Shown piece after piece: positions 1 through 42,721 of a DNA stretch of 42,721 bases; within the stretch, counting starts at the first letter, position 1; every line of letters begins with the position of its first letter. A program made the translations under genes and the position numbers. Origin of the DNA: Bradymonadales bacterium (GTDB lineage Bacteria; Bdellovibrionota; UBA2394); the NCBI GenBank assembly GCA_007693605.1, contig REDG01000021.1:1-42721 (forward strand), in the 5' to 3' direction. A model generated the notes under the pieces. The model saw nothing but the letters and a program-made list of their open reading frames with translations, did not search any database and was not told the origin of the DNA.

Positions 1-43
1 TTTTTTCTGGGTGGGGTGGGTATACTAATGTGCCTTATTAGCC

Positions 44-823
44 TCAAAATTTTGTTTTTTTTTCTGCCATTTCGGCCCCCCGACCCCGCAAACTTAGCCC
101 AAGGCCAAGAGATCTCTCTCGTCGCAAATCCCCGAAATATTCTCGATAAGCCACTCGAAAGCTCACAAACTCAGAGATCTGAAAGCTCTGCAGAAGAGCC
201 ACGGCAAAGAACTCATCGAAAACCGCATCCCCCTCATCGGCACGACCTCCCGAAAGATAAACTCTCGTGCCAAGCTGACTAGACCAGGTCACAAAAAACC
301 CTCCGATAAAGGAAAGGTTCTGGCTCGGCTTAAGACTCCAGTTTGTCCGAAACAAAAGCTGAACTTGATCAGAAGCTGAAAACAAAAAGCCGGGCTGAAG
401 CGATAGACTGTTTTCCGCCTGATAATTTCTGAACTCCACGACCTGAAAGAATTCAAAAGAACGGTAGATGATATGCATCGAAGTCTTGGCTTGCCAGCGC
501 GCTAGGAAATCAGGACTAAAGCTGTGGGCTCCATCCAGTTCAAAAAAAATCTTAGATCCCGGCTTCCATCGACCTCCCAACTGAAGTTGATGGTCTTGAA
601 AGCTCTCCCCTAGATTAAAACTTCTCTCCTCCACGAGAAATCCCAATCGAACTTCCTGCCCTTTTGGAGTCTCTCTCGCAAAGCCTGTATTCAAAGACCA
701 TGAATCTCTCAGATCAGACCAAGCGAACTCTCCTGCCCACTCACTCCGAAAAGAGGTCGCCCCCAACTCAGCCTTCAGACAGACAAGAAAAAGAAACAAT
801 CCAATGCTGATTAAATACCTCAT
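44..823 (-). CDS. Outer-membrane beta-barrel protein, YaiO-like
   Basis: Likely start is ATG at 823 after GAAGAGG, with signal peptide MRYLISIGLFLFLVCLKA. Alternating aromatic/hydrophobic beta-strands run throughout. The ORF-track start at 955 looks over-extended. Confidence 0.6.
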   Translation of the reverse strand: MRYLISIGLFLFLVCLKAELGATSFRSEWAGEFAWSDLRDSWSLNTGFARETPKGQEVRLGFLVEERSFNLGESFQDHQLQLGGRWKPGSKIFFELDGAHSFSPDFLARWQAKTSMHIIYRSFEFFQVVEFRNYQAENSLSLQPGFLFSASDQVQLLFRTNWSLKPSQNLSFIGGFFVTWSSQLGTRVYLSGGRADEGDAVFDEFFAVALLQSFQISEFVSFRVAYREYFGDLRRERSLGLGLSLRGRGAEMAEKKTKF

Positions 824-994
824 CCAAACCTCTTCTCCCTTTCTGACTACAAGCTCCCCTGGCCCCTGGCAAACTGTGAATGCATTCTCACAGCCCCATT
901 CGGCAAATCGTGACCAGCCCGACACAGGAGCATCCAAACAAGCGGACAAAAGCAAGGATTCAACTTGGCATGATTCATGAAGGTCTTGATCTTC

Positions 995-2599
995 ATGAAC
1001 ACGAGCACTCGAGCAATTTCAATTCTAAGCCTTGTCTTTGGGCTTCTGGCATGCGGGGACGGCATAGAGCGTCAAGAAGCTGACGGCGGCGCCCAAAATC
1101 CGACGCAAAACACCGAGTTCGACGAAGGCGGGGAGTTCCAGACCGGACTTCATCCCAGACTGCAGCTGAAAGACAGCCCCCTCTCTCTAAAGGCCAAGGG
1201 GATTGAGAGCCGACTCTTCTCAGTTCAGTCGTTAGATCGATCATCAGGCCTAAGCTTCCATTATTTGGCCTCAGCCTCTCCGCCTCTCGATCCCAACAGT
1301 CAGAAACCGCTTCAAGCGACCAATTTCGCCTTCGCTAACAGTCTCGTGATCGTCAGCTATATGATGGCGGGTCCGGAACGCATCGGCGCTATTGATCTGG
1401 TCGAGCTGGGAGAAAAGAATTGGGCAAATATTCGATCGAGTTTGATTTTTGAGGATGCTGAGTTTGCAGACCTCAAAGTGAAGGACGATTTCGTCTTCGC
1501 AGTCGGTGCCGATGCAGAGGGAGCGGTTCTTGTGGTCATCGACATCTCGAATACAAAAGAACCCTCTGAAGTCTCTCGAGTTTCCTTGCCTGGACATTTC
1601 GCAACCAGCATCGAGCTTGATGATGATCGAATATTCGTCAGTTCCGGCGACAATGCAGGCGTCTTAGAGCTCTCGATTAAGTCTCCTAAGGACCCTCAAC
1701 TCATCCAATTTGATCCTCTCATCAACAGTCTCTCGATCCAAAGCTTCCATTCCAACATTTTGGGAATGGGCGGTGAGAACTTTACGGGAATCTTTCGTCT
1801 CGATTCTAAGGGACCAAGCTGGATGTTGAAACTGGGGTCTGAGTCGGAAGCTCCGGCTCGATTTGCGATCTCTAACCACCTTCTCCTTACGAACGCGGTC
1901 GACGGGAAACTGATCATTTCGAAAGTTTCGAAAGAGCTCGATTCCGCCAAGATTCTTCATGAGGTCGAGCTCTCAGGAACAGGTAATGCGATCGACATGG
2001 CCCATCGATACGCCTTCTTAGCCCAAGGCGAAGAAGGTCTACAGGTGTGGGATGTGAAGGAAGCCTTTAAGCCTAGCTTTTTGGGCGGCCTACACTTTCC
2101 GAACGAGTCTGCCAGCACGAACCAAGTTCGATATGGCGTACTCAACGATCGGCCCTATATCTTCTTAGCGGACGGTCGTGGAGGCTTTCGCGTGATTTCA
2201 TTTGAAATGAAATGGTCCATGACGGCCTCCAAAGCCTACAACCCCTCTAGGTTTTATGATGATCTTGTCCTTGTGAACGCTCCCAGCGTCTTCAAGATTC
2301 CTGAGAGCCTACCTGTGACTCATGGAAACGCCGGAAACCACAAGGCCTTCTTGCAATTCGATGACATTCTTTGTGTCTATCAAGGGGGTTCTGCCCAAGC
2401 GAAGCCCAATCCAAAGAATCCCGCGCAATGGGGTCGGGGCCTTGAATACAAGTTCAGGGAATGCTCCAACGGAATGATGGCGGGCGACCCCATTGAGGCC
2501 AGGGAAGAAATCTGGCTGCAGGTGAATCACGGGCACAATGAATTCTCGCCCACGACCATCCAATTCGAGCTGGAGTTTCTTCAGTATTCTGATAACTGA
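995..2599 (+). CDS. LVIVD-repeat lipoprotein with a Cys-containing C-terminal domain
   Basis: Lipobox LLA-C. LVIVD-type repeats include LVVIDISNTKEP, YAFLAQGEEGLQVWDV and YIFLADGRGGFRVI. Start is ATG 995 (or 977). Confidence 0.75.
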   Translation: MNTSTRAISILSLVFGLLACGDGIERQEADGGAQNPTQNTEFDEGGEFQTGLHPRLQLKDSPLSLKAKGIESRLFSVQSLDRSSGLSFHYLASASPPLDPNSQKPLQATNFAFANSLVIVSYMMAGPERIGAIDLVELGEKNWANIRSSLIFEDAEFADLKVKDDFVFAVGADAEGAVLVVIDISNTKEPSEVSRVSLPGHFATSIELDDDRIFVSSGDNAGVLELSIKSPKDPQLIQFDPLINSLSIQSFHSNILGMGGENFTGIFRLDSKGPSWMLKLGSESEAPARFAISNHLLLTNAVDGKLIISKVSKELDSAKILHEVELSGTGNAIDMAHRYAFLAQGEEGLQVWDVKEAFKPSFLGGLHFPNESASTNQVRYGVLNDRPYIFLADGRGGFRVISFEMKWSMTASKAYNPSRFYDDLVLVNAPSVFKIPESLPVTHGNAGNHKAFLQFDDILCVYQGGSAQAKPNPKNPAQWGRGLEYKFRECSNGMMAGDPIEAREEIWLQVNHGHNEFSPTTIQFELEFLQYSDN

Positions 2600-2604
2600 G
2601 AGAG

Positions 2605-2829
2605 ATGACTGAAGATTGTCGCCTCTACTTTTGGATGCCCCGAAACGAAGTGGCCTTTCTTCAGGCGATCGTCGATAGCCACGAACATCTCGCAAGAATT
2701 CGAACGGAGAGGAACGAATCCGATCGAGCCCTCATCGTCTTGATGTATGATGCGTCGCAACAGACTGAAATTCATGAGATGTCTCAAGGCTTTGAGGCCA
2801 GTCTCGGACAAAAGCTTGATTTCGTTTGA
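2605..2829 (+). CDS. DUF4911-like small protein
   Basis: The pattern PRNEVAFLQAIVDSHEHLARIRT and the 74-aa size match DUF4911 proteins. It starts 5 bp after the upstream stop. Confidence 0.65.
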   Translation: MTEDCRLYFWMPRNEVAFLQAIVDSHEHLARIRTERNESDRALIVLMYDASQQTEIHEMSQGFEASLGQKLDFV

Positions 2830-2873
2830 CCCACCGCCCCTTTTCTTTGTTTAATATCGTTAGGGGGGGGTGT

Positions 2874-3098
2874 ATGAATCTTAATCCAATCACTGAAGTT
2901 TCTGACCGATTGGGGCTGATTGACCAGCTTGTAGGGATCGGAATGAAGGCCGTCTACAACCGTGCCGCGCTAAGCGATGCGGAGATCAATCAAGCTTTGA
3001 GCGAAAGTGTTCGACATAAGCTCTTGAGTCCGGAAGAAAGCTACAAACTCAGAGATCTGATCTATCAGGCGGAAGCTCGCCAAGTCGGGCGAAGCTGA
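2874..3098 (+). CDS. Hypothetical small protein (74 aa)
   Basis: ATG at 2874 is preceded by a G-rich RBS-like run. The sequence is helical and fills an intergenic gap. Confidence 0.5.
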   Translation: MNLNPITEVSDRLGLIDQLVGIGMKAVYNRAALSDAEINQALSESVRHKLLSPEESYKLRDLIYQAEARQVGRS

Positions 3099-3145
3099 GA
3101 AGATTGTTGCCAAACTCCTGACTAAGCCACACTCCCATTGAATCG

Positions 3146-3164
3146 CTAGTGGTCCAACCGGTAA
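3146..3164 (+). repeat. Solo copy of the inner MITE end overlapping the panC stop
   Basis: CTAGTGGTCCAACCGGTAA is the exact reverse complement of 22022-22040. Confidence 0.7.
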
Positions 3165-4003
3165 GGCCCATCGGCTTTGTCGATACGCTTATCCAGATTG
3201 TCGATCAACCTTAAGCCCCTGAAACGAACGGCCGCCAACCATCGAACAGAGCCTCTCGACCTCGGCTCCTTGAGGTCCGGATCCCAAGACTCTAGATACT
3301 CCACCTGAAATCCCCTCTGCTGCAGAGCCTGTTTGGCCTCGGCAAGAGAAACAGAAGCCTTCAGGATCTGATAAAGCTGCGAAGCCTCCTTCTGCTGCTC
3401 CTGGTTTAGTCTTCGATTTCGAGAGGAAAGAGCAAGGCCGAGGGAATCTCTCTGGGTCGGAACTGGTCGAATCTTTACAGACAGTTGAAAGTCTCTTGCC
3501 AGAGTCTCCACGAGCTTGAGCTGCTGGTAATCCTTCTCACCAAAATAAGCCCGGTCTGGGCGACTCAACAAAAACAGTCGCAAAACCACATTGGCTACCC
3601 CGTCAAAGTGACCTGGCCTAATCTTTCCTTCCAACTCTTCTTCAAAAGACGAGGGCGGCTTAATCTCAAAACCTTCGCTCAAAGGATAAATTTCTTCCAA
3701 TCGCCTCGGCAAAAAGACGGCATCAACCCCCAAAGTCTTTGCGGCTTTTAAATCTTCTCGTTCAGTAACAGGATACTCCTGCAAGTCTGCCGCATCGTCA
3801 AACTGAGTTGGATTGACAAAAAGACTCAAAATGACTCGATCACACTCTTTGCGCGCTTTTCTCATTAGAGCAAAATGTCCTTCGTGAAGGCAGCCCATGG
3901 TGGGGACGAGCCCCACCCGCTCCTTCGACTTTAGATTAGACCTCCAGCGGATTAGCCTCTTTGAGTTCCGAAGAATTTTCATAGAACTTCTTTTAGATTT
4001 CAT
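3146..4003 (-). CDS. panC: Pantoate--beta-alanine ligase
   Basis: Motifs VPTMGCLHEGH, SLFVNPTQF, RPGHFDGVA, FGEKDYQQ, LALSSRN and RLIDN. Confidence 0.96.
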   Translation of the reverse strand: MKSKRSSMKILRNSKRLIRWRSNLKSKERVGLVPTMGCLHEGHFALMRKARKECDRVILSLFVNPTQFDDAADLQEYPVTEREDLKAAKTLGVDAVFLPRRLEEIYPLSEGFEIKPPSSFEEELEGKIRPGHFDGVANVVLRLFLLSRPDRAYFGEKDYQQLKLVETLARDFQLSVKIRPVPTQRDSLGLALSSRNRRLNQEQQKEASQLYQILKASVSLAEAKQALQQRGFQVEYLESWDPDLKEPRSRGSVRWLAAVRFRGLRLIDNLDKRIDKADGPYRLDH

Positions 4004-4013
4004 GGCCCAAGCT

Positions 4014-4766
4014 TCAATTATAAAAGTGCCCTTGATCAGGGTAACGAGATTCTCGAACCTCTGTTGAATAGCTCTTAACAGCTTGCTGTATTCTTTCGTA
4101 GGCTTGATCGTAGGTTTTCAGAAACTTTGGTCTAAAATCAGGATTCATTCCCAACAAATCGTATAGAACCAACACCTGACCGTCACAATGAGGACCCGAT
4201 CCGATTCCTATAGATGGAATCTTGATGACTTCTTGAATCCTCTGGGCCAAGCCCGAAGGGAGCATCTCTAAAACAATCATTTCTGCACCTGCCGCCTCTA
4301 GGTCCACAGCTTCTTGAATCAATCTCTCTGCGTCTTGGGGTTTCTTTCCCTGCAATTTGAATTCATGGATGCTCTGTGGGGTCAAACCAATATGTCCGCA
4401 AACTCGATAGCCCTTGCTCACAAGCGCTCGAACGATTTCCAAGACAGGCCCCTCTAGTTTCAAAATGTCCGCTCCCGCAGCCGTCATTTGTCTTGCTGAT
4501 TCTAGGGCCTGCTCGGGAGAATCATAGCTCCCCAACACAAAGTCCCCAAGAATCACCGGCCTTTGAGTAGCCGAAGAAGATTCGACCCCCCGTTTGACCG
4601 CCTGAATATGCCGAAGCATCTCTTCTAACTTCACATGGAAAGTCCCTTCATCGCCGTACAAGACCATGCCCAAGGAGTCTCCCACCAAAAGATAGTCGAC
4701 GGACTCAGAATCTGAAATGACTCTTGCAAAACTAAAGTCATAGCAAGTTAACATGACCTTTTTCAC
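4014..4766 (-). CDS. panB: 3-methyl-2-oxobutanoate hydroxymethyltransferase
   Basis: Motifs MLTCYD, LLVGDSLGMV, KLEG, GHIGLTPQS and IGIGSGPHCDGQVLV. Confidence 0.96.
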   Translation of the reverse strand: MKKVMLTCYDFSFARVISDSESVDYLLVGDSLGMVLYGDEGTFHVKLEEMLRHIQAVKRGVESSSATQRPVILGDFVLGSYDSPEQALESARQMTAAGADILKLEGPVLEIVRALVSKGYRVCGHIGLTPQSIHEFKLQGKKPQDAERLIQEAVDLEAAGAEMIVLEMLPSGLAQRIQEVIKIPSIGIGSGPHCDGQVLVLYDLLGMNPDFRPKFLKTYDQAYERIQQAVKSYSTEVRESRYPDQGHFYN

Positions 4767-5989
4767 GGCTCTAACTCTCGCAGCTCAGTCAACACCTTTC
4801 CTGCCAGATAAAACGAGCCAAACACCAACAAGCCACGACTCTCAAGTTTCCGCTGCTTCAAAAACTTTGAAAGCTCTAAAACCTGCTCAACAGAATCAAA
4901 GTTTCCAGCTTTCGAGAGCTTCAAACTCTCCATCAGGAGTATCGGCGACATCTCTCGTTCAGGGAAGAAGCTGGTCAAATACAGATTTCGAATTCTCCCT
5001 CGCATTGGGCCGAGAAGCTTCCTCCAGTCTTTGTCTTTCATACAACCAAAAAGAGCATCGAAGCTCTGCCCCTCAAAGTTTTGATCTAGAAACCGAGAAA
5101 GCGCTTCAATCGCCTCTTCGTTGTGGCCTCCGTCAATAATCCACTTTTCTCTATAGCTCTTTAGCTCCATCCGACCCGGAATCGAAACACTCGCCAAAGC
5201 CTTCAACTGATCCGAGAACTGAGGGGTCGATACCTGAGCCCTCTGGCACCAATCCTGAAAACTAAGAATCGCCAGTCGCAAATTGCGCCATTGATGCTCC
5301 CCCACCAAGGGAAAGCTGCGGCGCAGTTCAGACTCCCAATCCATTTGAGCAAACTCTCGGGGGCAGTGACGCAATTCAACGCCTAAATCTTTCGCCCAAA
5401 TCTTCAGGCCCTTGGTCACCACCAAAGGGAGTTCAGCCGCACACCAAAAGGGCTTTCCGGGTCTGGCAATCCCAAACTTTTCCTGCGCGATCTCTAACAG
5501 GGTATCGCCCAAAAGATTTTGATGATCATATGAAAGGCTCGTCAGAATCGAAAGGTCTGGTGCACAAAGATTCGTGGCATCGAGTCGTCCACCGACTCCC
5601 ACTTCGACAATTTGTACATCCACCTTTTCTTCTCGAAATCTCAAAAATGCCAGGGCCGTCATTCTCTCGAAAAAGCTCAAGGGCTCAAGAATCTCGCGAA
5701 CATCGACTTCCCACTTTGAAAGCTCGTCTTCGGTTGAAGAACGAAGGTCAATCTGAATTCGCTCCCCTCTTTCGTAAACATGAGGAGACACGAAGGTCCC
5801 CACCTTCCAACCTAAAAGCCGGAACAAAGCGGTGAGGTAGTAGCAAAGGCTGCCCTTAGCGTTAGTGCCGGTGACCAGAATTGTGGGGCGACCTAACTGC
5901 GGCTGCCCAAGAGCCTCCAAGGCTTTTTCCATCGCATCGAGTTTGTAAAACTCCTTTGAGGCAACATCGAATTTCTGAAAATCTAGCAT
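4763..5989 (-). CDS. folC: Folylpolyglutamate synthase/dihydrofolate synthase
   Basis: Motifs VTGTNAKGS, SPH, EVGVGGRLDATN and DGGHN; typical accD-folC synteny. Confidence 0.93.
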   Translation of the reverse strand: MLDFQKFDVASKEFYKLDAMEKALEALGQPQLGRPTILVTGTNAKGSLCYYLTALFRLLGWKVGTFVSPHVYERGERIQIDLRSSTEDELSKWEVDVREILEPLSFFERMTALAFLRFREEKVDVQIVEVGVGGRLDATNLCAPDLSILTSLSYDHQNLLGDTLLEIAQEKFGIARPGKPFWCAAELPLVVTKGLKIWAKDLGVELRHCPREFAQMDWESELRRSFPLVGEHQWRNLRLAILSFQDWCQRAQVSTPQFSDQLKALASVSIPGRMELKSYREKWIIDGGHNEEAIEALSRFLDQNFEGQSFDALFGCMKDKDWRKLLGPMRGRIRNLYLTSFFPEREMSPILLMESLKLSKAGNFDSVEQVLELSKFLKQRKLESRGLLVFGSFYLAGKVLTELRELEP

Positions 5990-6858
5990 TGAATTTGATG
6001 ACTTAAGAGGCGAAATATTCGAGTCAAGGTTTTACGATGTTCTCGTCGGTCTACAATCAGATCAATCATTCCATGCTCCAGCAAAAAGTCAGAGCGCTGA
6101 AAGCCCTCGGGCAACTTCTGGCGAATCGTCTGCTCAATCACCCTAGGCCCCGCAAATCCGATCAAAGCGTCTGGCTCAGCAATCTGAATGTCTCCCAGCA
6201 TGGCGAAACTGGCGGCCACGCCTCCTGTCGTAGGATGGGCCAAAATGGACACATAGGGAATACCTGCTGCCTTCAAACGACTGAGAGCTGCACAAGACTT
6301 AGCCATCTGAAGCAATGAGAAAATCCCCTCCTGCATTCGGGCTCCCCCACTCGATGAAATCACAATGGCCGGACAAGACTTTTTTAACGCATTTTCGAAG
6401 CATCGAGTGACTTTCTCGCCCACCACGCTCCCCATGCTTCCGCCCATAAACTCAAAGTGAAACACACAAATTGAAACCGGAATCGACTCGATCGTGGCAT
6501 CGCCCCAGAGGGCGGCCTCCGGCTCCCCACTGCGAGCTTCAGACTCCTTCAATCTCGTCTCATAGCTCTTCTGATCTTGAAACTTCAAAGGGTCGGAGGT
6601 TCGGAGGTCCGGATCTCTCTCCACAAAACTTCCGGGATCGCAGAGAGAGGCCAGTCTCTCTCTGGCGGGCATCACAAAATGAGCCCCGCACTTCAAGCAA
6701 ATATGATCATTTCTCTCAATCTCCAGTCGATACAAGATGGCGCCGCATTGAACACATTTGGTCCACAGCGAACTGCCCTTCTCAGGCGCCTTGGGGGCCT
6801 TCACTTGAATGCCTGGGGATTTGAGCTGTTCTCTCCAACTCATAAGTTCGAGAGACAC
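5983..6858 (-). CDS. accD: Acetyl-CoA carboxylase carboxyltransferase beta subunit
   Basis: Zn finger WTKCVQC...CLKC, FMGGSMGSVVGEK, SGGARMQEG and GFAGPRVIEQT. The start may be ATG 6843. Confidence 0.97.
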   Translation of the reverse strand: MSLELMSWREQLKSPGIQVKAPKAPEKGSSLWTKCVQCGAILYRLEIERNDHICLKCGAHFVMPARERLASLCDPGSFVERDPDLRTSDPLKFQDQKSYETRLKESEARSGEPEAALWGDATIESIPVSICVFHFEFMGGSMGSVVGEKVTRCFENALKKSCPAIVISSSGGARMQEGIFSLLQMAKSCAALSRLKAAGIPYVSILAHPTTGGVAASFAMLGDIQIAEPDALIGFAGPRVIEQTIRQKLPEGFQRSDFLLEHGMIDLIVDRREHRKTLTRIFRLLSHQIQC

Positions 6859-6979
6859 TCAATAAGAAGGCCCTTGGGGGGTCAAGCCCTTTGTTGGACC
6901 ACTAGAATCGCCAACCAAGCACGAAGATAGGGATCAAAACCTTTTCTTTGACCTCCAACTATGGGATTGAATTAGGGTT

Positions 6980-8656
6980 ATGAGTCGACAAATCATCTTT
7001 ACCCTCAAGAATCTCAATAAGATCGTCCCCCCCAAGAAACATATTCTGAAGGATATCTATCTCTCCTTTTATTACGGAGCGAAGATCGGAGTCCTTGGGG
7101 CCAACGGTTCGGGAAAGTCTTCCCTGCTCAAAATTATTGCGGGGCTCGATCAGGATTATGATGGAGAAGTTCTCAAGTCAGAGGGCTACTCGGTGGGAAT
7201 TCTGCTTCAGGAACCCCCCCTCGATGAAGACAAAACGGTCGGTGAGAATGTTGCGCTAGGAATGAAAGAAACGGGAGCTCTGTTGAAACAGTTTCAAGAG
7301 ATCAATGAAAGCTTCGCTAACGAGATGAGCCCGGAAGAAATGGAAAAGCTTTTAGAGAAACAGGCGGAGCTTCAGGCGAAGATTGATGCTTGTCAGGGCT
7401 GGGATATGGAACGCAGTCTTGAAATGGCAACTCAAGCTTTGCGGCTTCCCCCCTTGGACTCGCCTGTCAAACACCTCTCAGGGGGAGAGAGAAGACGAGT
7501 GGCTCTTTGTCGGCTTCTTTTGGAAGCTCCGGACATTCTGTTGTTAGATGAGCCCACCAACCATTTAGATGCAGAGTCGGTTGCCTGGCTTGAGCAGCAA
7601 CTGAAGAATTATAAGGGCACGGTCATCTCGGTGACGCATGACCGCTATTTCTTAGACAATATCGCTGGCTGGATTTTGGAACTCGATCGCGGCAGCGGTA
7701 TTCCGTTTGAAGGAAACTACACGGCTTGGCTGAAGCAAAAGGAAGAAAGGCTTCGCTTGGAGCAGAAGTCAGAACAAAGCCGAGCCAAAACGCTTCAAAG
7801 AGAGCTTGAGTGGATCAATCAAAGCCCTGCCGCAAGACGAGCAAAATCGAAGGCCCGTATCACCGCCTACGAGAAGATGCTCGCCGAAGGGGGGCAAGAC
7901 GACATCAAAGATCTTCAGCTTTATATTCCCCCAGGGCCTCGCCTAGGCAATACGGTGGTCGAGTTCAAGAATGTTCGAAAGGCCTATGGTGATCGTTTGC
8001 TCATTGAAGACTTGAGCTTTTCTCTGCCCAGAGGGGGTATTGTCGGAGTCATTGGACCAAACGGTGCCGGAAAGACCACGCTTTTTCGAATGATTATTGG
8101 AACAGAGAAGCCGGATTCAGGGGAGCTGCTTGTCGGAGAGACCGTCAAACTCGCCTATGCCGAGCAAACCCGTGAAAGTCTGAGCTCTGATAAGTCCATC
8201 TGGGAAGAAATCTCAGGCGGAGACGATGTGATTAAACTCGGCAAACAAGAGCTCAATAGCCGAGCTTATGTTTCTCGGTTTAATTTTTCTGGGGATGACC
8301 AGCAAAAGAAGGTCGGGGTTCTCTCGGGCGGAGAGAGAAATCGAGTTCAACTCGCCAAGATGCTAAGAGAAGGCTCGAATGTTCTTCTTTTAGATGAGCC
8401 CTCCAACGACCTTGATGTTCACACCCTTCGAGCCCTTGAAGAGGCCCTTCAGCATTTTGCCGGTTGTGCCGTGGTGATCTCCCATGATCGCTGGTTTCTA
8501 GATCGAATTTGCACGGCCATTCTTGCCTTCGAAGGAGACTCTCAGGTCGTCTATTTTGAAGGCAACTACTCAGACTATGAAGAGGACCGAAAGAAGCGTT
8601 TGGGTAAAGATGCGACGCCTAAGCCTATTCGCTACAAGCCACTTAAAGTGGCCTGA
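6980..8656 (+). CDS. ettA: Energy-dependent translational throttle ABC-F protein
   Basis: Two ABC domains (GANGSGKS and GPNGAGKT; LSGGE twice; LLLDEP twice), plus EttA-typical VPPKKHILKDIYLSF and RELEWI...ARRAKSKAR. Confidence 0.95.
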   Translation: MSRQIIFTLKNLNKIVPPKKHILKDIYLSFYYGAKIGVLGANGSGKSSLLKIIAGLDQDYDGEVLKSEGYSVGILLQEPPLDEDKTVGENVALGMKETGALLKQFQEINESFANEMSPEEMEKLLEKQAELQAKIDACQGWDMERSLEMATQALRLPPLDSPVKHLSGGERRRVALCRLLLEAPDILLLDEPTNHLDAESVAWLEQQLKNYKGTVISVTHDRYFLDNIAGWILELDRGSGIPFEGNYTAWLKQKEERLRLEQKSEQSRAKTLQRELEWINQSPAARRAKSKARITAYEKMLAEGGQDDIKDLQLYIPPGPRLGNTVVEFKNVRKAYGDRLLIEDLSFSLPRGGIVGVIGPNGAGKTTLFRMIIGTEKPDSGELLVGETVKLAYAEQTRESLSSDKSIWEEISGGDDVIKLGKQELNSRAYVSRFNFSGDDQQKKVGVLSGGERNRVQLAKMLREGSNVLLLDEPSNDLDVHTLRALEEALQHFAGCAVVISHDRWFLDRICTAILAFEGDSQVVYFEGNYSDYEEDRKKRLGKDATPKPIRYKPLKVA

Positions 8657-8712
8657 GGGGAGTGTCGCTAAAGGCCCATCTGCCCCTGATTTCAGGTCGC
8701 CCTTTTGTCGAC
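8657..8712 (+). repeat. REP/MITE-like repeat end (GGGAGTGTCGCTAAAGGCCCATCTGC family)
   Basis: 8666-8699 matches the reverse complement of 21697-21730 at 32/34 nt. 8658-8678 is the exact reverse complement of 21176-21196. It begins immediately after the ettA stop codon. Confidence 0.8.
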
Positions 8713-8785
8713 CTGGTTTGAGGATGGCCGATTTGAGCCCTGATTCCGCTTGATTTTTGGAGCCTTGGGTGACAAGTAGAGGCCT

Positions 8786-8995
8786 ATGGCAAGCAAACAA
8801 AAATTCCCCTGGGCCGAAGTGATTTCAGAATCGAATGATGAAAAGTTTGACCAACGCTTGGTTGAGAAGAAACTTTCTGACGGCTTTATGGAAAAAGCAG
8901 AGGCAGAAGCTTTCATGAGCCGTCTACCGGAAGAAACGGAATACGACTTTACGGACGCGGAAGCTCTGGACGCTGAAGAAGCTCCTCAAGATTGA
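8786..8995 (+). CDS. Small acidic conserved hypothetical protein
   Basis: RBS AGAGG before the ATG. The pattern FDQRLVEKKLSDG...FMSRLPE resembles small deltaproteobacterial conserved proteins. Overlaps the dapF 3' end by 47 bp. Confidence 0.6.
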   Translation: MASKQKFPWAEVISESNDEKFDQRLVEKKLSDGFMEKAEAEAFMSRLPEETEYDFTDAEALDAEEAPQD

Positions 8996-9845
8996 ACTTT
9001 CCTCGATCCACCCATTCGGCTTCTCCGGTCAGATAGACTTCTTTAAGGCCGTCCCAATCTACTTGAAGCCGACCCCCCTGAAGTTGGATTTGAACGGGAC
9101 TATCCATTCGGTTTCTCATGATCAGACTCACCCCAACCGCGCAAGCACCGGTGCCGCAGGCTTTGGTTTCGCCGGAGCCTCGCTCCCAAGTTCTTTGGTG
9201 CACCTCTAAGCCTTTCACCTCAATGAATTCGACATTCGTTCCTTCTGGAAAGGCCTCGTGAGATTCAATTTGAACTCCAAATCGCGGAACATCGAAGTTC
9301 GCAAGATCGGCCACTTCGATCACGGCATGCGGATTGCCCATCGAGACACAGGTCATCTTAAAGTGCTGATCTTGAATGACGAACTCTTCATCGACCACCA
9401 TCACATCATCAAACAAGACAGGAATCTTGTGCGGCAAAAAACTGGGTCGCCCCATATTCGCCCGCACCACACAGCGCTGAGGATTGAGAATCTCAATGAT
9501 TTCACAGGCGCGAAGTCCCGCCCGAGTCTCGATCTTCAGTTCTCGCTTGGCCCCATGAGTCAAATCGTGAGCCATCTTGGCGGCCGCCCGTAAACCGTTG
9601 CCGCACATCTCGGCCTCTGAACCGTCTGCATTGAAGATCTTCATTTGAAAATCAGCCTCCGAATTGGCTTCAGGAGGCAACAGCAGAATCAAGCCATCGG
9701 CCCCATACGGGCCCTTTCTGTCTGAGAGGCTTCGAGCCAGCTTGGCCCAAGCCATCTCGGCGGGAGGCTCCAAGCCGGAAAATGCGAAATCCAAATAAAT
9801 GAAATCGTTTTGACAGCCTTGCAATTTTTGATATTGCATCTCCAT
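8949..9845 (-). CDS. dapF: Diaminopimelate epimerase
   Basis: Motifs KLQGCQNDF, NADGSEAEMCGNG, SMGNPH, NVEF and ERGSGETKACGTGACA. Confidence 0.96.
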   Translation of the reverse strand: MEMQYQKLQGCQNDFIYLDFAFSGLEPPAEMAWAKLARSLSDRKGPYGADGLILLLPPEANSEADFQMKIFNADGSEAEMCGNGLRAAAKMAHDLTHGAKRELKIETRAGLRACEIIEILNPQRCVVRANMGRPSFLPHKIPVLFDDVMVVDEEFVIQDQHFKMTCVSMGNPHAVIEVADLANFDVPRFGVQIESHEAFPEGTNVEFIEVKGLEVHQRTWERGSGETKACGTGACAVGVSLIMRNRMDSPVQIQLQGGRLQVDWDGLKEVYLTGEAEWVDRGKFNLEELLQRPELPRP

Positions 9846-9889
9846 TAAGATTGGACTCTCCTTTTAAAGATTTCTAGATTAACACTAGC

Positions 9890-11893
9890 TTGCAAACGCC
9901 AGAATCGAAATCTCAAATTTTGACCCCAGGGCATCTAGAGGAGCTTCTCTCGCACCTAGAGGCCTGCCTGTGGCAAAAACAGGCTGTAGATGGCCATTGG
10001 CACTACCCCCTCGATGACTCTGTGACGATGAATGCGGAGTATATTTTCTTTCTGTTTTGGATGAATCTGGACGAGAAGGATCTGATTCAGAGGCTCGCAA
10101 ACTTCCTCTTGCAGCAGCAGAATGAGGACGGAAGTTGGTCTCTCTATTATGGCGGCTCTCCTCATCTCAGCAGCAGCGTAGAAGCTTATCTTGCTCTTCG
10201 CTTGGCGGGATTCTCAAAAGAAGACCCAAGAATGTTGAAGGCGGCCCAGGCCATTCGAAGCGAGGGAGGCCCTCCGCGATCTCGAGTTTTTACGAAGATT
10301 TGGCTAGCACTGTTTGAACTCCATCCCTGGGATGGAGTCCCCATGATTCCTCCTGAGATCTTGTTGAATCCAAAGGGAAGTCCCTTTCACATCTTAGAGT
10401 TTAGCTATTGGTCGCGTTCCGTTATCATTCCTTTGACGATTCTTTTTCACATCAAGAAAACTTACGGAGTGAATTTTGATCTCTCTGAACTCTACCCGAG
10501 CAAAGACTCTGAGCAAGATCTTGGCTATGCGCCCGTGATTCCGGTGGATGAGAGCTGGATTCACAAGTCTTATCAACAAAGTCTTCAGTGGATAAAGTGG
10601 GATTCTCTTTTCTTTGGATTGAATCGGGCCTTTAATTTTTATGAAACCGGCCTGACCGTGAAACCTTTTCGTCAACTTGCCGTTCAGAAAGCAAAGACTT
10701 GGATTTTGGAGCATCAAGATGAATCCGGAGATTGGGGCGGCATTATGCCCGCCATTATGAATTCCCTGATGGCGCTGCGGGCTTTGGGCGAGGAGCTCGA
10801 TAGCGCACCAATCGCCAAGGGTCTTCAGGCTCTGAAACGACTATGTCGGGGAGAGAGTGATTCAATCCGAAGCCATGCACACGAGTCTGAAGAAACGGTC
10901 TGCCTCCAGTCTTGCGTTTCTCCTGTTTGGGATACGGCCCTGGCGACTCTTGCCCTTCTTGAAAGTGGAGTGAAGCCCACAGACCCCCGCCTTCAACGAG
11001 CGAAGAGCTGGCTATGGTCACAAAGGATCACGCGAAAAGGGGATTGGATTCACAAGTCTTTGATCTCTCCTCATGAGCCGACGGCCGCCTGGTGTTTTCA
11101 GTATCATAACGATTTTTTTCCTGATCTGGATGATACGGCTTTAGTGATTTTTGTCTTGCACCGCCTGGGAATGGGTCTCGAAGAACTGGAACCCGCCCTT
11201 CGCTTCGTGTTTGGAATGCAGAACCGAGATGGAGGTTGGGGAACTTTTGATCGCGAGAACACTCAGTGGATTCTGAACGAGATCCCCTTTGCGGATCTCC
11301 GTTCGCTCATTGACCCTTCAAACCCCGATGTCACGGGTCATTTGTTGGAAGCTCTTGGCGGACTGGGGCTCTCTGACCGCCGAGAGGTTCGCGCAGCCGT
11401 GAAGTATTTGAAGTCCTGCCAGCGGCCTGGAGGCTCCTGGTATGGTCGCTGGGGAGTGAATTTGTTGTATGGAACTTGCGCGGCGACGGTTGGGCTGCGA
11501 GCGGTTGGAGAGGCTCAAGATTCAGAGTGTCTTCAACGGGCGGCTGAGTTTGTATTGAAACAGCAGAATCCTGACGGGGGCTGGGGCGAAGACTGCGACA
11601 ACTACCTGCCCGAGACGCAGAGGGCTGAGGGCAAATCAACTCCCAGTCAAACCGCCTGGGCTCTTATGTCTTTAGAGGCTTGCGGCTTTCAGGACAGAGA
11701 GAGAAAGGAAGCGGTTGATCGAGGAATTGAGTTTCTAAAGAGTCGCCAGATTGAAGACGGACTCTTAGAGCCCGAGTTTACGGGCACAGGCTTTCCGAGA
11801 CACTTCTACCTTCGCTACGACGGCTATCGGCTCTACTTCCCCCTGATCGCCCTCGGACGAATCCAGTCGAGTTCGAATTCAAGTTCCTCCTGA
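9890..11893 (+). CDS. shc: Squalene-hopene cyclase
   Basis: DxDD motif (FPDLDDTA), QW repeats (QNEDGSW, QNRDGGW, QRPGGSW, QNPDGGW) and GTGFPRHFYLRY. TTG start. Confidence 0.93.
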   Translation: MQTPESKSQILTPGHLEELLSHLEACLWQKQAVDGHWHYPLDDSVTMNAEYIFFLFWMNLDEKDLIQRLANFLLQQQNEDGSWSLYYGGSPHLSSSVEAYLALRLAGFSKEDPRMLKAAQAIRSEGGPPRSRVFTKIWLALFELHPWDGVPMIPPEILLNPKGSPFHILEFSYWSRSVIIPLTILFHIKKTYGVNFDLSELYPSKDSEQDLGYAPVIPVDESWIHKSYQQSLQWIKWDSLFFGLNRAFNFYETGLTVKPFRQLAVQKAKTWILEHQDESGDWGGIMPAIMNSLMALRALGEELDSAPIAKGLQALKRLCRGESDSIRSHAHESEETVCLQSCVSPVWDTALATLALLESGVKPTDPRLQRAKSWLWSQRITRKGDWIHKSLISPHEPTAAWCFQYHNDFFPDLDDTALVIFVLHRLGMGLEELEPALRFVFGMQNRDGGWGTFDRENTQWILNEIPFADLRSLIDPSNPDVTGHLLEALGGLGLSDRREVRAAVKYLKSCQRPGGSWYGRWGVNLLYGTCAATVGLRAVGEAQDSECLQRAAEFVLKQQNPDGGWGEDCDNYLPETQRAEGKSTPSQTAWALMSLEACGFQDRERKEAVDRGIEFLKSRQIEDGLLEPEFTGTGFPRHFYLRYDGYRLYFPLIALGRIQSSSNSSSS

Positions 11894-11998
11894 TTTTTTG
11901 GACCACAATTTAAGCGCCCCAATCCACTATAGGGGCGTAGCGGAAGTTTGTTTCGCTATGAATTCACTCGTGAACCCATGTCTTTCCAGTCCATTCCA

Positions 11999-14347
11999 CT
12001 AGTTGTTAGGCCCCTGTTCGGGCTCGCCCCCATACTGATCAAAATCTCCACTGTCCGGTGAGTTCTGGGGCACCACGTGAGGGTAGCCCTCAGGATAGAA
12101 GTTCTTGCTTTGCCGCGATCGAGAGTCCTCCCGAAACCAAGCGTCTTGCCATGTCAGCAGTTGAATCTCTGCGTGAGGGCCGACGATTGCCAGCGACTGG
12201 ACCCAACTACTCAGTCCTTCGAGAGCATAAGGAAGTTTTAGCAAAGTAAAGGTCCCCACATTCACGATACGATGATCTCTCTCGACGGTATGGGTGTGAC
12301 CAAAGACCATCGCGTCGACACCTTTTCGAAAGCTTGCAACCGAACCCTTCGCTCCATTCGCGCCCACATGGCCGTGTAAGCCAAGCTCCACCTCTCGACC
12401 GGGCGGTCCCACCTGATAGGTTTCGCCTCGATTCAGAAAGCGCATCTGGGCCTTTGCCTCTTCATTTAGAAACTTATTCAGTCCTGCATGAAGCGGATCG
12501 AGGGCCCCGACTCGATCTTCCGGGGCTCTCTTTTGATCCTTTAGAAAATCCACAAAGACGACCGTCAGCTCCGCTCCAATTCGAATGTTCTGTGGCTCAT
12601 CAATGAAACGACCGTCGTTGAGGTAACGATGCAGCATATTGTCATGATTGGAGTGAACCACCACGATTTCAGCCCCATGAGAAATGCTGGTGAGCCAGTT
12701 CACAAATTCAGCAGCCTCCCTAATCTCATCTTCCAGATTGAATTTTCCTTCTTCAGCCAATACCGCTCGATTCATTTTTCGGTTGGCATCGTGTGGGCTA
12801 ATCGAAAAGGCACTAAAAAGATCGTGCAGCACAATGCGCTTAGGCCGTAGAAGCTTGATCAGTTTGGGCAGGCTCTCCAAGAGCTTCGGATCTGTTTCTC
12901 CGACATGGATATCTCCTAAGACAAGGGCCTCAGCTTGAATCTCATAACTTCCAGTCGCCGTATAGAACCGATTGAGATCTGTGAAGCCTTGAGCCTCAGC
13001 CACATATTCAATATGTCTGGCAAAGAAATGCCCCTGATCTTCGGCCTTGCCGGAAGCCGCTCGTTTGGTATTGGCTTCAATCAAGATGGCGCCAATGACA
13101 TGATCATGGGTGGCAATTTTCGCCACTCGGTCTTGAATCAATTTCTTGCCCGCATATCGCCCCACCGTAATCGAGCCCGTGGTCCAGTTCATATGGGGTC
13201 GTTTATCATTGTGTAGCGTGGGAGTTGTTGTGAGCATCATCTTCGGAGATCCAAAAATTTGAGACTCTCCACGGCGACCCATCCTCTGAAGACCTGTTAA
13301 TGATTTGATCTGTCGATCGATGATCTTCGTGTCGTTTAGGGTGAGATAAGGGGTCAACTTATGGGTATGAGTCACTACATGAACTCTCGGATGATTCAAC
13401 AGAGCGGAATCAAGCCCAGTGGTCACCAAGTTTACGGGGCGCACCAGAATCGGAAGATCTTTCTCTTCTGCCATACGAAGCAAAGCGGCAAAGGCCTCAG
13501 CCACCACCGGCTTTCCTGCTGTGGCAGAAGTCAGAATGGCGCCTCCCTTCTTGACAAGCTCTGCCAGTGCAGCCTCCTCTCTTTCAATTCCAAAGAACTC
13601 CGTGTCGATGACGGACTTAAAGCTGTTGGGGTTTTTCTTGAAGGCCTTTTCTTTTAGATCCGGCCAATCGGTAAAGAGAACCTGAGAGGCCAGAAGCTCA
13701 TGAAAATCCCCCATTGAAATGCCGAGCACTTCGGCCGTCTCTTGAGCGGTCGGCGTCCGCCCGGTCTCTCTGGCAATCCTCGTGTAGGCCGTCAGAACTT
13801 TGTTCCCAATCACCTCAAGATCACGGGCTCTATCCGAAGCCAAAATCTCCCAAAGGGAGTGGCCTGAAAACAGAGCAGTCTGAAGAAATTCTAGGCCTTC
13901 TCCGACGAGCGCCAGTTGCTCTTCCTCTGTGGGCTCTCGCAGCTCTTGCTTCATGAACTTCGCAAGCTCCCCGATGATTCTCTTCTCCAAAGATCCTAAA
14001 ATCTCAGGAAAGGATTCATAGCCAGAAAGAAAAAGCTCTTCGAGATTCTTCGGAGTCGTCTTGCTTGAAAAATATCGCTTGAGGGCGGCCTGCGACACCC
14101 CATTGTGTTCTGCAAACTCTTTGAGGCTGGGTAGACGAGAATTCTTTGCTACCCATTTCAGCAAAGCCTCTTCGAGAACTGTCGTTTGATCAAACAGCAG
14201 TTCCCGGCTGACTCCGGCCCTCTCCCCAAGCTCCTCTAGGCCCACGCGGCACTTCGCTTCCAAATGAAGCTCTACAGAAGAAATGAAGAGGCTTCCCAAA
14301 AGAAGCCCAAGCCGAAGCCATTTCAAGCAAACTTTAAATGATCCCAC
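11999..14347 (-). CDS. Predicted exported calcineurin-like metallophosphoesterase/nuclease, phage T5 A1-like, with N-terminal HTH-like repeats
   Basis: GTG start with GGAGG at 14356-14360 and a signal-peptide-like N-terminus. Metallophosphoesterase motifs are GDIH (12905-12916), HD, SNHD (12641-12652), HGH and GHTH (12290-12301). A1-like blocks include ILTSA, TTGSIT, HDHVIGA, FFARH, FTDL, HGHVGANGAKGS and SSW. Confidence 0.75.
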   Translation of the reverse strand: MGSFKVCLKWLRLGLLLGSLFISSVELHLEAKCRVGLEELGERAGVSRELLFDQTTVLEEALLKWVAKNSRLPSLKEFAEHNGVSQAALKRYFSSKTTPKNLEELFLSGYESFPEILGSLEKRIIGELAKFMKQELREPTEEEQLALVGEGLEFLQTALFSGHSLWEILASDRARDLEVIGNKVLTAYTRIARETGRTPTAQETAEVLGISMGDFHELLASQVLFTDWPDLKEKAFKKNPNSFKSVIDTEFFGIEREEAALAELVKKGGAILTSATAGKPVVAEAFAALLRMAEEKDLPILVRPVNLVTTGLDSALLNHPRVHVVTHTHKLTPYLTLNDTKIIDRQIKSLTGLQRMGRRGESQIFGSPKMMLTTTPTLHNDKRPHMNWTTGSITVGRYAGKKLIQDRVAKIATHDHVIGAILIEANTKRAASGKAEDQGHFFARHIEYVAEAQGFTDLNRFYTATGSYEIQAEALVLGDIHVGETDPKLLESLPKLIKLLRPKRIVLHDLFSAFSISPHDANRKMNRAVLAEEGKFNLEDEIREAAEFVNWLTSISHGAEIVVVHSNHDNMLHRYLNDGRFIDEPQNIRIGAELTVVFVDFLKDQKRAPEDRVGALDPLHAGLNKFLNEEAKAQMRFLNRGETYQVGPPGREVELGLHGHVGANGAKGSVASFRKGVDAMVFGHTHTVERDHRIVNVGTFTLLKLPYALEGLSSWVQSLAIVGPHAEIQLLTWQDAWFREDSRSRQSKNFYPEGYPHVVPQNSPDSGDFDQYGGEPEQGPNN

Positions 14348-14534
14348 AAGTAGCCCCTCCCGATAGAATACAGAGGAGCTATATTGAGAGGCTCAGAAGT
14401 CCCCCCACAATCACTGTCCCAAAAAAGAAATCTTCGCTCCCCTTGCATTCCGATTCCTGCAAACAGTTCATCGAAGGAGACCGCGGCGTGTCAACGCTTT
14501 GATTCCAAGGCCCGGAAACTTTACCCAAAATAAA

Positions 14535-14567
14535 CAAAGCCCGTAACGCGGTGCGCAACGGGCTTTG
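14535..14567 (-). terminator. Intrinsic terminator (possibly bidirectional)
   Basis: 10-bp stem CAAAGCCCGT/ACGGGCTTTG with T-rich tails on both strands, 30 bp past the stop of the 14598-15140 gene. Confidence 0.75.
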
Positions 14568-14597
14568 CTTTCTTTCGAATCTCGGTTGTCTTATGGA

Positions 14598-15140
14598 TTA
14601 GAAATAATAACGAAGTCCAACATCTCCAAACATCGACTGAGTAAAGCCAATCCCCGATTTTTTCACTAAATCAATCGTGATTCCGGCTGAACTTTGAATC
14701 GCAAAATGGTTGTCACGAAACGGAAAGATTTCGAAACCAAAATAAGGCAGCTGCAAAACCACTCCCGTTTCAACATCGCTTCCGCTCTTCAAAAAGAAAC
14801 TCCCTTGAACAAAGAGATTCAGATGCTCCCAAAATCGAGAGTCTCTGACAATCAGTCGGTGAATGTCGTAACGAAAGCTGGGCCCGACAAGAAATTGACG
14901 AAAGTTGCGGGTCATCCCAAAAAAAGCCTCAACCTGCATATCTTTAGCGATTCCGTAAGAAGCGGAAACTCCGTGAATCTGCTGAGCCCCCAACCAGTCA
15001 CCATTACTGGTCACAAAGCCGTTGGTGAAGACCTGCTTGTAGCCGCCACTAATTTTATAAGAAAGGTCTCGCGCATCCAGCTGAACAGCAAAGATTCCGA
15101 GACCAAAAAAAAGGATAAAGAAACGAGAAGATATTTTCAT
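14598..15140 (-). CDS. Small outer-membrane beta-barrel protein
   Basis: Signal peptide, about 8 amphipathic strands and C-terminal GLRYYF (Bam signal with terminal Phe). Confidence 0.7.
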   Translation of the reverse strand: MKISSRFFILFFGLGIFAVQLDARDLSYKISGGYKQVFTNGFVTSNGDWLGAQQIHGVSASYGIAKDMQVEAFFGMTRNFRQFLVGPSFRYDIHRLIVRDSRFWEHLNLFVQGSFFLKSGSDVETGVVLQLPYFGFEIFPFRDNHFAIQSSAGITIDLVKKSGIGFTQSMFGDVGLRYYF

Positions 15141-15173
15141 TCCTCATTCTCTACAGCAGAACGAAACAAGAAA

Positions 15174-16583
15174 TCAACTCTTCATGGTGAGACTAATCAA
15201 ATCTTTAGTTAGGCCATCAAAACTTCCGTTCGATAGTACAAGTATAATGATCGGATCTTGAAGCTTCAGAATTTGTCGTTTTGTTTCTTCGAGCATTTCA
15301 GCCTTCGTCATGGGGCCATAGGCCTGTCGACCTGAAAGCTTTAAGTCAGAAACCAGACGAGGCACATCTAAACAATCCTCAGGATCCAAGACTTCCTTTC
15401 GAAAGACCTCAGGCAAAAAAACGAAATCCGCCTTTTCAAAGGCCCTCACAAATTCTGTCTGAAAGATAGCTCGCCGAGTGGTATTCGATCGAGGCTCGAA
15501 ATAAACCATGATCTTGGCTTCTGGGCTTCTCAAGCGAAAACCCTGAATCACTTCTCGCACGGCGGTCGGATGATGGGCAAAGTCATCGATCACTTCGACC
15601 TTGCTCGTCTGATAAACCCGCTCTTGCCTTCGCTTTAGGCCTTCGAAGCGCTTGAGAGCCTGGCTTAGGCTCTCAAAACTCAATCCCGTCGAGTGGGCCG
15701 CCAACAAAGCCGCCGAAAAATTGAGCGCATTGAAGCTCCCCATCTGTGAAGAACTAAAGCTCTGATCGCCTAAGACAAAACTCATTCCCTCCGCTGACTG
15801 CTCAAAGCTCCTTAAGCAAAAGTCAGCGCCTGGATGAAAGCCGTAAGACCATGTCGGCACAGAAGGGGCAGAGCCCTCAACGAGCTCATGAATTCGTTCA
15901 GAGTCTCGACAGTAAATCAATCGACCGTCTGAGGGAATGAGCTCAACGAACTTCAAAAACATTTGCTCGATTCGATCCATCGAAGAAAAGATATCGGCAT
16001 GATCAAACTCTAAAGAAGTCCAGATTCCTACCTTGGGTCGATAGTGTAAGAACTTTGATTCCTTGTCAAAAAAGGCGGTGTCATATTCATCCCCCTCCAA
16101 AACAAAATGACGCCCTTCCCCAACCTGAAAGCTGCGACGAAAGTTTTTAGCCACTGCTCCGATGAAAAAACTCGGGCTCAATTCCAACTCATTCAAAAGA
16201 AAGGCCAGACAAGTGGCCGTCGTGGATTTTCCGTGCGTCCCGACGACGACAAGGTTCTCTGTCTCTTGCAAAAAGAAGTCTTCTAAACAGCTTGGCAAAG
16301 AGCCGTAAGGAATCCCTGTCTTTAAGACGAACTGCGCCTGAGGGTTGTCGGCTCGAACAAAGTTCCCAATGACCACATAATCCGGCTGAAACTTCTGAAG
16401 GTCTTTGACATCGTACTCAAGCTTCACAGGAACTTGCAGCTCCTCTAAAAGCTCCTTCACTGGAGAGTAGGAGTTGATGTCAGAACCGGCGACCACACAG
16501 CCCCTCTCTTTCAGGAGCCCTGCTAGTGCGCTCATTCCTGTTCCACAAACGGCGATCAAATAAACTCTCGCTCCAGGTCTCAT
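15174..16583 (-). CDS. mpl: Murein peptide ligase (UDP-MurNAc:L-Ala-gamma-D-Glu-mDAP ligase)
   Basis: Motifs IAVCGTGMSALA, GTHGKSTT, EGDEYDTAFFDKESKFLHY, DDFAHHPTA, FEPRSNT and SNGSF, which are Mpl-type rather than MurC-type. Confidence 0.92.
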   Translation of the reverse strand: MRPGARVYLIAVCGTGMSALAGLLKERGCVVAGSDINSYSPVKELLEELQVPVKLEYDVKDLQKFQPDYVVIGNFVRADNPQAQFVLKTGIPYGSLPSCLEDFFLQETENLVVVGTHGKSTTATCLAFLLNELELSPSFFIGAVAKNFRRSFQVGEGRHFVLEGDEYDTAFFDKESKFLHYRPKVGIWTSLEFDHADIFSSMDRIEQMFLKFVELIPSDGRLIYCRDSERIHELVEGSAPSVPTWSYGFHPGADFCLRSFEQSAEGMSFVLGDQSFSSSQMGSFNALNFSAALLAAHSTGLSFESLSQALKRFEGLKRRQERVYQTSKVEVIDDFAHHPTAVREVIQGFRLRSPEAKIMVYFEPRSNTTRRAIFQTEFVRAFEKADFVFLPEVFRKEVLDPEDCLDVPRLVSDLKLSGRQAYGPMTKAEMLEETKRQILKLQDPIIILVLSNGSFDGLTKDLISLTMKS

Positions 16584-17698
16584 AAAATCTCCCTCAAACG
16601 ATTGAAAACGGTCTCAGTCAACCAGTCATGAAACTGGGGGCGCAACCGACCCAAAGCGCTGGGATCAAGCTCAGGGAAATGTCGATGGCAGAGCAGGGTG
16701 ACTCGATAAGACTTCTCGAAATCAACCCAAAGACTGCTGCCGGTGTAGCCCAGGTGGCCGAGACAGAACGGACCTGCCAACTCTCCAGCCTGTGAAGGCT
16801 GGGTGGGGCGATCCCATCCGAGAAGAAATCTTTGCGACTTATTGAAGTCGATATGCTCGCGCAAAACCCGATCGGAAAACAGAAGACCTTTGCCGTGGTA
16901 AGCCAAAAAAATCTCCTTGGCCCAGTTCTCTACGGCCCTGGCCTTTGCAAACAAACCGGCATGGCCCGCATCTCCTCCTAGCCAATGAGCTTTAGGATCT
17001 TGGGGGCTGCCACTCAAAAACTCCGATGAATTGTCGAGGCTCTGGCAAGGCCCAACAAAATCTGACTCAAAAAATCGGTGGAGAAAACTCCAGGGCAAGT
17101 CAATGGGTGCATAGCGAATCGAAAAAATCTGCCCCACTTGAGCGTCAAACAAATCTCTGAGCCTTTGCTGATGCAGCCTTTCGAGGATGAGGCCTAAAAT
17201 CATATAACCCACATCTGAATACAGAGTCTCTCCGTAAGCGGTACGAGGCATCTCATCCACCTGACTCAAAAAGTATCGAACGCGTGCTTCTCGCTCGACA
17301 GGCTGTTCTCGAATATCTTCGAAAGTCGCAGGCAGGCCTGACTGATGCTCAAGCAAATCCCGCAGGCTTCGGTCCTTTAGGTCTGACTTCAAGAAGGGCA
17401 AGAACTCGCCCACTCGCTGCTCAACCGACTGAAGGCTTCTCGATTGAAGCGCTAAACAGACCAATGAAAAAATCGAAATGATCTTAGTCAACGAGGCTAA
17501 ATCGAACCATGTCTGAGTGGTGACCGGTGGCCTGTCGGGCCCAAAGTCTCCGAGATAGTAGAGCCCCAAACATCGATCGCGATAACCTAAACAAAGCTGA
17601 AAACCGTGAGCGGCTCCGGCTCTCTTGAGGTCATCGAGCTTCATCAGAATTTGAGCGTCGAGCTCGGGGCCTAAGATTGAACCAACGGCCTCTGCCAC
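16580..17698 (-). CDS. Serine hydrolase, beta-lactamase/AmpH-like family
   Basis: SxxK (FDLASLTK), YxD (YSD), GHAGLF and GHLGYTG. Confidence 0.85.
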   Translation of the reverse strand: MAEAVGSILGPELDAQILMKLDDLKRAGAAHGFQLCLGYRDRCLGLYYLGDFGPDRPPVTTQTWFDLASLTKIISIFSLVCLALQSRSLQSVEQRVGEFLPFLKSDLKDRSLRDLLEHQSGLPATFEDIREQPVEREARVRYFLSQVDEMPRTAYGETLYSDVGYMILGLILERLHQQRLRDLFDAQVGQIFSIRYAPIDLPWSFLHRFFESDFVGPCQSLDNSSEFLSGSPQDPKAHWLGGDAGHAGLFAKARAVENWAKEIFLAYHGKGLLFSDRVLREHIDFNKSQRFLLGWDRPTQPSQAGELAGPFCLGHLGYTGSSLWVDFEKSYRVTLLCHRHFPELDPSALGRLRPQFHDWLTETVFNRLREIL

Positions 17699-18600
17699 CG
17701 AAACTCCTTTCCCTTCAGACGAAGCTTCATGCCGAGCGGCAAGAGCCTCTGGACCTTTAGACCGTGCCCAAACTGTGCCGCCTCAAGAATGGGCCCGTCG
17801 GGACAGAGCTGCTCCAAACTTTCTCGTATCCATTCCCAAGGAAAAGGATTCTTTTCGACTTTGCCACACTGATGGAAACTTCCCAAAACAATGCCTTTGA
17901 CGAAGCGAGAGTAGCCCGCATGAATCAAGGCCCAAATCATTCGATCGATTCGGTAGTGATACTCGTTGACATCCTCAAGGGCCAGAATGAGCTTCTCGCG
18001 AGGAAGCGCCGCCTCACCGCTGGTTTGAAGCATAGAAAGATTACCGCCCACGAGACGGCCCTCTGCTTGGCCCTTTCGAATGAGCCGACACTCCGACCAA
18101 ACCTCTGCCTTCCTGTCAGGTAAGCGAAGAACCTCTTCAATCATATTCACCAGCGCTGTCTTTGAAATTTGTCCGACCAAAGGCCCGTGAAAGCTCAGCC
18201 AGCCCAAGCGGTTAGAGAGCCACTGATGAAGAAAGCAGACATCGGAATAGCCCACAAAAATCTTCGGCCTCCACTTCTTTAAATTAAATTTGTGGAGATA
18301 GGGCAAAAGCCGCATCGAGCCGTAGCCTCCGCGACAACAAAACACGGCGTTGATTCCGGGCTCAGTCAGGGCCCAGTTCAACTCCTTGGCGCGATCTTCA
18401 TCCGCTGCTGAAAAAAAACGATGCCTCTTCTTTTTGCCAGGAAAGGTCGCGACAAAGAACCCTTCTTCTCGAAAAGCCTTCAAGCTGGCTTCATAGAAAT
18501 CTTCCTCTAAACGCGAGGCCGGCAAAATGAGAGCGACAGTGTCTCCCCTCTTCAGGGGTGGAGGCAAAATGAGCCTGGGTGGGTGGTGTTTAGAAGTCAT
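17671..18600 (-). CDS. ldcA: LD-carboxypeptidase (peptidase S66)
   Basis: RGGYGS, GYSD (catalytic Ser), GGNL, LEDV (Glu) and FGH (His). Likely start is ATG 18600 or 18612. Confidence 0.88.
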   Translation of the reverse strand: MTSKHHPPRLILPPPLKRGDTVALILPASRLEEDFYEASLKAFREEGFFVATFPGKKKRHRFFSAADEDRAKELNWALTEPGINAVFCCRGGYGSMRLLPYLHKFNLKKWRPKIFVGYSDVCFLHQWLSNRLGWLSFHGPLVGQISKTALVNMIEEVLRLPDRKAEVWSECRLIRKGQAEGRLVGGNLSMLQTSGEAALPREKLILALEDVNEYHYRIDRMIWALIHAGYSRFVKGIVLGSFHQCGKVEKNPFPWEWIRESLEQLCPDGPILEAAQFGHGLKVQRLLPLGMKLRLKGKEFRWQRPLVQS

Positions 18601-19279
18601 CGGGTATCTCATAAATATTAGGCATTTTTTCAGGTTGTGACTGAATGATCCAAAGGAAAATGAATAAGATGAGAAAAATGATGGCGATGACTCCAAACCA
18701 GTTAAAGGCCTGCCTTCGAAATCGTTTTGCTTTGGCCCTTAGCGCCTGCTGCCACTCTTCTTCGCTCACGGGCTCGACACTCGGCAGCCTTTCGAGAATT
18801 TGCTTTTGAAGCTTGCGATACTCCTTTAAGCGCCCATAACAGGCTTCGCACTGGTCGAGATGCTCTCGCATCTTCTTTAAACTCCCAAGAACTTCCCACT
18901 CCGAATCCATCCATTGGCTGAACTGCTGCTCCACCATAAAGCAAGAAAGTCCTCCAAAGTTTGGAACTTCTTCGGCTCCCTTGTTCGCGGGGGGATAGGG
19001 GCCCAAATGCCTCAACCTCGCCGTTCGCATCTGCTGCCCGACCTCCCTTTCCGAGAAGCCAAAGAGCCGCCCCAGATCGGCATAGCCAAGCGAGAACCAC
19101 AGCTTCAATTCGAGAATTTGCTCTAAGCCCCCTTCGAGCTCCCAAAGCCATTCCGAGAGCACGCCAAGAAGTTGATCTTCTTCAGCTGCAATTTCAATGA
19201 GTTGCTGCCTACGATCCTTTGCCCCCGGCTCTAAAGCAAGAAAAGGCCTCAGATAAATATTTAAGCTCTCTCGGTCCAT
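18590..19279 (-). CDS. Sigma-region-4-like HTH / zinc-finger anti-sigma (zf-HC2) / transmembrane protein
   Basis: HTH-like segment LGYADLGRLFGFSEREVGQQMRTAR, ZAS motif HLDQCEAC (HxxxCxxC) and a C-terminal TM helix. Confidence 0.6.
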   Translation of the reverse strand: MDRESLNIYLRPFLALEPGAKDRRQQLIEIAAEEDQLLGVLSEWLWELEGGLEQILELKLWFSLGYADLGRLFGFSEREVGQQMRTARLRHLGPYPPANKGAEEVPNFGGLSCFMVEQQFSQWMDSEWEVLGSLKKMREHLDQCEACYGRLKEYRKLQKQILERLPSVEPVSEEEWQQALRAKAKRFRRQAFNWFGVIAIIFLILFIFLWIIQSQPEKMPNIYEIPDDF

Positions 19280-19505
19280 TCATCGTCCCTAGTCGGGCCC
19301 CCTATGTTTTTTGATGCAGGGAACGCCCGTAGACCAGTTTAAGAGCTTGTTTCTCTTGGGCCTACGAGATTTTGAATATTTTTTAGACTGGTTTTGACGA
19401 AAGCTATGCTATGAAAGGGGCTTGTATTTGCCGCCCTAGGGAGTGTGGCGCAAAGTCGATTGATCAGATCACGACTGAATCGAATAGAAGAGAGGAACAG
19501 ATTTT

Positions 19506-20618
19506 ATGCCTGAGAACAAGTCCCCCAATGCCGGAAGAAGTATTTCTTTTTTAGCCCCCCATGTTTCTAAATTGAACGCCTGGGCGATTGGTGTCGATTT
19601 GGGCTCAGAGAGCCTTCGAGGGGCTTGGGTCCACTCGAGCGGCCAGCTGCATGATCCGATCAAATGGGAGACACGAGTCGAAGATGGAAAAGAAAAGGTT
19701 TTAGGTCGAATGCTCCAGTTGGTGGAGGAGCTGATGAAGAACCCTCCAGAAGGAGTAGACCCAGAGAAGGACTGCTTAGGAGCAGGCTTTGGCGTTCCGG
19801 GGATTCTGCACTTGAAAAAGGGTATCGTCGTTCAGAGCCCTCACTTTCCAGATTGGAAGCGATTTGCCGTCCATGAAAAGCTGAGAAAGAAGCTTAATAT
19901 TCCGGTGTTTGTTGATAACGATGCCAATGTCGCAGCCATCGGAGAGAAGATTTTTGGCGCCTGCAAATCTTATGATCATTTTATTAGTGTCGTTCTAGGA
20001 CGAGGCATTAGTGGAGCGATTTTCGTTAACGGTGATATTTATCAAGGCAGTCTCGGGATGGCGGGCGAAGTGGGTCATATCACAGTGGACCCTCAGGGCT
20101 TGCCAGAAGCAACGGGCAACAGGGGCTCGGTAGAGCTCTATGCCAGTGGTTACGGCTTGCAGAGAATGATCAAAGAGCTGACGGATGCCAATCCAGACAT
20201 CCAAGCGGACTCGCCTGAAGATTTGTTTGAACTCTATAAGCGAGGCAATAAGTACGAGCATTTTGATAAGATCGAAAAGATCTTCAACGAGATGGGAGAC
20301 GCCTTGGGTGTGATGCTCGCCAATGTGGTGAACACACTAGACCCTCAGGCCATTTGTTTTGCAGGAAGTCTTACAGGAGCCTGGAAGGCCTTTAGTCGCA
20401 AGATGATTCAAATCACCATGGAAAGATCTTTCGTGGCTCGTCACAATAAGCTTCGAATTCTTTGCACAAGCTTATCCAAAAATTCGAACTTTTTAGAGGC
20501 GGGGGTTGTAGGATCGGCTTCGATGGTTTTTATTGACCAATTGAGACGAAGCCAAGAGGAGCTGAAAGCCTCTAGCAAAACCTCCTCTTCACCAAAGTTG
20601 AAGGTTGTCTCGAGCTAG
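19506..20618 (+). CDS. ROK-family sugar kinase
   Basis: Motifs GVDLG, GFGVPG, DNDANVAAIGE and AGEVGH. The Cys-rich Zn motif is replaced by PEATGNRGSVE. Confidence 0.88.
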   Translation: MPENKSPNAGRSISFLAPHVSKLNAWAIGVDLGSESLRGAWVHSSGQLHDPIKWETRVEDGKEKVLGRMLQLVEELMKNPPEGVDPEKDCLGAGFGVPGILHLKKGIVVQSPHFPDWKRFAVHEKLRKKLNIPVFVDNDANVAAIGEKIFGACKSYDHFISVVLGRGISGAIFVNGDIYQGSLGMAGEVGHITVDPQGLPEATGNRGSVELYASGYGLQRMIKELTDANPDIQADSPEDLFELYKRGNKYEHFDKIEKIFNEMGDALGVMLANVVNTLDPQAICFAGSLTGAWKAFSRKMIQITMERSFVARHNKLRILCTSLSKNSNFLEAGVVGSASMVFIDQLRRSQEELKASSKTSSSPKLKVVSS

Positions 20619-20651
20619 ACCCTCTAGATCGAGAACGCCAAAACCGCTGCT

Positions 20652-21074
20652 TTAGTCTTTTGGCTTCTCGACGAGTTCAATCAGAAGACCTCCGAAGCTT
20701 TTAGGATGCACGAAGGCTGTGAGACAGCCGCCTGCACCCGGTCTTGGCTCTTCGTCCACAAGCTGACAGCCTCGGGCTTTAAAATGAGCTAAAGCCTTCT
20801 TGATCGAGTCGACTCGAACCGCCAGATGGTGAACCCCGTTTCCTCTCTTCTGGAGAAATTTCGAGATTGGCGAGTCTTCCGCCGTGGCTTCCAGGAGCTC
20901 AACAGAGCTGCTGCCAATTCTCAAAAAATCCGTCTTCACCTTTTGTGACGGCACCTCTTCTGAATGCTCTATGGAAATGCCTAGCAGAGTCTCGAATCGT
21001 TCTGCCAGCTCGGCAGAGTCTTTGGCGGCAATCGCGATATGCTCGAGGCCCAACACTTTAAAATCCACAATCAA
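20652..21074 (-). CDS. mce: Methylmalonyl-CoA epimerase (VOC family)
   Basis: HIAIA, EEVPSQKVK, ELLE, SPISKFLQKRGNGVHHLA and FVHPKSFGGLLIELVE. RBS GAGGAG precedes a TTG start. Confidence 0.9.
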   Translation of the reverse strand: MIVDFKVLGLEHIAIAAKDSAELAERFETLLGISIEHSEEVPSQKVKTDFLRIGSSSVELLEATAEDSPISKFLQKRGNGVHHLAVRVDSIKKALAHFKARGCQLVDEEPRPGAGGCLTAFVHPKSFGGLLIELVEKPKD

Positions 21075-21175
21075 TTCTCCTCGACAGCCTTTTTCTCAGC
21101 TCGCCCCAAAATGCGCAAGCGAGGATACTGGAGTCTCGCGTTCTGCAAGTCAGGCATTTCTCCGAAAGCTAGCCG

Positions 21176-21222
21176 TGGGCCTTTAGCGACACTCCCGAAC
21201 AGAGAGTTTGGCGACAGTCCCT
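21176..21222 (-). repeat. Two tandem ends of the same REP/MITE-like family
   Basis: TGGGCCTTTAGCGACACTCCC (21176-21196) and the degenerate TTTGGCGACAGTCCCT (21207-21222). Confidence 0.7.
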
Positions 21223-21375
21223 CCATGTATGCCGCTACGGGATTGTTGTGTTCATGACCCCAACTGGGTGGGCGCTGCCCCTCCCTTTTGGGACATGCGT
21301 GTCTCGAAACCTGTGGATTTTCCCGCTAGAGGCCCAGAAACTGGTCTTTGGCGGGCTCTGGGCGCTGGCACGAGC
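21223..21375 (-). ncRNA. Possible structured RNA with 6S RNA-like 3' motifs
   Basis: The minus strand has GCATG..CCCACC..GGGGTCA..GCGGCAT in 6S-like order and three short hairpins. The 5' half pairs poorly and the usual zapA/ygfA synteny is absent. Confidence 0.25.
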
Positions 21376-21381
21376 CTTGCA
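21366..21381 (+). promoter_or_regulatory. Sigma-54 promoter (-24/-12)
   Basis: TGGCACGAGCCTTGCA is a perfect match to TGGCACG-N4-TTGCW, 45 bp upstream of ORF 21427. Confidence 0.8.
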
Positions 21382-21426
21382 ATCTTTGCGTAGTAGTTAG
21401 TTTGAGGAGAGAAAAGGGGTCTTCTA

Positions 21427-21627
21427 ATGACACGAGAAAACACAGCCATTGCAAAGAAGCTAGAAGGCTATTTTGACGAAGCCGAAAGCGGCTCAGAGAA
21501 AAGGCCTTCGATCTTTTTGAACCTCTACCTTGTAGCCTTGATGAGCTTTGCAGTCACAGCCACGAAAATTGCGCTTTGGGCCACTCGAAAGGTGAATCGG
21601 ATCGAAAAGTCTCTTCAAAACTCTTAG
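21427..21627 (+). CDS. Small single-TM hypothetical protein
   Basis: AGGGG RBS, upstream sigma-54 site and hydrophobic stretch IFLNLYLVALMSFAVTA. Confidence 0.6.
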   Translation: MTRENTAIAKKLEGYFDEAESGSEKRPSIFLNLYLVALMSFAVTATKIALWATRKVNRIEKSLQNS

Positions 21628-21683
21628 CGACGCGGCCGCCACTGCAAGGCGGGAAAGGAGCCTTGCAGCTATCTGCAAATGTT

Positions 21684-21730
21684 GTCGACCGGAGGTCGAC
21701 CTGAATGCAGGGGCAGATGGGCCTTTAGCG
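21684..21730 (-). repeat. REP/MITE-like repeat copy
   Basis: Reverse-complement match to 8666-8712, with a 34-bp core at 32/34 identity. Confidence 0.8.
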
Positions 21731-21736
21731 TTTCAT

Positions 21737-22239
21737 GGGGACTGGCGATAAAGGTCCAGATGCAAGAAGGCAAGTGGTCCAACCGGTAAATTGTTTCCGT
21801 GTTGTGCTGAGGCCAGTTTGAGGCGATGCAAGGCGGCAGCGAGGCGCATATTGGACATATGCAACGAGCGACAACGCCGCAGCGGCTCAAAAGGGCCCAG
21901 CCCGAAGGGAATCAAGCTTTTGCCCCGACTCAGCGTTGCTCGGGATGGCATAGGTACCCAACCTGATCCCACCCTCGCGCCTTGATTCGAAGCAAAAGCT
22001 TGATTCACAACATGAAAAAATTTACCGGTTGGACCACTAGGAGCGAGAAATAATGGATGACCAACCTCTTTAAATCGAGGGCTGGTTACCTCACACATAA
22101 AGTGATCAAGTGATCATTTTCTAGATGTAAACAAGAAGAAGGAGGTCATCCATATGAGCAGCGCAGTGTGGTTATGATGCCACTCGAGCAGCGCAGCGAC
22201 GCAGCCGCCGAAGCAGATGGGCCTTTAGCGTCAGTCCCC
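21737..22239. mobile_element. Non-autonomous MITE-like element with nested insertion
   Basis: Imperfect 27-bp TIRs GGGGACTGGCGATAAAGGTCCAGATGC (21737-21763) and GCAGATGGGCCTTTAGCGTCAGTCCCC (22213-22239). No credible transposase. Confidence 0.7.
21773..22038. mobile_element. Inner MITE-like element
   Basis: 25-bp inverted repeats 21773-21797 and 22014-22038 (24/25 match). The right end lies in CTAG and the left end in CAAG. Confidence 0.72.
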
Positions 22240-23258
22240 TAAGTCGCCATGGCTTCGACCAAAGAGTCAATCAACTTCGGAAGGTCTGTTCCGATCTTCT
22301 CAATCTTGGCTTCAGGAATCTTCAGTTCTGCAAAGCTGCTCTCATGTTTAAGAATGAAGGGATCTTCCTCGTGTCCGTATCCGAAGTGATGGCATAGCCG
22401 GTTAGCAAGATAGATCACCTGAATCATCTTACTGTCGATCGAGGCAGATTTTGGCTGATGATGCCAGCGAATGGATTCAAAGATTTCTTGTGGCAGCTTC
22501 CACTTCGCCGCCACGAGAGCCCCAACACTCGTGTGGTAGTCATTAAAAACAGTCGGAAGTAAAACCTCTTCAAAGACTTCATGAAGGCGGGTTGCGTCGG
22601 GCCTCGCATTCTTTTTCAGGAGCTGGGCTTTCTGCTCGGGCGTTCCCCATAGACGAATCTTCTTTTCTTCCGGCGACTCTGGCTTCGGCTTCAAGAGCTC
22701 AAGCTCCCATCCAGAGACTACTTGAATCAGTACAGGTTTTCCGATGTCGTGAACCAGACCCGCAAGAAAGGCCGTGTCTGCATTTAACCCGGCATACTGT
22801 GCTAGAATTTGAGAAATTCCAGCGCAGGCCACCGAGTGGGTCCAAATGTCCTTCAAGGCTTTTTCATAGGCCTTTACTCGAAAAACCTTTGAGTGAAGCG
22901 AAAGTGAAAAAACAACATCCTTCAATGTTTTGAGCCCAATGCGACTCATCGCATCTCGCAATGAAACTACCTCACTCAATCCGCGGTAATAGGCAGAGTT
23001 CGAGACTTTAATGACATGAGTCGCAAGAACTTGATCTTGTTTTAAGATTCTCTCGATCTCGGTAAAACCCGAATTTGGATTGTTAGCAAGCTGAAGCACT
23101 TGAGTCGCTACATGAGGCAAGAGCGGAATCTCAAAACTCTCTGACTGAACGGCTTCTTTCACTCTGACTTTGACTTGACGAATGTAGGGAGACAAAGAGT
23201 CCTCTTCGGCAGCGACTGCCTCCCCCTTGCCGTAGTTAGGATCCGTCTTTTTAGTCAT
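22239..23258 (-). CDS. HDOD domain protein
   Basis: IPLLPHVATQVL, DQVLATHVIKVSNSAYY, WTHS, AGLVHDIGK, KWKLP and HH. Confidence 0.9.
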   Translation of the reverse strand: MTKKTDPNYGKGEAVAAEEDSLSPYIRQVKVRVKEAVQSESFEIPLLPHVATQVLQLANNPNSGFTEIERILKQDQVLATHVIKVSNSAYYRGLSEVVSLRDAMSRIGLKTLKDVVFSLSLHSKVFRVKAYEKALKDIWTHSVACAGISQILAQYAGLNADTAFLAGLVHDIGKPVLIQVVSGWELELLKPKPESPEEKKIRLWGTPEQKAQLLKKNARPDATRLHEVFEEVLLPTVFNDYHTSVGALVAAKWKLPQEIFESIRWHHQPKSASIDSKMIQVIYLANRLCHHFGYGHEEDPFILKHESSFAELKIPEAKIEKIGTDLPKLIDSLVEAMAT

Positions 23259-23350
23259 TGCCCCCTCTTTGCAAACAGCCCAAGAACTAAAGACTATCAG
23301 GCTAAAGACGATCTTGAAAAGCTCTCTCTCAGAGCTTCTAAGAGTGGCCT

Positions 23351-24517
23351 TTACTCAAAGGCTATCACCAAAACTGAGGATTGATTCTGCGTCAAAGCAA
23401 TCTCCGCCTGTGAACTGATCCCAAAGATTTTGGTTTCTGGAGGAAAAGCTTTTGAAACCAGCTCCAGATTCGAGGGGCCCTCAGTTCGCTCTCTCGAATG
23501 ACTGGCCGCAGAAATCATCAAAACAAAACTCGGATGAGGTATTTTTTCTCGAAGCTGACCTAGTAATCGTTCGGCATTCTTCTCGAGATAGCCCGGCTTT
23601 TTCTGCCCCAAATAATGCTTCTTGCTAAAATCAACGGCTTCGCTCACCGCCACCATGCCCGTCGTCATTTCGCTCCCCAATAGAGAAATACAGCGATAAG
23701 CTTCTCCTAAGAATCTCGTAGGGTTCTTACAATCCTCGGCACTCTCAATCAAATAGAGATTGCCCATATGCTTTCGAAACTCATCTTGAGCCATCATGGG
23801 CAAATCTTCGACTTCTACCAAATGCTCGCAGAGTCGGTAGAATGCTGGCTTTTGATCGATCTCAATCACAAGGTTTTCAGACATCCGATTGATTTGAATG
23901 GGCTGAGATTCAATCTGAACACTCTGAATACAAACGGCCTCAGCCTTAACCCCTTTCATCGCCATGGCGACCAAAGCGTTACTGTAAATCTCAGAATTCA
24001 AAACCACACTACACTGAGGAATCCCGTAACTAGTAGACCACCCCAAGATGGGCAGCTGCGGCATGCTCTCTTGAATCTGCTGAAGTTTTGTGCCCACATG
24101 AAAGTGAAGGCTATCAGCCACGAACAAACAAAGCGCATCAGAAAGACTTCGGTCTTCGATCTGTCTAGCAAGCTCCACCGCCCACAAGCCTTGCTTTTCT
24201 TTCAGTGAGTTCACCTTTAAAAACTCTGGTTCAAAGCTCAGCTCTCGAAAAGCCAAAACAAAGAGACCTGACTCAGCTTCCATGGAATGATCTTTGGACC
24301 AAGCGGACCAAGTAGAGCACCCCAAAAGCGGCTTCGAACGAAAGTTTCTCTTTAAAAGAGAACTGAGCAATTCAAGATCCATACTATGGTCATAGGTAAA
24401 GCAAACTAGATACAGATCGGCCTGAAGCGCTTTGAGTTCCTGGTGTGCTTTTTTTTGGGCCTCTTGTAGGGCCTGAGCGGGGTCCTTTAACTGACTAAAA
24501 CCAATACCTACCTGCAT
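23351..24517 (-). CDS. FIST (NosP-like) sensory domain protein
   Basis: VGIGFS...PAQAL, LLGCST, IEIDQKPA, FGISSQAEI and QNQSSV match FIST_N/FIST_C patterns. Confidence 0.75.
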   Translation of the reverse strand: MQVGIGFSQLKDPAQALQEAQKKAHQELKALQADLYLVCFTYDHSMDLELLSSLLKRNFRSKPLLGCSTWSAWSKDHSMEAESGLFVLAFRELSFEPEFLKVNSLKEKQGLWAVELARQIEDRSLSDALCLFVADSLHFHVGTKLQQIQESMPQLPILGWSTSYGIPQCSVVLNSEIYSNALVAMAMKGVKAEAVCIQSVQIESQPIQINRMSENLVIEIDQKPAFYRLCEHLVEVEDLPMMAQDEFRKHMGNLYLIESAEDCKNPTRFLGEAYRCISLLGSEMTTGMVAVSEAVDFSKKHYLGQKKPGYLEKNAERLLGQLREKIPHPSFVLMISAASHSRERTEGPSNLELVSKAFPPETKIFGISSQAEIALTQNQSSVLVIAFE

Positions 24518-24518
24518 T

Positions 24519-25958
24519 TCACAATCCTAAGGGTCGCAACTTAAACAATTCTTCTGGGAGGGAAAGCTCCGATGCTTTCAAGCTCTTTCGAATCGAGCGA
24601 CGATAAACTCCAAGATCTTGATTTAATTCCGATAAGTCCACCAAAAAAGGTCTCTCTAAGGCTTGGCCTGCCGGATCTGTCAAGACACTCACAATCGGTC
24701 TCTGAAACTTTAAGGGGTCGGAGCCCCCTGAGAAAACCTGAGCAATCTCCCCTGTTTGAAGCTCTAAGACACTTCCGACCGGATAAATTCCCATCCAATT
24801 GATAAAGAGTTTCAGAAGAGTCAGATCCAAAGACTCCTTTTCATGAAGAAGTTTTGCCATCGCCTCGTCAGGCAGAAGTCTATCTTCTCGTTTCTGTCCA
24901 AACAAGAGTCGCTCATACAAACAGACGACCCGAACGATTCTAGAATAAAAATGTGCCCGGCATTGAACAGCATTGATCTCATAGGAAAGCTTCAGTCCAT
25001 GAAAGTAGGAAAGCTCGATCAGGGCCAATCCTTCCGCCGAGCCAAGAGCCTCCATCTCCTTGATTCTTCCGAGCAGCACAACGAGCTCACCCGCTTCGGC
25101 TTCTGAGAGGGGCTCTAGCCGCACCTCTTGTCGTAAGCGATAAATGAACGGGTGGAGTGCGGCCACTCTCCCCATTTCAACGGCGACTCCCGACGGAAGC
25201 CCCATCGACCTCCCCCAGGCCATCGTAATCACTGCCGCCTCCGCCCCCATCGAAGAGAACTTGACCGAAGAGTTGTCCACGGCCTTCTCTCCTAGTCGAA
25301 GAACCTGAAGTAACTCCTCGTCAGGAATCTGAATCATCTGCCTTAAGATCTTTTCGATCCCCTGCACATCAAAGCTCTTCGCTCGTTCCAAGTTCTCCAG
25401 ATAAATCTGAAGGTCGCGTCGAAGCTTCTCAAAAAGCTCGAAGGCGATCACTTCTAAGTCATCTAATTTCTGCTCATCGCTCTCTTCGGTCTCGGTTCGC
25501 GACTTCAGGTCGAAGCCCTCAAACTCAGGGCCAAGAACTTTCTGAGACGCCGCCTCAATCGAAGACTCGTCAGACGGATCAATGCTGTGAAGTAGCCTTA
25601 GAAAGGCGAGCAAAGAGGAAGTCGATGTCTTAAAGGGCATCTCAATGGATGCCAGCCTCTTTTCCTTTAGGCTTGAGATAAACACCTTGTTAATTCTCAA
25701 CTGACGATTGTTCGGGATAATCCTCTCTTGATTGATGAAGACTTGATCTCCCCGAAAACTCAACTCGCAGATTTTCGAATCTTCGTAAAAAGCCGCCACC
25801 TCTCCGAGGGCGTCGACTACTCGTTTTGCCGCTCCCTGAAAAATCTGATGCTTTAAATCATAGAGTCGAGCGTAACGAAACAGATTTAGAATCGACTGAA
25901 TCAAAACCGTTCGGGCCTGCTTCTTAAAGCCTGAATTCTTAGAAACAGCCTCACTCAT
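24519..25958 (-). CDS. Degenerate HD-GYP-like protein
   Basis: N-terminal ARLYDLKH motif, YSRIVRVVCLYE, and the C-terminal LFINWMGIYPVGSVLELQTGEIAQV...RPIV tail typical of HD-GYP proteins. The catalytic HD is replaced (AALHPF). Confidence 0.7.
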   Translation of the reverse strand: MSEAVSKNSGFKKQARTVLIQSILNLFRYARLYDLKHQIFQGAAKRVVDALGEVAAFYEDSKICELSFRGDQVFINQERIIPNNRQLRINKVFISSLKEKRLASIEMPFKTSTSSLLAFLRLLHSIDPSDESSIEAASQKVLGPEFEGFDLKSRTETEESDEQKLDDLEVIAFELFEKLRRDLQIYLENLERAKSFDVQGIEKILRQMIQIPDEELLQVLRLGEKAVDNSSVKFSSMGAEAAVITMAWGRSMGLPSGVAVEMGRVAALHPFIYRLRQEVRLEPLSEAEAGELVVLLGRIKEMEALGSAEGLALIELSYFHGLKLSYEINAVQCRAHFYSRIVRVVCLYERLLFGQKREDRLLPDEAMAKLLHEKESLDLTLLKLFINWMGIYPVGSVLELQTGEIAQVFSGGSDPLKFQRPIVSVLTDPAGQALERPFLVDLSELNQDLGVYRRSIRKSLKASELSLPEELFKLRPLGL

Positions 25959-27712
25959 CTCTTCATCCCCCGCAGAATCCTCTGCGATTCACTTGATTGG
26001 AAGACCCAAGAACTCTCCATCTCTCGAATCTCACTTAAAGCCTCTTTCCACTGAGGGTCTTCAATCGAAAAAAGTTCGCGTAAGATCCAAAGCCTTTCGT
26101 TTCGATAGCGGGGAAAGAAGAAAAAAACACGAGCTCTCACAATGGGCAGCAAATGCTGCAAACAGTCCCCTGCAAGCTGTGCAATAAGAGCCCTGACCCA
26201 AGACCGAGCCAATGTTTCAGAGCCCATCGCCCATCGCCCAGCCTCTAAGCCCCTGATCAAGAATTCTCTCCATAAGGCTGGCCGTTCGGGCTTCTCGAGC
26301 GCTTTGAGCCAAAGGCCCCGATTGTCCATAGAGAGGCTCTCATAAAGCTTGAGCGCTGCGGGCGGGGGGATCAGCAAGGAGTCGATTCTTTGCGCCACTC
26401 GACTTGAAATCTCAGGGTCTGGCGATCGAAGAAGCTGAACCAAAAACTGATCTTTCCCTTCGAAGTCTTCCTCCATCAACTCCGGCAAATAGGCTCGAAT
26501 CAAATCTGAGTCTTGAGTCGAAAAGAGTTTTTGGGGTTTCAAAAGCTTTCTCTGACGAACGAGAGCATCGAAAATAAGGCGGCGAGAGTCAGCAGTACCA
26601 TGCTGGGCTGAGATGGCAAGCGCCCTTGGAATTTGCTCCTCAGAAAGATGCTCTAGCAATCCCTTCACCATCCTGGCCTTTTTGGAATCGGCAGCCGCCA
26701 GCACCAAGACTTTGAGCTTAGCTTCAGACTCAAAGGCCTTCTGAATAGCCTCTTCAAACTGGTCTTGAACTTGCTGAGCCCAATCTTGACCAGCCCACTT
26801 CCTCAGATAAGCGGATAGAAAGAGAATCAATCCGGGGTGAAAACGATCCAGAATCGAGGTCATCAACCCAACTAGGTGACCTTCGAGTTCCTTTCTCAAC
26901 TCCTCAGAGGCTTTCGGAAACAAACCCAAGTACTGATTGAGAAGATTGAATTCGATCAGATCCAAATGAAAGCTAGAAAGCTCTTCTCTAAGAATTTCGA
27001 CCTCTCTTTTTGATACGGCAAGGATCTTCTCCGCCTTTTCACTGACACCAATACTTTGGAGATCTTTCTTTAAATCCTCGACGGCTGAGTCAGAGAGTCG
27101 GTCTTCTTCTGCCACCTCCTCTAAATCAAACTTTTCGGCGATGGGCAGATCCCAACCCCCCTCTCCGGCCGACAAGGCCCGAAACACGCTCTCATCTTTT
27201 CGGGCCGCCGTGGCGTCCACCAGAATCTCTTCGACCTGGTCTCCAAGCTCAAGTATCTGAAGACCAAAGTCTTCTAAACCCAAGCCCGAATAGAGCTGAA
27301 CGCGAAGACTGGTGGTGGGGAGCTTCCAAAGTTTTGTCGCTAAATCGCCGGGCTCCCCCTTCTCTTCTTGTTTCAAATGCGAGTAGATTTGCTTTACCCA
27401 CTGAAACAGCTCTTGAGAGCCCAAGCTCGGCAGCACAATGATCGTTCGAACTCCTTCACAAAAGAGGCTGTAGGACAAACTAAAACTCGAGCCCTCGGTT
27501 TGATGAATGGGTTGACCGTCATGGTTTACTCGGGCCGAAAAGATATCAAAAAAATAGGGTTCTTCCCGCTCGCGAAAGGCTTGGTCGATAGATGCCTGGG
27601 TCGCCTCCAAAACCGTCTCTAATTGACGCGGTTCCCCAGACCAAAGGGTACAAAGCTTAAAAAGCTTCTCAAACTCCCGATAGAGACCGACCACCTCTTT
27701 GCTAGAACTCAT
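25955..27712 (-). CDS. HEAT-repeat-like helical protein
   Basis: N-terminus SLFCEGVRTIIVLPSLGSQEL...DLATKLW is typical of deltaproteobacterial HEAT proteins paired with HD-GYP genes. 4-bp overlap with the downstream gene. Confidence 0.6.
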   Translation of the reverse strand: MSSSKEVVGLYREFEKLFKLCTLWSGEPRQLETVLEATQASIDQAFREREEPYFFDIFSARVNHDGQPIHQTEGSSFSLSYSLFCEGVRTIIVLPSLGSQELFQWVKQIYSHLKQEEKGEPGDLATKLWKLPTTSLRVQLYSGLGLEDFGLQILELGDQVEEILVDATAARKDESVFRALSAGEGGWDLPIAEKFDLEEVAEEDRLSDSAVEDLKKDLQSIGVSEKAEKILAVSKREVEILREELSSFHLDLIEFNLLNQYLGLFPKASEELRKELEGHLVGLMTSILDRFHPGLILFLSAYLRKWAGQDWAQQVQDQFEEAIQKAFESEAKLKVLVLAAADSKKARMVKGLLEHLSEEQIPRALAISAQHGTADSRRLIFDALVRQRKLLKPQKLFSTQDSDLIRAYLPELMEEDFEGKDQFLVQLLRSPDPEISSRVAQRIDSLLIPPPAALKLYESLSMDNRGLWLKALEKPERPALWREFLIRGLEAGRWAMGSETLARSWVRALIAQLAGDCLQHLLPIVRARVFFFFPRYRNERLWILRELFSIEDPQWKEALSEIREMESSWVFQSSESQRILRGMKR

Positions 27713-27753
27713 GTTACAATTAAGATGCTAATACGCCTGGGGGAAAGAGCCAA

Positions 27754-30291
27754 GTGACGGACACTGCTGTTCCAAAGAGAATTGATCGATATGATTTGGT
27801 CGACCGAATCGGCTCGGGTGGCATGGGGCTCATCTACAAGGGCTTTGACACAAAGCTGAAACGAAATGTTGCCATCAAAATGGTTTCAGATCGAGTCAAA
27901 GATGCGGCCGTTCGACGCAATATTCGAGAACGATTCTTTAACGAAGCACGAGCCGCAGGCGCCCTCTCTCATCCGAATCTGGTTCAAATCTACGACTTTG
28001 GTGAAATCGAAGGCGTTGTTTATATTGTGATGGAGTACATCGAGGGGGAAACGCTTGAGCAGCTTTTAAAGTCCAAAGGCCCCTTGAACATCGACCAGTT
28101 TTTACGGATCTCAAGAGAGGTGGCAAACGGTCTGAGCTTTGCACATAAGCGGGGGATTGTTCACCGAGATATCAAACCTTCGAATATTATGATTGAAGCC
28201 GATTCTGGGGTGGCAAAGATTCTGGACTTTGGAATCGCCAAGTTCGTCGATGAAGAGGAGATGAAGCTCACCTCAACTGGAATGGTTCTAGGAAGTACTC
28301 ATTACCTGTCTCCAGAACATATCACGGGAAAGAATCTGAACAATCGAAGCGATATCTTTTGTCTGGGAACCGTTCTCTACGAAGCAGGCACGGGCACACT
28401 CCCCTTCAGAGGCAGCAACTCGAGCACGATTCTCTATAAGATCGTCAATTTCGACCCGCCCCCAGCACACCACAGTCGCCACGACTTTCCGGAAAAGCTT
28501 TCAGGAGTGATCTCTCAGTGCATGCAGAAAGACCCAGAGGCCCGTTATCAGAAGTGTGAAGACTTGATTGAGGCTCTAAACGGCTTTGAAAAGTCCCTCA
28601 TCACTCCAAGCAAAGAGGCCGCCAAATCAAAAACCTCTGGCGCTCAAATCTACAGCCATTCTTACTTCGTTCGAGACAGTCAGCTGCTCAACGCTCTGGT
28701 GACCGAGGGGCGACTCGATCGAGATCTGGCCATGAAGTACCGAGGAAAATCCCTCTACGAAGCCCTCACGCGAGATGCTGTTTTGCCCGAAGATGATATC
28801 GCCTTTGTTTGCTCAGACCTTCTGAATCTTCCCTGGATTCCTCGAGGTCGCCTGAAATCCCTTCGTATTGATCCAAGTCTGAAAGACCTGATTCCGACTA
28901 AACTATTGAAGAAACACCATTTTGTTCCCTTTTTTAAAGACGATAGCCGTTCGGTCTTGAGTATGATCATTGACGGAGTGAGTGACTTTCAAGCGCTTCC
29001 AGAAGTCGACAAGCTCTCACAACAGTACCAGCTTCAACTCTATGTTGGGGCTAGAAGCGTCATTCACACTCTCATTCGAAATCGATTTGAAAATTTGGAT
29101 TTAGCCACAACCACAGGCACGCATGAAGAGTCTCTAGACTCTAAAGCCTTCGGAGATCGAAGAGTTCTGTTGGTTGAGCCACAGGAACACTTTCAACAGG
29201 CGATTGTGAAACTTTTCAAAGGCTTTGAACCCGCCATCACGATTGTAGACAATTTGAAAGAGGCTCGAGAGCGCGTTGAGTCTGAAAAATTTCATCACAT
29301 CTGGGCCTCTAGACCCGTTATGGGCGACGAATTGGCTTTTGAGTCGATTGTGATTCGAACGAACCCGAGCTGCGATCTTCGATTTTACGATCACCTGGGC
29401 GAAGAGATTCTCGAAGACTCTATTCACTATTCAAAGTTTAGAGATTTCTTTGCCCGAGTCTTGCAAGAGTTTCTCAAGAAAGGCTCGCTCGAAGATCGAA
29501 AAGTCTCTCAAAATTTCGCGTCGCTGGCGGTTAGAATCGCGCGCGTGGAAACTCAAAATCAAAAGGATTTAGACGAGGTCTATTTTTCTGCGCTCTTTTA
29601 CAAATGGGAGAAGCTCTACCCCAATGAAGACAATCTCTCAGAGCTTTTGTTCGGAATTTATAGGTTCCGACACATCCGCGCCTCTGTTGGCGAGAGGTTT
29701 GACGGACGGGGCCCTATGGCTTTGAAGGGACGCTATATTCCACTTGCTAGTCGAGTGATCGCAGCGCTTTCAGTTCTCGATGGCATTAAATCCGACCTGA
29801 AAGATCTAAGCCTTGAAGAGACTCAAAGCCTTCGAGAGAAACTTTCTCGATTTGCTTCAAAGCAGCTTGACCCCGTGATTGCTGCAGCCATTCTCGAAAT
29901 GATTCGACCCGTTGCCGAGAAAAAGGCTTCGAAGAAAGTTGCCATTGTGGACTCTGATCTAGAGTATTCCAGACAGCTGCAAGCCCTACTGAAGGGCATC
30001 TCGGCAGAAGCCACCGTCTATTCTGACGGAGTTTCAGCATTAGAAGCCTTTCAACAAGAGAAGCCCGACCTCATTGTGAGCGAAGTCGTCTTGGCTAAGC
30101 TGGATGGCTTTGCGCTCGCTTCGAGAATTCGAGCGAACGAACTTCTGAAGTCGATTCCCCTGGTTTTTGTTTCCCAATCAGAGCAGCCCGAACACTCCGT
30201 CAAGGCGCTACAACTTGGAGCAAGTGACTTCATTTCGAAGACCTCTGAACCGCAGTTTATAGTCACAAAAATCGAACGCTATCTGAAATAG
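27754..30291 (+). CDS. Ser/Thr protein kinase with MshEN-like, receiver-like, degenerate HD-GYP and C-terminal receiver domains
   Basis: Kinase motifs GSGGMG, VAIK, HRDIKPSN, DFG and YLSPE. MshEN-like LIPTKLLKKHHFVPF. HD-GYP-like GERFDGRGP..LKGRYIPLASRVI. Receiver KVAIVDSD..PDLIVSE..IPLVFVS..GASDFISK. Confidence 0.88.
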   Translation: MTDTAVPKRIDRYDLVDRIGSGGMGLIYKGFDTKLKRNVAIKMVSDRVKDAAVRRNIRERFFNEARAAGALSHPNLVQIYDFGEIEGVVYIVMEYIEGETLEQLLKSKGPLNIDQFLRISREVANGLSFAHKRGIVHRDIKPSNIMIEADSGVAKILDFGIAKFVDEEEMKLTSTGMVLGSTHYLSPEHITGKNLNNRSDIFCLGTVLYEAGTGTLPFRGSNSSTILYKIVNFDPPPAHHSRHDFPEKLSGVISQCMQKDPEARYQKCEDLIEALNGFEKSLITPSKEAAKSKTSGAQIYSHSYFVRDSQLLNALVTEGRLDRDLAMKYRGKSLYEALTRDAVLPEDDIAFVCSDLLNLPWIPRGRLKSLRIDPSLKDLIPTKLLKKHHFVPFFKDDSRSVLSMIIDGVSDFQALPEVDKLSQQYQLQLYVGARSVIHTLIRNRFENLDLATTTGTHEESLDSKAFGDRRVLLVEPQEHFQQAIVKLFKGFEPAITIVDNLKEARERVESEKFHHIWASRPVMGDELAFESIVIRTNPSCDLRFYDHLGEEILEDSIHYSKFRDFFARVLQEFLKKGSLEDRKVSQNFASLAVRIARVETQNQKDLDEVYFSALFYKWEKLYPNEDNLSELLFGIYRFRHIRASVGERFDGRGPMALKGRYIPLASRVIAALSVLDGIKSDLKDLSLEETQSLREKLSRFASKQLDPVIAAAILEMIRPVAEKKASKKVAIVDSDLEYSRQLQALLKGISAEATVYSDGVSALEAFQQEKPDLIVSEVVLAKLDGFALASRIRANELLKSIPLVFVSQSEQPEHSVKALQLGASDFISKTSEPQFIVTKIERYLK

Positions 30292-30575
30292 TTTTCAGAA
30301 CTAGTCTCGATGTAGATGATCTCGTTCGCTCGTACCAAACCGAGCTCCTCTCGAAAACGAAACTCCTCGGCACTCGGATGACTCTGCCGAAACAGATCGA
30401 CCTTCCGGCGAAGCTCTTGGTTAGAGGCCTCAATCTGTCTGATATGGACCTGAGTCTCAGACATCTGCCGTTTTAACTGTCGCAGCTCCCAAAACCCGTT
30501 CTTGGTAAACAAGCTCCCCACAATGGGAATGGAGAATGCGAGACATAGCACAAGACTCAGTCGAGAAAAGATCAT
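30279..30575 (-). CDS. ftsB: Septum formation initiator (FtsB/DivIC family)
   Basis: N-terminal TM followed by NG, a coiled coil and REELGLVRANEIIY. Confidence 0.75.
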   Translation of the reverse strand: MIFSRLSLVLCLAFSIPIVGSLFTKNGFWELRQLKRQMSETQVHIRQIEASNQELRRKVDLFRQSHPSAEEFRFREELGLVRANEIIYIETSSENYFR

Positions 30576-31243
30576 GAGTAGATTTCGAAGAAAGCCTCAA
30601 GGCGTCGAACGCTCTCCCCTTTGAGATTTTGAAACATCACCCCAAGACCTTTGGCATCTCCTTCGACTTCTTGCCGAACGACAACGCCATCACATTCAAA
30701 GGGCTCCGAATCGCCAAAGAGTTTAAATTTCAACTTGATAATCGCATAGAGTGGAAAACTCAGCGGCGTTCTCAAAAAAATTCCGGTCTCACTCAAAGTC
30801 GTACTCCAAGCATGATAGGTCTCATCATAGACTCGAAACTCAATCTTCTGCTGAAACCACACCCGACGAGAAGAGCGTGACTCACCCGCTTGGGGCTGAT
30901 CCTGCGGCTTGGTCATCGACTGCAAATGAAGCACCACCTCTTCCGGTGGAAGATCAATGGGCAGATATCCGGAGCTTCCCCGCTTTCTTAGAGACTTCAA
31001 ATCAGCACTGTTCATATCAGGATCAATGAAAGACAAAATCGAAACTCGTCCTTGACTCATTTGGGCATCAAGGGAGTTCAGAATCTTAGAGTTCCTTGAA
31101 TCAATCAGAATGAAGTCTGGCTGCTGGCTGATGGCCTCTGTCATATCCTTGGCATTGGCAAAATTAAAGCCCCTCTCGCGCAAACTCGCCCCCAAGAGCT
31201 CGTTTTCGACTCCTACACCAATTACTTGTTTCGACTTGGTCAT
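30572..31243 (-). CDS. Receiver-like / PilZ domain protein
   Basis: RxxxR (RSSRR), TLSETGIFL and GLGVMF, with N-terminal QPDFILID. Likely start is ATG 31243. Confidence 0.8.
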   Translation of the reverse strand: MTKSKQVIGVGVENELLGASLRERGFNFANAKDMTEAISQQPDFILIDSRNSKILNSLDAQMSQGRVSILSFIDPDMNSADLKSLRKRGSSGYLPIDLPPEEVVLHLQSMTKPQDQPQAGESRSSRRVWFQQKIEFRVYDETYHAWSTTLSETGIFLRTPLSFPLYAIIKLKFKLFGDSEPFECDGVVVRQEVEGDAKGLGVMFQNLKGESVRRLEAFFEIYS

Positions 31244-31338
31244 GGTCCCATTATCAACGAAAAACAAGGATTTAGCCAAGCACGGAGCCATAATTGGGCG
31301 CCGCGTTAGGCTCAGGGGCAGCATTCTTCGACTTTCGA

Positions 31339-31344
31339 TATAAT
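31339..31344 (+). promoter_or_regulatory. Sigma-70 -10 box
   Basis: Perfect TATAAT 14 bp upstream of ATG 31359 in a divergent intergenic region. No clear -35. Confidence 0.45.
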
Positions 31345-31358
31345 GAAGCTTGGGGGAA

Positions 31359-33326
31359 ATGACTGTGGACCGACCTGAACGGGAGGGGGACGGAGCGCCA
31401 GAGCTCAGTCTTTCAGACATTCAAGACATTAAAGTTCCGGTGGACTTACTTGAGCTCATCCCCCTTGAGCTTTGCAAAAACTACCAAATACTCCCCTTGC
31501 GCCATGATCCAGAAAGCCAATCACTGAGTATTCTCTACTCTGACCCCGATTTGCTGGAAGACTTCAAAACCAAGTTCTCAGATCGCTGGGCCTACTTTAG
31601 CCCTTACCGGATGAACAGAGCGGAACTCACGACCATGATTCAAGAACTCTCGGAAGAGGACGGAGCGAGCCCCGCCCCCGAAGAAGGCGCTTGGACGATT
31701 GCCCTCATTGAGCCCGATCTCGAATCAAGGGAAGCCATGAAGCAGCTTTTGACCTCTCAAAGCTATCGTGTGGTCTGCTTTGAAAGTGAGGCCGACTTTC
31801 GCAAGAAGATTATCGATCTCTCCGAAAAGATCAGAGAAGAAGAAGACTTGGTCAATCTCGCTGAAAGCCATCGACTCGTACCTTTTCAGTCTGTCCTGGC
31901 ACGAAGGAGCTGTCTTGAGACAGCCTCAACCTTTGGCGACTTTGTATGGGCCCACTTCAACCACCTTCGACTCGCCATTCTGGAGGATCGTTGGTTGCAC
32001 GGAATCATGGAGCAGGCCCTGTTTCGGGGACAAGCAGAAGTCGATGACTTAGGATTTCACCTCAGACACGGCGACTACTACCACGCTGCGATGGAATGCT
32101 TGAAAAAGGGCAGCACCTTTCAGGCTGTCGAGCTCCTTGAACAAGTGGTCGAGAGTGACGCTCATTTTATTAAGGCGAAGCTCCTGCTTGGAAAGGCCTT
32201 TCTACAAAAGAAAAACTTCAACAAGGCTCAAAAGCACTTTCAACAAGCCTACGACTTTTGGTGCGAAGACCCCGAAGGCCTGGTGGACGAAAGCGTCGTA
32301 AAGCTCTTGTACTATTTGGCGTATTCTTTTGAAAAGATGGGCCGGCTTGACGACGCCCTGAAGCTCTACGAACGAGTCGCCGCCGAAAACCCCCTGTTCA
32401 GAGAAGTCGGACAGAGAATTGTTCAAGTAAAAGAGCGGCGGAAAAAGGCAATCAAAGACGGAGAGCGCCGAATGGGAATGCCCGCCTTTTCAAGAAAGAA
32501 AAGAACAGACGAACTCCGCTACGAACGAATTGAAGAGATCGGAAGGGGCGGAATGGGGACCGTCTATCGCGCAAGAGATCAAGTGCTCGGCAGAGAAGTC
32601 GCCCTGAAGATTCTAAACTCTCACTTTAAACACGACGAAAAGATTGTAGAAACTTTTCTTCGAGAAGCCAAATCGCTTGCCGCGCTCAATCACCTTAATA
32701 TCGTGACCATTTTCGACGCCGGAATTGAAGAGGGGAACTATTACATATCGATGGAGTTTATCGACGGAAAAACCGTTCGAGAGCTTTTGAAGAAAAAGGG
32801 CTTCTTTCGACTAGGCACAACACTAGCGCTTAGTAAGCAGGTTCTGAAGGCCCTGGCCTACGCCCATTCAAAAAAGGTGATTCACCGTGACATCACGACA
32901 AACAATATGATGCTCACAGAAACCAAGGTCGTTAAACTCATGGACTTTGGACTGGCTCGCGTCGTTAATCAGCTCCACTCCGAGCAATCCATCATAGGCG
33001 GCACCCCCTACTTTATGTCTCCAGAACAGGTCGAAGGCGCCCCTATTGACCACCGAACGGATATCTACTCGTTTGGTGTCTGCCTCTTCGAGATGCTGAC
33101 AGGTCGTGTGCCATTTCCGATGGAGAATCCGGGATATCACCACCTTCACTCCGCCCCGCCAGACCCGAGAAGTTTGAAATCCGATTTGCCAAGCACAGTG
33201 GCAGAGATTATTTTGAAGTGCTTAGAAAAGAAACCTGAAGATCGATATCAGTCGGCCGACGAACTTCTCAACCGCCTGCGCGATGTTCAAGATGTAACAG
33301 TGAACGAGCGAGAGCCAAAGAAATGA
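31359..33326 (+). CDS. Ser/Thr protein kinase with N-terminal MshEN-like, receiver-like and TPR domains
   Basis: LLELIPLELCKNYQILPL (T2SSE_N-like), IALIEPD, TPR helices, then GRGGMG, VALK, HRDITTNN, DFG and FMSPEQ. Confidence 0.88.
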   Translation: MTVDRPEREGDGAPELSLSDIQDIKVPVDLLELIPLELCKNYQILPLRHDPESQSLSILYSDPDLLEDFKTKFSDRWAYFSPYRMNRAELTTMIQELSEEDGASPAPEEGAWTIALIEPDLESREAMKQLLTSQSYRVVCFESEADFRKKIIDLSEKIREEEDLVNLAESHRLVPFQSVLARRSCLETASTFGDFVWAHFNHLRLAILEDRWLHGIMEQALFRGQAEVDDLGFHLRHGDYYHAAMECLKKGSTFQAVELLEQVVESDAHFIKAKLLLGKAFLQKKNFNKAQKHFQQAYDFWCEDPEGLVDESVVKLLYYLAYSFEKMGRLDDALKLYERVAAENPLFREVGQRIVQVKERRKKAIKDGERRMGMPAFSRKKRTDELRYERIEEIGRGGMGTVYRARDQVLGREVALKILNSHFKHDEKIVETFLREAKSLAALNHLNIVTIFDAGIEEGNYYISMEFIDGKTVRELLKKKGFFRLGTTLALSKQVLKALAYAHSKKVIHRDITTNNMMLTETKVVKLMDFGLARVVNQLHSEQSIIGGTPYFMSPEQVEGAPIDHRTDIYSFGVCLFEMLTGRVPFPMENPGYHHLHSAPPDPRSLKSDLPSTVAEIILKCLEKKPEDRYQSADELLNRLRDVQDVTVNEREPKK

Positions 33327-34066
33327 TGTTTCCACCTTTCAGAGGATTTGTACGAGTTTTTGTGATCTCTTGCACAGCGGTTTTCGTGCTTCTTCTGTTT
33401 TCACAATCTCCTTCAGCACCGCAGGGAATCTATCGCGCTTTCGTCGAGTTCTTTGGACTTTTCCCCGAGCGAGTGCTTCAGGGAATGCTCTTTCAACCCA
33501 TCACATGGGTTTTTCTGCACGGAAACTTTATGCATTTGCTTTTCAATATGTTTGCCTTCTGGATGTTCGGAAGCCTCTTAGAGTCCACTTTTGGCACACG
33601 GCGCTTTGTTTGGTTCAACCTGTTTTGCGCTCTTTTCACGGCTGGATGCATCATTCTGTTCGGGTTGCTCGTTGATGACTTGACCTTTAGAATTCCGACC
33701 ATAGGAGCCTCTGGCCTGGTCTTTGGAATCTTGATTGCGGTGGCACGACTCTACCCCAATCAGGTCGTTTTGTTTTTCTTCATCATTCCCATGAAGCTGA
33801 AATATTTCGCTTACATTTTGATGGCCATTGAATTCTATGCCCTTTACGCAAGTAACCAGAAAGGAATTAGTAATATCGCCCATCTAGGGGGAGCTCTATT
33901 CGGCTTTCTATTCGTTTCTTGGTGGAACAATCGCTTCACACGAGGCGGGCCCATGGGCTGGATACAAGCATGGCGTCAGCAGTGGATACAGAGGCGCCGA
34001 CGCAAACAACTGCGAATCGTTTACCCAGAAGATAAGCGGCACTATCACCGAGAGGTTTTAGTTTAG
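33323..34066 (+). CDS. Rhomboid intramembrane serine protease
   Basis: FLHGNFMHLLFNM, GASG and AHLGG, with multiple TMs. Confidence 0.92.
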   Translation: MMFPPFRGFVRVFVISCTAVFVLLLFSQSPSAPQGIYRAFVEFFGLFPERVLQGMLFQPITWVFLHGNFMHLLFNMFAFWMFGSLLESTFGTRRFVWFNLFCALFTAGCIILFGLLVDDLTFRIPTIGASGLVFGILIAVARLYPNQVVLFFFIIPMKLKYFAYILMAIEFYALYASNQKGISNIAHLGGALFGFLFVSWWNNRFTRGGPMGWIQAWRQQWIQRRRRKQLRIVYPEDKRHYHREVLV

Positions 34067-34076
34067 GGGGAGAATC

Positions 34077-35561
34077 ATGGTAGAGCTTCAAGTCAAGGCG
34101 AGTCGAAAGAATTCATTTGAAGAGATCAAGCGATTGGTCGCCTCGAAGTATCCCATTGTATGGATCGAGAGCTGGGAAGAAGAGCGCGTCGAGACCACTC
34201 TCAAGCGAGTGGCTGAAAAGGCCTTCACGAGTCCGATTCAATTTTCCGTGTGGTCCGAAACCAGTTCAGACCAAAGCCTTGTCGATTGCTTGAAAGGCTT
34301 TGTTCAGAAACCGGAGCAGGGCATTCTCTTGGTTAAGGACTTCAACTGGCAGCTAGGCCCCGAACAGTTGTTGAAGAGAAGTCTTCGAGATGTTTTTCAT
34401 AGCACGAAGGGAAGCTTCAAAACTCTGTTTTTGGTGTCCCCTTACCCTCGAATTCCTGAAGACATGACCAAAGAAATCTTCTCGATGGATTTTGCCCTAC
34501 CAGGAGAAGAAGAAATTCAAGGAATCTTTAGTGGAGTTCTTAAGAGTTTTCCCAAAGTGAAGAATCAGTTGAACCCCGAACAAAGTGGGCGACTGTTGAA
34601 AGCCGCCCTTGGCTTGACGGGAGACGAGGCTAAGCTTGTTTTTCAGCAAATGCTGGTCGGGCGCCAAGAACTCAACGAAGAAGCTCTAGGCATTGTCTTT
34701 CACGAGAAGGCGAGGATTGTAAAAAGAGAGGGGCTTTTGGAGTTCGTGCCCACAAAATTCAAGCTCGAAGACATTGGAGGCTTAGAGAACCTCAAAGAGT
34801 GGCTGCAAGATCGCTCTCATTTTTTTGGGGAGGACGCCAAGAAGGCGGGTCTTCAGATCCCGAAGGGGGTTTTGATGACCGGGGTCAGTGGCTGCGGAAA
34901 GTCCCTTTGTACGCAAGCCATTTCAGCGGCTTGGGGTCTGCCCCTTTATCGATTAGACATCAATCGAGTCTACGGCGGCGCCATTGGTCAGCCAGAGGAG
35001 TGTTTTAGGCGAGCCATCCAACAAATTGAATCGATCGCTCCGGCCATCTTGTGGCTTGAAGAGATTGAAAAGAGTGTGGCGGGTTACGAACAGGGAGACA
35101 AGGGAGTTACTGCTCGAATCTTCAGTTCATTTCTGACATGGATGCAGGAGCATGAAAGCCCTGTGGTTGTGGCCGCGACGGCCAACGAGATCGATCGCCT
35201 TCCGGCTGAACTTTTAAGAAAGGGGCGATTCGACGAAATCTTCTTTGTGGACCTTCCCACTGAGAAGGAAAGGGCGCAGATTTTCGAGGTTCACCTCAAA
35301 AGAAGAAGTCTGGACTTGAGCCAATTCAATCTCGTGGAGCTCGCTAAGGGGACCCAAGGCTTCAATGGAGCCGAGATTGAACAGGCCGTAGTTTCTGGCT
35401 TAGTCTACGCCTTTAAGGACGGCAAGAGAGCTTTGAAACAAGAGGACATCTATAAAGCCATTGGTCGCAGCGTTCCTCTTTCAACGACCATGGCCGAGAC
35501 CATCAAAGAGATCAAGAGATGGGCCGACACTCGCGCCGTCAAAGCTTCAAAGGCGGGTTAA
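34077..35561 (+). CDS. AAA+ ATPase, Ycf46-like
   Basis: YPIVWIESWEEER, IGGLENLKEWL, GVSGCGKS, LWLEEIEK, FLTWMQE and ELLRKGRFDEIFFVDLP. Confidence 0.9.
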   Translation: MVELQVKASRKNSFEEIKRLVASKYPIVWIESWEEERVETTLKRVAEKAFTSPIQFSVWSETSSDQSLVDCLKGFVQKPEQGILLVKDFNWQLGPEQLLKRSLRDVFHSTKGSFKTLFLVSPYPRIPEDMTKEIFSMDFALPGEEEIQGIFSGVLKSFPKVKNQLNPEQSGRLLKAALGLTGDEAKLVFQQMLVGRQELNEEALGIVFHEKARIVKREGLLEFVPTKFKLEDIGGLENLKEWLQDRSHFFGEDAKKAGLQIPKGVLMTGVSGCGKSLCTQAISAAWGLPLYRLDINRVYGGAIGQPEECFRRAIQQIESIAPAILWLEEIEKSVAGYEQGDKGVTARIFSSFLTWMQEHESPVVVAATANEIDRLPAELLRKGRFDEIFFVDLPTEKERAQIFEVHLKRRSLDLSQFNLVELAKGTQGFNGAEIEQAVVSGLVYAFKDGKRALKQEDIYKAIGRSVPLSTTMAETIKEIKRWADTRAVKASKAG

Positions 35562-35621
35562 TTCTCTTGCGCCTCGTCGACCTCTTAGGCTCTCTATTGA
35601 ATTGGAAGGAGTTCGATTTTT

Positions 35622-36128
35622 GTGCAACTGAATGACGCCTGGCATCCCTTTGAAATTGGGCGAAGACTTCGCCTGTTTTGGGAGGAATCGAAGGTCGATA
35701 TGGATCTGCGATTTCCGGAGACCCGAAGACGGCTTGCGATTGAGCTGCGCTTTAATCTGCCGGCAGGCGACCGCTCTCGATTTATTCAGGTGATTGAAAG
35801 ATTTCAGCGAGCGAAGCGCAGCATTTCATTTCTGGACTGGGGCCTTTTGATAGAGTGGAACGAACGACGCAGACAAGCGGAGTGCTTGAGCCAAATTGTT
35901 CATAGTTTGTCGTCTCATTCTGAAGAAGTCGGCCTAGGAAGCGAACTAGAAAGGCGGCTTCAGAATCGCCTTGAAGAGATTCTACAATCCATCCGCCAGG
36001 AGCCTCTTCGACAAAACCCCAGTCTTTTCGAGAGCATTCGCTTTCGTTGGAAGTTTGTGGCGCTTCGAGATGAAGCCCTCTACCTTCGTGACCGACTGCA
36101 TCATATTGAGTCCAGACGGTCGGCCTAG
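35622..36128 (+). CDS. Hypothetical protein
   Basis: 168-aa ORF co-directional with its neighbours and preceded by AAGGAG. No recognisable motif. Confidence 0.55.
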   Translation: MQLNDAWHPFEIGRRLRLFWEESKVDMDLRFPETRRRLAIELRFNLPAGDRSRFIQVIERFQRAKRSISFLDWGLLIEWNERRRQAECLSQIVHSLSSHSEEVGLGSELERRLQNRLEEILQSIRQEPLRQNPSLFESIRFRWKFVALRDEALYLRDRLHHIESRRSA

Positions 36129-36197
36129 TGCGGTCCAAGCGTTAAAGCCCTCATTGGGCAGTTGGCCACCTCACCAATCTTGGATAGAATGACAGGC

Positions 36198-36389
36198 ATG
36201 AATATCGCTCATTGGGCTCTGTTGTCATTGGTTTGGATCGCCTTTTCGGTGAGTGGCTGTGCTACTCGCTCGCATTGTGGTTGTGGCGAGAAGAACTCCA
36301 CCTATAAAAGCTCGTCTTGTGAGAATTGTGGATGCCGCGAATCGAAAGCACAAAAATCGAATTGCGGCTGCGACGATTTTGAATCATGA
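36198..36389 (+). CDS. Small Cys-rich lipoprotein
   Basis: Lipobox VSG-C, then CGC / CENCGC / CGC. ATGA overlap with the next gene. Confidence 0.65.
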   Translation: MNIAHWALLSLVWIAFSVSGCATRSHCGCGEKNSTYKSSSCENCGCRESKAQKSNCGCDDFES

Positions 36390-36982
36390 CCTATCTGGTC
36401 GTTCTTTTGACGGCCTTGATCACCGTGTTCTATCGAGAGTCGGTGGCTCAGTACCTGAAGTTTAAGCTTCGACCTCTCATTAAAAATACAGAGCAGCTTC
36501 AGTTTCTCTCGGCGTCGGCGCGCCCCCTGAAGACAGAATTCTTGTTCCTATCGAGTTTTCCGGCCGGCCTGATTTATGTCCCTACCCTCAAACGCTGTTT
36601 GATTCTTGTGTCTGAGAACTTTTGGACGAGCCTAGAGGCGAAGGAGTCTGAGGCTCTTTTGATTTGGATCTCCGCTTCTCGCTTGAGCTGGACGGCCTGG
36701 AGGGCCCTGATCTTTGCCCCCCCCTTACAGAAGATTGACCGAGACTGTCTCTTCTTGGGAGCAAAGACTCTGGCTTTGGTCAGCGCCCTAGAAAAACTGG
36801 CAGAGTATCGAAAGGCAAAGAGCATCCCACTCTTTGAGTCCTCCCTGACGGGTTGGAGCCCCATCGGGCCCTCTTGGGTGGGGGACTGGGAGTCGATCCC
36901 CTGGCGGATGAAAGAGCTCAGCAGACTCGAAACGAAGTACCGTCTTCCCCCCTTGTCTGAGAACTCCGATTCTGTAAATTAG
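36386..36982 (+). CDS. Membrane-anchored degenerate M48/M56 peptidase-like protein
   Basis: N-terminal TM. ILVSENFWTSLEAKESEALL, and DRDC...ALVSALEKL, resemble HtpX/BlaR1 segments, but HExxH is absent. Confidence 0.45.
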   Translation: MTYLVVLLTALITVFYRESVAQYLKFKLRPLIKNTEQLQFLSASARPLKTEFLFLSSFPAGLIYVPTLKRCLILVSENFWTSLEAKESEALLIWISASRLSWTAWRALIFAPPLQKIDRDCLFLGAKTLALVSALEKLAEYRKAKSIPLFESSLTGWSPIGPSWVGDWESIPWRMKELSRLETKYRLPPLSENSDSVN

Positions 36983-36988
36983 GCGAGA

Positions 36989-37939
36989 ATGAGTCCGAAG
37001 AAGCCCCGGTCAAAGAAGAGTTCGAAGGCTGCTCAAGAAGCCGCCCTGGTTCGATATCGCGAACAGAGCACGGCTCCAGTTCTCAAGGGCAGCGAAGACC
37101 TTGGGGCTTACCTGAGTGCCATCGGAAACTACCCCCTACTCTCTCCTGAGGATGAAAAGAAAGTCGCTGAAAAGTACCACAACACGAAAGACCCCGAAGC
37201 GGCTCGGATTCTGGTCGTCGCCAACCTAAGACTCGTTGTGAAAATTGCAAATGATTATCTTCAGAGGGGAATTCAACTCTTAGACTTGATTCAGGAGGGA
37301 AATGTGGGCCTACTTCAGGCCGTAAAAGACTATGACCCCTATCGAGGTGTCAAGTTCTCTACCTATGCGAGCTATTGGATTAAGGCCTATATTCGACAGT
37401 TTATTCTAAGAAACTGGTCTTTGGTAAAGATTGGAACCACAAAAGCCCAGCGGGCCCTTTTCTATCGGCTACAGAAAGAGAAGTCGAGATTGGAGGCTTT
37501 GGGGATTGAGCCTGAGGCAAAGCTCTTGGCAGAACGATTTGAAGTCAAAGAGCGAGAGATCAACGAGATGACTCAACGAATGGGTTCAAGAGATCTCTCT
37601 TTAAACACGCCGATTCGAAGCGGGCAAACCGACGACTTGAGCTTGATTCACAGCCTCCCCGATGATCAGCCAGAGATTGACTTTAGTCTGGCTGAAAGAG
37701 AAATCGAATCAGAGTTTTCGAGACGACTGGATCACTTTGAGACGACCCTAGCAGGAAAGGAATTGGTGGTCTTTCGTGAACGACTCCGGTCAGAAGAGCC
37801 CAAAACACTTCAAGAAATCGGAGAGCAGTATGGCATTACGAGGGAGCGAGTTCGTCAGATTGAAGCTCGGGTGATTGAGAAGCTAAAGTCTTATATGAAA
37901 AAACATGCCAAGTTTGGCGATGACATTATTGATGTTTGA
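36989..37939 (+). CDS. rpoH: RNA polymerase sigma factor, sigma-32 (RpoH) family
   Basis: NLRLVVKIA, DLIQEGNVGL, FSTYASYWI, RpoH box ILRNWSLVKIGTTKAQRALFY and TRERVRQIE. Confidence 0.9.
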   Translation: MSPKKPRSKKSSKAAQEAALVRYREQSTAPVLKGSEDLGAYLSAIGNYPLLSPEDEKKVAEKYHNTKDPEAARILVVANLRLVVKIANDYLQRGIQLLDLIQEGNVGLLQAVKDYDPYRGVKFSTYASYWIKAYIRQFILRNWSLVKIGTTKAQRALFYRLQKEKSRLEALGIEPEAKLLAERFEVKEREINEMTQRMGSRDLSLNTPIRSGQTDDLSLIHSLPDDQPEIDFSLAEREIESEFSRRLDHFETTLAGKELVVFRERLRSEEPKTLQEIGEQYGITRERVRQIEARVIEKLKSYMKKHAKFGDDIIDV

Positions 37940-39080
37940 AGTACTTGGCTCGAAGCTTCTGGAATTTCTGGCGAGCGCGAGACCAGCTCTGAAGAAAAAC
38001 TTCCTTCCAGTGGCGAAAGAGCCGCAAGCTTGAAAGCCGTATCTTTTCCGAAAGCTCGAGAAGCTGTTGCCGTAGGAGAGCTTTGTAGATTCTGAGTTTT
38101 TCTTGAGAGATCTGTAAAAGCTCAGCGGGGTGAATACTCTTTGTAATGGCCGTATCGTCTCGAAACTGACTGAGGCTCGCATCCAGCGTGGGATCAGATG
38201 AATGCGCCATTTCAAGAGGTCTGAAACTCAAGCTTCCGGTCAAAAAGGACATCAACTTGAAGATCTGATCGATAAAATACTTCTCATGCTCCGGGCTCAC
38301 TCTTCTCACAATAATCGTCTGCCGTGGTTGACTCAAACTGCCCTCATAGTAGGTCAGGGGAATCCCGTGCTTGAGCACAATTTCGTAAAGCCGATTCTGC
38401 CTTCGAAGATTAATCACCCCCGAGAGCCCTTTCTTTCTACAAAAGGCGAGAACCGCCCATAAAGGAGTCTTTGAAAGTTCGGTTGCTCCGGACTGAGGAT
38501 TCCAAAGCTCTAGGTGGTCAAAGATCCCCTTGAATGAATTGGCTGAAGTTCCCAACAGAGCCTGCAGGCTCTTTAGAACCTCTTCAAACTTCAGGCCTTC
38601 TGATTCGTCTACACTGATTTCAGCAGGCGAAATCTCATAATTCCCTTGTGACCAAGTTAATGACTGAACAATCGACTGAACCTTCTGCTGGTCGACTAAG
38701 GCTTCTATTTCATCCAAATCGATGCCATGTACTTCTTGCACAATTTCACCGAGCTTCCGATGAGCTCCCGTGCTCTGAGTTAAAACCTTCTGCGAATCTA
38801 AACATAGTCGAAGTTCTTCTTCGTTCATCCATCGTCGATCGACCATCATCTTACCCAAGAGCTCTGGAATCAAATTCGATTGAACTTTAAAGATCTCTCC
38901 GCGAGAAAACCAAATCTTTTTTCGACGATCTCGGTACTGCAGAAGAAGGCTTCCACTAAACTTCGTCTGGAAGAGGCGATGAATCAAAAGCCGTGACGGC
39001 ATATCATGCAGCTGACCGGCCATTTGAATGTCAGCACTGGGGCGGCTACGGTTCTGAATTTGAGAACTTCTAAGACTCAT
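37926..39080 (-). CDS. DUF4388 (PatA-N) + MshEN domain protein
   Basis: GQLHDMP...KFSGSLLL...KKIWFSRGEI, tandem MshEN-like motifs LLGKMMVDRRWMNEEEL..SQ and RKLGEIV, and a second DUF4388-like repeat. Start uncertain (39110, 39080 or 39023). Confidence 0.75.
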   Translation of the reverse strand: MSLRSSQIQNRSRPSADIQMAGQLHDMPSRLLIHRLFQTKFSGSLLLQYRDRRKKIWFSRGEIFKVQSNLIPELLGKMMVDRRWMNEEELRLCLDSQKVLTQSTGAHRKLGEIVQEVHGIDLDEIEALVDQQKVQSIVQSLTWSQGNYEISPAEISVDESEGLKFEEVLKSLQALLGTSANSFKGIFDHLELWNPQSGATELSKTPLWAVLAFCRKKGLSGVINLRRQNRLYEIVLKHGIPLTYYEGSLSQPRQTIIVRRVSPEHEKYFIDQIFKLMSFLTGSLSFRPLEMAHSSDPTLDASLSQFRDDTAITKSIHPAELLQISQEKLRIYKALLRQQLLELSEKIRLSSLRLFRHWKEVFLQSWSRARQKFQKLRAKYFKHQ

Positions 39081-39093
39081 CACCCAATAGAAC

Positions 39094-39109
39094 AGCAGAT
39101 TTCGTGCCA
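39094..39109 (-). promoter_or_regulatory. Sigma-54 promoter-like site
   Basis: TGGCACGAAATCTGCT on the minus strand (GG-N10-GC, one mismatch to consensus). Confidence 0.6.
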
Positions 39110-39136
39110 CTCAAAACAGGCCCAGAGACACAAAAT

Positions 39137-39158
39137 TCGGGGCTTTTTTTGGCCCCGA
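39137..39158 (-). terminator. Probable intrinsic terminator
   Basis: Stem TCGGGGC/GCCCCGA followed on the minus strand by ATTTTG, about 30 bp after the stop at 39191. Confidence 0.5.
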
Positions 39159-39190
39159 TTCGAATCTCTTGAAAAACTAGTCTGCAAAAT

Positions 39191-40657
39191 TTACGGAGCG
39201 CGGGCCCCCTCAGAATCACTAGAAACTGGGTCTAGCTCGGAACTCCCAGAGGCTGGCCCCACTGGGGAAATCGGATCAAAACTTTCGGACAGCAAAAGCT
39301 CTCGGAGAGAGGCCAAAATTCCTTGCCGCTCGGCCACCGTCGCCGGATCGCCTAGCAGTTCATAGTTTTCTAGCATGGGTCTTAAAGCCTCTCGAATAGG
39401 GGCCGCCAACCGGGCTTGAGTTTCAACAATCTCCCGCATCTCTTCAGGCGACCTCCAGCTAGAAAACGGACGCCACTCTTCTCTGGGAGTTTTGCTATTG
39501 CGATGGTCATTTTCGAATTGATAAACCTCCCCGATATAGTGCTTAATTTGCTCAAAAAAATCTAAAATTGCCTTTTCTAAAGCCGTCAACTCCTGGAGAA
39601 CACGAGCCTGGTCGTGAGGGTCAAACGAATCTACCTGCTGCTTCAAAACCTTGATCATGCTGTCCGATCGTAGAAGACTAGAATAAATTTCAAGCAGGTG
39701 TCCCACATAGATTTCTGAAGGGCCTTCTCTGGCTTCAATGTATGCATGATGCGCTAAGGCCGATTCGAAGCCAATGAGCGCTCCAATGGCCTGAGCGATC
39801 GGCTCATCCCGACTGAAACGCTTTGAATAGTTTTTAAGCAACAAACTAGACTCCTCGAATGCCCTCTCTTTGCTCTTCGTACCAAAAACCTTTGAATAAA
39901 TCTTAAGAAACCAAAGAAGCTTCTTGAATCTACCCTCTTTGCTCTGAGGTTTTGCCCAACCTACATAAGGCGATTGAAAGCTCAGCAGGAGAGATCCCCT
40001 GAAATAGGCATGAACGGCCTCATGCCGAAGAGTCATATCTGGCCGAAGATAAAGAAGATCAGCGCTATTCAGTAGTAATGAGTGCTGCCCCCAGCCCAGA
40101 TCATGAGGAGCAAATGCGCCTAGGATGCCATGCTGATCGAGACGATTCTGATCAAACCTCACCTCCGTGCCAATTGAGCCCAGAAGAAAGAGGAGTTGAT
40201 TGAACTGGTTTCGATTAATCTCAGAAGTCTCGCTAGGGATTTCAAACACAATCACTCCATCCTCAGTCGTGCTGAAATTCACATCCGTTTGCAGTAACAT
40301 CCATTCACGGACTGCTTCGCGCAAATTCGCACTAGCCTGTTCCATTCGCTCCTGTGCCCCCTCGAGAGTTTTAGGAATCGGCTTGTTGGGATTGTTTTCT
40401 CGAAATGATCTCTCCTCAGCAGCAAAATGTATCGCCCATAGATTTCCATTGATCGCGTCCCCAAGCTTTCTGCGACTGTGCTCTCTGATGGAGAGCCCCT
40501 CAATCGTTAGCTCTACAAACACTCCAGCGCAGAAAGACTTGCCGCTCGAAGACAGCACGGGATCAGCTGGAAAAGCCCACGACAAAACCAAAGCAATGGC
40601 TAGCCACCCGCCGCCATCCGCTTTCAACCAGCCTGAAATTCGCAGAAATCTCGCCAC
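39191..40657 (-). CDS. Orphan predicted secreted protein with HEXXH zinc-metallopeptidase motif
   Basis: Signal-like WLAIALVLSWAFPA and motif TLRHEAVHAYF. Likely start is GTG 40657 or TTG 40660 rather than 40780. Confidence 0.6.
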   Translation of the reverse strand: MARFLRISGWLKADGGGWLAIALVLSWAFPADPVLSSSGKSFCAGVFVELTIEGLSIREHSRRKLGDAINGNLWAIHFAAEERSFRENNPNKPIPKTLEGAQERMEQASANLREAVREWMLLQTDVNFSTTEDGVIVFEIPSETSEINRNQFNQLLFLLGSIGTEVRFDQNRLDQHGILGAFAPHDLGWGQHSLLLNSADLLYLRPDMTLRHEAVHAYFRGSLLLSFQSPYVGWAKPQSKEGRFKKLLWFLKIYSKVFGTKSKERAFEESSLLLKNYSKRFSRDEPIAQAIGALIGFESALAHHAYIEAREGPSEIYVGHLLEIYSSLLRSDSMIKVLKQQVDSFDPHDQARVLQELTALEKAILDFFEQIKHYIGEVYQFENDHRNSKTPREEWRPFSSWRSPEEMREIVETQARLAAPIREALRPMLENYELLGDPATVAERQGILASLRELLLSESFDPISPVGPASGSSELDPVSSDSEGARAP

Positions 40658-40669
40658 CAAGCAAAAAGA

Positions 40670-40685
40670 TGCAATCCTAATGCCG
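40670..40685 (-). promoter_or_regulatory. Sigma-54 promoter-like site
   Basis: CGGCATTAGGATTGCA on the minus strand (GG-N10-GC with TTGCA). Confidence 0.45.
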
Positions 40686-40899
40686 CAACACTGGCCAGAT
40701 AAATATCCGAAATTCCTCAAAGATCCCTCCAACTCCCAGCCCAAACTGCGACAATCAAGCTCCACTCCGAAGGCCCGCAACCCACCCGACGAAAACTCTG
40801 GAGTGCGGTCGAAAAACTGGAGTTGAAGTCACTTAGTTTTTGACCTCGGATCGTTCTGACGTCGCGGTTATTTTTTGTTTATTTTCCATTTTAGCCCTA

Positions 40900-41772
40900 T
40901 CATTCGTAAAAACGGCTTTCCCATTTGCCCTGCAATCGATTTTCATCATCGGGTTGAGGGGTTAGCTTGGTCTTTTTTTCCGAATCTTTCAACTCGAACT
41001 CCTCTGGGGTCAAATACCCAAGAGACGAATGAATTCTCTTTTCGTTGTAAACCTCATCGAGGAATCGAGGCAAGTTCTCAATCACATCCAAGTACGTTTC
41101 GTAGTTTGCGAGATACACCTCCTCTTGCTTTAACGTTTTCATAAAGCTCTCTAGAAATGCATTGTCATACGGATTGCCCTTGGCTGAATTGGAAATCTGA
41201 AATTCATGCTGCCGAAGAAGCCTCACATACTTTTTGCAAAGATATTGAACCCCTCGATCAGAGTGATGAATAACGCCCGGCGCTGGCTTTCTTCGCTCAA
41301 TCGCCATCGTCAGAGCCGCCGCGGCAAGATCGGCATCAATATTTTTTGAAATTGCCCAGCCGATCACCCGACGAGAGAAAAGATCCAGAATGACCGCGAG
41401 ATACACGAAGCCGTTATCTATCCGAATGTACGTAAAGTCCGTCGCCCAAACTTGATTGAGACCAGTGATGACCAGACCCTTCACGAGATTCGGATACACG
41501 CGATAATCGTGCTTCGAGTCCGTGGTCACCACGAAGGCCCTTCTGATTCTGGCGTGCAGCGAATACTTCTCCATCACTCTACGAAGACGCGTTTCTCCGA
41601 CTCTGATTTGTTCCCTACGCCTGAGATAGCGAAGTAGTGTTCGATAACCTGATCTCGGAAAATCGACCCTGACCCTCTCAATCGCATCTCGAAGATCGGC
41701 GTCACTCTTTTCTCGAATCTCGCGCGGCACTTTCGGCTTGTAATAATAACTCGACGATGAAAGCCCAATCAT
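40900..41772 (-). CDS. IS3 transposase OrfB (DDE integrase core)
   Basis: [28 protein letters not shown] and [15 protein letters not shown]. Confidence 0.95.
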
Positions 41773-42158
41773 TTGGCACGCCCTTTGCTTCGATCCAACT
41801 CTCGCTTCATGGCGATGTACCCACTCGATTTTTTCTCGTACGCTGAGTTCGGCTGAATTTTTTTTAAAAGGTCGATGGCCAGCGCTTGATCGGCGATCTT
41901 CTCCTTGGCCGCCATTAACTCTTCTTCTAGCTCTCGAATCTTTCGGGCCTGCTCAAATGAAACGCCTTCTGTCGTCTGAATCTCTTCGATCCTATCCACT
42001 CGCCTTTGATTCTCTAACTGCGTCTTCCAATTGTATATCTGCCCAGGGTCAAGACCCTCAGCGTCTGCAATCTCTTTCGCTGATTTCGTCCCCGAAAGAT
42101 ACTCCTGAACAATTCTTCGCTTATACTCTAATTCAAATTTCTTTCTGCTTTTACCCAT
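41769..42158 (-). CDS. IS3 transposase OrfA (HTH + coiled coil)
   Basis: [30 protein letters not shown], a coiled coil ending IDLLKK, and RBS TAAGGAG. Confidence 0.92.
41858..41868 (-). other. -1 programmed ribosomal frameshift site
   Basis: TTT-A8 on the minus strand. The -1 frame is open ([31 protein letters not shown]) and runs into the OrfB Met. Confidence 0.8.
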
Positions 42159-42298
42159 TTCGACTGTCTCCTTACCATACTTGGCTCGGTCAGCCGATCC
42201 TGCAAATCCCTAAGTGTTACGCCCTCCAGTCAAACGACCGCAGTCCACTCCTGACAGAGGGGGCTGGAAGGAGGCTTTTCTACAGTCTCCTCTCCCGT

Positions 42299-42562
42299 CC
42301 CCAAAAAATAAAAATAAGTTTTTAAAGGACTCATTTTTGTTTTTTGGGGGTTCGTGTTTTTCTCGCGATCTAGAGGCCTCGAATCACTATCGAAGCGGAA
42401 GTGGAATTGGCTTTAGATTCGGTGGCAGCTCGGGTCTTCTAAAAAATGAAAGTTTAGACTCCCATGACTTTAAGCCCCTCCATGTTATTTAACTCCATGC
42501 GACTCCCTCATTCTTCCCCAAAAAATAAAAATAAGTTTTCAAGGGACTTATTTTTATTTTTT
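42299..42562. repeat. Two directly repeated AT-rich palindromes
   Basis: CCCCAAAAAATAAAAATAAGTTTT (24 bp identical) at 42299 and 42516. Each copy forms a 17-21 bp inverted repeat. Confidence 0.8.
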
Positions 42563-42721
42563 AGTTGACGGGTTTTTCTAGGCACTATTTTTAATTTGCC
42601 AAATCAAATCAGAACACTGGCTCTAATTGCTCTAGCTTTCGCTCTGAAAGCTCAACCTTAATCTGCAATGAAAAAATCTAAATGCATGGCAATGCGGCTT
42701 ATAGAGCGAAGATGCGGTATC

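Follow-up and report, generated by a model that had tools for sequence, protein, structure and literature searches.

The window, by which we mean the whole stretch of 42,721 nucleotides analysed here, carries on its minus strand a gene (11999..14347) for a metallophosphoesterase of the phage T5 A1 family in what appears to be an exported form. The reading frame, which the sequence-only reading had reported without a strand, is real: It opens with a GTG at 14347, encodes 782 aa and, as that reading had also claimed, has a good ribosome-binding site, a Shine-Dalgarno-like GGGAGG (14356..14361, minus strand) 8 nt 5′ of the start codon. An alternative TTG start, 7 codons downstream at 14326 and used in the 775-aa database record P0002, has no Shine-Dalgarno-like site comparable to the GGGAGG before the GTG. 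Both starts precede the hydrophobic stretch described below, which is kept with either. The gene is single-copy in the source genome (2.19 Mb, 90% complete), and its composition is in line with that of its neighbours (GC 0.51; GC3 0.53 vs 0.45-0.57 in 15 neighbouring genes).

Downstream lies the convergent squalene-hopene cyclase gene shc (9890..11893, plus strand), which is conserved and marks the site. On the upstream side, the mpl run ends with a gene for a 180-aa exported barrel-like protein with the C-terminus YYF (14598..15140, minus strand). This protein has no Pfam or NCBIfam match and its gene adjoins mpl in 7/7 relatives read; we treat it as a site marker only. A hairpin 3′ of the 180-aa gene (14532..14570, minus strand; z −5.37, with 0/200 shuffles as stable) is absent from the output of a consensus scan and is probably a terminator that separates the A1 gene from the mpl run. 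Among the 33 other ORFs of the window, none matched virion, packaging or lysis families of PHROG at E ≤ 1e-8, and a search around the gene in the window for the T5 pre-early takeover context (A2, dmp), with Bf23 for comparison, returned only housekeeping neighbours. The remaining window genes are of housekeeping and signalling type, plus an IS3-type transposase spread over two ORFs close to where the contig stops (40900-42158, minus strand). At 27754-33326 (plus strand), two Ser/Thr kinases with one MshEN domain each flank a PilZ gene on the opposite strand. We considered a prophage remnant and rejected it on the grounds of the lack of phage neighbours, the native composition, the intact metal site and the stable locus.

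The assignment to the T5 A1 family, first proposed from the motifs alone, was borne out by a near-full-length alignment. Residues 232-735 (the A1 core; 12143..13654, minus strand) match PHROG 1745, the family that contains T5 A1 under the name “DNA transfer protein,” at E 4e-75 over profile positions 51-536 of 542. Because of this E value and because 0/14 control genomes contained a PHROG 1745 match, the hit lies far beyond chance. Matches extend to 1112 phage records, many of them annotated as A1 or DNA transfer protein. In a Foldseek search, with predicted models on both sides, the top structural matches were viral A1-like models (E 3.4e-47), an Atlas model named “T5 A1 family protein” reached a TM score of 0.90 by target, and the fold of the whole core was common to the 782-aa protein and the A1 models. 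The quoted motif series was likewise recovered in full and in the order claimed, at the following positions in 782-aa numbering: ILTSA 271, LTGL 350, SQIFGSPK 362, TTGSIT 389, HDHVIGA 414, FFARH 441, FTDL 455, LGDIH 477, LHDL 507, SNHD 566, HGHVGANGAKGS 658, GHTH 683, and SSW 713. The calcineurin-like catalytic domain (aa 468-739; 12131..12946, minus strand) contains the site residues D479, H481, D509, N567, H568, H658, H684, and H686, which align with phage A1 and are identical in the Bf23 A1 ortholog used for alignment and in 8 other phage proteins; this agrees with the earlier description of the metal-binding motifs as intact. All eight residues are present in 75/82 exported rows of our alignment and in 9/9 cultured-phage rows. 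By sequence, the 782-aa protein is a member of the T5 A1 family with a complete two-metal site. The calcineurin-like nucleases Mre11/SbcD and PolD DP1 show 12-17% identity, with LpxH and other non-nucleases scoring equally high, and there is no Rad50/SbcC gene in the window.

The protein resembles T5 A1 in that a core of about 500 aa aligns along its length, with equal site residues and about 25% identity in the catalytic half. It differs in having a chromosomal gene with a fixed, inherited site, in lacking an A2 or terminal-repeat context, in lying on a branch separate from T5-type A1, and in having additional parts: a signal peptide, a Cys tag, helix-turn-helix (HTH)-like modules, and a C-terminal tail. 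Three tandem modules, each a long helix with an HTH-like element (aa 59-105, 118-149, and 175-244; 13616..14173, minus strand), gave weak Sigma70_r3 and TetR_N matches and probably form a DNA-binding arm. Two or three such modules occur in 48/82 exported rows, whereas the module profile finds 0 modules in 8/9 cultured phages (Bf23-type A1). The tail (FYPxxYP ... DQY; 12002..12106, minus strand) is typical of the exported clade, with an FFxxxYP-type motif in 50/82 exported rows vs 0/107 others.

The N-terminus has the layout of a Sec-type signal peptide (aa 1-31; 14255..14347, minus strand), as had been noticed before. Basic residues K5, K9, and R12 are followed by a hydrophobic stretch (mean hydropathy 2.47) and then by LEA|K, and past residue 40 the top hydrophobic 19-mer of the protein averages just 1.18. 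Signal-peptide calls were made by our own hydropathy rule together with conservation; by this rule, the protein has the n-region, core, and small −3/−1 residues of a Sec/SPase I substrate and no later membrane segment. Twin arginine and lipobox are absent from the predicted signal region. The same layout recurs in 30/30 top phylum loci, and among the exported homologs the n-region is net positive in 49/53 and a permissive AxA-like site is present in 53/53. From these features and their conservation, we infer that the A1-family protein is exported.

Directly behind the predicted cleavage site lies what we call the Cys tag: Cys33 in a C-x3-hydrophobic motif (14225..14251, minus strand), beside which the mature protein, as predicted, has no other Cys. 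In 51/53 exported homologs, a Cys lies at a distance of 3-22 residues from the end of the hydrophobic stretch, in 47 of them as C-x3-[LFIVM], and beyond aa 60 Cys accounts for only 29 of 36,606 residues in these homologs. None of the 51 tag cysteines lies in a canonical lipobox ([LVI][ASTVI][GAS]C) closing the hydrophobic stretch, and a bacterial lipoprotein was rejected on this ground.

At E ≤ 1e-20, A1-family matches occur in 46/401 Bdellovibrionota genomes, including 7/13 other members of the source genome’s family. Of these 46 genomes, all of which were read, 42 have a signal-peptide-like start (41 by the hydropathy rule, 1 by eye) and 4 lack one; the four closest loci among species genomes belong to Oligoflexia or Bdellovibrionota. 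A set of 158 stored A1-family proteins, which is the top of a search with an exported-rich profile (best 150 of 2356 hits) and no census, contains a signal in 65, with a Cys soon after it in 64 of the 65. In the family of the source genome, the gene occupies the same mpl-to-shc site in 7/7 relatives having it, with one locus spread over two contigs, one inverted gene pair, and inserted genes in some. At four named loci from other lineages, the neighbours differ and are mostly housekeeping genes; near one of these loci, a recombinase gene and an FtsK-like gene lie a few kilobases off. The constant site in the family and the varied neighbours elsewhere therefore point to fixed-site inheritance within the family and a patchy distribution across the phylum. 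The exported A1 is an old phylum-wide lineage and no one-off capture. We also observed short A1 homologs without a signal in Woesearchaeota, Pacearchaeota, and Buchananbacteria (L016-L019, L021, L022), which mostly group together, and a signal-less 642-aa A1-like protein with an intact site (L220:2849-4777) on pBdHM1, a 161-kb plasmid, possibly a phage-plasmid, of the cultured Bdellovibrio sp. HM001.

The viral relatives look different. Closest outside the phylum, among the matches listed, are signal-less A1-like phage proteins (e.g., of Ochrobactrum phage vB_OspM_OC) with 24-36% identity in the best segment. IMG/VR yielded at least 572 relatives among the matches listed (600 candidates), and the best 80 of these span the same 24-36% identity. 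The A1-like proteins of uncultured or large phages usually have one N-terminal HTH-like module, and in 79/79 of the listed ORFs there is no signal peptide, tag, or tail: Among the 79 of the best 80 with a long ORF, 0 showed a signal at the first start or a tail, and one was flagged for a signal solely from an internal codon.

A tree was built from the core alignment with 189 rows, leaving out the fragments P0004, P0134, P0135, P0151, P0159, and L008/L052 as well as duplicates. One branch with SH support of 100 holds 81/82 exported rows plus a single signal-less row, P0123, which has the exported-clade tail and whose signal-less start may be miscalled. In subsamples, this branch was supported at 93 with 67 viral rows, at an SH-aLRT of 99 under a mixture model, and again at 99. 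The T5-type group and a large uncultured-phage group lie on the opposite side of the exported branch. Capture from a phage had been suggested together with a tree check for nesting among phage sequences. The tree returned a single well-supported exported branch; nesting within phage sequences was not shown because the midpoint root shifted among four trees. The family’s mostly viral spread and the parts added in the exported form nevertheless suggest a phage origin. A 573-aa protein on a 4.9-kb contig (P0089), with signal and Cys and without the tail, falls among viral rows (98); judged from its sequence, it is apparently a second, independent gain of a signal on a viral-type A1.

In 37/42 exported A1 loci, a co-oriented gene for a DxD phosphatase-like protein of about 360-470 aa lies directly upstream of the A1 gene, often overlapping it by 4 nt (L011:6754-7851 is an example, with 36 other loci); in one more genome with an exported locus, the partner is cut by the contig end. 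Across 24 full-length partners, two residues never vary, the first Asp of DxD and a Cys close to the C-terminus, and this Cys lies within the last 30 residues in 37/37 loci. No family model matches the partner, and a check for a HAD fold gave no confirmation. Partner-profile matches occur in 54/401 phylum genomes, many merely via a distant half-length relative, and no partner gene was found within 3 kb of phage A1-like genes. The source genome and three family relatives have no partner at the locus, and a search of these four genomes (completeness 76-95%) found no full-length copy; the source genome has apparently lost it. The sequence-only reading had placed the gene alone between shc and the terminator of the mpl operon, with no phage genes nearby. 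The chromosomal, non-prophage setting holds, but “alone” describes a derived state, an upstream partner being usual. Beyond that reading lie the old phylum-wide lineage, the usual upstream partner, the Cys tag, and the three HTH-like modules.

The Cys tag is not confined to A1. Among 367 soluble, non-lipobox, signal-bearing proteins of the source genome, 50 carry it right after the hydrophobic stretch, vs 13, 15, and 13 in three intervals further downstream. Of the 49 other tagged proteins, 17 have a Pfam match: Rrf2, Cmk, and RNase J are false calls of the filter; S9, S46, and Wzi are ordinary exported families; and in seven a convincing signal and the tag precede a domain of cytoplasmic type (PrkA, SpoVR+DUF444, ATP-grasp, GNAT, NUDIX, DnaJ, and a Pol-beta-type domain). 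PrkA served as a control across 25 loci. The tagged copy has a signal in 9/9 intact close copies, with the motif by rule in 8 and Walker A in 8; of the housekeeping PrkA, 14/15 lack a signal and the fifteenth was flagged through a codon further upstream, while a contig end truncates the one remaining locus. Both ATP and acetyl-CoA belong to the cytoplasm, and enzymes that depend on them make little sense in the periplasm. Tagged enzymes of this kind may therefore point to delivery into another cell. The same tag stands at the N-terminus of A1 and at the C-terminus of the partner, and the A1 tag outlives partner loss, being kept in four genomes without a partner at the locus.

Further cases of the motif were seen. 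In the window, a second signal-bearing protein (39191-40660, minus strand), with no Pfam or PHROG match, has a single Cys in a C-x3-hydrophobic tag. Contig C42 of the source genome (G000:C42:121534-132530; L161, L162) encodes a PrkA/YeaG protein and a SpoVR-DUF444 fusion, both with signal and tag, about 5 kb apart on one strand, and contig C30 has a signal-less PrkA-like copy. Several signal-bearing proteins on contigs C7, C16, C22, C65, and C70 carry a C-terminal C-x3-hydrophobic motif like that of the partner; counted across the source genome, this C-terminal motif was not above controls.

Two sets of published findings bear on function. T5 A1 is reported to be both required and sufficient for the loss of host DNA in vivo; on its own, it degrades the E. 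coli chromosome and spares rRNA, and T5 Dmp converts nucleotides to nucleosides (10.64898/2026.04.02.716235). Bdellovibrio bacteriovorus, of the same phylum, secretes signal-bearing DNases into the bdelloplast (PMC7925074); of Bd0934, Bd3507, Bd1244, and Bd1934, two were shown to be released there, and the DNases tested so far are dispensable. The passages on these DNases do not call them A1-family or calcineurin-like. Titles and abstract openings in the open literature, with subscription journals largely outside this scope, contained no account of exported A1 homologs or of the Cys tag.

Bdellovibrionota is a phylum known for predators. We see about an even chance that the A1-family protein is a domesticated, Sec-exported DNase aimed at prey DNA, a reading in which the DNase substrate, the prey cell as target, the phage-to-cell direction, and the predatory lifestyle are all inferred. 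Export via Sec with cleavage after Ala31 would carry the enzyme across the membrane unfolded, so that the producer’s chromosome would be spared with no need of an immunity gene. The lone Cys-helix tag, now at the N-terminus exposed by cleavage, would then route or tether the enzyme to the prey compartment together with other tagged enzymes. There, the three HTH-like modules would grip double-stranded DNA and the calcineurin-like domain would cut it, much as A1 seems to act during infection of E. coli. In most relatives, the co-encoded exported DxD phosphatase-like protein could make nucleosides from the nucleotides set free, the role that Dmp has for T5. The arrangement resembles T5 A1 plus Dmp, which take DNA to nucleosides, although the partner, for which the source genome gave no match, shares nothing detectable with Dmp except the DxD motif (hhalign probability 5.7%). 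As for lifestyle, pilus and secretion ATPases are encoded in the source genome, but hisD and purF are retained, so predation is here suggested by the phylum.

That same circumstance leaves room for an exported scavenger nuclease or nucleotidase, releasing phosphate and nucleosides from free or biofilm DNA with no prey contact. The export signal and the partner fit such an enzyme equally, and the B. bacteriovorus DNases are also reported to enter the medium in host-independent growth (PMC7925074). We nonetheless consider it unlikely, as it leaves the tag on ATP- and acetyl-CoA-dependent enzymes unexplained, whose cofactors would be lacking outside a cell.

Less probable still is an exported phosphodiesterase of small nucleotides, acting, for example, on the prey’s cyclic signals of immunity or stress and not as a DNase. 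Iyer et al. predict cyclic nucleotide signals as targets of T5 A1 orthologs (PMC7824862), and small-molecule phosphoesterases were level with nucleases in our fold search; against this, A1 expression in vivo removes chromosomal DNA, and the exported forms have kept and often multiplied their HTH-like modules. We likewise give little credence to a Cys-tethered periplasmic or surface enzyme, held by a disulfide or lipid, that serves the producer (e.g., against incoming phage or plasmid DNA) or forms a disulfide pair with the partner. One conserved terminal Cys in each protein and the frequent gene overlap would suit it, but the tag cysteines sit outside any canonical lipobox, at a variable distance past the hydrophobic stretch, and the Cys persists in the four partner-less loci and on unrelated proteins. 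It is very improbable, and largely refuted, that the protein is cytoplasmic with its start miscalled or that the gene is the relic of a decaying prophage: Signal-less forms do exist in four phylum genomes and on the Bdellovibrio plasmid, but they sit outside the exported branch, neither candidate start removes the hydrophobic stretch, and both the signal and the Cys persist at identities of about 30-45%, with the site intact and the locus stable.

A wider proposal can be made only tentatively, and we would sooner doubt than accept it: that Bdellovibrionota may have an addressing system in which a single Cys-x3-hydrophobic helix, at the mature N-terminus or at the C-terminus, sends Sec-exported cytoplasm-type enzymes into prey, and that a phage host-destruction nuclease may have been recruited to it on at least two occasions (main branch; P0089).

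The exported A1 variant of a known phage family is a real and testable observation. Its lineage offers a candidate prey-DNA nuclease whose phage counterpart is known and whose short tag can be mutated, and it bears on how predatory bacteria bring enzymes to prey DNA and on which nucleases act there. Because natural A1 variants of this kind are synthesized with a signal peptide, their production may prove less difficult than that of the toxic T5 A1, which would help to test whether A1 is itself a nuclease. If the addressing-system reading is true, predators would shut down their prey with a phage takeover tool.
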